From: an uncultured Fidelibacterota bacterium
GTDB lineage: Bacteria > Fidelibacterota > Marinisomatia > Marinisomatales > UBA1611
DNA: 64,000 bases
Direction: 5' to 3'
Assembly (NCBI GenBank): GCA_937893835.1
Contig: CALCSS010000050.1
Coordinates: forward strand, 5,456 to 69,455
The notes below the pieces were generated by a model. The model did not search any database and was not told where the DNA came from. It worked only from the letters and a program-made list of their open reading frames with translations. This document shows, one piece after another, positions 1-64,000 of the stretch. The position numbers were made by a program, and so were the translations under genes. Numbering within the stretch: position 1 is the stretch's first letter; each line of letters begins with the position of its first letter.

Positions 1-2682
1 GATAGATTAGACCAAGGCTATCTTATAACTTCAGACTTTATACAAAAGAGGTTGCCAGATCTTTTGTCGAATGTTCAGGATGTGAAGCCTGAGGTATCTG
101 AGGTTTATGTTGAGGTTTTGCCAGATGATAAGAAGCCTCTAGAACCACAGCGGCAGGAGAGAATCATTACAGACCTAGGCCAATCTCCAAGTAGCTATAT
201 CCCCAATACCTTATTCCTAGAGCAGCGAGAGGGAAAGGTATTAAGGGAGCAACCACGGGTTTCTATTCCAAAAAAGGTCGTCAGAACCCTTGAGGCACCT
301 AAAATGCCTAGGCCAAAGGAGTCGCTTGGCCAGCGCCTTCCCAAGCATATTCTTCCAAGGTATGTTCTAAGACCAGGTCAGCCATTTCTTTATGAGATAC
401 CAAAGAATAGTACAGATGAGTTTTATAGTTTTAGATGGGATAATCAACCACCTAAAGGAATGTATTTTTTATATGAGAGCAAATCCATTAATTGGGTTCC
501 TACGGATAAGCAGCTAGATGCATTCCCAATTTCATATATGGTAAGAATGAAGGTCGATGAGCTTATGGAGGCTACAACTGGTACCGTTGAACAGGAACAA
601 GTATTTAAAGCTACTCCAGTTCTAGAGAGTAGAGAAGAGGGACTTTGGATTTATGTCAATGATCCTCCAAGATTTTTAACGAAGCCAACAATAACTGAGT
701 TTATAGCTGGATCAACCTTTCGCTATGAGCCAGTTGTGCAAGATAGGAATAAAGATGCATCTATTCGTTTTGAATTAGAGGTTGCACCGGAAGGAATGAC
801 GATTGATAATGGAATTGTTGTCTGGAAGACTGACAGTGCCCATGTTGAGGTATATGATGTTAGAATCGTTGCCACCGATGGTTTTGAACGTACCGCTCAA
901 AATTTTCAACTCTTTTCTAGAGCAGGAGTTAAAATACTCTCTCGGGCTCCGGTCAGTGCGAGCGTTGGGTCACCATATACTTATCCAGTAAAAGTTTGGA
1001 GACAAAAGGCTGATCAAAAGATCAATTATAAATTATTTTATGGCCCAGATGGAATGTCCTTACAACCAGATGGTACCATCTCATGGACTCCGAATCCAGT
1101 ACAGGTAGACAGTATTGAATATGCTATAATTGCAAGCCATGGCGTTGCAACTGATACTCAGTTTGTCAATCTTTTTGTTAATCACCCACCCATAATCAGA
1201 TCGGCACCGATGGCCATGAATACTGTAATGGTTGGTCTTTCATGGGATTTTGAATTAAAAATTGAAGATCCCAATAAGAATGATAGATTGGTTTTCACTG
1301 CACATAAATTACCACAAGGCATGAGAATGGACCCTCATACTGGTTACTTGCGGTGGGAACCCACAATGAATGACCTAGACTTTCATGAATTGCAGATAGA
1401 GATTTCTGATGGCCATGAGTCAAGAATGATAGAAGCGGAATTTTTTGTCAACTCTCCTGTTAATATTGTATCTGTGCCCATTATGTCAGCAACTGTTGGT
1501 GAGGAATATTCCTATAGGCTTATGATTGATGACAAGAATAAAGGGGCACTCCTTCCATTTAAACGAGTGGTGAAGGTTGATGATGTTTCAACGATTAGGA
1601 TGTATTCAATTAATATCACAGACGATGTGACAATTTCAAATATTGACAGGTATTTAGGTGACTGGCACAATGCAGAGGCTATATACTATGTTGACCCAAA
1701 ATATCCCGCCGACTCGCTTGTCTCGAGGCTAAACCTAAAACGATATACCCATTCAGTGTTTTTTGAAGATGATAGGTTGTGGGTCTTATTGAACACCAGA
1801 GATGGAAGAACTATTAAAATCAAAGATTTTCTTTGGGAGTTTTTTCATGGGGCAAAGGGAAAACCTCCTAGGGTTGTAGTCGAGAGAGTTAATCCATTCC
1901 GTTTTCGTTTGTTGGACTTTCCAGAAGGCATGGTTGTAGAGGGATCATCGGGAACATTACGATGGACACCAACCGTAGATCAGGCAGACGTTCACCGTAT
2001 TACTGTTGTTGCATCTGATGGATATAGTAAAAACGAACAAAACTATGAGGTATACACCAACCATCGTCCAACAATAGTCTCAAATCCGCCGCATATGGGA
2101 CTTGTGGGCGAATTGTTTAAATATCAAGTTAGAGTTGATGACAAAAACGAGAACTCTAAACTTGAATATACTCTTCTAAAAGGTCCACACGGAATGCAGA
2201 TGGATCGTTACGGTAAGATCCTCTGGGTACCTAAAGCCGCACAGATCAATAATAATTCATTTGAAGTAGCTGTTAGTGATGGTTATGAAACAGATACTCA
2301 ACTTGGAAAAATATTTATTAATAATGCCCCCACTATTATGTCTAATCCAAAACCCGTGGGCCTAACAGGGCACTCTTGGCGTTATAAAATTTCAACTGAG
2401 GATTTAAACGGAGATAAGGTTGCATATAGGGCTGTAAGGCTACCAAAATATGCACGTTTTGATAAAAAGAAAGCTATTGTAGAATGGACACCTCGAAAAA
2501 ACCAGTTGGGAATGAATGACTTCATATTAATGGCAGTTGATGAGCATGGTGCGACATCAACACATGAATTTCAGGTACACGTTTTTCATGATCCCAGCAC
2601 CAAGCAGTTGGTCAACACTGGTTGGCCTCTTATGCTAACTTTCGTAGGAGTGGTCTTCGCTTGGGGAGTGGCTCAGATCTAA
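1..2682 (+). CDS. Large cell-surface protein (partial, 5' end outside window): seven tandem cadherin-like / He_PIG-type Ig-fold repeats and a C-terminal transmembrane anchor
   Basis: The ORF track gives 52..2682 (TTG start), but the same frame is open without a stop back to base 1, so the gene enters the window already in progress. Seven ~95-aa modules share N-x-P-P/T-I ... G-x-[ILV]-x-W-x-P ... D-G/H (GIVVWKT..VATDGF, GTISWTPN..IASHG, GYLRWEPT..ISDGH, GTLRWTPT..ASDGY, GKILWVPK..VSDGY, AIVEWTPR..AVDEHG). The last ~20 aa (GWPLMLTFVGVVFAWGVAQI) form one hydrophobic helix. Confidence 0.75.
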   Translation, partial: DRLDQGYLITSDFIQKRLPDLLSNVQDVKPEVSEVYVEVLPDDKKPLEPQRQERIITDLGQSPSSYIPNTLFLEQREGKVLREQPRVSIPKKVVRTLEAPKMPRPKESLGQRLPKHILPRYVLRPGQPFLYEIPKNSTDEFYSFRWDNQPPKGMYFLYESKSINWVPTDKQLDAFPISYMVRMKVDELMEATTGTVEQEQVFKATPVLESREEGLWIYVNDPPRFLTKPTITEFIAGSTFRYEPVVQDRNKDASIRFELEVAPEGMTIDNGIVVWKTDSAHVEVYDVRIVATDGFERTAQNFQLFSRAGVKILSRAPVSASVGSPYTYPVKVWRQKADQKINYKLFYGPDGMSLQPDGTISWTPNPVQVDSIEYAIIASHGVATDTQFVNLFVNHPPIIRSAPMAMNTVMVGLSWDFELKIEDPNKNDRLVFTAHKLPQGMRMDPHTGYLRWEPTMNDLDFHELQIEISDGHESRMIEAEFFVNSPVNIVSVPIMSATVGEEYSYRLMIDDKNKGALLPFKRVVKVDDVSTIRMYSINITDDVTISNIDRYLGDWHNAEAIYYVDPKYPADSLVSRLNLKRYTHSVFFEDDRLWVLLNTRDGRTIKIKDFLWEFFHGAKGKPPRVVVERVNPFRFRLLDFPEGMVVEGSSGTLRWTPTVDQADVHRITVVASDGYSKNEQNYEVYTNHRPTIVSNPPHMGLVGELFKYQVRVDDKNENSKLEYTLLKGPHGMQMDRYGKILWVPKAAQINNNSFEVAVSDGYETDTQLGKIFINNAPTIMSNPKPVGLTGHSWRYKISTEDLNGDKVAYRAVRLPKYARFDKKKAIVEWTPRKNQLGMNDFILMAVDEHGATSTHEFQVHVFHDPSTKQLVNTGWPLMLTFVGVVFAWGVAQI

Positions 2683-3732
2683 ATAACTCTTTAGACCAAT
2701 CATTTGCAAGAGTGTCTCCTCATTTAATATTCTGATTTTCATATCGACAATACCAAAAGGAAATGTTGGGCTCAATTCTTTTATTTTTAACCAGTCTTTT
2801 TCTGTTGTTAGAATATGTGAGGCACCTTTTTCTTTAGCTTTTTTTTCTATATTAAGGAGATCATTTTTTTTGTAAAAATAATGATCTGGAAAATTTTTTA
2901 CACCACACACATTAAAACCCATATGTTCTACTGTTGTTCTAAAAAACTCTGGATTTCCAAGTCCTGATGCTAGGTAAACATTATCATTCCCCATGACTTT
3001 TTTTGTTGATGTAGGACTAGAATACCTAATTATGGGGGTGACCCTTGTTTCGAATATTGGGAGAGAGGTTTCCTTGAGCTTTCTTTGTAATAGTGGGTCT
3101 GGTTTTTTCTTTGTTACCACAATCACATCCGCCCGTTTAATATTATACCAAGGCTCTCTTAATATCCCATAGGGTAATAGCTTATGGTCATTAACGCGGT
3201 CTCCTCCATTTATTAATACAATATCAAGGTCGCGACCCAATGCTCGATGTTGGAATCCATCATCCATAATTATTATCTCTGGATTAAACTTCTTTACAAG
3301 ATACAGACTTCCTCTGCGGCGATTTTCATCCACAAGTATTGGAACATTATTTAATTTTTTTGCCATCATATAGGATTCGTCTCCACAATGCTTCCAATTA
3401 TTCACCAAGGTCCCTTCCCCAGAAGATACAAGCAGTAAACCTTTTGTGTCTCGACCATAGCCCCTGCTTAGTATAGAAACCTTTATCCCTAATTTCACTA
3501 GTAGTGAGGCAAGGTAAATAACTGTGGGTGTTTTTCCTGTGCCTCCAACGGATATGTTTCCAATGCTGATGACCTTACACGATATTTTTTGAATAACAAA
3601 AAAATTTAAATTATAGAACAAGTTTCTCCAAAACACAATACCCCAATAGAACAAGGCAAGTGGGAAGAAAATATATTTGTGATACTCGTTAGCTTTTATC
3701 ATTATTTGTATAATACAAATTATTTTTTTCAA
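2635..3732 (-). CDS. lpxK: Tetraacyldisaccharide 4'-kinase
   Basis: 365-aa ORF with an N-terminal hydrophobic helix followed by the LpxK P-loop context VISIGNISVGGTGKTP. It is the last gene of an lpxB operon. The start is uncertain: ATG 3732 overlaps the upstream gene by 44 nt, and in-frame ATG 3702 is also possible. The 3' end overlaps the convergent surface-protein gene by 48 nt. Confidence 0.9.
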   Translation of the reverse strand: MKKIICIIQIMIKANEYHKYIFFPLALFYWGIVFWRNLFYNLNFFVIQKISCKVISIGNISVGGTGKTPTVIYLASLLVKLGIKVSILSRGYGRDTKGLLLVSSGEGTLVNNWKHCGDESYMMAKKLNNVPILVDENRRRGSLYLVKKFNPEIIIMDDGFQHRALGRDLDIVLINGGDRVNDHKLLPYGILREPWYNIKRADVIVVTKKKPDPLLQRKLKETSLPIFETRVTPIIRYSSPTSTKKVMGNDNVYLASGLGNPEFFRTTVEHMGFNVCGVKNFPDHYFYKKNDLLNIEKKAKEKGASHILTTEKDWLKIKELSPTFPFGIVDMKIRILNEETLLQMIGLKSYLDLSHSPSEDHSYES

Positions 3733-4342
3733 TTTTTCTCATTGACTCAATAAGGTCATTGATACAATTATCTTGATTCATAGATTTATTGTATTCAATG
3801 GGTGCGCCATATTCTATATATATTTTTCCAAACGGTTTTTCCAAATAAAATCTATCCCAATTATCAAATCCCCAATGTTTTGTTGAGTGTACACTTGTTG
3901 GAATGATTACCGCATTGGTTGTTTGAGCTGCGCGTATAATTCCAGGTTTGGGAATTCTCCTTGGCCCTGTGGGTCCATCCGGCGTGATAAAAAGTATGGA
4001 GCCAGGCTTTTTTAAAGACCTTATCATTTCCTTATAGGCTATCTCTCCTCCCTCTTTACTTGATCCTCTGATCATGGTCCATCCCCATCTAGTTGCAATC
4101 TCCGAAATTAAATCTGCATCTTTGTGCGTACCCGCTAACGCATTAACTTTTTCATGCCTTAGATCGTGTACTATTGATAATAGGTGCCCATGCCAGACTG
4201 CGATGATTACGGAATATCCGTTTTTAATAGAATTTAAATAATTTTCTCGTCCTCTAACATCTTTGCGATTTAAACCATAACATATTTTTAAGATAATACT
4301 TGATATAACCACTTTGATTTTGTTTTTCAGTGAGTCACTCAT
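3689..4342 (-). CDS. DUF374-type lysophospholipid-acyltransferase-like protein (family usually adjacent to or fused with Kdo transferase)
   Basis: 217-aa ORF wedged between lpxB (1-nt gap) and lpxK. The pattern AVWHGHLL ... FITPDGPTGPR resembles the DUF374/COG2121 family as I remember it. This family call is not search-verified. Confidence 0.55.
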   Translation of the reverse strand: MSDSLKNKIKVVISSIILKICYGLNRKDVRGRENYLNSIKNGYSVIIAVWHGHLLSIVHDLRHEKVNALAGTHKDADLISEIATRWGWTMIRGSSKEGGEIAYKEMIRSLKKPGSILFITPDGPTGPRRIPKPGIIRAAQTTNAVIIPTSVHSTKHWGFDNWDRFYLEKPFGKIYIEYGAPIEYNKSMNQDNCINDLIESMRKIEKNNLYYTNNDKS

Positions 4343-4343
4343 T

Positions 4344-5465
4344 TTAAATGGTTTGTTTTAAGATGGATTCAGCAGCTCTTGAATACGCTCCTGGTTTGCC
4401 CAAAGATTCTTTTAATTTTTTAAATTCAGACAACATCCTGATTCTCTTTTTTGATTCAGTATTAATAAGTTGGGTCAATTCATCTACCAATAATTCTGGT
4501 CTCATTTTATTTTGTAGTAGCTCAGGTACGATCTGTCTGTCAACAATGAGATTGACAATCGATGAGTATTTTACCTTAACCAAAGATTGAGCAATGAACC
4601 ATGATAGTGGAAATAATTTGTAACATACAACTAATGGGATTGCTTCTATCGCACATTCCAAAGTGGCGGTTCCTGATGAAACCAATGCAGCCGTTCCAAC
4701 GATCATGGTTTTTCTGGCATCGGTTTCTATTTTGAAATATTCAGGACAATTAGGTAAGGTTATATTTGAAGATTTGCCAACAAGAACCTGTAGATTGTCG
4801 AATTTTTTTCTTAGCAACACTACAGTTTCCAAATAAATTGGCCAATGCCTATCTATTTCCTGCTGCCTACTACCAGGAAGGAGAGTCAATATTGGATTTT
4901 TTATTTCTAAAGAATGTCTTTCATAGAATGATTTAGTTGATTCATCCATATGTTCAAGGTCCATAAATGGGTGGCCCAAATATTCTACAAAAAAGTTTTT
5001 GGATCTGTACCACTCTGCCTCAAATGGGAAAATAGAAATCGCTTGATCAATGACTTTTTTCATTTTTTCAACTCGCTCCTCCTTCCATGCCCATGCTTGT
5101 GGTAGAATGAAATAGGTTATGGGAATATTCAAATACGAAATCTTTTTTGCTAATCTCAGGTTAAATCCAGGATAATCAATAAGAATTATTCTACTTGGCC
5201 TTGATTTATAAATTGCATCTAATGTTCTTTGCATGATTTTTATCATACGTGGTAAATGCTTTAATACCTCCGTAAAGCCCATGATTGATAAATTATCAAT
5301 ATGTTCTATTATATGCATTCCCTCTTTTCTCATCATATCACCGCCGTGCCCTATAAAAGATGAGTTAGGGTGCAAATTTTTAATTGCTCTAATTAAATTT
5401 CCACCATGAAGGTCTCCTGATGGTTCTCCTGCAATTAAGAAATATTTTTTTAGGTTGGTTTCCAT
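4344..5465 (-). CDS. lpxB: Lipid-A-disaccharide synthase
   Basis: 373 aa. The N-terminal FLIAGEPSGDLHGGNLIRAIK matches the GE-x-SGD signature of GT19 LpxB. The size and lpxK context fit. Confidence 0.92.
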   Translation of the reverse strand: METNLKKYFLIAGEPSGDLHGGNLIRAIKNLHPNSSFIGHGGDMMRKEGMHIIEHIDNLSIMGFTEVLKHLPRMIKIMQRTLDAIYKSRPSRIILIDYPGFNLRLAKKISYLNIPITYFILPQAWAWKEERVEKMKKVIDQAISIFPFEAEWYRSKNFFVEYLGHPFMDLEHMDESTKSFYERHSLEIKNPILTLLPGSRQQEIDRHWPIYLETVVLLRKKFDNLQVLVGKSSNITLPNCPEYFKIETDARKTMIVGTAALVSSGTATLECAIEAIPLVVCYKLFPLSWFIAQSLVKVKYSSIVNLIVDRQIVPELLQNKMRPELLVDELTQLINTESKKRIRMLSEFKKLKESLGKPGAYSRAAESILKQTI

Positions 5466-5493
5466 AAATAAAATACTATGGGTGCTTCAATCG

Positions 5494-6066
5494 TTATAAA
5501 AACGTATTTAACAATATCAACAATAAAATGAAAAATATATTTTGGAGGGTCCTTTTTTCTGTTTTTAATGTTTTAGAAAAACTTAACGGAGATTGTATGT
5601 TAGGTCCAACCCAAGAGCTTATTTGTGGAAACAAGCGAGGAACATTTTTACAATACGTATCATATTCGTCTTTGAACAAGTTATTAAGAGTCTCTTCTTC
5701 TAATGAGATGATCATTAAATATTGAAATGTAAAATATAAAAAGACAATCAAGCATAATTCACTCATATATCTTCCGCCTGCGACAAGTGTAATGCCTACA
5801 TATATTACCATATTACCAAGGTAAAGTGGGTTTCTTGTATGTGAAAAAGGTCCGCTTGTACACAATGATGGTGCCCCTACATTCATAGTTCTGGTTACTC
5901 CACCAGCATAGCGGACCGCATTGATTCGAATTGATTCGCCCAAGAGGACCAAGATCGAACCGTATATAAAATATGGCAATCTAGGATCAGAAAAGAAAAT
6001 TAACGTTAACGCTATAGGAATAGGTGTAAAGCTACGGTTTGAAAACAAGAATTTTCTTACGTCCAT
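5494..6066 (-). CDS. Polytopic membrane methyltransferase of the ICMT/PEMT fold (candidate LmtA-like lipid A 1-phosphate methyltransferase)
   Basis: 190 aa with several hydrophobic helices. It carries the family motifs TSGPFSHTRNPLYLGN and SLEEETLNNLFKDEYDTYCKNVPRLFP (compare ICMT L-x-T-x-G-x-Y-x3-RHP-x-Y and EE-x2-L-x3-FG-x2-Y-x2-Y). The ATG overlaps the upstream stop (TAATG at 6064..6068). The family call is solid; the substrate is inference. Confidence 0.65.
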   Translation of the reverse strand: MDVRKFLFSNRSFTPIPIALTLIFFSDPRLPYFIYGSILVLLGESIRINAVRYAGGVTRTMNVGAPSLCTSGPFSHTRNPLYLGNMVIYVGITLVAGGRYMSELCLIVFLYFTFQYLMIISLEEETLNNLFKDEYDTYCKNVPRLFPQISSWVGPNIQSPLSFSKTLKTEKRTLQNIFFILLLILLNTFL

Positions 6067-7049
6067 TAGTGTATATCCTGTATGATCAATCTTTGGATTT
6101 CCATTGCAAACTCAAGAGCATCTCTCCCCGCCTTTCCTGTAACTATGGGAGTTGCTTTACCTTGCACCGAAAAAACAAAATTCTCTAATTCCTTTTGTAG
6201 CGGGTCACTAGTATCTAATTGGGGTTTGTCATAGGCTATAAATTCTGTTTTATCTCCATATTCAAACGGAACCGTCACTTCTGAGGTGTTATTATCATTA
6301 TCTGTAATTCTATAAATTTCGGTTGAACCAATAAGAAGATCGAGTGTTGCATATAGATTTTTTTGGAAGACCTTGATCTTTCTTACCTCATCTTGAGCTA
6401 CCCTGCTTGACATTATACTGGCGACAGTGCCATTGTTGAAACGAATTCTAGCATGAGCAATATCAATAGAATCTGTTAAAATGGATAGACCGGTCGCTTG
6501 AATGGATTTAACGGGTGCATTTACCAAAGACAATAATATGTCTATATCATGAATCATTTTATCTAGTACAACTGGTACATCCGTTCCTCTTGAAGTGTAG
6601 GGCGCAAGTCTCTGTATCTCAATGAATTTTGGTTTAATTTGGTATGGTTGTAGAGCCAAAAGAGCTGGGTTTAGTCTTTCTATATGACCAACTTGTATCA
6701 GCACGCCATTTTCTTTTGCAATTACAAGCAGGCGATCTGCCTCTTCGAGTGTCGCTGTAATGGGTTTTTCTATAAAAACATGTTTTTTCTTTTTTATGCA
6801 AATTTCTGCGATAATTGCATGATCTTGAGTGTTGGTCACTATTGACAATGCATCGACTGATTGTATTAGGGAATCAAGGTCGTCAAAAACCCTTACATCA
6901 TATTTTAAAGATATTTCAGCTGCTCTTTTTTTATCTGTATCAAAAATCCCTACCAGTTCAGCGCTACCAAGACTTTTATAATGTTTTACATGGTGCTGTC
7001 CTAGGTGCCCAACTCCAACTACACCAATTTTTATAGAATTATCAATCAT
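6066..7049 (-). CDS. Gfo/Idh/MocA-family NAD-dependent oxidoreductase (candidate UDP-GlcNAc 3-dehydrogenase, GnnA-like)
   Basis: 327 aa. It has the N-terminal Rossmann motif IKIGVVGVGHLGQHH, the EKP motif (HVFIEKPIT) and VGHIERLNPA. It is the first gene of the lpxB/lpxK operon. The family call is solid; the GnnA role is inference from context. Confidence 0.7.
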   Translation of the reverse strand: MIDNSIKIGVVGVGHLGQHHVKHYKSLGSAELVGIFDTDKKRAAEISLKYDVRVFDDLDSLIQSVDALSIVTNTQDHAIIAEICIKKKKHVFIEKPITATLEEADRLLVIAKENGVLIQVGHIERLNPALLALQPYQIKPKFIEIQRLAPYTSRGTDVPVVLDKMIHDIDILLSLVNAPVKSIQATGLSILTDSIDIAHARIRFNNGTVASIMSSRVAQDEVRKIKVFQKNLYATLDLLIGSTEIYRITDNDNNTSEVTVPFEYGDKTEFIAYDKPQLDTSDPLQKELENFVFSVQGKATPIVTGKAGRDALEFAMEIQRLIIQDIH

Positions 7050-7189
7050 ATTATACCATAAAATTACTTCAACAGAATGCGAGAATAAACGCTGAAACGC
7101 ATGAATAATGAAATCAATGAAAAATCTTGCATTTATTGATTACAAACAGCAATTTTATATATAATTCGAGGTATTAATGGAGTTTCAAA

Positions 7190-7879
7190 ATGGCTAACGA
7201 CATTAAATCCGGAGTTGGTTTCATCATTCCGGCAGCCGGCGTCGTCGGCTTTTTCACATCTCTCCTTATGGGAGAGACCCTACTTAGCATCATTATTGCT
7301 GTATCGGGCATATTAGTATGGTTTATCTATATGTTGGTTATGGAATCCCACATGCCACACGAAATGGGCAATATGATAATATTGTTCGGTATTCTGCTTT
7401 CACTGGGTATATTTTTTGGTTTTGGCGTAACTCAAAATATGTGGGGCGGATTTGAATTTCAACCAGAGGGTTCAATATTTTCACTTGTAATTCTATTTTT
7501 TGCTGTTCTGACTGGTCTTAATTTTCGTAACCAGCAAGCATCTGGCCTCAAACCACAAAACAATACAAGTGGTCTCACTGAACAAGATAGAGAGCTTGTT
7601 ATGAGTGCGTTGAACAAATCAAGCTCACATACCTCAAACTCCGACGAACCGAAGGTCATTGTTGTGAAACAAGAGCCAACCGCGCCAATAGAAGAGAATA
7701 AAGACGATAAGAAAGAAGATGTTACTTTACAGACTCCATCCCACGATCCTCATGGAATTAGCCAAAACCCTTATTTTGCTTATCCACCAGATTATTATTA
7801 TGATGAAGACGAAGATGACGAAGATGACGAAGATGAATGGGAAGATGAATGGGAAGATGAATGGGAAGATGATGAATAA
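7190..7879 (+). CDS. Hypothetical 4-TM membrane protein with low-complexity linker and Trp/acidic C-terminal tail
   Basis: 229 aa. There are four hydrophobic segments in the first ~115 aa, then a polar linker. The C-terminus is YYYDEDEDDEDDEDEWEDEWEDEWEDDE. It is followed by a strong terminator. I recognise no family. Confidence 0.6.
   Translation: MANDIKSGVGFIIPAAGVVGFFTSLLMGETLLSIIIAVSGILVWFIYMLVMESHMPHEMGNMIILFGILLSLGIFFGFGVTQNMWGGFEFQPEGSIFSLVILFFAVLTGLNFRNQQASGLKPQNNTSGLTEQDRELVMSALNKSSSHTSNSDEPKVIVVKQEPTAPIEENKDDKKEDVTLQTPSHDPHGISQNPYFAYPPDYYYDEDEDDEDDEDEWEDEWEDEWEDDE
7811..7864 (+). repeat. In-frame coding tandem repeats: 2 x 9 bp (gaagatgac) then 3 x 12 bp (gaagatgaatgg)
   Basis: Read directly: gaagatgac at 7811-7819 and 7820-7828; gaagatgaatgg at 7829-7840, 7841-7852 and 7853-7864. 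Together they encode EDDEDD(EDEW)x3. Confidence 0.9.
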
Positions 7880-7893
7880 AAATTAGAATAAAA

Positions 7894-7923
7894 TAAAAAA
7901 GGGCAATTGGTTGCCCTTTTTTT
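7894..7923. terminator. Bidirectional Rho-independent terminator between the membrane-protein gene (+) and ychF (-)
   Basis: aaaaaaa GGGCAA ttgg TTGCCC ttttttt: a perfect 6-bp GC-rich stem (7901-7906 / 7911-7916) flanked by an A-run and a T-run. It overlaps the ychF stop codon. Confidence 0.85.
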
Positions 7924-9022
7924 ATACATTGAACTTAAAAAATATACAGTCTCCATCTTTTACGATATAATCACTTCCCTCCTGCTTGATCAACCCAAGT
8001 TCTTTCAGTGTCTTTTCTGATCCATTTTCTATGATTTGAGAATAATGGAAAATATCAGCCTTTATGAATCCCCTTTGAAAATCAGAATGAATATTGCCCG
8101 CAGCCTGAGGTGCAGTAGTACCCTTTGCAATGGTCCAGGATCTAACTTCTTTTTCACCACATGTGAAAAAGTTTTGTAAATCTAAAAGCTCAAAGCTTGA
8201 ACGAATCACCTTGTTCAAACCCGGCTCAATCAATCCATACTCTTCCAAGAATAGTGGTTTTTCCTCTTCATCCAAAGAAGCTATTTCTTGTTCGAGAGCA
8301 CCACATAGTCGTATGACCATATTGTTTTGGTTGGATGCAAATTGCTTTAGAGCATTAACATGTTCACTGTTTGATTCTTTTGTAATCTCTTTTTCATCTA
8401 CATTGGCAATATATAGAACTGGTTTTTCAGTTAGCAACTGAAGAGATTCTTTGAATTGTCTATCCTCTTTATCAACTATTATTCTTCTTGAGAATACACC
8501 ATTTGAGCATTGTTCCAATAAATATTCTATAATACCCAATGTTCTTTTAGAATCTTTATCACCAGACCTAGCCAACTTTTCAATCTTATGTTTTCTTTTT
8601 TCAAGAGTTGAAATATCTGCTAATAATAATTCTGTTTCTATTGTCTCCGCATCTCTTACGGGGTCTACACTCCCATCAACGTGCGTGATGTTTTTATCTT
8701 CAAAGCATCGAACAATATGCAGTATTGCAGATGTCTGACGGATTTGACCTAAAAATTGATTTCCAAGCCCCTCTCCTTTACTTGCACCTCTTACTAATCC
8801 AGCTATATCTATAAACTCTACTGTCGCAGGAGTTATTTTTTTAGGATTATATATTTTACCTAGATCATTTAATCGACTATCTGGTAATGTGACAATACCA
8901 ATATGTGGTTCAATGGTGCAAAAAGGATAGTTCTCAGCGGGAATTCCAGATTCTGTAAGGGCATTAAATAAAGTGGATTTGCCTACATTTGGCAGTCCTA
9001 CGATTCCACACTGAAGAGCCAT
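7922..9022 (-). CDS. ychF: Ribosome-binding ATPase YchF
   Basis: 366 aa. It has the motif GIVGLPNVGKSTLFNALT, a DIAGLV G3 motif and a C-terminal TGS-like end (IVKDGDCIFFKFNV). Confidence 0.93.
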   Translation of the reverse strand: MALQCGIVGLPNVGKSTLFNALTESGIPAENYPFCTIEPHIGIVTLPDSRLNDLGKIYNPKKITPATVEFIDIAGLVRGASKGEGLGNQFLGQIRQTSAILHIVRCFEDKNITHVDGSVDPVRDAETIETELLLADISTLEKRKHKIEKLARSGDKDSKRTLGIIEYLLEQCSNGVFSRRIIVDKEDRQFKESLQLLTEKPVLYIANVDEKEITKESNSEHVNALKQFASNQNNMVIRLCGALEQEIASLDEEEKPLFLEEYGLIEPGLNKVIRSSFELLDLQNFFTCGEKEVRSWTIAKGTTAPQAAGNIHSDFQRGFIKADIFHYSQIIENGSEKTLKELGLIKQEGSDYIVKDGDCIFFKFNV

Positions 9023-9039
9023 ATCTTTTAAATACTAAA

Positions 9040-9591
9040 TTAAAATGAATCCAGTGAGGGGTCACCACCGAAGTCATAGGTCAGATTGTTAAATAACCCG
9101 ACCTGTAGATTTTTTGCAAAATATATAGTTCTACCCTCATTTGTGCTTACGATTCCATCTGCCCAAACCATTAATTGCCCATTCCTATCCAAAAGTCTTT
9201 TTATATCTATGTTATATACAATTTTTGTATGATAGGGTCTTATTTGTCCTTTGAATTTTACATCACCGACGCCCAATGCTCTACCGCGTCCTTTCCCTCC
9301 GATCCATGTCATAAAGAACCCCACAAGTTGCCACAGTCCATCAAGACCTAGGCATCCAGGCATTACAGGGTCATTTTTAAAGTGACAGTGAAAGAACCAA
9401 AGACTTTCATCGATATCTAATTCAGCTTTGATTCTACCCTTGTCGTATTTTCCACCATCTTGATAGATCTCAATGATGCGGTCAACCATTAACATTGGTG
9501 ATAGTGGTAATTTCCCGGTATTGGGTCCCATAAGATTCCCTTCTCCGCTTTTTAATAGATCATTTTTTTCGTAACTGTTTTTCTGTGACAT
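9040..9591 (-). CDS. fabA: 3-hydroxydecanoyl-ACP dehydratase / trans-2-decenoyl-ACP isomerase
   Basis: 183 aa, collinear with E. coli FabA over its whole length by eye. It includes the active-site block [30 protein letters not shown] (E. coli [30 protein letters not shown]), [14 protein letters not shown] and VGLF. Confidence 0.9.
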   Translation of the reverse strand: [183 protein letters not shown]

Positions 9592-9710
9592 TATATTTGA
9601 AATTTTATAGGCGGAGAGTACAACAGTTTACCTGATATTAAAATGACATTTGATAAGCAATATTCAATAATATTCTGGTAAATTTCTAACAAAATAAAGT
9701 GGAGAGAAGA

Positions 9711-10493
9711 ATGTCCAAATGGGTACTATTGCTGGGCGGGTCAACCGGCCATGGAGCTGCAACAGCCAAACGATTATCGCGTGATGGTTATGGAATAATT
9801 GCGTTTCATTTTGATAGAGGAGAAGCAAAAAAAATTGCAGAAGAAACAATTTCCGAGGTCAATGAAATAACAAAGGGACACTGTCATTATTTTAATACAA
9901 ATGCTGCCTCAGAGGAGTCAATGGATAAATATATACCCAAGATAAAAGAGATAACCAAAGGTGCACCATTAAAGTTATTATTGCATTCAATTGCCTTTGG
10001 GACGACAACTAATTTTTTTGGTAAAAAACCTGTTACTCAACGTCAAATGGATATGACAGTACATGTTATGGGCAATTCTCTATTATACTGGACACAAAAA
10101 CTTTATGGTGAAAAATTACTTGCCTCTGGGTCTAGGGTGTTAGGGCTGACCAGTGAGGGTAATTATTTAGCAATGGAGGGATATGGCCCAGTAAGCGTAG
10201 CCAAGGTGGCAATGGAGGCAATTATACGACAAATTGGTTGGGAACTTGGAGAATTTGGAATCACTGCTAATGCAGTACAGGCAGGTATAACACCAACGCG
10301 GGCCCTTACAAAAATCACAGAAAACTGGGAAGATTGGGTTGAAAGCACTAAAAAGAGAAACCCAATGCGAAGAACAACAACACCAGAAGATGTTGCTAGT
10401 ACGATTTCTATGCTATTAAAAGCTGAGGCAGACTTTATTAATTGTTCAATTATATACTGCGATGGTGGAGAGTCTAGGTCAGGGGCATTTTAA
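9711..10493 (+). CDS. SDR-family reductase, enoyl-ACP-reductase-like (FabL/FabI-type Y-x6-K)
   Basis: The ORF track starts at GTG 9699. ATG 9711 preceded by ggagagaaga is the more likely start. It has the motif LLLGGSTGHGAATAKRL, and YGPVSVAK gives Tyr-x6-Lys spacing (enoyl reductase type) rather than Y-x3-K. It is collinear by eye with B. subtilis FabL and divergent from fabA. Confidence 0.6.
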   Translation: MSKWVLLLGGSTGHGAATAKRLSRDGYGIIAFHFDRGEAKKIAEETISEVNEITKGHCHYFNTNAASEESMDKYIPKIKEITKGAPLKLLLHSIAFGTTTNFFGKKPVTQRQMDMTVHVMGNSLLYWTQKLYGEKLLASGSRVLGLTSEGNYLAMEGYGPVSVAKVAMEAIIRQIGWELGEFGITANAVQAGITPTRALTKITENWEDWVESTKKRNPMRRTTTPEDVASTISMLLKAEADFINCSIIYCDGGESRSGAF

Positions 10494-10506
10494 TCCCCTA
10501 AAAGAC

Positions 10507-10896
10507 TTAGGAAGTAGAATCTTGAGTTAGTTTTTCTTCGATCAGGGCTATGAGTTCATGACAATCTTTATTTGGCGAAATATCAAAACTGCGCTTTGCC
10601 TCACTTAATGCATATTCCCACCAACCTTTTTTTGTATATGCAATTGCCAATTTTAGATGTGCTGTACCCAGGATTTGAAACTCATCCCTTTTTAATGTGC
10701 TTTGCTCGCCCCCATAAAGTCTAGACACTTCACGATATTCCATAATTGCCTCATCTAATAGGCCTCTTTGCAGATACCAGTTCCCAAGGTTTAAATGCCT
10801 AGATGGATCTTCCTTGGTGCAGGAGGTCATCATTAGCGATAGGCAAATAATTACTAAAAAACATTTATATTTATGAGGAGAAATAAAATCAATCAT
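10507..10896 (-). CDS. TPR-repeat lipoprotein (hypothetical)
   Basis: 129 aa. It has a signal peptide with lipobox-like LMMTSC and TPR-like helices (NLGNWYLQRGLLDEAIMEYREV, AIAYTKKGWWEYALSEAKRSF). Confidence 0.55.
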   Translation of the reverse strand: MIDFISPHKYKCFLVIICLSLMMTSCTKEDPSRHLNLGNWYLQRGLLDEAIMEYREVSRLYGGEQSTLKRDEFQILGTAHLKLAIAYTKKGWWEYALSEAKRSFDISPNKDCHELIALIEEKLTQDSTS

Positions 10897-10951
10897 AATC
10901 GAAGCCTAATTTTTGGCCCGAGGTAAGGTAAAATCAAGAAGAAAATATAAC

Positions 10952-12202
10952 TTATATCATTTTTTCATTTTTTGGGTCTTCAACTATAAAAAACATTATC
11001 AGAACACCTATCAACAAACTGACGACCAGGATATTCAAAGATAGTTCATAATTGCCACGCTTGACCAACCACCCAATCAAAACCATATAAAATAAAACAA
11101 AAGGTGCCAATATTGAATCAATTAGCGCCATATATGTCTTAGTATCTCGTTTTGATGAAAAATCATAAATAAGATTCATTGCTGAAGGCATAAAGGCTCC
11201 TTGTCCTATGCCAATCGCTATGAATATCATATACACTCCATACATACCCCATGCAAACTTTGCAATTAACGCAGCAATTAAATGACCAACATATGCCAGT
11301 AGCATACTGTTTATATGACCATATCTGTCTCCAATTTTTCCAGCAAAATAACTAGAAATTGCAGCGCAAGTGACAGTGAGCACTGTAAATACACCAGCCT
11401 CACTCAAGGCAAAATTAAATTTATCCTGGCAGTAAACTGCATATAACCCCATGCCGGGTAGACAGGCTGAATAAAAAATTCTAGAAAAAAGATATTTTTG
11501 AAAGTTTTGATGTTCCCTTACAATTTCTAAGGTATCTGAAATAAATTGACCGACAGATAGATGCTTTTCACTTTTTTTCTTTTCTTTGATTCTAAATGGA
11601 AAGAAAAGAATCGTTCCCATCATTAAAGAAAAGAACAAAATAAAGAATCCAATTCCAAAGTTTCTTGGAAATTCAATACTAGATGATAATAAATAACTAA
11701 GAGCGATTCCCCCAACAAGGCTACCTAGACTATTAAATGCAAAGCCTAAGCCAAAGAATCGACCCCTGTGTGATCTTAGTGTGCCTTGATTCAAAAAATC
11801 TGTCCATATCGGAACGATTATACCAATTGAAAAAGCATAAAGAATAAAATAGGTCAAATATGTTTTCCAGGCCTTGTCAACTATATTGGGTTCTATGATT
11901 GTGAAGGTAAACCCCATCATAAAGCTCACTGCTAAAATAATGCAATGCACCATGATCACTGATCTTTTTATATTTTTTAAATTTCTACCCAATGCTGCAC
12001 TAAATAGTGTTGGGATAGCTATTGCAATAGAGAAAACCCCAGCGGTTGATACTACTATGTATTCTGGAGCACTAAGTTCTCTTAGAAAAAGTGGCACCAC
12101 AGCATAGAGAGTATGAAATGCGACACCAAAACCCCAAAAAAATTCATGCGCCAGATTGTATCTGAGATTATGATTATGGTCTTTAATGGTAAAGTCATTC
12201 AC
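10952..12202 (-). CDS. MFS-type transporter
   Basis: 416 aa with ~12 hydrophobic segments and a central basic loop (RIKEKKKSEKH). The substrate is unknown. Confidence 0.65.
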   Translation of the reverse strand: MNDFTIKDHNHNLRYNLAHEFFWGFGVAFHTLYAVVPLFLRELSAPEYIVVSTAGVFSIAIAIPTLFSAALGRNLKNIKRSVIMVHCIILAVSFMMGFTFTIIEPNIVDKAWKTYLTYFILYAFSIGIIVPIWTDFLNQGTLRSHRGRFFGLGFAFNSLGSLVGGIALSYLLSSSIEFPRNFGIGFFILFFSLMMGTILFFPFRIKEKKKSEKHLSVGQFISDTLEIVREHQNFQKYLFSRIFYSACLPGMGLYAVYCQDKFNFALSEAGVFTVLTVTCAAISSYFAGKIGDRYGHINSMLLAYVGHLIAALIAKFAWGMYGVYMIFIAIGIGQGAFMPSAMNLIYDFSSKRDTKTYMALIDSILAPFVLFYMVLIGWLVKRGNYELSLNILVVSLLIGVLIMFFIVEDPKNEKMI

Positions 12203-13091
12203 TAGAACCTTCCTTTGTGAGAATGGCCATTGAAGCTAGAAGAATGACAGCGCCAATTAATTGAATTGAACCAAGTGTTTTCCCCTTCAATGACCAATCC
12301 AAGAAAACCGCTGATAAAGGCCAAGCCAACTCATATATTGTTGTGTGGGAGGCAGGTAATTTTTGCAGACCGTAATAATACACTGATAAGGCAACTGTAC
12401 CCGTAGAAAAAACAATGATTATAATGGTCTTATAATTTTCCACATCCAGGGTAATTAGCTCTACCAGATTTGATGAAAAAATGATTATAAATATCGATAT
12501 TATAGCTGTTATTAATAGTCTCAACCCCGCAACAGCCTCAAATGGAAGTTGTTTTAAGGCTTGTTTACCTAGCACAGTAGAACTACCCCAACAAAAAGAA
12601 GCCAACAATGCACATAAAGCGGCAATTAATGATTTGTCATTCCAATCTACAATGGATTGATTCCCAAATGTCACAAGATAGCCACCAGACATTGCGATAA
12701 AGGCCAGCACAATGAAGCGTTTTGAGAGTTTTTCCTTAAGAATGACCCCAGCAAGAGAAATAGCAAACAATGGTTGTAGTTTTTGAATTAGAACGACCAC
12801 TGAAAGATCGATGTAATTCACATAACTCAATGCTTTTGTGTAAAAATATGTCCCTAATACACCGCCACAGATTGAAATCCACAATATTGATATCCACCCT
12901 CTTTGTCCAAGCGCCTTAATTTTTGAAAAAGACCTAAATAGAAATGGTAAAAAAAACAATGCACCTATGAGGTGTTCAAGAGAAACAATAACAAAGGGTG
13001 ATATCAAGTATAGTTCTTGTCTTAAAAGGCCATCTAGGCTCCAGAGCAATGCTGCAAAAACAATTGCTAATGATGGTATGATTTTTTTCAA
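12195..13091 (-). CDS. EamA/DMT-family transporter
   Basis: 298 aa with ~10 TM segments arranged as two similar halves. The stop overlaps the MFS start by 8 nt. Confidence 0.65.
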   Translation of the reverse strand: MKKIIPSLAIVFAALLWSLDGLLRQELYLISPFVIVSLEHLIGALFFLPFLFRSFSKIKALGQRGWISILWISICGGVLGTYFYTKALSYVNYIDLSVVVLIQKLQPLFAISLAGVILKEKLSKRFIVLAFIAMSGGYLVTFGNQSIVDWNDKSLIAALCALLASFCWGSSTVLGKQALKQLPFEAVAGLRLLITAIISIFIIIFSSNLVELITLDVENYKTIIIIVFSTGTVALSVYYYGLQKLPASHTTIYELAWPLSAVFLDWSLKGKTLGSIQLIGAVILLASMAILTKEGSSE

Positions 13092-13136
13092 AATAATAAA
13101 GCGTCGTTTAAAATAGAATTAGTATCAATTATAATT

Positions 13137-13691
13137 TCAAGCTTGGCCTGAAATACCAAAAGTAGAACCTAGGTCTACACCTAGAGATTCAGCGGCATGT
13201 TTCCACATTTGTTTTGGCGGGACATTAAATACAAAGTCAGATGTAGTGGTTTGTATTAGCCAATCTCCATTTTCAATTTCTCTTTCTAGTTGTCCTGAAG
13301 ACCAACCAGAATGTCCGAGCATTAATTTGAAAGGAGTTTTTTTATTCTTTTTTAAATCCTCCAACACATCATTCCTACTGGTGATAGATATTGATTTCGA
13401 TATAGATATTGATTCAGGTGACATATAATCTGAATGATGTAGGATGATTCCCTTTTCAAGTAAAACGGGGCCACCAAAAAAAACATCATTAATGAATAGA
13501 TCAAAAGAATCATCCATTGTAAATAATTTATCAAAAACCTTATTTAGTTCGGGAGTATTAAATTGTTTGTTGATGATTATACCCATTGCACCATCATTAT
13601 TGTGTTCACATATATAAACCACCGATCTCGAGAAAAAAGGGTCATTCATGTGTGGCATTGATATAAGGATTTGGTTTTTCAGTGAGCCCAT
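13137..13691 (-). CDS. yqgE: YqgE/AlgH-family protein (UPF0301)
   Basis: ILISMPHMNDPFFSRSVVYICEHNNDGAMGIIINK is the family N-terminal signature. The ORF track starts at GTG 13709; ATG 13691 fits family N-termini better. Confidence 0.8.
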   Translation of the reverse strand: MGSLKNQILISMPHMNDPFFSRSVVYICEHNNDGAMGIIINKQFNTPELNKVFDKLFTMDDSFDLFINDVFFGGPVLLEKGIILHHSDYMSPESISISKSISITSRNDVLEDLKKNKKTPFKLMLGHSGWSSGQLEREIENGDWLIQTTTSDFVFNVPPKQMWKHAAESLGVDLGSTFGISGQA

Positions 13692-13836
13692 ACTCCAAAA
13701 TAAGACCACTGTTCTATTGTGTCAAGTTTTGTAATTGATGATTTTAAACCCCAAATCGTTTTAGGGTGGCATTTATATAGAATGTAAATTCTATGATGCC
13801 TATTATTTTCAATAATTCAGCAAAATTCAATTATAA

Positions 13837-16668
13837 ATGAAGTCTAAAAATAAAATTATTATAAAAGGTGCTCGGCAACATAATCTAAAAAATATCAGCA
13901 TCGATATTCCCAGAGATAAATTGGTTGTTATTACAGGTTTGTCAGGTTCTGGAAAATCTTCATTGGCATTTGATACCATCTATGCCGAAGGTCAACGCAG
14001 ATATGTAGAATCACTGTCCTCATATGCCAGACAATTTTTAGGTCTTATGGAAAAACCCGATATGGACTCGATAGAGGGCTTATCTCCAGCAATTTCAATA
14101 GAACAAAAGGCCACTGCGCGAAATCCAAGGTCAACCGTTGGGACCGTAACGGAAATACATGATTATTTCAGGCTTTTATATGCCCATATCGGAAAGCCGC
14201 ACTGTTGGGAATGTGGAGAATTGGTCGAGAAACAAACAGTGCAGCAAATTGTAGATACCATCTTAAAGTTTAAATCTGGTTCAAAGATACATATTCTTGC
14301 TCCCGTGGTCCGTGGTCGAAAGGGTCAACACAAAAATATTATAGAACGAATTCGTAAAGATGGGTTTTTAAGAATGCGAATTAATGGAAAGATTTTCCCC
14401 ATTGATCAAAAACAAGATTTAAATAAAAATAAAAAACATTCAATTGAGGTTGTTATTGATAGATTGATATTGAACAATAAAATCAAAGAACGGTTAACAG
14501 AATCAATAGAACTTGCTCTTAAGGTTGGGTCGGGCTTGGTCATCATCAATGAACTGCCAAATAAAGAGCATGTATTTTCTGAGGAATTTGCGTGTCCCGA
14601 TTGTGAGGTTTCCATTGAAGAAATAGTACCTAGGATGTTCTCATTCAATTCCCCATATGGTGCATGTGAGGTATGCGATGGGTTAGGAGCACATATGGAA
14701 GTAGATCCCAATATGGTAGTTCCTGATAAATCAAAGAGTTTGATTCAAGGGGCTCTTGCTCCTTTGGGTGAACAACCACGAGGGAACTGGTATGGAAGCA
14801 TTCTGAAAAGTCTTGCCCAGCACTATGACTTTAATTTTACAACACCATGGATCAAATTAGAATCTACCATCCGCCACATGTTATTATATGGAACAGGTGA
14901 TAAAAAATTTAAAATGGAATATTCTTCTAGTCGATGGACAGGAACATATTCTGGTGGCTGGGAAGGGGCTGTCAATAATCTTATGCGGCGCTATACACAA
15001 ACAAAATCCCCCGGGATACGTGAATGGATAGAGCAGTTTATGAGTATGCGACCATGTTCAAACTGCAAAGGATCAAGGCTAAAAGTTCAAACACTTGCAA
15101 TTACGATTAACCAAATGAATATTGGTGAAATTTCATCAATGTCTGTAATTGAACTCAGTCATTTTTTTAATACACTCAAATTATCTAAAATAGAAAATGA
15201 AATCGCCGATCAAATCTTAAAAGAAATTTCACAAAGGTTAAGTTTTTTAAACAATGTTGGACTTGGTTATCTTACTCTGGATAGATCTGCTGTAACTCTT
15301 TCAGGTGGAGAAGCCCAAAGAATCAGATTGGCCACACAAATTGGGTCTCAACTTATGGGGGTTCTATATGTTTTAGATGAGCCATCCATTGGCCTTCACC
15401 CTAGAGACAACAATCGTTTACTTAATACCCTGAAGTCACTTCGCGATATTGGGAATTCAATTTTAGTTGTTGAACATGACCAAGAAACTATAGAATCCGC
15501 TGATTATGTTATAGATATAGGCCCTGGCGCAGGTAAGAATGGAGGAGAAATAACCTTCGCCGGAACACCAGATGAAATTCTAAAATCTAATAAATCAATC
15601 ACCGGGAGATATCTTGCTGGAAAGAAAGCAATAGATATACCATTGAAACGTAGAAACGGTCAAAATAAAAAAATAATTCTCAAAGGGGCCTCTGGTAATA
15701 ATCTAAAAAATATTGACATAGAGATTCCCCTAGGTCGTTTCATTGCAATTACCGGAGTGTCGGGGAGTGGAAAAAGTACGCTAATCAACGAGACTCTATT
15801 TCCAATTTTATCCAAAGAATTGAATCGTTCTCGTTCATATCCATTAGATTATGATTCCATAGATGGTTTAGGATACGTTGATAAGGTTGTTGAGATTGAT
15901 CAAAAACCAATTGGTCGCACCCCGAGGTCCAATCCTGCAACATATACTGGAGTTTTTACACATATTCGTGATTTGTTTGCAAAATTAGAAGAATCAAAAA
16001 TTAGAGGTTATAAACCCGGGAGATTTTCATTCAATGTAAAAGGAGGAAGATGTGAATCCTGCCAAGGTGATGGAATAATAAAAATTGAAATGAACTTTCT
16101 TCCAGACGTATATGTAACATGTGAGGTTTGTGAGGGGAAAAGGTACAATAGAGAGACCCTTGAGGTTAAGTATAAGGGCAAATCGATATCAGAGATATTA
16201 GATATGCCAGTAATAGAGTCTTTAGAATTTTTTAGTTCAATTCCTAGTATAAAAAAGAAACTGCAAACCCTAAACGATGTCGGCCTTGGCTATATTCACC
16301 TTGGTCAACAAGCGACAACCTTATCAGGAGGGGAGGCACAAAGGGTCAAGCTTTCAACTGAACTTTCAAAGACATCTACATCTAAGACTCTTTATATTTT
16401 AGATGAACCAACAACAGGATTGCATTTTGAAGATATACGGATGTTATTAAAAATGTTACAACACCTAGTAGATCGAAAGAATACAGTAATAGTGATTGAA
16501 CACAATCTAGATGTGATCAAAACCGTAGATTGGGTAATTGATCTAGGGCCTGAGGGGGGAGACGGTGGTGGAGAGATTGTTACAGTTGGGACACCAGAAC
16601 ATATTGCATCATCAACAAAGTCTTTTACGGGTTCTTTTTTAAAGCAGATTTTGAAAAAAAAGGAATAA
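13837..16668 (+). CDS. uvrA: Excinuclease ABC subunit A
   Basis: 943 aa. It has two ABC modules ([14 protein letters not shown] and [14 protein letters not shown]; LSGGEAQR twice) and zinc-finger cysteines ([27 protein letters not shown]). Confidence 0.97.
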
Positions 16669-16672
16669 TTCC

Positions 16673-18985
16673 ATGAAGTCACCTAGCATATTAAAAAATG
16701 AATTTAAATATTGGGAGATTACAAAAGACCTAGTAGATCAGTGTATCGATATAATGCTCAATTTGAGACAGAGCGGACACCCTGGCGGTTCGCGGTCCAA
16801 GGTTCATGCTATGGTATCAACACTTTTATCAGGAGCAATGAGATGGGATATTCGAGATACGGGGAAAAGATTTGCCGATAGATTTGTTTTGGTAGCAGGG
16901 CATTGTAATCCTGTGGTATATGCTACCCTAGCTGTATTAAATCAGTCACTCAGAATCAAATATGCACAAACAGGGGAAAGTCAGTATCAAAATTTTCAAG
17001 GACCCAAGTTTCAACTAGTATGGGAGGACTTACTCACTCTCAGACAAAGTGGGGGGCTCCCAGGTCATGCTGAAATGGAAGGGAAAACCTTGTTCTTTAA
17101 GGCCAACACAGGGCCTAGCGGACATGGATCCCCATTTGCAGCGGGGGCTGCTCTTGCATTGAAATATTCTGGCGTTCCCGATGTTAAGGTATTTGCATTC
17201 GAGGGAGAAGGAGGATTTACAACTGGCGCAAGTCATGAAACGATCAATTCTGCCTGGGGCCTTGGGCTTGATAATTTGGTATATTTTTTGGATTGGAATG
17301 ATTATGGCATAGATAACCGTCCTTTTAGTTCAATCATGTATGGCGACCCAGACGATTGGTTTGGTTCCCATGGATGGCACGTAGAGGGAGTCCAAAATGG
17401 TGAGGACTGGAGCGAAATAACAAATGCTTATTATCGGCTATTGGTAGACAACCATAAAACAAACATACCAAAAGTAATCTATAGCAAAACAAGAAAGGGA
17501 CGAGGATATCATATTTATGATAGTAAAAGCCATGGTGCAGCGCACAAAAGAAACTCAAAGTTGTTTTGGAAAACAAAAAAAGACTTTTCAGATAAATACA
17601 ATGTTCATTTTGATGGATTTGGAGAAGCCGCCGCCGATAATTGGGATGGACAACTAGAGCAGGCTCAAGCAATGTTCCAAACCATATTCGAGGTAATGTC
17701 AGATAATCAAGAGTATGTGGATTATTTGGCAGATCGATTAGTTGAGCTTGGAGAGTCAGTACCAAATAAAATAAAAAGTTGCTTGATCAATCCAACTATT
17801 GAAACCAATGAAAAGTCCGTTTTTGATCTTAATTCATTGCCAGAAGATATTTTTGCTAAACCTGGAGAGTCAATTCCCAATCGCGTTGGGTTTTCAAAAT
17901 ATGCAAGTTTTTTAAACACATCGTATGAAGATAAATATGGTCGGCCCCTTGTATTGGCTATGAGTGCGGACCTAGCAGACTCAACAAATATTTCCGGGTT
18001 TGCTAAAGATTACAGATCAAATAAGGACAAAGGGCTTTATGATAAAATACACAATGTAGGAAGCCCACTATTCCCTCAAGGAATCACAGAATTCACAAAT
18101 GCGGGGATGATGGCAGGTGCTGCAACTGTTAATTTTTCTGAAAATGCCTATGAGAGCTTTCATGGTTTTTTTGGAGCAACTAGCACATATGGTTCTTTTA
18201 GTTATCTTAAATATGGTCCATTAAGATTATTTAGTCAAATTGCCCAAGACTCTAATTTGAAAGTGGGGAAGTTTATTTGGGTGGTTGGACATTCGGGGCC
18301 TGAGACAGCAGAAGACAGCAGAACGCACTTTGGCATTTTTGCCCCCGGTGTAACACAACTTTTTCCAGAGGGGCATATAATTAATCTGCATCCCTGGGAA
18401 CACAATGAAGTAGCACCATGTCTTTCTGCGGCCCTTGAAACCGAGGTTCCAATAATCGCTATTCATCTAACAAGGCCTCCAATTATTATTCCAGATCGTG
18501 AGGCATTGAATATTGCACCCCACCTAGATGCATCAAAGGGAGCATATATAATACAGGATTTTGATCAAGAAAAAGAAAAAAAAGGAATTGTAATTGTTAG
18601 AGGTACAAGTTCCACAAATTCTTTAATTCAAATTCTCCCACTCATAAAGGAGAATGGTATAAACATAAAAATAATAGCAGCTATAAGCTGGGAGCTATTT
18701 AAAAGACAAGACAGGGACTATCGTGAGCTTGTTGTTGCACCTAATGAGTGGGCTGATGCAATGATTATTACAAATAGCGCAATCAGTTTAATGCATAATT
18801 GGATCACAAATTCAGTAGTTAAAAAATATTCAATGTCTCCTGACCATGATAACCAATGGAGAACTGGAGGAAGCATAGAACAAATAGTTGCTGAATCTCA
18901 ATTAGATCCAGAGAGTTTATTGAAGGGAATTAAAGTATTTGTAAAAAATAGATCACAGAGATTGTCTTCAATTCAAATAACTTAA
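16673..18985 (+). CDS. Transketolase-family protein, atypically long and divergent
   Basis: 770 aa. Motifs in the PP domain are SGHPGGS and GHCNP. Motifs in the Pyr domain are MSADLADSTN, ITEFTNAGMMAG and GHSGPETAEDSRTHFG. The ThDP/metal motif reads FEGEGG ... DWND instead of GDG ... N. The gene starts 4 nt after uvrA. Confidence 0.7.
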   Translation: MKSPSILKNEFKYWEITKDLVDQCIDIMLNLRQSGHPGGSRSKVHAMVSTLLSGAMRWDIRDTGKRFADRFVLVAGHCNPVVYATLAVLNQSLRIKYAQTGESQYQNFQGPKFQLVWEDLLTLRQSGGLPGHAEMEGKTLFFKANTGPSGHGSPFAAGAALALKYSGVPDVKVFAFEGEGGFTTGASHETINSAWGLGLDNLVYFLDWNDYGIDNRPFSSIMYGDPDDWFGSHGWHVEGVQNGEDWSEITNAYYRLLVDNHKTNIPKVIYSKTRKGRGYHIYDSKSHGAAHKRNSKLFWKTKKDFSDKYNVHFDGFGEAAADNWDGQLEQAQAMFQTIFEVMSDNQEYVDYLADRLVELGESVPNKIKSCLINPTIETNEKSVFDLNSLPEDIFAKPGESIPNRVGFSKYASFLNTSYEDKYGRPLVLAMSADLADSTNISGFAKDYRSNKDKGLYDKIHNVGSPLFPQGITEFTNAGMMAGAATVNFSENAYESFHGFFGATSTYGSFSYLKYGPLRLFSQIAQDSNLKVGKFIWVVGHSGPETAEDSRTHFGIFAPGVTQLFPEGHIINLHPWEHNEVAPCLSAALETEVPIIAIHLTRPPIIIPDREALNIAPHLDASKGAYIIQDFDQEKEKKGIVIVRGTSSTNSLIQILPLIKENGINIKIIAAISWELFKRQDRDYRELVVAPNEWADAMIITNSAISLMHNWITNSVVKKYSMSPDHDNQWRTGGSIEQIVAESQLDPESLLKGIKVFVKNRSQRLSSIQIT

Positions 18986-19094
18986 AATGCAAATGAATGT
19001 GAAAAATATAAAATTCTTTTGAAATCTTTACGTCGGCTATTTCAAATCGTATCTTTTGAGTCGGATTTAAATTGATTTATATTCATTTAAATAA

Positions 19095-20123
19095 ATGACA
19101 GAAATTCATATAACAGACCCAACCCCACTTGATGAAGATATTGCTATTGAAAAATCATTACGTCCTTCAAGGTTTGATGAATTTATTGGTCAAAAGAAAC
19201 TTGTAGAAAATCTCAAATTATATATTGAGGCTGCTAATAAACGTGGAGAAGCATTAGACCACGTACTCCTTTTTGGCCCACCAGGATTGGGGAAAACGAC
19301 ACTGGCGACCATTGTATCAAAGGAACTTGATTCTAGTATTAAGCATGCATCGGGTCCTATTGTTGAACGTGCGGGTGATCTCGCTGGCATGATCACAAAT
19401 CTTGCCTATAGAGATGTCTTTTTTATTGATGAGATTCATCGTCTTAATAGTGTTGTAGAGGAGTACCTATATTCAGCTATGGAGGACTTTACCATTGATA
19501 TCATGATAGATAAAGGACCAAGCGCTCGTAGTGTTCAATTAAATATAGACCCTTTTACTCTCATTGGTGCAACAACTCGATTAGGGAATCTCACATCTCC
19601 ATTGCGTGATAGGTTTGGTGTTGTTCTCAGAGTTGATTATTATGAAACTGAAGAATTATTTCATATTATTAATCGGTCTGCAGAAATCTTGGAAGTTAAA
19701 ATTAATGATGAAGGTGCGATGGAACTTGCAAGTCGTAGTCGCGGGACACCGAGAATTGCAAATCGTATACTAAGACGTGCAAGAGACTATGCTGAGGTAA
19801 GGGCTAAAGGTAAAATAGATCTTGAGGTCGCTAGAGCATCACTTAATAAATTAGGCATAGATGAAATAGGCCTAGATGAAATGGATAGGAAAATTTTAAC
19901 AATTATTATTGAGCAATTTTCAGGAGGACCAGTAGGCTTGAAATCTCTTGCGGTCGCAGTGGGGGAAGATTCTACAACAATAGAAGATGTTTATGAGCCA
20001 TTCTTAATTAAAGAAGGTTTTATAATGAGAACTTCAAGAGGTAGACTTGCACAGGATGCGGCATACGATTTACTAGGAAAACAAAAAATCACAGATCAAC
20101 AAAGGTTATTTAATGATAGATAA
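19095..20123 (+). CDS. ruvB: Holliday junction branch-migration helicase RuvB
   Basis: 342 aa. Motifs are LRPSRFDEFIGQ, Walker A GPPGLGKTTLA, Walker B FIDEIHRL and RGTPRIANRILRR. Confidence 0.96.
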   Translation: MTEIHITDPTPLDEDIAIEKSLRPSRFDEFIGQKKLVENLKLYIEAANKRGEALDHVLLFGPPGLGKTTLATIVSKELDSSIKHASGPIVERAGDLAGMITNLAYRDVFFIDEIHRLNSVVEEYLYSAMEDFTIDIMIDKGPSARSVQLNIDPFTLIGATTRLGNLTSPLRDRFGVVLRVDYYETEELFHIINRSAEILEVKINDEGAMELASRSRGTPRIANRILRRARDYAEVRAKGKIDLEVARASLNKLGIDEIGLDEMDRKILTIIIEQFSGGPVGLKSLAVAVGEDSTTIEDVYEPFLIKEGFIMRTSRGRLAQDAAYDLLGKQKITDQQRLFNDR

Positions 20124-21165
20124 AAAAAAGAAATACAAATTAGGTGATTTCAATTATAAACTACCAAAGACGTTTATAGCACAACACCCTGAAGCGAGAA
20201 GAGACTATTCAAAACTAATGGTGGTTCATCGTGATACGGGTGAGATTGAACACAAAAAATTTTATAATATTACAGATTATATGAGAAAAAACGACCTCCT
20301 TATACTAAATAATACAAAGGTGTTCCCAGCTCGCCTTTTTGCAACTAAAGATCGTACAGATGCAAAGGTAGAAGTATTTCTCTTGAGAGAATTGTCAAAT
20401 GACCTGTGGGAAGTTATGGTCAAGCCTGCTCGTAAAGTTCGAATTGGAAACAAATTGGTTTTTACGTCAAAACTCATGTGCGATGTCATTGACAATACAG
20501 TATCAGGGGGCAGGGTTGTCCGATTTGAATATGATGGAGATAATTTTGATAAAATGATTGACCGGATAGGGAGGCCACCCCTGCCCCCTTACATCAATAG
20601 AGATGCTGATAAAAATGATAAAAAAAGATATCAAACTATATATGCATCCCAACGTGGTGCAGTTGCAGCACCAACAGCTGGATTGCATTTTACAGATGGG
20701 TTGATAAAAAAGGCCAAAGACAAAGGAATCAAGATTGAAACCGTAACTCTTCACATAGGCTTAGGCACCTTCAGACCTGTTCAAGTAGAGGATTTAAACC
20801 GGCACCAAATGGATTCTGAATATTTTGAGGTTTCACCGCAAACCTCCATGGCAATTAACCAAGCGCGTAAACGTCATCGAAAAATTATTGCCGTTGGCAC
20901 ATCAACGGTCAGAGCCCTGGAAACAATCGCCATTTCAGGATTTCAAGTCACGCCAAAAAGAGGTTGGACAGATAAATTTATCTATCCACCCTACGAATAT
21001 AAAATGGTTGATAAAATGATAACAAATTTTCATACACCTCAATCAACACTTCTAATGATGGTAAGTGCTTTTGCTGGAAGGAAACTCATAAAAAAAGCCT
21101 ACTTAGAAGCAAAAAAGAATGATTATCGCTTTCTGAGTTATGGCGATGCAATGATAATAGTCTAG
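20113..21165 (+). CDS. queA: S-adenosylmethionine:tRNA ribosyltransferase-isomerase
   Basis: 350 aa. Motifs are PLPPYI, AAPTAGLHFT, VTLHIGLGTFRPV and NFHTPQSTLLMMVSAF. Confidence 0.95.
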   Translation: MIDKKKKYKLGDFNYKLPKTFIAQHPEARRDYSKLMVVHRDTGEIEHKKFYNITDYMRKNDLLILNNTKVFPARLFATKDRTDAKVEVFLLRELSNDLWEVMVKPARKVRIGNKLVFTSKLMCDVIDNTVSGGRVVRFEYDGDNFDKMIDRIGRPPLPPYINRDADKNDKKRYQTIYASQRGAVAAPTAGLHFTDGLIKKAKDKGIKIETVTLHIGLGTFRPVQVEDLNRHQMDSEYFEVSPQTSMAINQARKRHRKIIAVGTSTVRALETIAISGFQVTPKRGWTDKFIYPPYEYKMVDKMITNFHTPQSTLLMMVSAFAGRKLIKKAYLEAKKNDYRFLSYGDAMIIV

Positions 21166-21171
21166 TCTTTC

Positions 21172-21837
21172 TTGGTTATATCGGCTATCATCACGGCGGC
21201 AGGATCAGGCAACAGATTTGGTGAAATAAAGCAGTTCAAAGTTCTTGAAGGGCAACCCCTTTATCAATATTCCTTAAAGGTGTTTTTGAGTGTAAAAATA
21301 TTTGATGAGATTATTCTAGTGGTCCCTGAAGGAAATCAAGACATCATTAAACAAGAGATCAAAAAAATATCTGATAAACCAGTTAAAATCGCAATTGGAG
21401 GAATAAATAGACAAGACTCTGTTAAAAATGGCATCCAAGCATCAAGTGCCAATACTGATTTGGTTGTCATACATGATGCTGTACGCCCATTTGTTACAAA
21501 AGAACTTATAGAAAGTTGTATATCTGCATGTTCCTGTTCGGATGGGGCGGTTATCGCAGTGAGGCCTGTTGATACTATAAAATATTCGAAGGACCATATT
21601 ATAGAAAAAACCATTGATCGTGGATTTGTTTGGATGGCCCAAACCCCACAGGTTTTTAATAAAGCAAAGTTATTAAAGGCTTATAAAAATCATAATTTAG
21701 ATAATTATATCATTACAGATGAATCATCCATAATGGAAGACATGGGATACGCTATCACCATTGTCCCAGGTCTAGAAAACAACTTTAAGATTACAACTAT
21801 TGAGGATTGGAATAGGGCTGAGATGCAGTTAAGATGA
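21172..21837 (+). CDS. ispD: 2-C-methyl-D-erythritol 4-phosphate cytidylyltransferase
   Basis: 221 aa with a TTG start. Motifs are AIITAAGSGNRFG and VIHDAVRPFV. Confidence 0.9.
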   Translation: MVISAIITAAGSGNRFGEIKQFKVLEGQPLYQYSLKVFLSVKIFDEIILVVPEGNQDIIKQEIKKISDKPVKIAIGGINRQDSVKNGIQASSANTDLVVIHDAVRPFVTKELIESCISACSCSDGAVIAVRPVDTIKYSKDHIIEKTIDRGFVWMAQTPQVFNKAKLLKAYKNHNLDNYIITDESSIMEDMGYAITIVPGLENNFKITTIEDWNRAEMQLR

Positions 21838-22313
21838 TAAGAATAGGTATAGGATACGATGCCCATCAGTTAAAAGTGGGTGAAAGACTTATTATTGGTG
21901 GAGTTCAAATATCATCAGATGTGGGTTCGGTGGGGCATTCTGATGGAGATGCACTATCCCATGCAATTGTTGACGCTTTGCTTGGTGCTGCAGGTTTAGG
22001 AGATATTGGGAAATATTTCCCGAGTCATGACAATACTTGGAAGGGAGCTCAAAGTAGACTTTTCTTGATTGATGCCATAGCTAGAATCACGGAAAAGGGC
22101 TATAAAATAAATAACGTTGATACCACAATAATTCTACAAGCTCCAAAAATAGAAAAACATATTCCTGAAATAAAAAAAGTTTTATCCAAAATAATGTCAT
22201 TGGATGAAACGAATATCAATATTAAAGCCACCACAACTGATGGACTTGGAATCATTGGTGAAGGACTAGGCTGGGCATCTATGTCCATAGTTTCATTAAT
22301 AAGAATAACCTAA
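21834..22313 (+). CDS. ispF: 2-C-methyl-D-erythritol 2,4-cyclodiphosphate synthase
   Basis: 159 aa. Motifs are IGIGYDAHQL and GHSDGDALSHAIVDALLGAAGLGDIG. There is an ATGA overlap with ispD. Confidence 0.95.
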   Translation: MIRIGIGYDAHQLKVGERLIIGGVQISSDVGSVGHSDGDALSHAIVDALLGAAGLGDIGKYFPSHDNTWKGAQSRLFLIDAIARITEKGYKINNVDTTIILQAPKIEKHIPEIKKVLSKIMSLDETNINIKATTTDGLGIIGEGLGWASMSIVSLIRIT

Positions 22314-23161
22314 TGAAACCGTACTGCATCAAATCGTACGCGAAAATAAATTTTGGTCTTCAGGTATTAAGTCAAAGGGAAGATGGATTTCATAATATAA
22401 ATACCATATTCCAAGAATTGGATCTTTGTGATACAATAGAATTACAAAAAAATAATCACGGATGTGAATTTTCTTCAAATGTTGATTGGTTAAAAAATGA
22501 CAACTCTAATTTATGTGTGAGTGCTTGGAAAAAATTATCTGAAAACTACGATATTGGTGGAGTGTCAATAAAATTAGATAAGAAAATACCCACAGGCGGC
22601 GGCTTGGGTGGGGGCTCCTCTAATGCAGCGACAATCATCAAAGGTCTTTGTCGGTTATATGCGATTGAGCCAACATATGATGAATTGATCTCCATTTCAA
22701 TGGACCTTGGCGCGGACGTGCCATTCTTTTTAAAAGGAGGTCTGCAGAGTGCATCGGGCATTGGTGGAGATCTAACATGTCTCCCAGGATATATAAATGG
22801 CACATATTTACTTGTTGTCCCGGATTTTAAGATTGATACATCATGGGCCTATAATAGTTATAAAAAAATTTTGGAGGGGCCAAAAGAAGAGATTAACTTT
22901 GCCAAGTTGTTAAAGAGGGACAGGGTCCCTTTCAAGCTTTTTGAGAATGATTTTGAATCAATTGTTGTTCCAGCATATCCAGAGATTGCAAAAATAAAAG
23001 AACAACTTAGGACATTTGGTCCCAAGTTTGTCAGTCTGTCGGGTTCAGGCTCGACTGTGTATGGAATTTTTGACGATGAAGCAGACGCAAGATCTGCAGA
23101 GTTAATATTCCCCTCACACCTTACTACTTTTATTGCAAAGCCAATCGCGAACATGAAATAA
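22313..23161 (+). CDS. ispE: 4-diphosphocytidyl-2-C-methyl-D-erythritol kinase
   Basis: 282 aa. Motifs are AKINFGLQVL and the GHMP kinase motif PTGGGLGGGSSNAA. There is a 1-nt overlap with ispF. Confidence 0.92.
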   Translation: MKPYCIKSYAKINFGLQVLSQREDGFHNINTIFQELDLCDTIELQKNNHGCEFSSNVDWLKNDNSNLCVSAWKKLSENYDIGGVSIKLDKKIPTGGGLGGGSSNAATIIKGLCRLYAIEPTYDELISISMDLGADVPFFLKGGLQSASGIGGDLTCLPGYINGTYLLVVPDFKIDTSWAYNSYKKILEGPKEEINFAKLLKRDRVPFKLFENDFESIVVPAYPEIAKIKEQLRTFGPKFVSLSGSGSTVYGIFDDEADARSAELIFPSHLTTFIAKPIANMK

Positions 23162-23174
23162 CAGCAAAGATTTT

Positions 23175-23245
23175 TGGGGCGTAGTATAATGGCAGTACAC
23201 CTGGTTTTGGTCCAGGCAGTTGGGGTTCGAATCCCTGCGCCCCAG
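23175..23245 (+). tRNA. tRNA-Gln (anticodon UUG)
   Basis: I folded the cloverleaf by hand. The acceptor is UGGGGCG/CGCCCCA with a U1-A72 pair and G73 discriminator (a Gln hallmark). The D stem is GUAU/GUAC. The anticodon stem is CCUGG/CCAGG with loop UUUUGGU (anticodon 23207..23209). The T arm has the UUCGAAU loop. CCA is not encoded. Confidence 0.93.
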
Positions 23246-23265
23246 CAAATAAAAACATATTAAAA

Positions 23266-24213
23266 GTGAATAAAAACAAATTAAAGATATTCAGTGGTCG
23301 CAGTAATCCTGCGCTTGCAGAAAAAATCGCCTCTACTCTTAACCAAGATTTAGGTTCTATTTCTATTCGAACCTTTTCTGATGGTGAGATTTGGGTCAAG
23401 TATGAAGAAAACATTAGAGGGTGTGATGTGTTTATTATACAATCAACAAATAGTCCTTCAGAAAACATAATGGAACTTTCGCTTATGGTTGATGCTGCTG
23501 TGCGTGCGTCTGCAGATACAGTAACAGTTGTCATACCTTATTTTGGTTATGGCCGGCAAGATAGGAAAGACCAACCTAGGGTTCCAATTTCTTCTAGGGT
23601 GATGGTTGATATTTTAACAGCATTGGGTACAGATAGGATTATCACCCTGGATCTTCACTCTACACAGATACAGGGATTTGCGAATATTCCATTTGACAAT
23701 CTTTACAGTAGATCGGTTTTGTATACTGCAATAATGGATGAGAAACTTGACCCAAAACATTCAGTTGTTCTCGCCCCAGATATTGGTTCTGTGAAAATGA
23801 GCCAGAGTTATGCAAAGACTTTGGGAATGCACTTTGCCTTGATCGATAAAAGGCGATTTGCTCCTAATCAAGCTGAAATAAATCACTTGATAGGTGATTT
23901 GAAGAATATGGATGTTTTGATCATTGATGATATGATCGATACGGCTGGGACAACAGTGAATGCGGCAAAAGCAGCAATGGATGAGGGTGCGAGATCTGTA
24001 ACGGCAGTTGCTACCCATGGTGTATTATCCGGTCCTGCAATTGAGCGACTTAACGATTCAATGATTAAGAAAATTATTATTACAGATACAATATCAATTA
24101 CTAAAGATAAGAAAATTGATAAAATACAAATTATATCTGTTGCAAATATATTTGGTGAAGCAGTAAACAGAGTGCATAATGGGGAATCTGTTAGTGCTTT
24201 ATTTGAATTTTAG
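23266..24213 (+). CDS. prs: Ribose-phosphate pyrophosphokinase
   Basis: 315 aa with a GTG start. Motifs are KIFSGRSNPALAEKIA, YFGYGRQDRK and IIDDMIDTAGT. Confidence 0.96.
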   Translation: MNKNKLKIFSGRSNPALAEKIASTLNQDLGSISIRTFSDGEIWVKYEENIRGCDVFIIQSTNSPSENIMELSLMVDAAVRASADTVTVVIPYFGYGRQDRKDQPRVPISSRVMVDILTALGTDRIITLDLHSTQIQGFANIPFDNLYSRSVLYTAIMDEKLDPKHSVVLAPDIGSVKMSQSYAKTLGMHFALIDKRRFAPNQAEINHLIGDLKNMDVLIIDDMIDTAGTTVNAAKAAMDEGARSVTAVATHGVLSGPAIERLNDSMIKKIIITDTISITKDKKIDKIQIISVANIFGEAVNRVHNGESVSALFEF

Positions 24214-24228
24214 AAAGGAGAAGAAACA

Positions 24229-24903
24229 ATGGCATCATCCTATTACAAATTGGAGGTATCAAATCGCACAAAGCTTCGATCAAAGGGAGCAAGAGACATA
24301 CGCAGAGAGGGTTTGGTTCCTGGCGTGCTTTATTATTCCGGTGAAGAAAATGTAAATATATCAATTGAAAAATCCATTTTGTTCCATGCAATGCAATCTG
24401 GACAACGAATCTTTGAAATTGATCAAGAGGGCGAGACCCAGTATACTATGATCAAACAACTTCAATACCACCCCGTCACAGATGAAATTATTCATATCGA
24501 CTTGATGCGTGTTAGAAGATCCGAAAAGATGACCATAGCAATACCCCTTGAACTTATTGGTGAGGCTGCTGGCGTCAAAGAGGGAGGCGTTTTATCTCAA
24601 TCATTAAATCAAATAGAGATAAGTTGTTATCCTACAGATGTACCTGAGAAAATTGAATTAAATATAGAAGACTTGGAATTGAATGCGGCGCTGAGTGTTG
24701 CTGATCTAGAAATTGATTTGGATGATGTTGATATTGTCACTGATTCAAGTATGAATATTGTGTCAATTACTCCCCCTGCGGTTGAAGAGGAAGTTGTTGA
24801 GGAAGAGCTCGAGGGTGAAGAGCTCGAGGGTGAAGATTCAACTGAAGAAATATCTGAAGAGTCACCAAGTGAAGATTCAGATGAACAGTCCGGAGAATCA
24901 TGA
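24229..24903 (+). CDS. rplY: 50S ribosomal protein L25 / general stress protein Ctc form, with acidic C-terminal extension
   Basis: 224 aa. The N-terminal part has GARDIRREGLVPGVLY and HPVTDEIIHIDL. The acidic tail is EEEVVEEELEGEELEGEDSTEE..., partly encoded by a 2 x 15-bp tandem repeat gaagagctcgagggt (24802..24831). Confidence 0.9.
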   Translation: MASSYYKLEVSNRTKLRSKGARDIRREGLVPGVLYYSGEENVNISIEKSILFHAMQSGQRIFEIDQEGETQYTMIKQLQYHPVTDEIIHIDLMRVRRSEKMTIAIPLELIGEAAGVKEGGVLSQSLNQIEISCYPTDVPEKIELNIEDLELNAALSVADLEIDLDDVDIVTDSSMNIVSITPPAVEEEVVEEELEGEELEGEDSTEEISEESPSEDSDEQSGES

Positions 24904-25457
24904 TAGCCTTTGTAGGCTTGGGAAATATTGGAGATGAATATGCCAATACCAAACATAATGCTGGATTCTGGGCACTTGACCAGTTTGCCATTAGAAATAA
25001 AATTGTTTTTAATCCAGGCAAAGGTGACTATGTCTTTTCCCAAATCAAACACAACCAGATATTATTGGTCAAGCCAACCACAGGCATGAATAAAAGTGGA
25101 ATTGCCGTGAAGGATATGATGAGTCGATGGGATATGCTCCCATCCGAAATAGTTGTTGTCTTGGATGATGTTGATCTTCCATTGGGCGCTATGCGCATTC
25201 GTCCCAAAGGAGGAGATGGTTGCCATCGAGGTTTGGAAAATATTATTTACCAGATCCAGACCGATGAATTTTCTAGAATAAGATTGGGTATAGCTGAATC
25301 TTCTGAAAACACACGTCCATCTGAGGAATATGTTCTCAAGCCTTTTAATAAAGATAGCATTGGAGAAGTAGATTTAATGGTACAACGTTGTGCAGACGCC
25401 ATGCAATATTTGATAATAAATGGTTTAAATCGCACTATGAATGAATTTAATTCGTAA
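24900..25457 (+). CDS. pth: Peptidyl-tRNA hydrolase
   Basis: 185 aa. Motifs are GLGNIGDEYANTKHNAGFWALD and DDVDLPLGAMRIRPKGGDGCHRG. There is an ATGA overlap with rplY. Confidence 0.95.
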   Translation: MIAFVGLGNIGDEYANTKHNAGFWALDQFAIRNKIVFNPGKGDYVFSQIKHNQILLVKPTTGMNKSGIAVKDMMSRWDMLPSEIVVVLDDVDLPLGAMRIRPKGGDGCHRGLENIIYQIQTDEFSRIRLGIAESSENTRPSEEYVLKPFNKDSIGEVDLMVQRCADAMQYLIINGLNRTMNEFNS

Positions 25458-25476
25458 ACAAGGAGAATATTGATTA

Positions 25477-27630
25477 ATGGATAACAATATTATGTTTGTA
25501 TTGGTTGCTGGATTTCTAGCACTTGTCTTTTCTTATTGGAAGACTAGTTGGATTGAGAGCCAGGACCAAGGAACAGAAAAAATGAAAGTAATTGGTGCTA
25601 GTATTGCAGATGGTGCCATGGCATTTCTAAGGGCTGAATACCGCGTTCTTACTGTATTTGTAATTGCCGTTGCTATTCTTTTGGGGGTGGCGAATATGAA
25701 CAGCACCGAATCAAGTGCGTTTATTGCACTATCATTCCTTATTGGTGCGATAGCATCGGGTTTAGCTGGATTTCTTGGAATGAAGGTTGCAACCAAATCA
25801 AATAATCGTACCACTAATGCAGCACGAGATAATTTAGAGACCGCTCTTAATGTTGCCTTTAGTGGTGGATCTGTAATGGGATTAAGTGTTGTAGGATTAG
25901 GGGTCTTGGGGCTAGGTGGCCTTTTTCTTCTCTATACAAATATGTATGGCGCTGATTCTACTAACATAGGTACCGTACTGAATATTTTATCAGGTTTTTC
26001 TCTGGGGGCATCCTCTATCGCCTTATTTGCACGTGTTGGTGGTGGGATATATACCAAGGCAGCTGATGTTGGAGCGGACCTAGTTGGAAAGGTTGAAGCG
26101 GGCATACCTGAAGATCACCCATTAAATCCGGCTACAATAGCTGATAATGTCGGTGATAATGTCGGTGATGTTGCTGGTATGGGCGCTGATCTTTTCGAAT
26201 CTTATGTTGGCTCAATTATAGGTTCTATGGTACTTGGTGCGAGCATTCTTGTCGCAGGCGGATTTGATTTGAATTTCGTTTTGCTACCTCTTGTCATTGC
26301 TGCATCTGGCATTGTGGTGTCCATTATTGGAACGTTTATGGTTGTGGTCAAGGAAGGCGGTGATCCTCAAAAGGCTCTCAATCGTGGCGAGTTTGGCAGT
26401 GCGGCCATTATGGTGGTGGTAATTTATTTTCTTATTCAAGAATTTCTTCCAGTCACATTTAACCAAGGTGGCGAGATCTTTAGCAGCCTGGGTGTTTTTT
26501 ATGCTACAATAATTGGACTCATGGCAGGCCTTGGAATAGGTTTGATTACCGAGCACTATACTGGAACTGGAACCGCACCAGTAAATTCAATTGTTCAACA
26601 ATCCATCACTGGTCCCGCCACAAATATAATTGCAGGTCTTGGTGTTGGAATGCAATCTACAGCGGTTCCCATATTGATTATCGCAACAAGTATTGTTGGA
26701 GCATTTCATTTTGCGGGTTTATATGGTATTGCGATGGCAGCACTGGGGATGTTGGCCAATACAGGAATACAATTGGCTGTTGATGCCTATGGCCCAATCT
26801 CTGATAATGCTGGTGGTATAGCTGAAATGGCAGAATTACCAAAGGAAGTTCGAGAGAGAACAGATAAACTGGATGCTGTAGGTAACACAACAGCAGCCAT
26901 TGGTAAGGGTTTCGCAATTGGTTCAGCTGCTTTAACAGCACTGGCATTATTTGCCGCCTTTATGGTACAAAGTGGAATTAAATCAATTGATATTGCTGAT
27001 CCATGGGTAATGGCTGGTCTTTTTGTAGGTGGTATGTTGCCATTTTTATTCTCATCTATGGCAATGGGCGCAGTTGGGCGAGCAGCGATGTCAATGATTG
27101 AAGAAGTACGTAGACAGTTTCGTGATATACCTGAATTAAAACAGGCTCTTAAGCTTATGAACTCGAAGGATCAAAGTGACTGGAGTGATAGTGATAGAAG
27201 TTTGTATGAGGATGCATTGAGCAAAGCTGAACATGGACGCTGTGTTGAAATCTCTACACAATCTGCAATAAAAGAAATGGTGATTCCTGGCCTTCTAGCA
27301 GTAGTCTCACCCGTCTTAGTTGGATTTGTATTTGGTCCAGAAACTCTTGGTGGTTTATTGGCAGGCGTCACTGTGTCTGGTGTTTTAATGGCTATCTTCC
27401 AATCCAATTCAGGTGGTGCATGGGACAATGCAAAAAAGATGATAGAAGAAGGGATATCAATTGGAGAAGAGTCTTTAAACAAAGGCTCAGAGGCACATAA
27501 GGCAGCCGTTGTTGGCGATACAGTTGGGGACCCTTTTAAAGATACATCGGGCCCATCGCTAAACATATTGATAAAACTTATGTCTGTAGTTTCATTGGTT
27601 ATTGCACCTTTATTAAAAGATATGTCGTAA
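25477..27630 (+). CDS. hppA: Membrane-integral ion-translocating pyrophosphatase (K+-dependent type)
   Basis: 717 aa with ~16 TM segments. Motifs are [39 protein letters not shown] and [21 protein letters not shown]. An SD aaggag lies upstream. Confidence 0.96.
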
Positions 27631-27646
27631 ATAAGAAGGAGATATT

Positions 27647-28138
27647 ATGTCATTTTACGAAACGCTTTATATTATAGATCCTAATCTGGAGAACAGAACT
27701 TTGGAAAAGACTATGAATGAAATTGGAAAAGAGCTAGAAAAAACAAAGTCCAAGATCATTAATCATCGAGTGTGGGGTAAGAAACGTCTTGCATACCCTA
27801 TAGAAAGGCAGAAGTATGGTTCATATGTTATTATACAGTTTGAGGGTGGAGATCAAGGGGAAATGATTGACTTTGATACATGGATGAAACTTAATAATTC
27901 TGTACTTAGGCATATGACAGTGTTGCTAGATGAAAAACCAGAAACTTATTTAGAAGAAAAAAAACCAGATCTAGAAAATGAGGAAAAAGAATCAATTGAG
28001 TCTGAAACAGAGGATAAACCAATTGTCAATGAGACTGTTGCTACCAAATCTGAGCCCGAGCATGAGGTGGAAGAATCTATAGATCAAGACAAGAGTCCTA
28101 GTGAAGATGAAAACCTTGAACCAAAGGAGGTAGAATAA
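27647..28138 (+). CDS. rpsF: 30S ribosomal protein S6 with long acidic C-terminal extension
   Basis: 163 aa. The N-terminal ~95 aa have S6 motifs ([21 protein letters not shown]), followed by a ~65-aa Glu/Asp/Ser-rich tail. An SD aaggag lies upstream. Confidence 0.93.
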
Positions 28139-28368
28139 TGGCATTTCAAAATAGAAATAAATTTTGTTATTTTAAGGAAAATGGAATCAATAAGATTGAT
28201 TATAAGGATGTAAAACTACTTCGCCGTTTTGTAAATGACCAGGGTAAGATCATGCCACGACGGGTAACGGGTACCAGTGCAAAGATGCATAGAAAATTAG
28301 TACGTGCAATAAAAAGGTCAAGGTCAATCGCCTTGTTGCCATATGTAGAAAGAGGAATAGACAAATAG
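28138..28368 (+). CDS. rpsR: 30S ribosomal protein S18
   Basis: 76 aa. Motifs are [26 protein letters not shown] and [13 protein letters not shown]. It starts with a TAATG overlap with rpsF. Confidence 0.95.
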
Positions 28369-28375
28369 GAAGATT

Positions 28376-28819
28376 ATGGATATTATATTATTAAAAGATT
28401 ATGATGGACTGGGGGATGCCGGAGATGTGGTCAATGTAAAACCTGGTTTCGCTAGAAATAAACTTATACCAGAAGGTGTAGCACTCCGTGCATCAAAACG
28501 TAATTTAGCAATTGCGAAAGAACGAAAGAAAACAGCACATACTAGACGGGAAAGAGAAAAAGCCACATATGATTCACTAGTAAAAACATTATCTAAAACT
28601 GAAATAACAATTGAAGCAAAGGTTGGCGAAGAAGATAAGATGTTTGGATCGGTTACTGCCATAGACATTCACAAATCATTGGAGGATCAGGGTATTGAAG
28701 TTGATCGCCATGCGATACTACTCGATGAACCGATAAAAGCCTTGGGTATATACCATGTCCCCGTAAGAGTTGCGTCTAATCTTAATGGTGATGTAAAAAT
28801 ATATGTTATAAAATCATAA
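28376..28819 (+). CDS. rplI: 50S ribosomal protein L9
   Basis: 147 aa. The N-terminus is MDIILLKDYDGLGDAGDVVNVKPGFARNKLIP, a typical L9 N-domain. Confidence 0.95.
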   Translation: MDIILLKDYDGLGDAGDVVNVKPGFARNKLIPEGVALRASKRNLAIAKERKKTAHTRREREKATYDSLVKTLSKTEITIEAKVGEEDKMFGSVTAIDIHKSLEDQGIEVDRHAILLDEPIKALGIYHVPVRVASNLNGDVKIYVIKS

Positions 28820-28908
28820 ATCTTTTTATAAGATTTACAAATTATGTTTTTGTATTGATATAGGGGGTCTATTGAACTATAATTTTCTGATAAACAAACT
28901 CCCTTATT

Positions 28909-31146
28909 ATGTTTGCTGAAGTTGCATTCCCTATATCAAATTTTAAAACATTCACATATGCAATTCCCCGTGATTTAAGTAAAAAGATCCATATAGGCTC
29001 TAGGGTAAAGGCCCCCCTTGGAAAACGTAAATTGATAGGGATTATTGTTAATATCCTTGAAACCCCCCCATACAAGGGTGAGACTAAATCTATTGAAGAT
29101 ATAATAGATGATTTTCAAGTAGTTACTCCTGAATTATGGAAATTAATCAGCTGGATCTCTAATTATTATATGACCCCCTTGGGCCAGGTAGCAAAAACTG
29201 TGCTACCCAATAATCTATCAACGCGTTACAAACCTTTAAAAATTTTGTTTGTTGAATCGATATTATCTGAAAAAAAAACAAATATAGAGTTATTGAAAAA
29301 ACGAGCACCGAAGCAATACGAGATTTTAAATAAAATTCAATTATCAAAGTCTCCCCTAAAGGTCTCATCATTGACGGAATATTCATCAAACCCCTCACAG
29401 ATTTGTAAGATACTGAGTGGGAAAAAATTAGTTCGACTATTTGAAAAAGAATCTATACCAAGTTCTAGTGCCTTTTCATTTGATCCAGTTGACAAAAAAA
29501 TAATATTTAATCAAGATCAAGAGAGGGTCTCCAAAAGTTTAAAACAATCATTAGAAAATGAAGTTTATATGCCATTTCTATTACATGGAGTTACTGGCAG
29601 TGGTAAAACTGAGATTTATATTGAGGCAGTAAGGTACTGTCTAAAACAAGGTCGTACTGCAATAATCCTATTGCCTGAAATTTCACTGACCCCACAAATC
29701 TCCGGCAGGTTCAAATCGGTTTTTGGTGATACAATTGCTTTGTGGCATTCAAAACTAACACAACGACAAAGATCCTGGACATGGAAAGAAATATGTAAAG
29801 GCTCTTATAAGGTCATTATTGGGGCGCGTAGCGCCGTGTTTTCCCCATTAAAGAAATTGGGATTGGTTGTGATAGATGAAGAGCAAGAAGCATCTTTTCG
29901 TCAAGATTCACCTATGCCTAGGTATCATGCTAGAGACGTTGCCTTGATGCGTGCAAAATTTAACAATGCCGTTATTGTGCTAGCTAGCGCCACTCCTAGT
30001 TTGGAAAGCTATTACAACTACCTAAATGAGAAATTAAATTATCTATATCTTCCAAATCGTTATGGAGATGCAAAATATCCTGTTGTGCATCTGGTGGATA
30101 TGTTGGAAGAGCAAAATGATACAGGAAAATTTGGTCAGATAATTTCAGGTTTATTGCAGGACAAGATAGAAGAGCGTTTAAATAATAAAGAACAAATTAT
30201 AATTTTACAAAATCGTCGAGGGTTTTCCCCAGTTATAAGGTGTGGAGATTGTGGTCAAATAATTATATGTCCATATTGCAATGTTTCAATTAGTTACCAT
30301 ATTAAAACGGATAATCTTTTATGCCACTTTTGTGGTCATTCCAAAGTAAAACTTGATCAAAATTGTTCTGATTGTAATAGTAAAAACCTGCATTATTCTG
30401 GAACTGGAACACAAAAAGTAGAGATTTTGCTTCGGGATACCTTTCCAAAGGCATCAATACAAAGGTTGGATATGGATACATCCCTATCTGGTAGGAATAT
30501 CACCAATATTTTAAAGGCTTTCAATAATGGCGAGATTGATATCCTATTGGGTACCCAGATGATTGCGAAAGGCCTAGATTTCCCCAATGCGACATTAGTT
30601 GGGATTATCAACGCTGACCAAGGCCTTTATTTACCAGACTTTAGATCAGGTGAAAGAATTTTTCAATTGATCTATCAAGCATCTGGTCGCTCAGGAAGGA
30701 GAAACAAGCAAGGCGAGGTTGTAATTCAAACATATTCTTCTGAAAATCCTGTTATAAAAAGTGCTTCAATGTTGGATATGAAAAAATATTATGAAATAGC
30801 CTTAAAAGAACGTGAAGAATTAGATTATCCACCATACAGTTGGTTAGCAAAAATAGAGATTACTGGTTCAAATCAAGAAAACACATCATTACTGGCAATT
30901 AATATTGCACAGGCAATTAATGGAGATTATACTGGGCTTAGCATCTTGGGTCCAGTCCCATGTTATATAGAGAAACTAAGAAATAATTATCGCTTTCAAA
31001 TTATTTTCAAATCAGTCAAGACATTGGATCCAAATGGTAAAAAACTTCATTCATTTATTAATCGTAACTTTAATCACATTTCTCAAAAACATCAAATTGG
31101 AAAAGCTCGAATAAAGATTCATTTTGACCCACTTAGTTTAATTTGA
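28909..31146 (+). CDS. priA: Primosomal replication-restart helicase PriA
   Basis: 745 aa. Walker A is HGVTGSGKTE and the DEAH-like box is VIDEEQE. There is a Cys-rich zinc insertion (CGDCGQIIICPYCNVSISYH..LLCHFCGH..CSDCNS). Confidence 0.93.
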   Translation: MFAEVAFPISNFKTFTYAIPRDLSKKIHIGSRVKAPLGKRKLIGIIVNILETPPYKGETKSIEDIIDDFQVVTPELWKLISWISNYYMTPLGQVAKTVLPNNLSTRYKPLKILFVESILSEKKTNIELLKKRAPKQYEILNKIQLSKSPLKVSSLTEYSSNPSQICKILSGKKLVRLFEKESIPSSSAFSFDPVDKKIIFNQDQERVSKSLKQSLENEVYMPFLLHGVTGSGKTEIYIEAVRYCLKQGRTAIILLPEISLTPQISGRFKSVFGDTIALWHSKLTQRQRSWTWKEICKGSYKVIIGARSAVFSPLKKLGLVVIDEEQEASFRQDSPMPRYHARDVALMRAKFNNAVIVLASATPSLESYYNYLNEKLNYLYLPNRYGDAKYPVVHLVDMLEEQNDTGKFGQIISGLLQDKIEERLNNKEQIIILQNRRGFSPVIRCGDCGQIIICPYCNVSISYHIKTDNLLCHFCGHSKVKLDQNCSDCNSKNLHYSGTGTQKVEILLRDTFPKASIQRLDMDTSLSGRNITNILKAFNNGEIDILLGTQMIAKGLDFPNATLVGIINADQGLYLPDFRSGERIFQLIYQASGRSGRRNKQGEVVIQTYSSENPVIKSASMLDMKKYYEIALKEREELDYPPYSWLAKIEITGSNQENTSLLAINIAQAINGDYTGLSILGPVPCYIEKLRNNYRFQIIFKSVKTLDPNGKKLHSFINRNFNHISQKHQIGKARIKIHFDPLSLI

Positions 31147-31155
31147 TATATCTAA

Positions 31156-32064
31156 ATGACCAGATTGCATAAACATTTACAAATTGTATTAAACTTATCG
31201 ATTTATTCATCATTGTTGTTTTCAGGAACCAATTTTCCTGGAACGCAATTATTCTCATCATCTATATATTTGAGTATGGGAGGCGCAGGTTATTTAAGAT
31301 CATCTGTATCGTCTTTTAACATTAATCCTGCCGTATATGAAGGAAAAAGATTTTCTGCATCAATTATTAAATATCCAGCATCCATAGCAAGTCAAAATAT
31401 TGGAATAACCATACCCATGCTTAATAATGGTTTTGGAAGCTTTTCAATCAATCATATATCCTACGGAACTTTTGAAGGATATGATGAAGATGCCGAATTA
31501 ACTAGGTCGTATAGTTCAAGTGATACAAAAATAAGCGCCTCCTATTCAAAGGGTTTCTCAAAATTCCCCTTAAAAATAGGTATCCAATCAAATATTTATT
31601 TTTCAAATTATGATAATCACGATTTAAATATTTTTACACTCAATACTGGTATTTATCTTAAGCTAAAACCACAAAAGGCATTATTAGGTGTTTCGATTCA
31701 TGATTTTGGAAAAAATAATAGTCGATACAAAATTGACCTTATTCCCAAGCTTGTCATTAGCGGATCTAAAGAATTAAAATATCTACCGTTGAAAATTTAC
31801 ATGGACTTAATACCTAAAGAGAGTTCTCCTTTGATTGTATTTTTAGGTGGTGAATTTGATATAAATAAAAATTTCCAATTTCGAATCGGTTCATCAACTA
31901 GAAAATTTAATCAAAATATCGAAAAGGACCTTTTTAGTTCAATCGCTGGTGCCACCGGTTTAGGATTTGGATATGATATAAAAAATGCCATAATACATTA
32001 TGGAGTTTTTATGTATGGAACGGGTGCGTTAATTCACGGTATTGACATTGTGACCAACATATGA
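31156..32064 (+). CDS. Outer-membrane beta-barrel protein, PorV/PorQ-like (tentative)
   Basis: 302 aa with an N-terminal hydrophobic leader. The motif LSMGGAGYLRSS..NINPAVY resembles the GMGGA ... NPA motif of the PorV/PorQ-type family. It has an alternating beta-strand pattern throughout. The family call is from memory only. Confidence 0.4.
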   Translation: MTRLHKHLQIVLNLSIYSSLLFSGTNFPGTQLFSSSIYLSMGGAGYLRSSVSSFNINPAVYEGKRFSASIIKYPASIASQNIGITIPMLNNGFGSFSINHISYGTFEGYDEDAELTRSYSSSDTKISASYSKGFSKFPLKIGIQSNIYFSNYDNHDLNIFTLNTGIYLKLKPQKALLGVSIHDFGKNNSRYKIDLIPKLVISGSKELKYLPLKIYMDLIPKESSPLIVFLGGEFDINKNFQFRIGSSTRKFNQNIEKDLFSSIAGATGLGFGYDIKNAIIHYGVFMYGTGALIHGIDIVTNI

Positions 32065-33269
32065 AAAATCGAATCTTTTTTATTGGCCTTATTTTACTAG
32101 CATTATTAAATGCCCAGAATAATTATCCTATAGTATTGATTCATGGGTTTATGGGATGGGGTGAGAGTGAAATGGGTGATTATAATTATTGGGGTGGCAA
32201 AGAGGACCTAATTAAAACACTTGAGAACAATGGTAATATTGTCTTTGAACTATCGGTTGGACCCATATCATCTAATTGGGAGAGAGCTGTAGAAGCATAC
32301 TATCAATTGAAGGGTGGGCAGGTAGATTATGGTGAGGCCCACTCAAATAAATATAAAATAAACCAACACCCTTCTGGAAAAATTTATGATGGGCTATATC
32401 CTGATTGGGATAAAGATAATCCAGTTCATATCATAGGCCATAGCATGGGAGGGCAGACAGCGAGAATGCTACAGTATCTATTAACACAAGAGATATTCAC
32501 AGATGAAGAGATGCTTAAAAAGGAAGGCTCTATTTTACTTGGTCAGAGTCAGAATAATTTAATCAAGAGCATTACTACAATTTCAACACCACATGATGGT
32601 ACGACCTTAACTGAGGTTGTGACCAAGACAATCCCCTTCATTCAATATTTTATTGGATTTGCGGGAGTTATAGGTACTCAATTTTATGATTTTGACTTGG
32701 AACAGTGGGGTTTTACAAGAAATGATGATGAGCCTTGGTCAAATTATTTGAAGAGAATGAGAAATCATAGTGCATGGGGCACTAAAAACATTAGTGCTTG
32801 GGATTTAAGTTTAGATGGAGCAAGGGAGTTAAATAGCTATTTACAGGTCTCACCTGATATTTATTACTTTTCAATAGCAACATCAACTACACAAAAAAGG
32901 AAGGCAGGGTTAAACCATGACCCGGTCGAAGGGACGTCTATCTTGATAAAGACAAGATCAAAATTATTAGGTTCGAGGTCCGGTTATTGGTCTGATGGTA
33001 CAAAAACAGATTCGCTCTGGTTTGAAAACGATGGAGTCGTTAATACGGTTTCAATGTATGGTCCCACCACCGGCATGAATGGCGCTGACCCCGTAATGGA
33101 ATATGAAAAAAATGATATCCTTATACCCGGTCAATGGTATTGGAAAAAAATCGATGAAATGGACCACTGGAGTATAATTGGTCACCTTGGGAACGATGAT
33201 AGGCTTGAAAAAGCAGAAAAATATTTAATTGATCATGTTGGCGTATTAAAAAGTTTACCAATGAATTAG
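32061..33269 (+). CDS. Secreted triacylglycerol lipase (Geobacillus/Staphylococcus-type, family I.5/I.6-like)
   Basis: 402 aa with signal peptide MKNRIFFIGLILLALLNAQ. Motifs are YPIVLIHGFMGWG..YWGG, VGPISSNWERAVEAYYQLKGGQVDYG and the nucleophile elbow HIIGHSMGGQTARML. It is collinear by eye with Geobacillus lipase. There is an ATGA overlap with the upstream OMP gene. Confidence 0.85.
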   Translation: MKNRIFFIGLILLALLNAQNNYPIVLIHGFMGWGESEMGDYNYWGGKEDLIKTLENNGNIVFELSVGPISSNWERAVEAYYQLKGGQVDYGEAHSNKYKINQHPSGKIYDGLYPDWDKDNPVHIIGHSMGGQTARMLQYLLTQEIFTDEEMLKKEGSILLGQSQNNLIKSITTISTPHDGTTLTEVVTKTIPFIQYFIGFAGVIGTQFYDFDLEQWGFTRNDDEPWSNYLKRMRNHSAWGTKNISAWDLSLDGARELNSYLQVSPDIYYFSIATSTTQKRKAGLNHDPVEGTSILIKTRSKLLGSRSGYWSDGTKTDSLWFENDGVVNTVSMYGPTTGMNGADPVMEYEKNDILIPGQWYWKKIDEMDHWSIIGHLGNDDRLEKAEKYLIDHVGVLKSLPMN

Positions 33270-33279
33270 TTTATCTATA

Positions 33280-33291
33280 ACAAATATTTGT
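33280..33291. promoter_or_regulatory. Perfect 12-bp palindrome ACAAATATTTGT immediately upstream of the MarR-family gene (possible autoregulatory operator)
   Basis: Read directly. It is centred 17 nt upstream of ATG 33303. AT-rich DNA makes chance occurrence plausible. Confidence 0.3.
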
Positions 33292-33302
33292 AATATACAA
33301 CT

Positions 33303-33728
33303 ATGCGATATGGTGAATTATTAAACTCACTTCTAATAAACCTGCATGGTGTTTTTAAAAAAAATATTATGCTCGATAACGTATCCTTTCAAAAAATTAC
33401 GGCTCTTTCTGTTATTCCCATAGATGGAATAGAAATGTCCCCACTTTCAATCAGGCTTGGTATTGATAATAGTACAGCAACTCGCTTGATCATTGGAATG
33501 GAAAAAATAGGATGGGTAAATAGAGTTACCTCAAAAATCGACAAAAGAGTTACCCAAGTATTTTTAACTGAAAAAGGCATAGATATACAGATTGATCTAG
33601 AAAAACAAATAGATGCAATTGGTGAAGAAGTGGCAGTACAGATTGACCCACTTGACAGACAAAAAATAATAGACAATGTCTCTAACCTTAATTGGATTTT
33701 ACTAAGACTCTCCATAAGGAAAAAATAG
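33303..33728 (+). CDS. MarR-family transcriptional regulator
   Basis: 141 aa with a winged-helix pattern (MSPLSIRLGIDNSTATRLIIGMEKIGWVNRVTSKIDKRVTQVFLTEKG). Confidence 0.7.
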   Translation: MRYGELLNSLLINLHGVFKKNIMLDNVSFQKITALSVIPIDGIEMSPLSIRLGIDNSTATRLIIGMEKIGWVNRVTSKIDKRVTQVFLTEKGIDIQIDLEKQIDAIGEEVAVQIDPLDRQKIIDNVSNLNWILLRLSIRKK

Positions 33729-33736
33729 TTTGTATT

Positions 33737-34801
33737 ATGCAAACGAATCGAATAACCAAAAAAATTCTAAACTGGTATAGCCAAAATAAAAGACAACTAC
33801 CTTTCAGGTGCACTAAGGACCCATATAAGATTTGGATTTCAGAGATCATGCTTCAGCAAACACAGGTCAGTACCGTCATTCCCTTTTATGAAAAATGGAT
33901 TAACAAATTTCCAACTCTTCAATCTGTCGCAAAATCAAAATCAGATATTTTACTAAAGTCATGGGAAGGGTTAGGTTATTACAGAAGATGTGATAATTTT
34001 CATAAGGCATGTAAAATTATTGTAGAAAATCATAATGGAGTTATTCCATCTGATTATGACACCCTCAAATCTTTGCCTGGAGTAGGAGATTATACAGCAG
34101 GTGCTGTACTATCTATTGCTTTTGGCAAAGGAATTTCTGCAATTGATGGGAACGTAACACGGGTAATATCAAGACTATATGGGATTAAAAATCTGACCAT
34201 ATTTAATAAATTAAAAATTAAAAATTATGTTCTATCATTGATTCCACCATCAAATCCTGGGGATTTTAATCAAAGCCTCATGGAACTAGGCGCTTTAATT
34301 TGTTCACCCAGAAATCCTACATGTAGGACATGTCCCATATCTTTTAATTGTAAAGCCTTTCACAGTACATATCCAGATCAATATCCAAAAAAAGTTAAAA
34401 AAAAATCAATTCCTCATTATAATGTTGTTATTGCAATAATTTGGCGAAAGAATAAATTTTATATCCAAAAAAGAAATATAGAATCAATGTTGGGTGGTCT
34501 ATGGGAATTCCCTGGTGGAAAGGTAAAAAAAAATGAATCCCTAAAAGAGGCTCTTAAAAGAGAGCTAAAAGAAGAGGTTAACTTTACGCCAAAAATCAAA
34601 AAAAAGATTATTTCTGTTAATCATTCATATAGTCATTTTTCAATTACAATGCATTGCTATTACTGTATTGAATTTGAATCAAAGATCATTCCAAAAGACC
34701 CATCGAAATGGATTTCAAATAATGAAATAGACAAATATTCTTTCCCTAAAGCGAACCATAAAATCTTTAATTTCCTGAATGAAAATAGTTGGGATTTATA
34801 A
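33737..34801 (+). CDS. mutY: A/G-specific adenine DNA glycosylase
   Basis: Motifs are PYKIWISEIMLQQTQV, the HhH LPGVGDYTAGAV and the 4Fe-4S Cys ligands CSPRNPTCRTCPISFNC. The C-terminal MutT-like domain has GGLWEFPGGKV. ATG 33737 avoids the overlap with marR that the track start (33692) creates. Confidence 0.92.
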   Translation: MQTNRITKKILNWYSQNKRQLPFRCTKDPYKIWISEIMLQQTQVSTVIPFYEKWINKFPTLQSVAKSKSDILLKSWEGLGYYRRCDNFHKACKIIVENHNGVIPSDYDTLKSLPGVGDYTAGAVLSIAFGKGISAIDGNVTRVISRLYGIKNLTIFNKLKIKNYVLSLIPPSNPGDFNQSLMELGALICSPRNPTCRTCPISFNCKAFHSTYPDQYPKKVKKKSIPHYNVVIAIIWRKNKFYIQKRNIESMLGGLWEFPGGKVKKNESLKEALKRELKEEVNFTPKIKKKIISVNHSYSHFSITMHCYYCIEFESKIIPKDPSKWISNNEIDKYSFPKANHKIFNFLNENSWDL

Positions 34802-35507
34802 AACTATAGCCTCAATAATTATTTGGCCAATTTGGTTTTTATTTTTTATACCTTCATTATTTTTGATTTATATCCTTGTCTTTATTGTACCACGGAAACA
34901 TTTTCATTTTATCATTCGACCAACTTCCTGGTTGTATTGTTTATTGGCAGGACAAATACTATTAAAAGAGAACAAACCTCCCCCAATTAAAGACCAACCC
35001 TATCTTTATCTATTCAACCATGTCTCAATGTTTGACCAATTTATGGTTGGAGCTTTCATACCTCATTATATAACAGCTATTGGTGCCAAAGAAATCTTTA
35101 AATACCCAGTTTGGGGTCAATTATTAAATCGATATGGTGCCATTCCCATTATTCGAAAACATTTAAAATCTGCAATACAAAGCCTCCATCTAGTGGAACA
35201 AGCAATTAATAATGGCATTTCTTTTATAATTGCCCCAGAAGGAACCAGAACGCTCAATGGGGAGATTGGTGTTTTTAAAAAAGGTCCCTTCCATATAGCA
35301 AAAAATACGGGGATTACCATTGTACCAATTGCTTTACTTGGAGCATATAAAGCCAAAAGAAAAAATGATTGGAGAATAAAACCAGGCATTATAACCACTA
35401 GGTTTGGAAAACCTATTAAAAAAGATGAATATCAAGACTTGTCTGTTGAAGAAATACGTGATTTAATAAAAACAAAAATCCAAAGATTGCTCAGAGGAGA
35501 AGATTAA
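34779..35507 (+). CDS. plsC: 1-acyl-sn-glycerol-3-phosphate acyltransferase
   Basis: 242 aa with an N-terminal TM. The acyltransferase motifs are NHVSMFDQ (H-x4-D) and IAPEGTRT. Confidence 0.85.
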   Translation: MKIVGIYKTIASIIIWPIWFLFFIPSLFLIYILVFIVPRKHFHFIIRPTSWLYCLLAGQILLKENKPPPIKDQPYLYLFNHVSMFDQFMVGAFIPHYITAIGAKEIFKYPVWGQLLNRYGAIPIIRKHLKSAIQSLHLVEQAINNGISFIIAPEGTRTLNGEIGVFKKGPFHIAKNTGITIVPIALLGAYKAKRKNDWRIKPGIITTRFGKPIKKDEYQDLSVEEIRDLIKTKIQRLLRGED

Positions 35508-35508
35508 T

Positions 35509-36012
35509 ATGAAAAAGTACATATTCTTTATTTTTTTATTTCCATTTATTTCATCAATATTGTTTGCTCAATCAGTGCTAGATCAATATGGTGATAGAAT
35601 AGAATTATTGGGTGTACCATTTAAAGGTCCAATGGAATTATGTCAAATTCTCATAGCTATATTTATTTTTATTGCCTTTATTCAATCTGGTTTAGATAAA
35701 ATCATAGACCGAAATGGGAATCTAGAATTTTTAAAAGTTCATTTTTCCAATTCATTATTAATTAAGATAATACCCTTGATGCTCTCAGTACTGACAATTT
35801 TAGAGTTAACTGGTAGCTTTATGCTTGCATATGGGGTTTATTATGCCTTTGCAATGAGAAGCACTATTTGGATCTTTTATGGTTTTGTTGTGATTGGCAT
35901 AACCCTTATCATACTATTTGCAGGTCAGCGGATTGCAAAGGATTATTTAGGCGCTGCAGACCTAGTACCCTATTTCATTTTAATAATGCTTGGTATTATG
36001 AGTATGTACTAA
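35509..36012 (+). CDS. Small multi-pass membrane protein (DoxX-like, tentative)
   Basis: 167 aa with a signal-like N-terminus plus ~4 hydrophobic segments. The family assignment is weak. Confidence 0.4.
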   Translation: MKKYIFFIFLFPFISSILFAQSVLDQYGDRIELLGVPFKGPMELCQILIAIFIFIAFIQSGLDKIIDRNGNLEFLKVHFSNSLLIKIIPLMLSVLTILELTGSFMLAYGVYYAFAMRSTIWIFYGFVVIGITLIILFAGQRIAKDYLGAADLVPYFILIMLGIMSMY

Positions 36013-36085
36013 TTATTTTTATACGACATTTCAATCTCTATTTATTGTCTTAATAAGTTAAATCAGGAATAAAAATACCAAAACC

Positions 36086-36445
36086 ATGAAAAACGAAAAC
36101 ATCTCAACAACAACCCTCCTATTGGCCTTTAATATCCTATTGGTATTACTAGGATTGTTAATGATCAATAAAAGAATTGTAAACAGTGATGAACAATCTG
36201 ATTCTCTTAAAACAAAAATCAATCAAATTGAAAATCAATTAGATGTTTTGATCGATGATTCAAAAACAGCTAAGAAACAGGTTATTGTAGCCAATGAGGA
36301 TTTTATACAACTTAGTAACTCAATGGCTGTAAACGATAAAATATTAAAAAATCTCAATAGTGAGATAAAAGGCGCTGTAAAAGAGATTAAGGAAGTCAAG
36401 AACATGACAGAACTTCAAAATAGGAAACTTTATATATCTGAATAA
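36086..36445 (+). CDS. Hypothetical membrane-anchored coiled-coil protein
   Basis: 119 aa with one N-terminal TM (TTTLLLAFNILLVLLGLLMI), then heptad-like polar sequence. The 3' end overlaps the convergent kinase gene by 16 nt. Confidence 0.45.
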   Translation: MKNENISTTTLLLAFNILLVLLGLLMINKRIVNSDEQSDSLKTKINQIENQLDVLIDDSKTAKKQVIVANEDFIQLSNSMAVNDKILKNLNSEIKGAVKEIKEVKNMTELQNRKLYISE

Positions 36446-37857
36446 TCATTTTTTATTTTTGCATCGATAAGGGTCTTATCCCACTTGATTTTTTTATTCA
36501 GTTCATGAGGTAGGTGTTTTGGCATAAAACTTTTCAAATTTTCAACCTTATCAAATTTATTTGAATATTGCCCACTCAATATCTTATATACTCCAATTGC
36601 CGTTCTATCTTTAACATCGTAATACCCAATTTTTATTTTTGTTAAACTTGATATAAATTGTAAAAGCACCGGCCTTGCTGCTCCTCCAGACGCTGTTAAT
36701 GTTTTTGGTATCTTCATTCCAGCAGATTGAAGACAATTCAAGATATCATTCATTAAATATCCAATTGATTCCATACCAGCTCTAATTATTTGATTAGGAT
36801 TTGAATCAAGATCTACATATATATCATCAAATCCTGTTTTCCAGTATGGTGCTGAAATGCCATTAAATCCTGGAACGAATATACCTTTTGTCATGGTATT
36901 TTTGATACGCTCATCCCAACGCATTCTTTCATGGGGTATAGATAAGACACTTTCTAAATGATAGAAAAGCGCATTACACGCATTGATCGTTCCCTCTACC
37001 ATGAACATCTTACTCTTATTATCAGAATATAATACGCTTGATATAAGACCTTTTACATTCATTGGTTTTGGTCCAGCATTGTATTGTATACTTGCTGAAG
37101 TGCCAAAGTTTGTTCCAATTGAATCTTTCTTGAGTCCATTTTGACCTATCAATGCAGCTTGTTGGTCGCCAATTATTGAAAGTAATCTAATCTTTGAATC
37201 AAAGATTGTACCATAATCATGTTTCACCGGAGTAATCGGCGGAAGACAATTATTGGGTACATTGAATAGATTTGTTGCAAATCTAGACCAACGACCCTTT
37301 CTTAAATTATACATTAATGTACGCCCTGCTATTGACTCGTCAATGGCAGGTTTACCTGTTATGGCATGTGTTATAAATGCGCTTAGAGGGCCAAAATATA
37401 GTTCATTATTTTTAATTCTTCCCTTAAGCATTTCATTATTTTCTACCATATGAATGAATTTAGGCCCACCAAAATGAGCGCTTAATGGAGTACCTGTAAT
37501 ATTCCATAATTTTTTTTCATATTTCTTATATTTTCCTAAAACTTTAGTTGCGCGACTATCTTGCCAGCTGATTGCTGGGGTAATCGGTTTACAAGTAGAT
37601 TTTTCCCAGAAAAGAAAAGTAGAACGCTGGAATGCAATGCCTGCTCCAGTAACTTTTTCTTCTTTTGATAAAAACATCATTTCGTAAAATAATCTTTGAA
37701 TGTCAATTAATATTGTTTTAGGATCACATTCAACATGAAATGGACGAGGTCTTTGTAAGCTGTATTTGGCTTTGTCACTGTGAAGTATTTTACCATTTGT
37801 ATTTAGTAAAAATGCTTTAGTTGATGATGTGCCTTGATCAATAATGATATAACTCAT
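36430..37857 (-). CDS. FGGY-family carbohydrate kinase, glycerol-kinase-like
   Basis: 475 aa, collinear by eye with E. coli GlpK. Motifs are IIIDQGTSSTKAF, IGDQQAALIGQ, PGFNGISAPYW and ASGGAAR. Residues aligned to GlpK Glu84 and Tyr135 differ (Ser and His). Confidence 0.8.
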   Translation of the reverse strand: MSYIIIDQGTSSTKAFLLNTNGKILHSDKAKYSLQRPRPFHVECDPKTILIDIQRLFYEMMFLSKEEKVTGAGIAFQRSTFLFWEKSTCKPITPAISWQDSRATKVLGKYKKYEKKLWNITGTPLSAHFGGPKFIHMVENNEMLKGRIKNNELYFGPLSAFITHAITGKPAIDESIAGRTLMYNLRKGRWSRFATNLFNVPNNCLPPITPVKHDYGTIFDSKIRLLSIIGDQQAALIGQNGLKKDSIGTNFGTSASIQYNAGPKPMNVKGLISSVLYSDNKSKMFMVEGTINACNALFYHLESVLSIPHERMRWDERIKNTMTKGIFVPGFNGISAPYWKTGFDDIYVDLDSNPNQIIRAGMESIGYLMNDILNCLQSAGMKIPKTLTASGGAARPVLLQFISSLTKIKIGYYDVKDRTAIGVYKILSGQYSNKFDKVENLKSFMPKHLPHELNKKIKWDKTLIDAKIKNDYSDI

Positions 37858-38209
37858 AATAATATTTTTCTCAGTTTTATTCTTTCAGCCCTACCCGGAC
37901 TGATTAATCCATAGACCAAAGCACCAATGTTAACAAAAAAGAATACAAGTTTAACAGATATGAGATTAGTCATCACACCTATGAAGACCGAAAATAGTGC
38001 AGTTGTGCCTACTAGGCCAAAGTAACCACCGGAATGTGATATTATTTGAGTAAGCCATAATATCCTGAGATTCTTTTTTCATTATTTTAAATCACTGAGA
38101 GTTAAAGATAGAAATTACTTTCAAAACCTTTTTATACAGGCAAGTTTTACTTTTAAATTTGAGAGTACATAGAATTAAAAATTAAGCTTTATCATAAAGG
38201 AGTACTAAA

Positions 38210-38515
38210 ATGACCTATATTATTTGCGAACCATGTGTTGGGACGTGCGATACGGCATGTGTTGAAGTTTGCCCAGTTGACTGTATACATGGTCCACATG
38301 ATAAAACTGGAGCCGGAGCTGAGGCAAAAGTTGATGGATTTGTTCCTGAGGAAAATGATTCTTTATATATTGATCCCGAAGAGTGTATTGATTGTGGCGC
38401 ATGTGAGCCTGAGTGTCCTGTTGAGGCAATTTTTGAAGAAAGTGAAGTACCAGATGAATGGAATAAATATATTAAAGTTAACTATGATTGGTTTGGAAGA
38501 GAATATTCTGGCTGA
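38210..38515 (+). CDS. fdxA: Ferredoxin, 7Fe (FdxA-like) type
   Basis: 101 aa. Motifs are CVEVCPVDC and CIDCGACEPECPVEAIF, as in Azotobacter-type [3Fe-4S][4Fe-4S] ferredoxins. An SD aaaggag lies upstream. Confidence 0.85.
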   Translation: MTYIICEPCVGTCDTACVEVCPVDCIHGPHDKTGAGAEAKVDGFVPEENDSLYIDPEECIDCGACEPECPVEAIFEESEVPDEWNKYIKVNYDWFGREYSG

Positions 38516-38537
38516 TAATTTATTTTTTATTAACAAT

Positions 38538-38569
38538 AAAACGGTTGTCTGTGGGCAGCCGTTTTTTTT
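38538..38569 (+). terminator. Rho-independent terminator after the ferredoxin gene
   Basis: aaAACGGTTG tctgtggg CAGCCGTT tttttta: an 8-bp stem (one G-U pair) followed by a T-run. Confidence 0.8.
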
Positions 38570-38581
38570 ATACGGAATAAG

Positions 38582-39685
38582 ATGGAAAAAGAACAGGTAT
38601 TAGAAAAATTAAGATCAATTAAATATCCTGGTTTCAATAGAGATATTGTTTCATTTGGTATGGTAAAAGATATCAGTATTCAAGCAAGTGATATAACATT
38701 GGAGCTTAACATATCCTCTCAGAATGAGGAGAAGAAAAAATTAGTTGTTGAAAGTATTAAAAATGAACTTGGGAGCGACTTCACCTCAGTAAAAATAGTG
38801 CTTAAAAATGAAGGAATGAAAAGTCCCCCCACTCAGAAATCACCTCACCCGGTTCCCATATTAGAAAATGTGAAACATGTTATTGCGATAGCAAGTGGAA
38901 AAGGTGGAGTCGGGAAGTCAACTATTGCAGCAAATCTGGCCTGTGCATTATCTAGACAAGGAAAGAAAATTGGTCTTTTGGACCTTGATATCTATGGCCC
39001 ATCCCTTCCTATTCTCTTAGGTTTAAATGAACAACCCAAGATGACTCAAGATAATAAATTGATTCCGCTTGATAAATTTGGAATGAAGGTAATGAGCTTT
39101 GGTTTTATCAGTGGGAATGATACTCCCGTCATTTGGAGGGGACCTTTGGTCTCTAGAATGACAGAACAATTTTTTAGGGATGTAGATTGGGGCGAACTTG
39201 ACATACTATTGCTAGATCTTCCACCAGGTACTGGTGATATTCAGTTAACACTGACTCAAAAATTACGCATGACTGGAGCCGTTATTGTCACCACTCCCCA
39301 AGATATAGCATTAGCAGATGTTAGGAAAGGTGCTGATATGTTCAGAAAGGTAAAAACACCGGTCTTAGGTGTTGTAGAGAACATGTCAGGATTGGCGTTG
39401 AATGGCAAGGTTAATCCTACAGATTCATTAATAGAAATTAATGGGAAGATCGTACCGGTTGATTCGGATGGTGTATTTAATCTCAAACTAGATCTTTTTA
39501 AAGTAGGTGGAGGTGAACAAGAGAGTAAACGACTTGGTGTCCCGCTACTTGGTCAAATACCATTTTCTGAAAAGGTCATGTTGTCAACCGATGAGGGAAT
39601 TCCTATTACGATGGAAGAAAATATTGATGAGATTGGTCAGGTGTATATTGATATTGCCACCCAGATTATATCAACTATTGAATAA
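38582..39685 (+). CDS. apbC: Fe-S cluster carrier ATPase (Mrp/ApbC/NBP35 family) with N-terminal DUF59/MIP18 domain
   Basis: 367 aa. It has the deviant Walker A IAIASGKGGVGKSTIAANLA. The N-terminal ~90 aa are a DUF59-like domain (VLEKLRSIKYPGFNRDIVSFGMV). Confidence 0.88.
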   Translation: MEKEQVLEKLRSIKYPGFNRDIVSFGMVKDISIQASDITLELNISSQNEEKKKLVVESIKNELGSDFTSVKIVLKNEGMKSPPTQKSPHPVPILENVKHVIAIASGKGGVGKSTIAANLACALSRQGKKIGLLDLDIYGPSLPILLGLNEQPKMTQDNKLIPLDKFGMKVMSFGFISGNDTPVIWRGPLVSRMTEQFFRDVDWGELDILLLDLPPGTGDIQLTLTQKLRMTGAVIVTTPQDIALADVRKGADMFRKVKTPVLGVVENMSGLALNGKVNPTDSLIEINGKIVPVDSDGVFNLKLDLFKVGGGEQESKRLGVPLLGQIPFSEKVMLSTDEGIPITMEENIDEIGQVYIDIATQIISTIE

Positions 39686-39810
39686 ATCAACATGGAACTT
39701 TACACTAAAGAGCTTGTTAATAGATAAATAATAAATTTACCTGAGATCTATCTGGGTTGTATTGCCTGTAAGCCGGAAGTAATTTCGCCCGCCTTTTCCC
39801 CAGTATCACT

Positions 39811-40560
39811 ATGCAAGAACCAATTAAAGAGAAGGTCCTAATGGACCACATACCAAAACATATAGCCATAATTATGGATGGCAATGGTCGCTGGGCTAAA
39901 GCAAGGTCCCTACCCAGAATTTCAGGGCACAAGGAAGGAATCAATTCTGTTAGAGAAATAACGAGAGTTTGTGGTGAAATTGGTGTAAGACATTTAACAC
40001 TATATACTTTTTCCACAGAGAATTGGAAAAGACCATCATCAGAGGTCAGTGCGTTGATGCATCTTTTGCTTAAAACAATAAAAGAAGAGATTGAAGAACT
40101 TCATAGAGAAGAAGTAAGATTTACAATTATTGGTGATCTAGATACAATCCCATCTAGAACTGCAAAGGGCCTTATGGAGGGTGTTAAAATGACAGAGAAA
40201 AATACTGGTTTGAATTTAAATCTGGCCTTGAACTACGGTAGCCGCCAGGAAATCATAAAGGCCATTAAAAATTTGGCGCTTAAGGTTCAATCGGGTGATT
40301 TGAACCCGGCCAATATTGACATTAACCTGCTAAGCGATTGTCTTTATACAAGAGATATACCCGACCCAGATCTTTTGATTAGAACCAGTGGAGAATGCAG
40401 ACTTAGTAATTTTTTACTCTGGCAAATTGCTTATACAGAGATTTTTATGACAGAATTATTTTGGCCTGAATTTCGTGAAAAACAATTAATGGATGCTATT
40501 CTCGATTTTCAATCAAGGGAACGTCGATTTGGAAATGTTGGACAAAAGATTCAAAATTGA
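39811..40560 (+). CDS. uppS: Undecaprenyl diphosphate synthase
   Basis: 249 aa. Motifs are HIAIIMDGNGRWA, LTLYTFSTENWKRP, RTSGECRLSNFLLWQ and ERRFG. Confidence 0.96.
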   Translation: MQEPIKEKVLMDHIPKHIAIIMDGNGRWAKARSLPRISGHKEGINSVREITRVCGEIGVRHLTLYTFSTENWKRPSSEVSALMHLLLKTIKEEIEELHREEVRFTIIGDLDTIPSRTAKGLMEGVKMTEKNTGLNLNLALNYGSRQEIIKAIKNLALKVQSGDLNPANIDINLLSDCLYTRDIPDPDLLIRTSGECRLSNFLLWQIAYTEIFMTELFWPEFREKQLMDAILDFQSRERRFGNVGQKIQN

Positions 40561-42986
40561 TAATGAGACGTTTTCTAATATTTATTTGTTTTTTTTCTCT
40601 CACATATTCTCAATATGAGAAAGACGAGATTAAAATTGCAAGCGTAAGTGTAAAAGGGCACTTGGTGACCTCAGAGAAGACCATCATTTTCACTGCAGGT
40701 CTAAGAGAGGGACAGACCATCACCACTGCTGATTTTCCTAGGGCAATAAAACGTCTCTGGCAATTGGGACTTTTTCAAGATGTACAAATACATTATGATG
40801 AGGAGACTGAAGATGGTTTATCCATGGTCATTGAAGTAAAAGAAAACTTCATCCTTGGGGATGTATTATATGAAGGCAATAAAAAAATAAAAGATAGAAA
40901 GTTTAATGATGAGATCAGCCTATCGACAGGTCAGAGAATAAAGCCCAACACTGTTCATCACACTGAAGAGTCCATCCGAAAGCTATATGCTGAAAAAGGA
41001 TATCTAAATGTAACCATAGATTCTGAACTCTCTCTTCCAAAGGAGGATTTGAAATTATTTGGAGGGAAAGGTAAAGACCTCATAAGAGACCTTACTTTCA
41101 ATATTGAAGAGAATAGAAAGGTCAAAATTGGGAAAATTCTTATTGATGGTAATGAATCTATTTCTGATTTTCGTTTACGATGGGAAATGAAAGAGACAAA
41201 GCAACAACCATGGTTTTTGTTTTGGAGATCAACCTTTGATAAGAAAAAATTTGATGATGACAAAGATCTTTTATCCACCTACTATCGTAATAAAGGTTAC
41301 AGAGATTTTAGTATAATTAGTGACTCCATAGAATACTCTACAAATGGAAAAAAAATGAATATTATTCTAAATGTAGATGAAGGGCCACAATATAAATATC
41401 GAAATTTTTCATGGGAGGGTATGACATTATTTGATCAAGAAATACTTGAGCGTGCTCTTGCTCTGGAAAAAAGCGAGAGGTATAGCGATGAAGACTTTAA
41501 CATGGCTGTATTCTCACGAGTCCAAGGACTCTATTTGGATCGTGGATATATCTACAGCAGAGTTGACCCCAAGATCACTCCTGTAGGAGAAGACTCCTTG
41601 GACATACACTTTATGATTACTGAAAATCATAAAGTGTATATTAATAATATTTCGATTTTAGGCAATACTCGAACACGTGAGAATGTGATTCGTAGACAGT
41701 TAAGAGTATTCCCGGGTGATGTATACAATCAAGATTTGATTGCACGCAGTTACCGCGAGGTTATGATGCTAAACTTCTTTGCAAATGCCGCACCTAATAT
41801 TGTACCTGTATCTGAAGATAAGATAGATATTGAATTTACCGTTGAAGAAAAACCAGCCGGTCAGGCTAGTGCTAATATGGGCTATTCCCAATACTATGGA
41901 CTAACCGGTGGAGGTGGATTATCCTTACCTAATTTCAGAGGTAAAGGACAAAGCTTCAGCTTTAGTTATAATGAAGGTGTGAGTAGCGGAGGTCAAAACT
42001 CCTATATGTATCAAGGGTATAATGTAGATAGGCCAAAAACTAGGAGAGCATCCATTAGCTTTACCGATCCAATGGTAAATGATACAAAAAATCTCGTAGG
42101 TGCATCGCTGGGATATGATATGCGAGGCGGAGGTTCTGCAATGTATTATTCTCCCTTAGAGACCACTAGTACATACGGGAGTATTATGTGGGGGCGAATT
42201 TTCAAATGGCCAGATGATTATTTTAGAGGAACCTGGAGGTTTATGGTTCGTAGAAGGGAATATTCAGGTAGTGAAGAGGACCTAGAAAAATATGCTGGTG
42301 GTAAAACACAAACCGATGGGATAAGTTTTGTCCAGACCATTCGAAGAGATAGCAGAGACCATCCAGAGTTTCCAACCATAGGATCTCATTTTTCACTTAA
42401 TTCTACTCTATCCGGATGGGTCTTAGGTGGGCAAGAAAATTTTCATAAACATATTTTAAATTTGGAATGGTATACACCAACCTTCTGGAAATTTGTATTA
42501 ATGAATTCCATGAAAATTGGTATTGTGAAAGAACTTCCATCTCAAGATGGCAGTTCTTCATATATACCTTATTATGACCGCTTTATTATGGGAGGCAATG
42601 GCATACCATATGGTAATCCTTTAAGAGGATATGATGATAATCGAGTAGGTCCAGTCACATATAGCGGGAATCCGATTGGTGGGAATGCAATGGTTAAATT
42701 TGGTGCAGAATTTCGAGTGCCATTCGCAGAAAATCCTGTAGTTTATGGTCTTATATTTGCCGAAATGGGCAATGTTTGGTCTTCTGGTGATTTAATGGAA
42801 AGATTAAGTCTTCCAAGAAATGGGCCATTGGACCTAAAGAGATCATTAGGTGCAGGGATTCGCTTTTTTATGCCTATGATAGGCATGTTGGGTTTTGACA
42901 TTGGATATGGATTTGATAGAGTAGACCAAGATGGGGAATTAAAACCTGCTTGGAAAACAACTCTCACATTCGGCCAACAATTTTAA
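40557..42986 (+). CDS. bamA: Outer membrane protein assembly factor BamA
   Basis: 809 aa with a signal peptide, POTRA-type repeats (I..V.V.G......I) and a C-terminal barrel ending TTLTFGQQF. There is an ATGA overlap with uppS. It has the conserved position upstream of skp-lpxD. Confidence 0.9.
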   Translation: MIMRRFLIFICFFSLTYSQYEKDEIKIASVSVKGHLVTSEKTIIFTAGLREGQTITTADFPRAIKRLWQLGLFQDVQIHYDEETEDGLSMVIEVKENFILGDVLYEGNKKIKDRKFNDEISLSTGQRIKPNTVHHTEESIRKLYAEKGYLNVTIDSELSLPKEDLKLFGGKGKDLIRDLTFNIEENRKVKIGKILIDGNESISDFRLRWEMKETKQQPWFLFWRSTFDKKKFDDDKDLLSTYYRNKGYRDFSIISDSIEYSTNGKKMNIILNVDEGPQYKYRNFSWEGMTLFDQEILERALALEKSERYSDEDFNMAVFSRVQGLYLDRGYIYSRVDPKITPVGEDSLDIHFMITENHKVYINNISILGNTRTRENVIRRQLRVFPGDVYNQDLIARSYREVMMLNFFANAAPNIVPVSEDKIDIEFTVEEKPAGQASANMGYSQYYGLTGGGGLSLPNFRGKGQSFSFSYNEGVSSGGQNSYMYQGYNVDRPKTRRASISFTDPMVNDTKNLVGASLGYDMRGGGSAMYYSPLETTSTYGSIMWGRIFKWPDDYFRGTWRFMVRRREYSGSEEDLEKYAGGKTQTDGISFVQTIRRDSRDHPEFPTIGSHFSLNSTLSGWVLGGQENFHKHILNLEWYTPTFWKFVLMNSMKIGIVKELPSQDGSSSYIPYYDRFIMGGNGIPYGNPLRGYDDNRVGPVTYSGNPIGGNAMVKFGAEFRVPFAENPVVYGLIFAEMGNVWSSGDLMERLSLPRNGPLDLKRSLGAGIRFFMPMIGMLGFDIGYGFDRVDQDGELKPAWKTTLTFGQQF

Positions 42987-43002
42987 AAACAAGGAGTAAA
43001 CT

Positions 43003-43530
43003 GTGAAAAAATCCTCTCGGAATATATTATTCACTACAATCTTTTTTGGTATGGTGACACTTAGTTTTGCCCAGTTGAAGATTGGTTACATACAATCAGA
43101 AAGAATTCGTACAGAATATGAAGAATTCACTGAAGCAGAATCTCAACTTCAGATGGAGTATCAAAAGGTACAAGTTGAGTATGAAAAAATGATCATGCAG
43201 TTGGATAGTTTAAATAAAGATTATGAAGTGAAACGTCTTATGGCACTAGATAAGGGTGAGAGTATCAAACAACAGATCATTCAAATGGAACGAGGCATTC
43301 AAAACTATCAAGCTGAAAAAGTTGGTCCTCAAGGAGAGCTGATGAAAAAATCAGCTCAAATGGAATATGAAATTTTAGGAAAAGTAAGAGAAGCAGTGCG
43401 TAAAGTGGCCATAGATAAGGGCTTTGACTACATTATGGATTCAAGTATGGGATTGTTATATGCAAAACCAAATTATGACGTGACTGATGATGTATTACAT
43501 GAATTACGCAATCTAAAAGCAGAAAAATAA
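43003..43530 (+). CDS. skp: Periplasmic chaperone Skp/OmpH family
   Basis: 175 aa with a GTG start after SD aaggag. It has a signal peptide and a coiled-coil-rich body. It sits in the bamA-lpxD context. Confidence 0.8.
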   Translation: MKKSSRNILFTTIFFGMVTLSFAQLKIGYIQSERIRTEYEEFTEAESQLQMEYQKVQVEYEKMIMQLDSLNKDYEVKRLMALDKGESIKQQIIQMERGIQNYQAEKVGPQGELMKKSAQMEYEILGKVREAVRKVAIDKGFDYIMDSSMGLLYAKPNYDVTDDVLHELRNLKAEK

Positions 43531-43531
43531 A

Positions 43532-44536
43532 TTGAAACTCACTCTCAGTGAGATTGCAAAACATTTAGAAGGAGATATTGTTGGTGACTCCTCATGTTTG
43601 ATTTCAGGTGTTTCGGAAATTCAAAATTCAAAACCTAATACCATCACCTTTTTAGGTAATCCATTATATAGTAAATACTTAAAGAATACCAACGCCGCAG
43701 CTATCATAGTAAGCGACAGTACTTTGTTGAGTGGTAGAAATGGAATTGTTGTAAAAAATCCTCAATTATCGATGTCAAGAACACTGGGTCTTTTTACAGA
43801 AAAAAATGAAAAAAGACCATCAATACATCCCAGATCAGTGATTTCAAAGAATTCGAATATTGGCAAAGATGTTAACATTGATGCAGGAGCCATTATAAAT
43901 GATGAGGTTAGTATTGGCGAGGGAAGTTCTATTGGGGCAAATTGTGTTATCGGTTCAAATACGGCTATTGGGAAAAATTGTATTATATCAGCTAATGTTT
44001 GTTTATATGAATCAATTGTCTTGGGTGATAACGTTATTGTACATAGTGGGACCATTATAGGTTGTGATGGTTTTGGATATGTGACTGTAAATGAAATACA
44101 TGAAAAAATACCACAAACAGGTAATGTGATCATTGGTGATGATGTAGAAATTGGATCTAATTGTGCCATTGACAGAGCAACAATTGGAAGTACCATTATT
44201 GGTGAAATGACAAAGATCGATAATTTGGTTCATATTGCTCATAATGTTAAGATAGGTAAAGGATGTCTTTTAACTGCAGGATTTGCAATTGCCGGTAGTT
44301 CAGAGGTTGGCGATTTTTGTACATTTGCTGGGCAGGTTGGAGTGGCACCACATTTGAAAATAGGTGATAGATCCATTGTTGCAGCAAAGTCAGGTGTAAC
44401 AAAATCATTAAAAGGTGATAAGGTGTATGCAGGGTTTCCAGCAAGAGAAATAAAAGAGCACAACAGAAGACTTGCGTTGATCAATGAGATTGAAAAATTG
44501 CGTGATAAATTGATTAAAATAAATAGAGTTGATTAA
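43532..44536 (+). CDS. lpxD: UDP-3-O-acylglucosamine N-acyltransferase
   Basis: 334 aa with a TTG start. The N-terminus is MKLTLSEIAKHLEGDIVGD, followed by long left-handed beta-helix hexapeptide repeats and GFPAREI near the C-terminus. Confidence 0.92.
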   Translation: MKLTLSEIAKHLEGDIVGDSSCLISGVSEIQNSKPNTITFLGNPLYSKYLKNTNAAAIIVSDSTLLSGRNGIVVKNPQLSMSRTLGLFTEKNEKRPSIHPRSVISKNSNIGKDVNIDAGAIINDEVSIGEGSSIGANCVIGSNTAIGKNCIISANVCLYESIVLGDNVIVHSGTIIGCDGFGYVTVNEIHEKIPQTGNVIIGDDVEIGSNCAIDRATIGSTIIGEMTKIDNLVHIAHNVKIGKGCLLTAGFAIAGSSEVGDFCTFAGQVGVAPHLKIGDRSIVAAKSGVTKSLKGDKVYAGFPAREIKEHNRRLALINEIEKLRDKLIKINRVD

Positions 44537-44544
44537 ATTATAAA

Positions 44545-45498
44545 ATGGAAAGAAAACAAAGAACGATCAGAACCTCACAGTCCTGCCAAGGCGTTGGTTT
44601 GCATACAGGGGTGAAAACTGTGATCACATTCCATCCCGCACCCGAAAATTCGGGGATTCGTTTCATTAGATCTGATATTACAGACTGTACTGAGATAAAA
44701 GCTGACATAGATCACGTTGTAGATATTTCACGTGGCACTACAATAGAAGAAAATGATGTCAGAATTCATACTGTAGAGCATGCGCTTGCAGCTGTGAGTG
44801 GATTAAGGCTAGACAATATCTTAATTGAGCTTACTGGTAAAGAGCCACCTGTTATGGATGGAAGCGCAAAAGATTTTGTTGAATGTTTAATAAAGGCTGG
44901 TATACGCGTTCAAAATAAAGAGCGAAAGGTTTTAGAAATAACGCGTGCTGTAAACTATACAAATTCATATAGAGATATTGATATCCACGTGATTCCCTCT
45001 GATAGATTTAGAATCACATTTATGGTTGAATATAATCTTTCAGCTCTTGGAACTCAGTACGAGGCAATTTACAATATGGAAGAAGATTTTGCCTTTGAGG
45101 TCGCACCAGCAAGAACTTTTTGTTTCTTGAGTGAGGTGGAGATGCTGAAGGAGAGAGGTCTGATTAAGGGTGGTGGTCTAGACAATGCAGTTGTGATAGT
45201 TGATAAGGAAATTGATTCCATTGAAATGGATAGATTGAAACTGTTATTTGGTATTGAGCATAATATAATTCAAGGGGCTAATGGGATATTGAATGGCAAG
45301 GTGCTAAGATTTAAGAATGAGCCAGTCCGACATAAGACCTTGGATCTTATTGGAGATCTCGCCCTTCTTGGTGTCCCCATCAGGGGCCACGTCACAGCAG
45401 CAAGAGCAGGACATGCAAGCAATGTTGAATTTGTAAAAAAATTAAAAAAACAATATTCTAAGGAATTAAAAATATTATGGACAGACAAAGATGAATGA
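44545..45498 (+). CDS. lpxC: UDP-3-O-acyl-N-acetylglucosamine deacetylase
   Basis: 317 aa. Motifs are QRTI..GVGLHTG, HTVEHALAA, HKTLDLIGDLALLG and AGHASN. Confidence 0.95.
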   Translation: MERKQRTIRTSQSCQGVGLHTGVKTVITFHPAPENSGIRFIRSDITDCTEIKADIDHVVDISRGTTIEENDVRIHTVEHALAAVSGLRLDNILIELTGKEPPVMDGSAKDFVECLIKAGIRVQNKERKVLEITRAVNYTNSYRDIDIHVIPSDRFRITFMVEYNLSALGTQYEAIYNMEEDFAFEVAPARTFCFLSEVEMLKERGLIKGGGLDNAVVIVDKEIDSIEMDRLKLLFGIEHNIIQGANGILNGKVLRFKNEPVRHKTLDLIGDLALLGVPIRGHVTAARAGHASNVEFVKKLKKQYSKELKILWTDKDE

Positions 45499-45955
45499 TT
45501 TATTGGAAAAAACAAAGTTTGATATAAATGACATAATAAAAATCTTACCACATAGATATCCGTTTATTTTAATTGATAAGATTGAAATCACTGATCCAGG
45601 AAAATCTCTGATTGCCTTAAAAAATGTGACAATTAATGAACCATTTTTTCAAGGTCATTTTCCAGGTCAGCCCATTTTCCCTGGAGTACTTTCTTTAGAG
45701 GTCTTATGTCAAGCGGGATCTTTTTTAATGTTGAATCAAGTTGATGACCCTCTAGAAAAGAATATGTTTTTCACGACAGTTGAAAAAACAAAATTCAAAC
45801 GACCAATAGTACCTGGGGACCAATTGAAGATAGAGGTTGAGCTTGTTAAAAAGAAACTTAATCTATGCAAATTCCACGGGAAATGTAGTATTGATGATAA
45901 ACTTGCTGTTGATGCCTTTTTTTCAGCTAATTTGGTAGATAGAGCAAGAGAATAA
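45491..45955 (+). CDS. fabZ: 3-hydroxyacyl-ACP dehydratase FabZ
   Basis: 154 aa. Motifs are LPHRYPFILIDKI and NEPFFQGHFPGQPIFPGVL. There is an 8-nt overlap with lpxC in a different frame. Confidence 0.95.
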   Translation: MNDLLEKTKFDINDIIKILPHRYPFILIDKIEITDPGKSLIALKNVTINEPFFQGHFPGQPIFPGVLSLEVLCQAGSFLMLNQVDDPLEKNMFFTTVEKTKFKRPIVPGDQLKIEVELVKKKLNLCKFHGKCSIDDKLAVDAFFSANLVDRARE

Positions 45956-45956
45956 T

Positions 45957-46730
45957 ATTTCTAGTCTATTACACCAAACGGCCATAATTCATGAATCAGC
46001 CATTTTAGGAAATAATGTAAAGGTTGGTCCATACTCTGTTATAGAAAAAGATGTGACGATTGAAGATAATTGCGAAATCGGTAATTTTGTTACCATTTGC
46101 CCAAACACATACATTGCTGAAGATTGCAAGATCTTGCATTGCAGTTCTATTGGAGAAATACCGCAAGACCTAAAGTTTGAAGGAGAAAGAACAAAAACTA
46201 TAATTGGTGCCCGTACAAAAATAAGGGAATATGTGACTGTTAATCGTGGAACAAAAGCACTTGGTCAAACACAGGTTGGTTCCGATTGTTTATTGATGGC
46301 CTCATCCCATGTGGCACATGACTGTATCTTAGGCGACAATGTAATAATGTCCAATTTATCAACCCTTGGTGGTCATGTAGAAGTAGGTGAATGGGCAGTT
46401 TTAGGAGGAGGAGTGCTTGTACATCAGTTTACAAAGATAGGGCCCCATGCATTTATAGGAGGAGGTTTTAGGGCAGTCCAAGATGTCCCTCCATTTATAA
46501 TGGCAGCAGAACATCCTCTCAGGTATAAGGGAGTTAATTCAGTTGGATTGAAAAGAAGAGGCTTCTCACTAGAAGATAGGAGATCAATAAAAAAAATATA
46601 TCATATGTATTTTAAATCTGGACTAAATAGAGACGATGCTTTAAAAAAGATTGAGACAGAGATTCCCCCATCTAATAGCAAGGATCAGATTGTTGATTTT
46701 ATACATACATCTGATAGGGGTATTATTTAA
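45957..46730 (+). CDS. lpxA: UDP-N-acetylglucosamine acyltransferase (start proposed at non-canonical ATT)
   Basis: The track ORF (GTG 46053, 225 aa) lacks the conserved N-terminus. The frame is open from 45939 and encodes SSLLHQTAIIHESAILGNNVKVGPYSVIEKD upstream of 46053. The downstream part is collinear with E. coli LpxA (SSHVAHDCILGDN, VHQFTKIGPHAFIGGG, QDVPPF, GLKRRGFS). Gene identity is 0.95; the exact start is uncertain. Confidence 0.8.
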   Translation: MSSLLHQTAIIHESAILGNNVKVGPYSVIEKDVTIEDNCEIGNFVTICPNTYIAEDCKILHCSSIGEIPQDLKFEGERTKTIIGARTKIREYVTVNRGTKALGQTQVGSDCLLMASSHVAHDCILGDNVIMSNLSTLGGHVEVGEWAVLGGGVLVHQFTKIGPHAFIGGGFRAVQDVPPFIMAAEHPLRYKGVNSVGLKRRGFSLEDRRSIKKIYHMYFKSGLNRDDALKKIETEIPPSNSKDQIVDFIHTSDRGII

Positions 46731-46739
46731 ATTTATTTT

Positions 46740-47408
46740 GTGAAATTAATTTTTACAGTTGCTCTATTGTTGTCCTTTACATACCCTCAATCAGAGCTTT
46801 TTAACATCACCGATGGCAGCGCAAAAGAAATTGTATATTCCTCCTCATTTTGGCTAAGTGGGTCTCCAATGATAGATCCAATGTCTAATAATCGACTTAT
46901 TATAGAAACCGGATTATCCTCAATTCTTGTAGCGGCTAATTCAAATACCTTTAAATATCCAAATCTTGATGTTGGAATTAAAGTAACCAAGAATCTATCA
47001 TTGACATATAAATCCTATGGTTTTAAATCAGGAAATGATCATCCACAGATCACAGGCGGGGGTCTTCAATATTATTTTGGTGGTAAGGATACTCTAAATT
47101 GGAGTACCACTTTGCAGCGAATTGATTTAAAGGGACTGGAGTATTTTGGTTTAACGTCCTTATTGATAGATATTCGTAAATGGTTTCAGTGGAATGATCT
47201 TACTTTCCGAATAGGTATGGGTACAAACTTTTTTAAAGAGCGTTCATTTCTTGGAGATCATGATCTTCCCAAGACCATGGAAGGACAAATGAATTTCATC
47301 GGTTTTGATTTTGCTATTCCAATATCTGTAATGATCTTAGGATTAGAGAATCGAATTACACCACATAGATCAATTGTAACATTTTTCATTCAAAAAGAAA
47401 TATTCTAA
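46740..47408 (+). CDS. Hypothetical outer-membrane beta-barrel protein
   Basis: 222 aa with a GTG start and signal peptide MKLIFTVALLLSFTYPQ. It has an alternating amphipathic pattern and a C-terminal aromatic residue (..FFIQKEIF). I recognise no family. Confidence 0.5.
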   Translation: MKLIFTVALLLSFTYPQSELFNITDGSAKEIVYSSSFWLSGSPMIDPMSNNRLIIETGLSSILVAANSNTFKYPNLDVGIKVTKNLSLTYKSYGFKSGNDHPQITGGGLQYYFGGKDTLNWSTTLQRIDLKGLEYFGLTSLLIDIRKWFQWNDLTFRIGMGTNFFKERSFLGDHDLPKTMEGQMNFIGFDFAIPISVMILGLENRITPHRSIVTFFIQKEIF

Positions 47409-48553
47409 TGAAAAAACGTCTTTCTATATTGGGATCAACGGGGTCTATTGGGGTAAACGCACTTAATGTTATTTCACATTTGAAAGATGATCTTGAAATA
47501 ACCTATTTATCTGCAAACAGTAATATTGATCTTTTATTGGAACAAGCTAAGAAATTTACCCCTAGGGCAGTTGCTGTTGTTGACGAACTAGCAAGTAAAA
47601 ATATAAAAAGTGATCTAGAATCAATGGGAGTTGAATTATTAACTGGTCGGTTGGGCCTATTGGACCTAGCTCAGAGAAATGACATCGATATTATGCTGAA
47701 TGCCTTGGTGGGTTCATCAGGAATGGAGCCAACTCTTCATGCCATTAGATCTGGTGTTAATGTTGCTTTGTCAAACAAGGAAAGTCTTGTTATGGCCGGG
47801 GATATAATAAATAAAGCATTGGAAGAATCTGATACAAAACTATTCCCAGTTGATAGCGAGCATTCAGCCATTTGGCAATGTTTGGTTGGTGAGGATATAA
47901 AAGATGTAAATCGACTCATATTGACCGGCAGTGGTGGCCCATTTAGGGAGAGACCCGTATCTACATTTAAAGATATAACAATTGATGAGGCGCTCAAACA
48001 TCCCAATTGGGATATGGGTAAAAAGATAACCATTGATAGTGCTACGATGATGAATAAGGGACTAGAGGTGATCGAGGCATATTGGTTGTTTGGATTTGCT
48101 CCTGATAAGGTAGATATTGTAATTCATCCACAATCCATCATTCATTCCATGATAGAGATGAACGATGGTGCAATCAAAGCACAAATGGGCGTCCCAGACA
48201 TGAAGGTACCAATACAATACGCACTTACTTACCCAGAACACAAAAATGCACCTTGGGAGAGGCTAGATCTTTTTAATTGTGGAGACCTTACTTTCCAAGA
48301 ACCAGATCTCAAAAGATTTCCCTCGATCTCATTGGCATTCAAGGCGTTGGAGCGAGCAGGTACATCTGGAGCTTCTCTCAATTTGGCCAATGATATCACG
48401 GTTGATCTATTTTTAAAAAATAAGATATTATTCACCGATATTCCCAGAATAAATGAGATCATATTGGAGGATCATCCGTGGATTGAACATCCTAGCCTTG
48501 ACGATATAAATGATCTAGAAATATGGGTAAAAAACAAGATCAATGATTCTTGA
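47408..48553 (+). CDS. dxr: 1-deoxy-D-xylulose 5-phosphate reductoisomerase
   Basis: 381 aa. Motifs are ILGSTGSIGVNAL, PVDSEHSAIWQCL, LTGSGGPFR, NWDMGKKITIDSATMMNKGLEVIEA and HPQSIIHSM. Confidence 0.96.
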   Translation: MKKRLSILGSTGSIGVNALNVISHLKDDLEITYLSANSNIDLLLEQAKKFTPRAVAVVDELASKNIKSDLESMGVELLTGRLGLLDLAQRNDIDIMLNALVGSSGMEPTLHAIRSGVNVALSNKESLVMAGDIINKALEESDTKLFPVDSEHSAIWQCLVGEDIKDVNRLILTGSGGPFRERPVSTFKDITIDEALKHPNWDMGKKITIDSATMMNKGLEVIEAYWLFGFAPDKVDIVIHPQSIIHSMIEMNDGAIKAQMGVPDMKVPIQYALTYPEHKNAPWERLDLFNCGDLTFQEPDLKRFPSISLAFKALERAGTSGASLNLANDITVDLFLKNKILFTDIPRINEIILEDHPWIEHPSLDDINDLEIWVKNKINDS

Positions 48554-48596
48554 TATAGTGGAACAAAAAATGATTTTTTTTGTAGATTAAATATAT

Positions 48597-49766
48597 ATGA
48601 CAACACTCTGGGCATTTATTATACTACTTGGTGTTCTTATCACCATACATGAATTCGGTCATTTTATGGCTGCAAGATCTGTTGGAGTAAGGGTAGAGCG
48701 TTTTTCTATTGGAATCCCTCCGCGATTTTTAACTATCGAGTCTATTGATGATGGCCTATTATGTAAATTATTCTTTTTCAAACGTACCAGAGGTTCTTTT
48801 AAATGGCAACCCGTATTAGAAAAACATATTAATAGAACAGGCCGGTTGGGATCTGGGACCGAATATGTGGTAGCGCTATTACCATTGGGTGGCTATGTTA
48901 AAATGGCTGGGATTATTGATGAGAACATGGACACAGAGATAAATTATGAAGAAGATGAATTTATGTCTAAACCATTATGGGCAAAACTATGGATATTGAG
49001 CGCTGGAGTAATAATGAATACCATTTTAGCATTCATCCTCTTTGCATCACTGGGATATTATCAAGGTTCTGCGGAGATCAAAGATGAGCCAGTAGTTAGG
49101 GAGACGATTGGAAATATGCCCGCAGAAATGGCTGGAATAATACCAGGTGACCGAATCATAAAGATAAATGATAACAATGTAAAAACCTGGAGCGAACTAA
49201 CCAGTTTGATAAAGACCAGACCAAATACTAAAATTGATTTGGTCCTTGAAAGAGATGATTCAATGATCAATCTTGAAATAACCACAACTACAAGTGTAAT
49301 CCCAGTAAAAGGCGGTATGGATACAGTAGGAGTATTAGGCATTTATCCTGAAATGGTATATATGAGCATAACAGCAAAAGAGGCAATCTCTATTGGCTTT
49401 TCAAGAACGATTGGAAGTTTTATGATGATAATTGAGAGTCTTCGCATGTTGGGAGCTGGTGATGCATCAGTCTCAGACTTTGGTGGCCCGATCTTGATCG
49501 CTCAGCTTGCTGGGCAGACAGCTGAGGCTGGACTAATACCATTTCTTACCTTTATGGCACTATTAAGCGTTAACCTTGCGTTCTTGAACATATTGCCCAT
49601 TCCAGGCTTGGATGGAGGTCATATCTTAATTCATCTCATAGAAGCAGCAATAAGGAGGCCATTGACGTTGAAGACCAGAATTGCCATTCAACAAATTGGA
49701 ATGGCATTCATTCTTATATTAATGGTAACAATTATATTTCAAGATATTACTAGATTGTTTAATTGA
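48597..49766 (+). CDS. rseP: Site-2 (M50) regulated intramembrane metalloprotease RseP
   Basis: 389 aa. Motifs are the HEFGHF zinc motif, LPLGGYVKM, a single PDZ-like segment (GNMPAEMAGIIPGDRIIKIN) and NILPIPGLDGGH. Confidence 0.9.
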   Translation: MTTLWAFIILLGVLITIHEFGHFMAARSVGVRVERFSIGIPPRFLTIESIDDGLLCKLFFFKRTRGSFKWQPVLEKHINRTGRLGSGTEYVVALLPLGGYVKMAGIIDENMDTEINYEEDEFMSKPLWAKLWILSAGVIMNTILAFILFASLGYYQGSAEIKDEPVVRETIGNMPAEMAGIIPGDRIIKINDNNVKTWSELTSLIKTRPNTKIDLVLERDDSMINLEITTTTSVIPVKGGMDTVGVLGIYPEMVYMSITAKEAISIGFSRTIGSFMMIIESLRMLGAGDASVSDFGGPILIAQLAGQTAEAGLIPFLTFMALLSVNLAFLNILPIPGLDGGHILIHLIEAAIRRPLTLKTRIAIQQIGMAFILILMVTIIFQDITRLFN

Positions 49767-50463
49767 TAATGCTATCAAGCTCAAGCACTAGTGATCCATA
49801 TTTCATGGTGAGCCATATCTTTACTGGATATTGATGGTCATCATTAGAAAACAAGATGGACATTTGAGATCTATTTTTAAAATTTTTTCTATTTGACCTA
49901 ACTGGTGTTACCTTGGTACATGAAAATTTTCCAGCGGGTACGATAATTTCAATATCTTCTTCTATCAAAATACTTAATGGGGTGATCTTTTTCCCCTGGA
50001 TGGTATTCAAGGTGTCAGATGCCATACTGGCTATATCTTTATTACGAAAAAAATAGAATAATGAATAAGGTGACTGTGTTCCTCTTGGGATTTGCAAGGT
50101 ATCATTTTCTAATAGGACGCTACCGGATTGATGATCAAGGATCATTTCTCGTGAATATTCATAACTTCCTTCTTTGATCATTGATGATTCTTTTATTGTA
50201 AATAGAGAATCCTCACTAAGCCACAGATCGATTTTATCATTAATCGGAAACAAATAACTTATCAGGCCCTTTGATCTTGCAGTGAATTGTACATGATATG
50301 TCATAGTATCACTGAATTTTTCTTTCCCGATGACCTTTAGACTGGCATTGGCTGCAGAGACACCCCCGAATGAGGCATTATATCTTAAGGTCTCACCTGA
50401 TTTAAAAGGGATGCCACCCAATAATGAAGAATAGAATAAGCACGATAAAAAGATATTCCTCAT
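49759..50463 (-). CDS. Secreted hypothetical protein, DUF3108-like
   Basis: It has a signal peptide (MRNIFLSCLFYSSLLG) then FKSGETLRYNASFGGVSAANASL. The overall pattern resembles DUF3108 as I remember it. ATG 50463 (TAATG overlap with the tsaC stop) is preferred over track start 50481. The 3' end overlaps convergent rseP by 8 nt. Confidence 0.5.
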   Translation of the reverse strand: MRNIFLSCLFYSSLLGGIPFKSGETLRYNASFGGVSAANASLKVIGKEKFSDTMTYHVQFTARSKGLISYLFPINDKIDLWLSEDSLFTIKESSMIKEGSYEYSREMILDHQSGSVLLENDTLQIPRGTQSPYSLFYFFRNKDIASMASDTLNTIQGKKITPLSILIEEDIEIIVPAGKFSCTKVTPVRSNRKNFKNRSQMSILFSNDDHQYPVKIWLTMKYGSLVLELDSIIN

Positions 50464-51032
50464 TAGCGGAGGACCTGCCAATCACCATTATTGAACTTAT
50501 ATATCGTAGATCCTCTACCTTTGATGATCCCATCATCAATACATAGATCTATCTCATTAGAGAATTCTATTTCAATTTTATCAGGGTTTGTATGTGGATT
50601 GTGGCCAGAACGATTCACACTTGTAGTTGTGATGGGATTTGGATAATTCTTGGCAAGATCTATGCAAAAGGTGTGATCTGGTATTCTAATTCCCAGGGTG
50701 TTTCCGTCTCCCATCACCAGTCTGGATGCTATGTGATCTTTAACGGGCACTATTATTGTGGTTGCTGTCATCATCCTGTCTTTAGCATTTGTTTTTTCAT
50801 GATCTGGTAGGTTCATCCACAATGATCCAGTTTCAAGATCTGGGCATAAAACACTCATTGGAGCTTCTCGTTGTTTTATTGAATTGATCTTTTGAATTGC
50901 ACCATCATTACACGCATCACATCCTAGGCCATAGATAGTATCTGTAGGGTATGCAATGATTCCTCCCGCTTCTAGGATTGAACATGTTTTTTTTAAAACA
51001 TTTTTATCGTTGATTGATATTCTTTCAAACAC
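50463..51032 (-). CDS. tsaC: L-threonylcarbamoyladenylate synthase (TsaC/YrdC family)
   Basis: 189 aa. Motifs are IIAYPTDTIYGLGCDA, LGIRIPDH and TTTSVNRSG. Confidence 0.88.
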   Translation of the reverse strand: MFERISINDKNVLKKTCSILEAGGIIAYPTDTIYGLGCDACNDGAIQKINSIKQREAPMSVLCPDLETGSLWMNLPDHEKTNAKDRMMTATTIIVPVKDHIASRLVMGDGNTLGIRIPDHTFCIDLAKNYPNPITTTSVNRSGHNPHTNPDKIEIEFSNEIDLCIDDGIIKGRGSTIYKFNNGDWQVLR

Positions 51033-51045
51033 AGCAAATGGTCTT

Positions 51046-51897
51046 TTAGGGTTTTGTCTTCCATCTTCTATGAAACCAAAAATATTGTTCTGGGTTAGCT
51101 CGGATGTGTTGTTCTAGAATATTTGTATAGTCTTGAGTAATGTTATTAATGTCCTGACTTGATGTATCCACAGGAGAGAATCTTAACTCATAGTGCTGGA
51201 ATGATCTTTTGATACAAACGCCCATTACCATAGGCGCTGATGTATTGATATGAAAAAGGGCCGCACCCTTAGGCGTAGATGCTGGCAAACCAAAAAACTT
51301 TACAAAAACACCCTTTTTCTTGGCATCTTGATCGCTCACCAATCCAAGTATCCCATTTTTTTTTAAAACATCATACATCTTTTCAATTGGTTCTTTCCGA
51401 AAAATATGTTTGGTTCCAGGAATTTCTCGTTGCTCTTGAAAGAATTGATCAGCGCCTCTATTTTGTTGGCGCTGGGCCACACCAGTGAATAAAGAAGCAT
51501 ATTCGCCAAGCCATTTCCCCAAGATCTCCCAACATCCAAAGTGACCAGTAATGAAAACAATACCCTTTCCCTGATTTGTGGCGGACCTTAGAAAATCCTC
51601 TCCAATAACATCTATCTTTATTCCATCCCACGATCTAGGAATTGATATAAAATCAATGAAGTTTTGAGAAAAGAATAAATAGACCTTTATTAAAGTAAGA
51701 TTCACTTTTGATTCAGCCCATTCTGGAAATGCCCTTTGCAAATTTTCCCTAGCTAGCTCTTTCCTAAAACGTATATTATGAAATAATATGCTTGCCATAT
51801 GTCCTGCCAATCTGTTTCTGGACCTTTTTGAAATGGCTGATAGACCGGCTTTGCATAAGGTAAGCAAAAAATATGTGATTGTATGAGAACGCTTCAT
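51046..51897 (-). CDS. Lipid A biosynthesis late acyltransferase family protein (LpxL/HtrB-like)
   Basis: 283 aa with an N-terminal TM. It has the H-x4-E/D catalytic motif in FITGHFGCWE, plus PEQYFWFHRRWK near the C-terminus, typical of the family. Confidence 0.75.
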   Translation of the reverse strand: MKRSHTITYFLLTLCKAGLSAISKRSRNRLAGHMASILFHNIRFRKELARENLQRAFPEWAESKVNLTLIKVYLFFSQNFIDFISIPRSWDGIKIDVIGEDFLRSATNQGKGIVFITGHFGCWEILGKWLGEYASLFTGVAQRQQNRGADQFFQEQREIPGTKHIFRKEPIEKMYDVLKKNGILGLVSDQDAKKKGVFVKFFGLPASTPKGAALFHINTSAPMVMGVCIKRSFQHYELRFSPVDTSSQDINNITQDYTNILEQHIRANPEQYFWFHRRWKTKP

Positions 51898-51974
51898 CTT
51901 ATGTCGAAATTACGACTATGTTATATCTATATTTTGTTCGTTTTTTAATTAATAATGAATGAGATTTAAAGGTA

Positions 51975-53315
51975 GTGAAAAGACTGTTATTATATAAATT
52001 ATTTGTTCTATCAACTTTATACGCGGAGGTGGTATATCGAGTTCCGATCGAAGGGACGATCGATCTTGGATTACCTCCTTTTATACAAAGAACGTTAGAT
52101 GAGGCAGAATCAAAAAATGCAGCAGTTGTGATCTTTGACATTAATACTTTTGGAGGACGCGTTGATGCAGCCACACAGATCAAGGATGCAATTTTAGGTG
52201 CCGATGTAACTACAGTTGCATATATTAATAGACGTGCTATTTCTGCGGGGGCACTTATCTCATTGTCCTGTGAAAAAATATTTATGACCGGAGGAGGATT
52301 GATAGGTGCTGCAACAGCAGTAGATATGTCTGGGAAAAAAGGAAGTGAAAAGGTCATTAGTTTCATGCGTGAAGAAATGGCATCTACAGCTGAGCGACGA
52401 GGACGGAGTAAGGAAATAGCAAGAGGCATGGTGGACGAAGAGTTGAATTTTACACACTTGGTCATCAATGGTGATTCTATAGCAGTGAATGATATTGAAG
52501 GGAGAAAAGATGGTAAACTGATCTCATTGACAACAGATCAAGCTATAAAATATGGCATTGCTGATGGTACCGCTGAGACCATTGATGCCTTAATGGATTC
52601 ACTGGGATATGGATCTATTGAGATCATGGAGAGTTCTGAAAATTGGTCAGAGAACATTGTTAGATTTTTGACAAATCCGGTAGTAGCATCACTGCTGACC
52701 ACATTTGGTTTTTTAGGTATTCTCTTTGAACTTCAAAGTCCAGGCTGGGGAATCCCTGGCTTTGTTGGGCTTACTTGTCTAATACTATCGTTAAGTGTAT
52801 CCTATATTGCGCAATTAGCAACCATGTCAGATATGATATTCATACTAACAGGTTTGTCCTTAATGCTTCTTGAGATGTTGGTCATACCCGGGTTTGGTAT
52901 TGTTGGAATTGGTGGAATTGGTTTCATGTTATATGGTCTATATCTACTATTGTTGCCCGAGGTCCCTGTGGGCGAAGAGGTTCTAGGCCAAGCAATGGAT
53001 GGATTTCTTATTGGAATTTTAGGAGCCATAGTTGGATTGATCTTATTAGTAAAACTAATGATAAGGTCAAAATTTTGGGAGCAATTGACAGCTCCCAGTT
53101 CACAAAAAAAGGATCAAGGATTTTCAAATACTCAAGGCTGGGAAGTTCTTCAAGGTCAAACGGGAACATCAGATACTGACTTACATCCCTCAGGATGGGT
53201 CGTTGTTGAAGGTCAAAGAATTTTTGTCGTAAGTGAGGGCGGCTTTATTGAGAAAGGGAAAAAGGTTACGATTCTCAGTGTGGATGGTAATCGAGTTTTA
53301 GTTAGAGAATTATAA
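51975..53315 (+). CDS. nfeD: NfeD-family membrane-bound ClpP-class serine protease
   Basis: 446 aa with a GTG start. It has a signal peptide and a ClpP-like domain ([28 protein letters not shown]). Central TM helices are followed by a C-terminal NfeD OB-fold ([31 protein letters not shown]). It lies immediately upstream of floA, as in B. subtilis yqeZ-yqfA. Confidence 0.85.
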
Positions 53316-53334
53316 TAAGAAAAGGGGAATAATT

Positions 53335-54339
53335 ATGCCTATTGTGCAAATGTTGTTACTTGGTTTCATTGTTTTTTCGATCACAACACTTCTTTATTTT
53401 GTTCCAATCGGAATGTGGATACAAGGAATCGTCTCTCTTGGTCTAGGTAGGATTCGAATTGTTGATCTAATACGTATGCGATTGAGAAAGATCTCACCTA
53501 GATTGGTCACCGATGGTGTGATAAACCTACACAAGGCTGGCCTACCGCATATCACTACCGATATGCTCGAGACTCACTTTCTTGCAGGTGGGAATGTTCA
53601 AAATATAGTTTCCGCATTAATTGCTGCTGACAAGGCAAATATTAAACTACCTTTTGAAACTGCAACTGCCATCGATCTTGCTGGACGCGATGTGAAGGAG
53701 GCTGTACAAACCTCAGTGTATCCCAAGGTGATCAATGCACCAAAAGAAGGATACTTGGCTGCTGTTGCCAAGGATGGCATTGAATTAAAAGCAAGAGCTA
53801 GAGTAACGGTCAGAACAAATATCCCGGGTCTGGTTGGTGGTGCAACAGATGATACGATCATTGCAAGAGTGGGAGAAGGGATTGTATCTGCCATTGGTTC
53901 AGCAACGAACTATTCTAAGGTTCTAGAGAACCCAGATAACATATCAAGAGCTGTATTGGATAAGGGATTGGATGCTGGAACTGCCTTTGAAATACTCTCC
54001 ATTGACATTGCTGATCTTGATGTTGGAAAAAATATCGGAGCCTCTCTTCAAGCCGACCAGGCAGAGGCAGACCTTAGGGTTGCACAGGCGAAGGCAGAAA
54101 CGAGAAGAGCAATGGCTGTAGCAGAAGAACAAGAGATGACAGCCAAGACCCAAGAAATGAAAGCTAAGGTCGTCGAGGCAGAATCTGAGGTACCAAGGGC
54201 CATGGCACATGCTTTTAGAGAAGGCAATATGGGGATCATGGACTACTATAAAATGGAAAACATAAAATCAGATACAACGATGCGTGAATCCATAGCCGAT
54301 ACTGGAACAGAGTCGAATACGGAAGAGAATGACGATTAG
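53335..54339 (+). CDS. floA: Flotillin-like SPFH protein FloA (YqfA/UPF0365)
   Basis: 334 aa, near-collinear by eye with B. subtilis FloA. Motifs are [69 protein letters not shown] and [17 protein letters not shown]. Confidence 0.92.
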
Positions 54340-54372
54340 CGGTAATTCCCTGTTGAGATAAGATCTTTGGGT

Positions 54373-55170
54373 ATGGCAATTCCAGAAAATGTGGCAGGTC
54401 AAATTTCCACTCGTTGTCTACGTTGCTATGATGAGCAGCAATGGTATGGAGAAAATTTTCTCTTTGATCATATTGGTGATATGGATGTAAATGGAAAAAG
54501 AATATTGGAGATTGGGTGTGCAGAAGCAGGATTAATGAAATTCTACAAAGACAAAGGAGCCATTTGTTCTGGATTAGAATTATCAGATATAAGATTCAAG
54601 AACGCGGTTTTATTGAATGAAGATAGTTCCATTCATCTTTTTCAAGCTGATATCTGTAAACCATCATCCTATAAGAATGAAATAAAAGATAAATATGATA
54701 CAATAATCATTCGTGATGTTATTGAGCATATTCCCGATCAGGAACGGGCTCTTAAGAACATATACGCTCTCTTGAATCCAGGTGGAAAATTATTTATGTC
54801 CTTCCCTCCAAAGTATTGTGCCTATGCTGGCCATCAACAGACCATACCAAAGCTATTGGGTAAGTTGCCGTACTTGCACCTAATTCCTGATTCCTTTTAC
54901 GTCTTCTACCTGAGGTTTATAGGCTGCCCAGAGAAGAAGATCCAATATTTAATTAGTACAAAAAAAACTAGGGTCTCAATAGGTAAAATGAAAAAGATCA
55001 TCAATACTATTGGTTATAATATCAAAAAAGAAAGCAATTGGTTTATAAGACCTGCGTACTCATTTCGCTTTGGCCTTCCTAAAATCATAAACCCATTTTC
55101 ATGGATACCAGTATTTAATGAAATATTTTGCAATGGTATCTTATTCCTTCTTATAAAGGAGAATGATTAG
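54373..55170 (+). CDS. Class I SAM-dependent methyltransferase
   Basis: Motif I is ILEIGCAEAGL, with an acidic loop GLELS and post-motif DTIIIRDVIEHI. The track start is TTG 54367; ATG 54373 is two codons later. Confidence 0.7.
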   Translation: MAIPENVAGQISTRCLRCYDEQQWYGENFLFDHIGDMDVNGKRILEIGCAEAGLMKFYKDKGAICSGLELSDIRFKNAVLLNEDSSIHLFQADICKPSSYKNEIKDKYDTIIIRDVIEHIPDQERALKNIYALLNPGGKLFMSFPPKYCAYAGHQQTIPKLLGKLPYLHLIPDSFYVFYLRFIGCPEKKIQYLISTKKTRVSIGKMKKIINTIGYNIKKESNWFIRPAYSFRFGLPKIINPFSWIPVFNEIFCNGILFLLIKEND

Positions 55171-55684
55171 GATGGAATGGTTAGGAGTATTATTACTTTA
55201 CCTCATTTCGGGGTTTTTGAAAAAACGTGAACAAAATAAAAAACAAAGAGAAATTGAATCTGATCCAAATTGGGATGATGTGGATCCCATAGAAAAGGAA
55301 GAACCATCAAATGATATAGAACAGTTATTAAATGATCTATTTGAACAAAACCCAAAGGTATCTCAACCCTATTCTGATGTGAAGGAGGTCTTGGGGACAG
55401 AAGAAGATGATCTGTTATCTGAAAATCTTGATCAAGAATCCGGTGAAATGATTGAAAAAGAAATCATTCCCGAAGATGACCGAACTATGATCGATGCTCA
55501 ACTTGAAGATTTTGAGGATAATATTTATCATTCCAAACTCGCTGAAAGAGAAGAGTTGCATTATGGTAATAAGTGGCTGCGGCGGGTCAATCTCAAAGAA
55601 GAATTATTTAGAACAAAGCGATCTTTACGGAGATCCATAATAATAAAAGAGATCTTGGATAAACCTATCGGAATGAGAGATTAG
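55163..55684 (+). CDS. Hypothetical protein: N-terminal TM, highly acidic middle, basic C-terminus
   Basis: 173 aa. The N-terminus is MEWLGVLLLYLISGFL, followed by a long D/E-rich region. The C-terminus is RSLRRSIIIKEILDKPIGMRD. There is an 8-nt overlap with the methyltransferase gene and a 4-nt convergent overlap with coaE. Confidence 0.5.
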   Translation: MIRMEWLGVLLLYLISGFLKKREQNKKQREIESDPNWDDVDPIEKEEPSNDIEQLLNDLFEQNPKVSQPYSDVKEVLGTEEDDLLSENLDQESGEMIEKEIIPEDDRTMIDAQLEDFEDNIYHSKLAEREELHYGNKWLRRVNLKEELFRTKRSLRRSIIIKEILDKPIGMRD

Positions 55685-56274
55685 GCTAAAAGAGCATATA
55701 CTTTTTTTGATTCAGTAATAAGATCGTCTTTTGTGCCATTGTTGTGGATAACAAAGTCTGCCATATGGACCTTATCCTCATCAGGCCATTGTAAATCAAG
55801 CCTTCGCAAAAACTCATCTCTTGTTAGGCCACCTCTTTCCATGACTCTTTCAGTGCGCAATCTTAGGTGGCTTGTGATCACTACTACATAATCCATATGC
55901 GTATCAGCGCCAGATTCATATATTAGTGCTGCATCAACACAAAATATTTCGTGTTGTCCTTTTTCCAGAATCAGGTCAAAACTATTATCAATATTTGTAA
56001 ATACATACGGATGGATGATCGTATTCAATCTTAACTGATGATCTTCATCTTGGAAGGCTATTCTTGCAAGTTTTGATTTTTCTATCTTTCCTTCTCTATT
56101 TAGTATATCTGTGCCAAACTCAGCTATGATCTCACCCTGAGCGGTCTCATTCTTATATAAAATGTCTTTTGCAATAGAGTCTGCATCAAATATGTATGCT
56201 CCCCACTCTCCGAATAGAGAACTGACCGAAGATTTTCCGGATCCAATACCGCCTGTTAATCCTATTTTTAGCAT
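55681..56274 (-). CDS. coaE: Dephospho-CoA kinase
   Basis: 197 aa. The P-loop is IGLTGGIGSGKSSV, with a typical DADSIAK context. Confidence 0.9.
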   Translation of the reverse strand: MLKIGLTGGIGSGKSSVSSLFGEWGAYIFDADSIAKDILYKNETAQGEIIAEFGTDILNREGKIEKSKLARIAFQDEDHQLRLNTIIHPYVFTNIDNSFDLILEKGQHEIFCVDAALIYESGADTHMDYVVVITSHLRLRTERVMERGGLTRDEFLRRLDLQWPDEDKVHMADFVIHNNGTKDDLITESKKVYALLA

Positions 56275-56276
56275 GG

Positions 56277-56837
56277 CTATTTAATTGTTATTAATATTCT
56301 ATCTGTGATCTCTTCTATTTCGCCAAGTCCATCGATGTTTTTCAACAACCCCTTTTTATTATAAAAGTCTAACAATGGTTCAGTTTTCTCCCAATAGATT
56401 TTTTGCCGTTTGCGTATCACCGCAGAATTATCATCACTCCTACCAGATTCCAGTCCTCGTTTTACAAGCCTATCTACAAGCTCATCCTCATCAGCTGATA
56501 GGCTAATGACCTTATCAAGTACCTGGTCACTTTCGTTCATTATGATCTCAAATCCTATTGCTTGATCTAGTGTTCTTGGGAATCCATCTAGGATATATCC
56601 ATTATCACAATCAGTTTTTTTTAGTCTATCTCTAACTATGTCGAGCAAGAACTCATCTGGTACAAGTTTACCTTTGTCTATGAATTTTTTAGCAATGATA
56701 CCCACATCTGTTTTTGCGCGGATCTCCGTACGCAATAAATCTCCAGTTGAAATATGTGCTATTTCCAATTCATGGTTTATTCTTTTGGCTTGTGTACCCT
56801 TTCCAACCCCCGGAGGGCCCATGATCAATAATCTCAT
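56277..56837 (-). CDS. adk: Adenylate kinase (short-LID form)
   Basis: 186 aa. Motifs are LLIMGPPGVGKGTQAKRI, ISTGDLLR and GYILDGFPRT. No Cys4 zinc lid is present. Confidence 0.95.
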   Translation of the reverse strand: MRLLIMGPPGVGKGTQAKRINHELEIAHISTGDLLRTEIRAKTDVGIIAKKFIDKGKLVPDEFLLDIVRDRLKKTDCDNGYILDGFPRTLDQAIGFEIIMNESDQVLDKVISLSADEDELVDRLVKRGLESGRSDDNSAVIRKRQKIYWEKTEPLLDFYNKKGLLKNIDGLGEIEEITDRILITIK

Positions 56838-56847
56838 ATTATATCCA

Positions 56848-58068
56848 TCATAATAAAAACCCAGCGATCGTTGCAGTTAACCAAGATGCAAGTGCACCGC
56901 CTATCATCGCCTTTAGTGCCAATTTTGAAAGGTCCTTTCTTCTATGTGGTGCCATTCCTCCGATTCCACCAAGCTGTATTCCAATGGAGCCAAAATTAGC
57001 AAATCCACACAGGGCATAACTGGCGATCACAGCAGTTCGCTCTGAGATCTGATTATTAGCAATAAGGTCGCTAAGATTAGAATAGGCGATCAATTCCGTT
57101 AGAACGATCTTTTCACCCATCAAAGTTCCCAGGGTTCTTGCCTCATCCCAAGGTACGCCCATGGTCCAGGCCAAAGGTTGGAAAATCACTCCCATCAACT
57201 GCTGCATATTGATAGAAAATAAATATTCTAAAGAATAATTTACCATAGTTATGATCGATACGAATGCAATTAGCATGGCAGCAACATTGGCAGCAAGTTT
57301 TAGACCGTCAGTTGCTCCTTGACCCAATGCATCCATTGCATTCTCTGCTTGTTTATCGATTGTTATTTGTATGTCACCCAATGTATTGGCTTGTTCTGTC
57401 TCAGGATATATTATTTTTGCTATGACCAATGCTGCTGGTGCAGACATAATGCTTGCAGCCAAGAGATGGCCAGCGATCCCAGGGATGGATTGAAGCCATA
57501 GAACATAAAGGGCAAGTACAGACCCGGCAGCCGTTGCAAATCCACCTGTCATGACAGCCATCAATTCTGATTTGGTCATACTGTTTATGAATGGTCGAAT
57601 CAAAATAGGTGCCTCGGTCTGGCCAACAAAAATGTTTGCAGATATGCTTAATGTCTCTGCGCCACTTGTCTTCATGCTTAGTTCCATGATCTTTGCAACC
57701 CACTTTACAATGAATTGAATTATGCCAAAATGGTAAGTCACGGCTATCAGACTAGAAAAGAATATGATCACAGGCAATGCACGAAAAGCAAAATTGACCA
57801 TAGCAGCATGATAGCCAATTTCTGGAATGAATGATGTGAATAGGAAATTACTCCCTGCATCGGAAAAACTAATTAACTTTTTAAAGATAGTATCGATATT
57901 GGAAAATTGAGACCTTACAAATGGGATCTTTAGGATAATGACCGCGAATAATAATTGTAGTCCAATGCCCCATATGACTGTATGAGCCTTTATTGCCTTA
58001 CGGTTATTGGATAATAAAAAAGCAATACCCAAAAGGACGACAATCCCAAGAAGACCAGTAATCCTCAT
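56848..58068 (-). CDS. nupC: Concentrative nucleoside transporter (NupC/CNT family)
   Basis: 406 aa, polytopic. The CNT signature near the C-terminus is ALCGFANFGSIGIQLGG. Confidence 0.88.
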   Translation of the reverse strand: MRITGLLGIVVLLGIAFLLSNNRKAIKAHTVIWGIGLQLLFAVIILKIPFVRSQFSNIDTIFKKLISFSDAGSNFLFTSFIPEIGYHAAMVNFAFRALPVIIFFSSLIAVTYHFGIIQFIVKWVAKIMELSMKTSGAETLSISANIFVGQTEAPILIRPFINSMTKSELMAVMTGGFATAAGSVLALYVLWLQSIPGIAGHLLAASIMSAPAALVIAKIIYPETEQANTLGDIQITIDKQAENAMDALGQGATDGLKLAANVAAMLIAFVSIITMVNYSLEYLFSINMQQLMGVIFQPLAWTMGVPWDEARTLGTLMGEKIVLTELIAYSNLSDLIANNQISERTAVIASYALCGFANFGSIGIQLGGIGGMAPHRRKDLSKLALKAMIGGALASWLTATIAGFLL

Positions 58069-58634
58069 TGTAGATTTTCCTTAGGTGGTTGGAAGCAATT
58101 TCTACACCTTGCCTCATATTTATCAAGTTCTCCGATCACAACCTGATCAGAATCATCAGAAGTTCTTTGGCTGTAGGATGCAGGATTTCCGCATATGACA
58201 CAGATTGCTCTTAATTTATCTATATATTCTGCTTCGCACATGATGTCTGGCATGGGTCCGAATGGTAAGCCTCTATAATCAGTGTCAAGGCCCGCAACAA
58301 TAACACGTTTCTTATCAGCAGCCAATTCTTTACAAACACTCACTATGGAATGATCAAAGAATTGTGCCTCATCGATGCCTATTACATCATGCTTTTTTGA
58401 CATCTTTATTATTTCTTCAGGACTGTCTGTGATAAAAGACATCATTTTTAACTTATTATGGCTAACTATGTGGTCCTTTTCATAGCGAGAGTCTATATTT
58501 GGTTTGAAGATAGATATGGACATTTTGGCGATTTCTGCCCTACGTAGTCTACGCATCAATTCTTCGGTCTTACCTGAGAACATACTACCGCAAATGACCT
58601 CGATCCAACCAGAGTTTGTAGGAGTTAATGTCAT
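58065..58634 (-). CDS. tdk: Thymidine kinase
   Basis: 189 aa. The P-loop is GSMFSGKTEELMRR, with the motif IGIDEAQFF and the zinc ligands CVICGNPA..CRNC. Confidence 0.95.
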   Translation of the reverse strand: MTLTPTNSGWIEVICGSMFSGKTEELMRRLRRAEIAKMSISIFKPNIDSRYEKDHIVSHNKLKMMSFITDSPEEIIKMSKKHDVIGIDEAQFFDHSIVSVCKELAADKKRVIVAGLDTDYRGLPFGPMPDIMCEAEYIDKLRAICVICGNPASYSQRTSDDSDQVVIGELDKYEARCRNCFQPPKENLQ

Positions 58635-59245
58635 ATCACAAATAAATCGATTCTTTCTTTGATATTATTAATGATCATATTGATATCATCATTGCCATTA
58701 ATAATGAGGTCAGCATATTTTTTGGAAGGTTCAATGAATTTTTCATGCATTGGAAGAACTGTTGAGTCATACTGTTTTTTTACGGATTCGAGCGTCCGCC
58801 CCCTTTCCCTGACATCTCGATTTGATCTTCTTTCAAAGCGAATATTTTCCGGTGTCTCAATAAATATTTTTATCATATATAATTTACGAAGTTGTGCGTA
58901 ATGGAGTGCAAAAATTCCCTCTAGAATTATTATTTTTGATTTAGAGATGGTTGTTGTCTCCTTAAGTCTAATATGTTTCGAAAAATCATAGGTAGGGACA
59001 TTGATATCAGACCCTTCTGATACTTGTCTTAAATGATCTTCAATTAGATCAATATCAATGGAGCTCGGATGATCAAAGTTTTGCTTTATTCGATCCCTAT
59101 AGTCCATATGGATCAGATCTTTATAATAAGAGTCCAGATTAATTGAAATGATATCACCTTCAGGATATGCTTCTAATAAGTTATTTACAGTGAATGTTTT
59201 CCCAGCACCTGTTCCACCAGAAATGCCTAGGATAATTGGTCTCAT
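58631..59245 (-). CDS. udk: Uridine/cytidine kinase
   Basis: 204 aa. The P-loop is ILGISGGTGAGKTF, with motifs DSYYKD, NFDHPSS and ILEGIFALH. Confidence 0.88.
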   Translation of the reverse strand: MRPIILGISGGTGAGKTFTVNNLLEAYPEGDIISINLDSYYKDLIHMDYRDRIKQNFDHPSSIDIDLIEDHLRQVSEGSDINVPTYDFSKHIRLKETTTISKSKIIILEGIFALHYAQLRKLYMIKIFIETPENIRFERRSNRDVRERGRTLESVKKQYDSTVLPMHEKFIEPSKKYADLIINGNDDINMIINNIKERIDLFVI

Positions 59246-59625
59246 TTCAAAAAGGTCTCATCAAATGCATCAGGTAGTAGATCAGATGCGTGAATAGTTT
59301 TTAATAGTTTGTCCTTATCGCAGATGTGTACTGTTATGTCCTTGCACAGATCCCAAATGACCTGCCTACAAGCCCCACATGGCATTCCTCCATTCTCTGT
59401 TGACACGGCTAAAGATGTAAATTTTCTATGTCCTTCTGAAATTGCTCGAAACAAGGCAGTTCTTTCTGCACAACATGTTAATCCATAACTTGAGGACTCT
59501 ACATTGCAGCCACCAATAATTTCTCCTGTATCGGTCTCCACTGCCGCACCCACCTCATAATTTGAATATGGCGCATATGCCTTTTCACGCATATTAATGG
59601 CTGTTTTAATTAGTTCTTTATTCAA
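59242..59625 (-). CDS. cdd: Cytidine deaminase (short homotetrameric type)
   Basis: 127 aa. Motifs are YSNYEVGAAV, CAERTALF and PCGACRQ. Confidence 0.93.
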   Translation of the reverse strand: MNKELIKTAINMREKAYAPYSNYEVGAAVETDTGEIIGGCNVESSSYGLTCCAERTALFRAISEGHRKFTSLAVSTENGGMPCGACRQVIWDLCKDITVHICDKDKLLKTIHASDLLPDAFDETFLK

Positions 59626-59626
59626 C

Positions 59627-60277
59627 TTATTTTAAATGAAAAGTTTGAAAAAATTTCAATGATCCTATGCCTACGATAAATCCACCTATGTGAGCAAACC
59701 AAGCCACTCCGCCAGTGGTATCTATGCCCAAACTACTAAGACCTCCTGATAGTTGCATTATAAACCATAGCCCAAGCACTATTTGGGCAGGAACGATGAA
59801 TGTGGTGATAAAAATGATGATCACTGCAAAAACATGAACCCTTGCTTTTGGAAACTTGACCATATAGGCTCCCAAGACCCCTGCAATCGCCCCACTTGCT
59901 CCGACCATTGGCACTGCAGATGTTGGTTCAATTAGAAATTGTGCCATTGCAGCTCCGATGCCGCAGAACAGGTAAAAATACAAATACCGAACGTGTCCGA
60001 GTATGCTCTCGACATTATCTCCAAAAATATACAAGAACCACATATTTCCAACAATATGCCAAAGTCCACCATGCATGAACATGGATGTCATGATATTGAT
60101 AGGATTGAACTCATTAGGTACAAAGCCAAAACGAAATATTATTTTTTGACCTAAATGAGGATTGTTTCCTGTGAAATGGAATTGCAATAAAAATACCAAA
60201 ATGTTCACTGCAATGATCGAGTAGGTTATAATGGGAAAGAGAACTCGAGGATTGTCGTCTTTATAGGGAAATAACAC
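59627..60277 (-). CDS. Rhomboid-family intramembrane serine protease
   Basis: 216 aa with 6 TM. Motifs are MFMHGGLWHIVGNMWFLYIFG, the catalytic GASGAIAGVLGAY and HIGGF. The GTG start overlaps the upstream stop by 1 nt. Confidence 0.9.
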   Translation of the reverse strand: MLFPYKDDNPRVLFPIITYSIIAVNILVFLLQFHFTGNNPHLGQKIIFRFGFVPNEFNPINIMTSMFMHGGLWHIVGNMWFLYIFGDNVESILGHVRYLYFYLFCGIGAAMAQFLIEPTSAVPMVGASGAIAGVLGAYMVKFPKARVHVFAVIIIFITTFIVPAQIVLGLWFIMQLSGGLSSLGIDTTGGVAWFAHIGGFIVGIGSLKFFQTFHLK

Positions 60278-62571
60278 TAATAAATAGAAAAATAGATGGT
60301 TTCATTTGATTCATTTCCCATACGGTCTTGAACCTTGAACTCGATCTTATGTGGCCCTTTTTGCAGTGGTTGGTCAAAATTATATGTGATGGTCTTTTTT
60401 ATTGGTTGGTAAGCAGGATATAGAATATCATCATTAAACAAAAGATCGAATGAATCTTCCTCTGGGGCAATTCCTGAGATCAGATCATCTACCTTGATCA
60501 CAATCTTGTCTATATCCCCCAAGTGGTATTGACCACCATTACCAGGGAATGTACTTTTTATTTTTGGAGAATCAAGATCTTGTATGACCGTGACTGCATC
60601 CATCCTATCAAGTTCTGCTGTCAGTATTTGTTTTCGTTTGTTATTGATCGTTTCTACATAGGTCCATTTTTCAGATTTAGGGTCGAAATAATAGATTCCA
60701 AGATTAGAGTGTTCCGCCAGATCACGTTCATAGCGAATACCAACTTGAAAATTCCCCTTTAGAGCTAGATCAAAAGGCTGAAGTTGATATACTGGAGACA
60801 TATGAAATCCGCTTTCTACTTTGGCAAACTCCTTTACCTTGTCAATCCAGACAACGCTATTTTGGAAGAAGGTTCCAGGTAGCGTTTTTATGGAACAATC
60901 CCTATCATTGGAAAATGCAAAGTATTCTTCTCCTGGACTCACAAATTGCATCAAGTAATGGAAGCGAGTCTCTCTGGACAGATCCTCATTTTGTAATTCT
61001 ATATCAACATAGGTCATGTTGTTCACGATGTTGTGAGATAATTTTTCTGTCAAAAAGGTATTTGGACCGATCTGATTCATGGGGTAGGACATAAAGGTGT
61101 TATCATTGGCCAATCTCATGGTCACCTTTGCAGGTACATAGTGGTCGATGTCTACTTGAAAAAATAATCCTCTTTGTGTATTGGAGATCTTCAGTTCTGG
61201 GTGCACATCTACAACGCTGATCTCTGGTTTGACATCTGTCCAGTGGTAGGGGTCTATCATCCCTCCCAATTGATTGATGCCAATTATTTGCAAGACCCGG
61301 TCCTTAATGGATCTTAATGGTAGTGTGACATGAAGATCTTTTTTCACTTGTTCTGAATGAAGGATCTCAACCTTTTGATCAGTGAAACCATACTTTGTGA
61401 AATTGTATATAACAGCGTCACGTATGGACAGACCTCCTCTTTTAGGTGCCAAGGCAAGTATGATGACCTTGTCATCTCTGAATATCTCATTTGCTTCAAG
61501 GGTCATCGGGAAAGTCGCAGCGACAGTACCCTTTACAATGGTCTTGTTTCCCTTGGCATCCAGTATATGTATCTCAATGGAATGAACTCCCGGAGCCAGA
61601 CCCAAGATTCCCGAGGTCTCTGATACATGCAAAGAGATCTTCTTGTGTTCGGGGAGTCGGTATAGTTTTTGAAATTCACCTAGATTTTGCCTCTTTAGAT
61701 CATACTGTATCATTGTTTTGGCAAATTTTCCCTGTTTGAATGGGATTTGGTCATAGTTGAGCTCAAACTCCAACTTCCCATCGACCAAGAGTTCTATTCT
61801 ATGAAATTGGTATATATTATTGGTCCCCTCACGTTTATCAACAGCATTCATGGCAAATCCAAACTCTCCAAAGACACTTATGGTATCTGCAAAGTGGTAG
61901 ACTCCACCTTTATCACGAAAGAGTGGGAATGTTTGGATCAAGGGGCTGGCATTTATCATTGCACTCTGTGATAATGGTATCACTGCCAGTTCTCTAGCGA
62001 ACGGGGTCATTTGATCTTCTAGTTCAAAGGCCATGGTCAGTGGGTTTAGTGGTACGCTTTTGCCATCACGATATTCAAAATGAAGATGAGGAGCAAAAGA
62101 ATTTCCTGTATTACCTGAGTATCCTATCAGGTCTCCCTTTTTGACTTGAAACTCCCTTGATGAGAATTGAGTGTCCACAATGTAACTGCGTCGTTTTGCC
62201 TGTTGCAGTCTCCATACCTTTTCCATTACAGGTGTGAAAGACTCCAGGTGCCCATAGACCACCTCATGGCCTGAGTTGGTCCTCTGATAAAGAGACTTTC
62301 CATATCCCTCATAATTTGATCGGATACGACTGATGTAACCATCCTCAACGGCCAACACCTCCATGCCTATCTTACCATTTGTCTTTATATCAAGACCCAT
62401 ATGAAAATGGTCGTCCCTATTCTCACCGAAATTTGACGAGAAGTATTTACCCAATGTAGTGGGCCAGAGAACATCCTGCGAGAATGCAGGTGCAATGAGG
62501 GTCAGAGCAATTGATACTAAGTGTATTTTCATGATTGGATTGTTATGCCGCAATTTATTTAGGACAGACAC
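60277..62571 (-). CDS. M23-family metallopeptidase with ~560-aa C-terminal extension ending in an Ig-like module
   Basis: 764 aa with a signal peptide. The M23 zinc motifs are HMGLD (H-x3-D) and HLHFEY (H-x-H), both in the first ~180 aa. The remainder is unassigned beta-rich sequence. The last ~90 aa (..KGPHKIEFKVQDRMGNESNETIYFSIY) look like a bacterial Ig-like domain. Confidence 0.8.
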   Translation of the reverse strand: MSVLNKLRHNNPIMKIHLVSIALTLIAPAFSQDVLWPTTLGKYFSSNFGENRDDHFHMGLDIKTNGKIGMEVLAVEDGYISRIRSNYEGYGKSLYQRTNSGHEVVYGHLESFTPVMEKVWRLQQAKRRSYIVDTQFSSREFQVKKGDLIGYSGNTGNSFAPHLHFEYRDGKSVPLNPLTMAFELEDQMTPFARELAVIPLSQSAMINASPLIQTFPLFRDKGGVYHFADTISVFGEFGFAMNAVDKREGTNNIYQFHRIELLVDGKLEFELNYDQIPFKQGKFAKTMIQYDLKRQNLGEFQKLYRLPEHKKISLHVSETSGILGLAPGVHSIEIHILDAKGNKTIVKGTVAATFPMTLEANEIFRDDKVIILALAPKRGGLSIRDAVIYNFTKYGFTDQKVEILHSEQVKKDLHVTLPLRSIKDRVLQIIGINQLGGMIDPYHWTDVKPEISVVDVHPELKISNTQRGLFFQVDIDHYVPAKVTMRLANDNTFMSYPMNQIGPNTFLTEKLSHNIVNNMTYVDIELQNEDLSRETRFHYLMQFVSPGEEYFAFSNDRDCSIKTLPGTFFQNSVVWIDKVKEFAKVESGFHMSPVYQLQPFDLALKGNFQVGIRYERDLAEHSNLGIYYFDPKSEKWTYVETINNKRKQILTAELDRMDAVTVIQDLDSPKIKSTFPGNGGQYHLGDIDKIVIKVDDLISGIAPEEDSFDLLFNDDILYPAYQPIKKTITYNFDQPLQKGPHKIEFKVQDRMGNESNETIYFSIY

Positions 62572-62656
62572 GGGTTAACAATGAGGGATTTGTTTCATTA
62601 TCATACTTACAGTAAACTCCATAAAATCATTTAATCGATAAAATAAGGAATGAAAA

Positions 62657-63346
62657 ATGAAGAGATTGATCACAGTTTTTTTAATTAGTTTGATTCCAAC
62701 TTCCATATTTGCAATCGGAGGGCTTGGATTGCAACTCGGCCAAGGTTCATTTAGCGTGGATGCCTCATCCCCTGAGACTGGTATCCCTGGTGTTACTCTC
62801 ATGAATGGTGCATTTGATGGGTCGGGAGCCATCGGAGGGTATGTATATATTGACCTGATTCCATTCGTTGATGTTGAATTTGACTTTAATATTCAGGCCA
62901 ATACGTATGACATTGAGTTTCAAAATGCCTTTGGAGACATGCCACCTTTAAATTTTGGCTGGCTAAGTGGGAATACTTATACAACAGTTAGAAAAAAGGT
63001 TGTTGGGCTTTCCATTCCTTTCTTGGCTGGAGCACAGCTCCACGCAGGTGCAGGTCTTAATACACACTCAACCATGCCAATTGCTGACGTTGACATGGTC
63101 ACAAAATTGCTTGGAGGAGACCTGTTGAACGCTGACCCTTCTTCATTAGACCAAACATTGCTTTCCTATTTGGAAGATGAAAATAATCGTGTAGATGCAT
63201 CAGGTTTTCACATTCAGACCGGTCTCCAATTCAAATTGTTGATGATTGACACCTTTTTGATCTATCGACATACATTTGTCGAAGATGTCATCCCTGGTTC
63301 AAAGACGTTTGGCACATTGAACATGCGACTGGGATTTGGGCTATAA
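62657..63346 (+). CDS. Hypothetical outer-membrane beta-barrel protein
   Basis: 229 aa with signal peptide MKRLITVFLISLIPTSIFA. It has Gly/aromatic-rich alternating strands and a C-terminal ..NMRLGFGL. It is followed by a strong terminator. Confidence 0.5.
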   Translation: MKRLITVFLISLIPTSIFAIGGLGLQLGQGSFSVDASSPETGIPGVTLMNGAFDGSGAIGGYVYIDLIPFVDVEFDFNIQANTYDIEFQNAFGDMPPLNFGWLSGNTYTTVRKKVVGLSIPFLAGAQLHAGAGLNTHSTMPIADVDMVTKLLGGDLLNADPSSLDQTLLSYLEDENNRVDASGFHIQTGLQFKLLMIDTFLIYRHTFVEDVIPGSKTFGTLNMRLGFGL

Positions 63347-63367
63347 TATAAGCTAGATGAAAAGTGT

Positions 63368-63396
63368 AAAAGGGGGTGGTTTCCACCCCTTTTTTA
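63368..63396. terminator. Bidirectional Rho-independent terminator
   Basis: aaaa GGGGTGG ttt CCACCCC tttttt: a perfect 7-bp GC-rich stem (63373-63379 / 63383-63389) with flanking A and T runs, between convergent genes. Confidence 0.85.
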
Positions 63397-63397
63397 T

Positions 63398-64000
63398 TTA
63401 CAGTTCATTGGTAATGCAATGGACTGACCCGCCACTTAGTTGAAACTGACTGGTAGGGTTTATTACTATATTGATTCCCATGTCGGCCAATCTTTCATCA
63501 ATGCTTGGATCTGAGAAGTGGTTTGGACGAATCAGTATTCCAGGTAGTGGTAGCGCATTGGCAGCAAAAGTTCCTATCCTTTTTTCAGTACCGATCGCAT
63601 CATTTGATGGAATCTCAAAAATTGGAATGTCCTTCCCATCTGCAAATTGATAGAGTTTTGTCTTAGATTCATTTGTCATTACTTCAGTACAGGCAACCAG
63701 GGCAGATATATTCCCATCTTTATTGATCACAGGAGTAAAGAATGTATCAAGATGATATCCCTTCCCCTCAAGAATGACCATTTCATTTACGTTCATTGCA
63801 TCAGCGACAAAGTTGGCCCCCTCAATTGTATTTCTCTGCATACCACTAAAAAGGATCCCCTCTCTTGCACAGAAATAAAATTCGCCGCCATCGGCGCTGA
63901 GACCGCTCTGATCAGGCATCTCTACCATTCGCATCTCGAGCGGTTCGAGACATCTTTTAACCACCTTGTTCTCGATCCTTCTCTGTGGCTCCCCCGCCCT
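63398..64000 (-). CDS. Guanidino-group-modifying enzyme superfamily protein (amidinotransferase / arginine-deiminase-like), partial: N-terminus outside window
   Basis: The track start GTG 63964 is not the true start, because the frame stays open to base 64000. The C-terminal SGGSVHCITNEL contains the catalytic-Cys context typical of this fold (..GG.(I/V)HC.T..). The subfamily is not resolved. Confidence 0.55.
   Translation of the reverse strand, partial: RAGEPQRRIENKVVKRCLEPLEMRMVEMPDQSGLSADGGEFYFCAREGILFSGMQRNTIEGANFVADAMNVNEMVILEGKGYHLDTFFTPVINKDGNISALVACTEVMTNESKTKLYQFADGKDIPIFEIPSNDAIGTEKRIGTFAANALPLPGILIRPNHFSDPSIDERLADMGINIVINPTSQFQLSGGSVHCITNEL

Follow-up and report, generated by a model that had tools for sequence, protein, structure and literature searches.

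The analysed window is a stretch of 64 000 nucleotides from a marine SAR406/Marinimicrobia bacterium (NCBI: Fidelibacterota, FCB group). An ORF check of the window revealed five tightly packed genes on the minus strand, from position 7049 to 2635. The first (6066..7049, 327 aa) encodes a GnnA-like oxidoreductase of the NAD-dependent Gfo/Idh/MocA type, a predicted UDP-GlcNAc 3-dehydrogenase. The second (5494..6066, 190 aa) encodes a polytopic membrane methyltransferase (MT) of ICMT/PEMT fold from an LmtA-related family. They are followed by lpxB, encoding lipid A disaccharide synthase (4344..5465, 373 aa; PF02684, 318.7 bits; TIGR00215, 283.7 bits, cut-off 190.25), a gene for a DUF374/LpxJ-family late (secondary) acyltransferase of lipid A (3689..4342, 217 aa; PF04028, 72 bits, cut-off 26.8) and lpxK, encoding tetraacyldisaccharide 4'-kinase (2635..3732, 365 aa; PF02606, 283.2 bits; TIGR00682, 235.2 bits, cut-off 91.95). 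On the minus strand, the oxidoreductase stop codon overlaps the MT ATG (TAATG, in ...CAC TAA TG GAC...). A spacer of 28 nt follows MT ahead of the lpxB ATG, a single base (4343) separates lpxB from the DUF374 gene, and the latter overlaps lpxK. The overlap at 3689-3732 depends on a TTG start at 3732. In gene calls on contigs of the same species (L090), lpxK starts at ATG 3702, which gives 355 aa and a 14-nt overlap with the DUF374 gene, and this form is more likely than the 365-aa one. Except for this start, the ORFs and junctions were those of the original prediction, whose family assignments were also recovered (PF01408/PF22725 and PF04191/PF04140 for the first two genes, then LpxB, DUF374 and LpxK; the equivalog cut-offs of NCBIfam were exceeded by both LpxB and LpxK).

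No terminator-like site was found on the minus strand within the five-gene cluster. The AT-rich intergenic region of 140 nt (7050..7189) between gnnA and the divergent gene 7190..7879 is probably the promoter region of an operon. It contains minus-strand promoter-like matches at 7188-7161 and 7072-7045, in a total count that is not above that of shuffled sequences. The genes keep this order in relatives with protein identities of only 38-65%, so the arrangement is not due to chance. Together with the overlapping or near-abutting genes and the lack of an internal terminator-like site, this supports a single operon (gnnA, MT, lpxB, lpxJ and lpxK) in which the membrane-proximal half of lipid A assembly would be encoded, an explanation that we consider moderately probable as a whole, proposed mechanism included.

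Two other lipid A loci are present in the window. The second locus, on the plus strand (43532..46730), contains lpxD (43532-44536; NCBIfam LpxD, 374.9 bits, above cut-off), lpxC (44545-45498), fabZ (45491-45955) and lpxA (45957-46730; NCBIfam LpxA, 323.8 bits, above cut-off), all four matched by Pfam. The third, on the minus strand, encodes an LpxL/LpxM-family late acyltransferase of lipid A (51046..51897, 283 aa; PF03279, 166.9 bits). As had been cautioned from the start, neither waaA, lpxH/I/G nor a DegT-type aminotransferase was found in the window by Pfam scans of mid-sized and larger ORFs, and no DegT-like sequence came up there when ArnB of E. coli was used as a six-frame tblastn query.

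MT was matched by PF04191 (PEMT) with 35.2 bits, above the gathering threshold of 25 bits, and by PF04140 (ICMT) with 26.9 bits. Its best Pfam model is therefore PEMT and not ICMT, in a superfamily that methylates carboxylates, phosphates, amines and thiols. The best curated model was TIGR04571 (LmtA), with 59.8 bits for a cut-off of 325 and over model positions 49-198 of 252 only; the ICMT model NF040696 gave 29 bits for a cut-off of 160. LmtA was also the best NCBIfam model for all 95 nearest 50%-identity representatives of MT, none of which scored close to its cut-off (best E 3.7e-28). Further NCBIfam matches in the family were to ICMT and to methanethiol S-methyltransferase MddA. The AF2 model of MT, of high confidence (pLDDT 96.4), is of the ICMT type, and was aligned by Foldseek to Ma-ICMT (4a2n) with a TM of 0.58 and a probability of 1.00. 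MT carries the cofactor motifs RNPLY..N and LEEE of ICMT and LmtA, and the two motifs first quoted for it are both present in its translation. Residues R47, G72, R78, P80, Y82, N85, Y116, I119 and E123 are invariant in the family, which comprises at least 831 50%-identity clusters at E<=1e-10, with proteins of about 190 aa.

The low LmtA score and the partial coverage of that model rule out LmtA proper and, on sequence grounds, make MT a member of a related yet distinct family. The 'LmtA-like' label thus stood as regards the ICMT fold and the closest curated family, but not as regards membership. LmtA of Leptospira interrogans is described by Hinckley et al. (2005) as a lipid A Kdo2 1-phosphate O-methyltransferase. 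MT resembles it as a polytopic membrane methyltransferase of the ICMT/PEMT superfamily with a lipid A link. However, MT has about 190 aa compared with 252 model positions, and its family is defined by being strictly coupled or fused to lpxB and occurs in FCB-group phyla and Armatimonadota, not in spirochaetes. ICMT/Ste14p proteins (Ma-ICMT 4a2n; eukaryotic ICMT 5v7p) share the fold and the C-terminal cofactor-binding motifs with MT, but at the sequence level only residues 67-149 are similar, and marginally so (E 0.015); the conserved elements F8, R11 and P17 (N-terminal) and E170 (C-terminal) are particular to the MT family. With PEMT-type phospholipid N-methyltransferases, MT shares a score above the Pfam threshold; PF04191 is broad, however, and the MT contexts were all those of lpxB and lpxK and none that of phospholipid head-group synthesis.

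lpxB was found immediately downstream of MT in 73/73 loci from several FCB-group phyla. The cluster also contained lpxK in 63 of 65 loci and DUF374 in 57 of 65, and MT identity fell to 38-40% among these loci, which span several phyla. In at least 13 clusters, MT was fused to an LpxB-like domain (580-638 aa, divergence to 31% identity, contigs up to 1.56 Mb). The four fusions bearing an NCBI organism name were all labelled Armatimonadota or Armatimonadetes (MAGs). The LpxB part of the fusion proteins is a divergent GT19 domain (37-52 bits versus a 190-bit cut-off). MT is thus linked to the LpxB pathway by both conserved gene order and gene fusion. gnnA was directly upstream of the MT-lpxB unit in 54 of 77 loci (39/39 in Marinimicrobia-like genomes; also LCP-89, KSB1, Calditrichota and others), and in locus L063 it lay between lpxA and this unit. 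In Ignavibacteria, Melioribacteraceae and other lineages, the MT-lpxB-lpxK unit was found without GnnA. Because only some of the lineages with MT also have GnnA, the two are independent traits and do not form a single lipid A package: the MT-lpxB-lpxK unit is an ancient, widely conserved core, to which GnnA is added in some lineages only. The new part of the finding is the lpxB-coupled MT family, which is large and unstudied, and which suggests that several abundant phyla of bacteria may have an unusual outer-membrane chemistry.

The oxidoreductase was matched by PF01408 (103 bits) and PF22725. Its best solved relative was PDB 7bvj/7bvk (204.5 bits, E 2.5e-59, residues 6-319), of which 7bvj is reported by Manissorn et al. 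(2020) as GnnA, the UDP-GlcNAc 3-dehydrogenase of Acidithiobacillus ferrooxidans (AfGnnA). The next structure scored 74 bits, and WlbA-type 3-dehydrogenases (3q2k, 3q2i) 25-35 bits. Identity to AfGnnA was 37% over 300 residues, and 49 invariant columns were common to the two proteins, including GVGxLG, EKP, GHIxR and DxMIHDxD. The top NCBIfam model was the archaeal UDP-GlcNAc 3-dehydrogenase NF040723, of the same curated reaction, matched end to end (190.9 bits, residues 6-317 on model 1-296); this score is below the equivalog cut-off of 450 bits, as is that of the genuine AfGnnA (163 bits). The archaeal enzyme serves the synthesis of a diacetamido sugar and is not known to act in lipid A synthesis. 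The wide margin of AfGnnA over other solved relatives, the curated model and the lpx-gene context in several phyla bore out the GnnA-like assignment, and orthology to GnnA is credible from these comparisons. The likeness to AfGnnA covers full-length homology, Gfo/Idh/MocA architecture, the EKP and DxMIHDxD motifs and the location among lpx genes. In A. ferrooxidans, a member of the Proteobacteria and not of the FCB group, gnnA and gnnB are reportedly neighbours between lpxA and lpxB, whereas the window gnnA has no adjacent gnnB and is next to MT instead.

Contigs matching the window at 99.6% identity or more added about 16 kb of flanking sequence to the search for a DegT/GnnB-type gene, and none was found there; GnnB was thus missing from about 80 kb in total of the host species. 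None was found in the loci of 82 relatives (about 1.1 Mb in total), and gnnB stood beside gnnA in 0/54 relatives with gnnA in this operon position. The expectation that GnnA and GnnB together give GlcN3N was accordingly weakened in its GnnB part, the obligatory partner being absent from these sequences, and for this reason the GlcN3N backbone is something that we only infer. Without GnnB, the GnnA product would be a dead end. GlcN3N lipid A and gnnA/gnnB have been reported in many proteobacteria, so of the two lipid A traits only the methyl-phosphate is Leptospira-specific. The tie of this chemistry mainly to Leptospira was therefore overstated, and there is only partial support for 'Leptospira-style lipid A' in the host. 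No chemical description of lipid A from the SAR406/Marinimicrobia phylum was found in the literature.

By analogy with LmtA, the most plausible methyl acceptor of MT would be the 1-phosphate. It is unlikely, though conceivable, that MT acts in the lipid A/LPS pathway on another acceptor (the 4'-phosphate, a Kdo or uronic acid carboxylate, as in classical ICMT chemistry, or a backbone hydroxyl or amine), with LmtA as a distant analogue only. The family falls outside LmtA, its superfamily is chemically versatile, as the ICMT and MddA matches illustrate, and synteny and fusion tie MT to LpxB but to no particular atom. Yet every tested member had LmtA as its top curated model, with a match over most of the protein, while the ICMT match was confined to the C-terminal cofactor region; moreover, substrate and product of LpxB both carry the 1-phosphate, which would therefore fit best. 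That MT is not a lipid A enzyme at all, but methylates another membrane lipid (phosphatidylethanolamine, PEMT-like, or polyprenyl phosphate) and is carried along in the lpxB operon for general envelope housekeeping, is quite improbable. Its top Pfam model is PEMT, and the gene directly upstream of MT in Ignavibacteria encodes a HAD phosphatase (PF06888, PHOSPHO1-like); but the score gap to ICMT is small, the PEMT family is broad, and lpxB adjacency in every locus across phyla at about 40% identity is hard to explain on this basis, as is the fact that MT has been fused independently, in another phylum, to an LpxB-like domain.

For the oxidoreductase, there is a possible but rather doubtful alternative: UDP-3-keto-GlcNAc might be made for a product other than lipid A (a 2,3-diacetamido sugar of O-antigen, capsule or glycoprotein), or the enzyme might have drifted to another sugar, the lipid A backbone being ordinary GlcN. 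No linked GnnB was found at any locus examined, one of the two closest characterized relatives is the archaeal diacetamido-sugar enzyme, and substrate specificity is labile among Gfo/Idh/MocA enzymes. The window LpxA, which is closer to those of Bacteroides fragilis and E. coli than to that of L. interrogans, is no more Leptospira-like than GlcN-type LpxAs. Against this stand the conservation of gnnA as the first gene of the lpxB operon in five or more phylum-level lineages, its position between lpxA and lpxB in L063 and reportedly also in A. ferrooxidans, its translational coupling to the next gene and the invariant columns held in common with AfGnnA. A fortuitous adjacency of two unrelated passengers is scarcely credible: only the general breadth of both superfamilies speaks for it, and it is effectively refuted by the gene order conserved across 80 species-level genomes of several phyla, the start/stop overlap and the gene fusions.

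In the favoured lipid A pathway, GnnA would oxidize UDP-GlcNAc at C-3 with NAD+, and the resulting 3-keto sugar would be turned into UDP-GlcNAc3N by an unlinked DegT-type aminotransferase, a GnnB that was not found in the sequences searched. LpxA, LpxC and LpxD (43.5-46.7 kb) would have to accept and acylate this nucleotide sugar, which would give amide linkage of some or all of the primary acyl chains. LpxB would then join the two halves, and MT, acting in the inner membrane with S-adenosylmethionine, would add a methyl group to a lipid A precursor formed in the LpxB reaction or close to it. The 4'-phosphate would be provided by LpxK and the secondary acyl chains by LpxJ and the LpxL-type enzyme. 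DUF374 is the LpxJ late acyltransferase family (PMC6148475). Like LpxJ of Helicobacter, Campylobacter and Rickettsia (PMC6148475), the product of 3689-4342 has the DUF374 domain, and its gene lies between lpxB and lpxK; the difference is that the window also encodes an LpxL-type enzyme (51046-51897).

The five genes of the lipid A cluster were located on the minus strand with an ORF listing and Pfam and NCBIfam searches, and both their positions and their families agreed with the original prediction. They encode a Gfo/Idh/MocA oxidoreductase (gnnA-like, 6066..7049), a PEMT/ICMT methyltransferase (5494..6066), LpxB (4344..5465), a DUF374 protein (3689..4342) and LpxK (2635..3732). The tight packing was found as described. 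The stop codon of the oxidoreductase lies over the ATG of the methyltransferase gene (TAATG, read as CAC TAA TG GAC on the minus strand), the lpxB ATG is preceded by a 28-nt spacer and one base separates lpxB from the DUF374 gene. The overlap claimed between the DUF374 gene and lpxK is present, but its size hinges on which lpxK start is used. In contigs of the same species, lpxK was called from the ATG at 3702 (355 aa) and not from the TTG at 3732; this ATG is probably the true start, rather than that of the 365-aa form. No terminator-like sites were found on the minus strand within the five-gene cluster. LpxB and LpxK scored above the equivalog cut-offs (TIGR00215, 283.7 bits against 190.25; TIGR00682, 235.2 bits against 91.95). 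DUF374 is the LpxJ family of 3′-secondary acyltransferases (PMC6148475), which accounts for the DUF374 gene. By domain and gene context its product is assigned to LpxJ, with a PF04028 match of 72 bits against 26.8 and a gene placed between lpxB and lpxK.

The oxidoreductase has the two-domain Gfo/Idh/MocA fold (PF01408 at 103 bits, and PF22725), with a GxGxxG NAD site and an EKP motif. Its closeness to GnnA was judged against solved structures only. Among these, the best match was 7bvj/7bvk (204.5 bits, E 2.5e-59, residues 6–319 aligned), followed by 3ezy (74 bits), inositol dehydrogenases (IolG, about 60 bits) and the WlbA-type 3q2k/3q2i (25–35 bits). 7bvj is Acidithiobacillus ferrooxidans GnnA (AfGnnA), for which biochemical work has demonstrated the oxidation of UDP-GlcNAc to UDP-3-oxo-GlcNAc. 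With AfGnnA as the best solved relative, far ahead of the next one, the description of this protein as GnnA-like was upheld. Identity to AfGnnA was 37% over 300 aligned residues. When AfGnnA was aligned with homologues linked to lpx genes (Marinimicrobia, LCP-89, KSB1, Calditrichota and unnamed MAGs), 49 columns were invariant, far above the generic family signature. Residues invariant with AfGnnA include G12-V-G14-x-L16-G17 (GVGxLG), E94-K95-P96, G121-H122-I123-x-R125, R147-L148...R154..D157 and D163-x-M-I-H167-D168-x-D170. The best NCBIfam model was that of the archaeal UDP-GlcNAc 3-dehydrogenase (NF040723, 190.9 bits, cut-off 450). Because the genuine AfGnnA scores only 163 bits with it, the model was considered archaea-specific and the sub-cut-off score uninformative. 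A bacterial GnnA model was absent among the NCBIfam models matched by the oxidoreductase or by AfGnnA. From these alignments we concluded that the two proteins are orthologous, the activity being a prediction drawn from the orthology: the window enzyme is likely a UDP-GlcNAc 3-dehydrogenase.

To be of use, GnnA needs its DegT-family aminotransferase partner, GnnB. No DegT-type aminotransferase was detected by Pfam on the window ORFs of 330–480 aa and on the mid-sized and larger ORFs. The same type of search on mid-sized and large ORFs gave no waaA, lpxH, lpxI or lpxG, in line with the caveat attached to the prediction. Six-frame tblastn with the authentic E. coli ArnB did not reveal GnnB in the window or in 82 related loci (about 1.1 Mb). 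Among the relatives examined, Pfam identified the ORF directly upstream of gnnA as RtcB, URO-D-like, phosphoesterase, SerA-like, sigma-70 or amidotransferase proteins, none of them GnnB. The additional flanks supplied by contigs of the same species, about 9 kb and about 6.5 kb (about 16 kb in total), were negative as well. As all searches of linked regions were negative, GnnB is unlinked to the operon, and this missing partner is where the GlcN3N prediction is weakest. LpxA was nearer to the Bacteroides and E. coli proteins than to Leptospira LpxA in overall similarity, which proves nothing either way. The substrate preference of Leptospira LpxA was reportedly put down to the orientation of a backbone carbonyl rather than to any diagnostic side chain. 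The chances that the lipid A of this organism would actually contain GlcN3N were put at about even. The view that GlcN3N chemistry is tied mainly to Leptospira was wrong: GlcN3N lipid A and gnnA/gnnB have been reported from many proteobacteria, so a GnnA in another phylum is an already-known kind of thing. If GnnB were found, one more phylum would join the list of GlcN3N producers, and the GnnA part of the prediction is the more ordinary one.

Both peptide motifs quoted for the methyltransferase were present in its translation. The protein matched the Pfam families PEMT (PF04191, 35.2 bits, threshold 25) and ICMT (PF04140, 26.9 bits); the PF04191 match indicates family-level membership only and is silent on the substrate. 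It is a polytopic protein of the ICMT/PEMT superfamily, with conserved SAM-binding motifs (R78-N-P80-L-Y82..N85 and E123-E124). Its AlphaFold (AF2) model, built on 95 relatives, had a pLDDT of 96.4. Foldseek aligned this model, with a probability of 1.00, to Ma-ICMT (PDB 4a2n, TM 0.58), to eukaryotic ICMT (5v7p) and to related steroid reductases; by sequence, 4a2n was matched with an E value of 0.015. The score with the ICMT equivalog NF040696 was below the cut-off (29 bits against 160) and the match was confined to the C-terminal cofactor region. The best NCBIfam model was LmtA_Leptospira (TIGR04571), the lipid A 1-phosphate O-methyltransferase, with residues 32–183 on model positions 49–198 of 252. 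The term LmtA-like can thus be kept in that LmtA is the closest curated model, but membership in LmtA fails, at 59.8 bits against a cut-off of 325. This relation rests on HMM-level comparison.

All of 1.84 billion cluster representatives were searched for relatives of the methyltransferase: 6858 matched at E ≤ 1e-3, and 831 did so at E ≤ 1e-10. The family comprises no fewer than 831 clusters at 50% identity. The best relatives among the matches listed were mostly 185–210 aa long and alignable end to end, and the family invariants are R47, G72, R78, P80, Y82, N85, Y116, I119 and E123. LmtA was the best curated model for 95/95 of the nearest representatives, none of which came near the cut-off (best E 3.7e-28). 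Judged by sequence, the window protein is a member of a distinct LmtA-related family and not LmtA itself. Two tandem PEMT/ICMT domains of this family, seen as two matched stretches each, were found in four entries of the protein collection of 410–604 aa (P0264, P0284, P0328 and P0358).

The genomic context of the family was analysed with a 5-sequence alignment of the methyltransferase as query on one genome per species, and neighbours were found with the proteins of the window as probes. This gave 80 loci, from Marinimicrobia, LCP-89, KSB1, Calditrichota, Ignavibacteria/Melioribacteraceae, Edwardsbacteria, Eisenbacteria and Bacteroidota-labelled MAGs. lpxB was immediately 3′ of the methyltransferase gene in all loci with enough sequence (73/73). 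The clusters also contained lpxK (63/65) and the DUF374 gene (57/65), with methyltransferase identities down to 38–40%. In addition, at least 13 clusters of the protein collection (P0345, P0418–P0426, P0483, P0484 and P0489) were fusions of 580–638 aa, with an LpxB-like domain at the N-terminus followed by a methyltransferase of the same family at the C-terminus. These fusions had diverged to 31% identity and lay on contigs of up to 1.56 Mb; the four with an NCBI organism name were labelled Armatimonadota or Armatimonadetes. LmtA was again the best curated model for their methyltransferase part. As a GT19 domain, their LpxB part is divergent (37–52 bits against the 190-bit cut-off). It belongs to a divergent clade of LpxB-like proteins of about 415 aa, which are frequent as well in MAGs with the labels Firmicutes, Chloroflexi and Xenobia. 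The window protein has the features of the lpxB-coupled family, with a length within about 190–200 aa, end-to-end alignment, the nine invariant residues and lpxB downstream, the alternative to fusion.

Conserved gene order and gene fusion are independent lines, and together they very probably place the methyltransferase at the LpxB step or close to it. On the genomic evidence, it probably acts in the lipid A pathway. Both lipid X, the substrate of LpxB, and the LpxB product carry a 1-phosphate, so the simplest guess is methylation of this group. It is no more than a guess, as the superfamily also methylates carboxylates, amines and thiols, and the assignment of the LmtA reaction to the window enzyme, made by analogy, is tentative and somewhat less likely than not. 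The observation behind the original prediction was confirmed, and its 'Leptospira-style' interpretation was partly supported. A wider reading is that the family methylates the 1-phosphate of lipid A or of a precursor across phyla of the FCB group and Armatimonadota, with SAR406 adding an all-amide GlcN3N backbone. The FCB-group phyla concerned would be Marinimicrobia/SAR406, KSB1, Calditrichota, LCP-89 and Ignavibacteria, on gene order, and Armatimonadota would be included on the fusions. This wider reading is rather doubtful.

The chemistry of lipid A sets the charge and stability of the outer membrane and its recognition by innate immunity, and SAR406 is among the most abundant clades of the deep ocean. 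If the wider reading were true, methyl-phosphate lipid A would be common in some of the most abundant bacteria of oceans and sediments, and the family of methyltransferases would receive its first functional assignment. A methylated 1-phosphate is so far known only from Leptospira, in which it goes together with atypical immune recognition of the LPS, and was described as unique to this genus as late as 2023 (PMC10248169). Should the family do the same or a related job, this 'spirochaete curiosity' would become a widespread feature of environmental diderm bacteria, SAR406 included. Among the papers searched, none mentioned lpxB together with isoprenylcysteine carboxyl methyltransferase, and none dealt with the lipid A of Marinimicrobia. 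The new part here is the lpxB-coupled methyltransferase family, which deserves the attention.

The gnnA gene was directly upstream of the methyltransferase gene in 54/77 loci. These were all the Marinimicrobia-like loci (39/39), LCP-89, KSB1, Calditrichota, three 'Cytophagia'-labelled MAGs and the related locus L063, in which the order is skp-lpxD-lpxC-lpxA-gnnA-methyltransferase-lpxB and gnnA thus lies between lpxA and lpxB. It was not at this position in Ignavibacteria, Melioribacteraceae and Bacteroidetes-labelled MAGs. Since gnnA is missing upstream in some lineages, methyltransferase-lpxB-(lpxJ)-lpxK was regarded as the conserved core and gnnA as a lineage-specific addition. The idea of gnnA and the methyltransferase as one functional pair was dropped, the methyltransferase occurring without gnnA in many lineages. 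In seven loci of these lineages (L053, at 7085–7813, and L055, L056, L059, L072, L074 and L081), a same-strand ORF of about 240 aa immediately precedes the methyltransferase gene and so takes the place of gnnA. The L053 copy, the one analysed by Pfam, is a HAD-type, PHOSPHO1-like phosphatase (PF06888, 'Put_Phosphatase'); a phosphatase identity of the other six is suggested by size and position.

A second lipid A cluster of the window has the order uppS-bamA-skp-lpxD-lpxC-fabZ-lpxA-(222-aa ORF)-dxr-rseP. A late acyltransferase of the LpxL/LpxM family is encoded at 51046–51897 on the minus strand (PF03279, 166.9 bits), so the genome has secondary acyltransferases of both the LpxL type and the LpxJ type (DUF374). 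At the beginning of the conserved N-terminus of LpxA, the lpxA gene lacks a canonical start codon (45936–46053, plus strand): the frame contains a TAG at 45936–45938 and its first ATG, GTG or TTG only at 46053. When translation is taken from 45957 (ATT), one base past the fabZ stop, homology to E. coli LpxA sets in at about residue 2–5. lpxA therefore probably starts at a non-canonical codon (ATT or ATA) or by coupled re-initiation. The 222-aa ORF (46740–47408, plus strand) directly follows lpxA and adjoins dxr. Searches with Pfam, NCBIfam and PDB profiles gave no match for it, and its single-sequence AF2 model had a pLDDT of 30. Eight metagenomic relatives, down to 47% identity, keep it between lpxA and dxr, and it changes faster than the genes around it. 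With a signal-peptide-like N-terminus, a beta-rich composition and a ...KEIF end, its product resembles a small beta-barrel of the outer membrane. One candidate role is modification of lipid A there, as by enzymes of the PagL/PagP type, and this role, if true, would bear on ester versus amide linkage.

The closest proteins in the large collection came from marine metagenomes, and the named ones from 'Candidatus Marinimicrobia / Neomarinimicrobiota' MAGs, now placed by NCBI under the phylum Fidelibacterota of the FCB group. ENA assemblies contain contigs with an identity of 99.6% or more to the window. In the related loci L001 and L002 (methyltransferase identity 62%), a PAP2-family phosphatase gene (LpxE/LpxF-like fold; 4781–5272, minus strand) lies about 4 kb from gnnA. 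At about this position, the window has instead a TPR-like ORF of 129 aa (10507–10896). The divergently transcribed gene at 7190–7879 (plus strand) encodes a 229-aa membrane protein without family match, whose C-terminal tail is extremely acidic (...DEDEDDEDDEDEWEDEWEDEWEDDE); it adjoins gnnA in nearly all Marinimicrobia loci. Just upstream of the operon region and beside ychF, FabA, which scores above its equivalog model's threshold, and a FabL-like SDR enoyl-ACP reductase are encoded at 9040–10493, an arrangement kept in nearly all Marinimicrobia loci.
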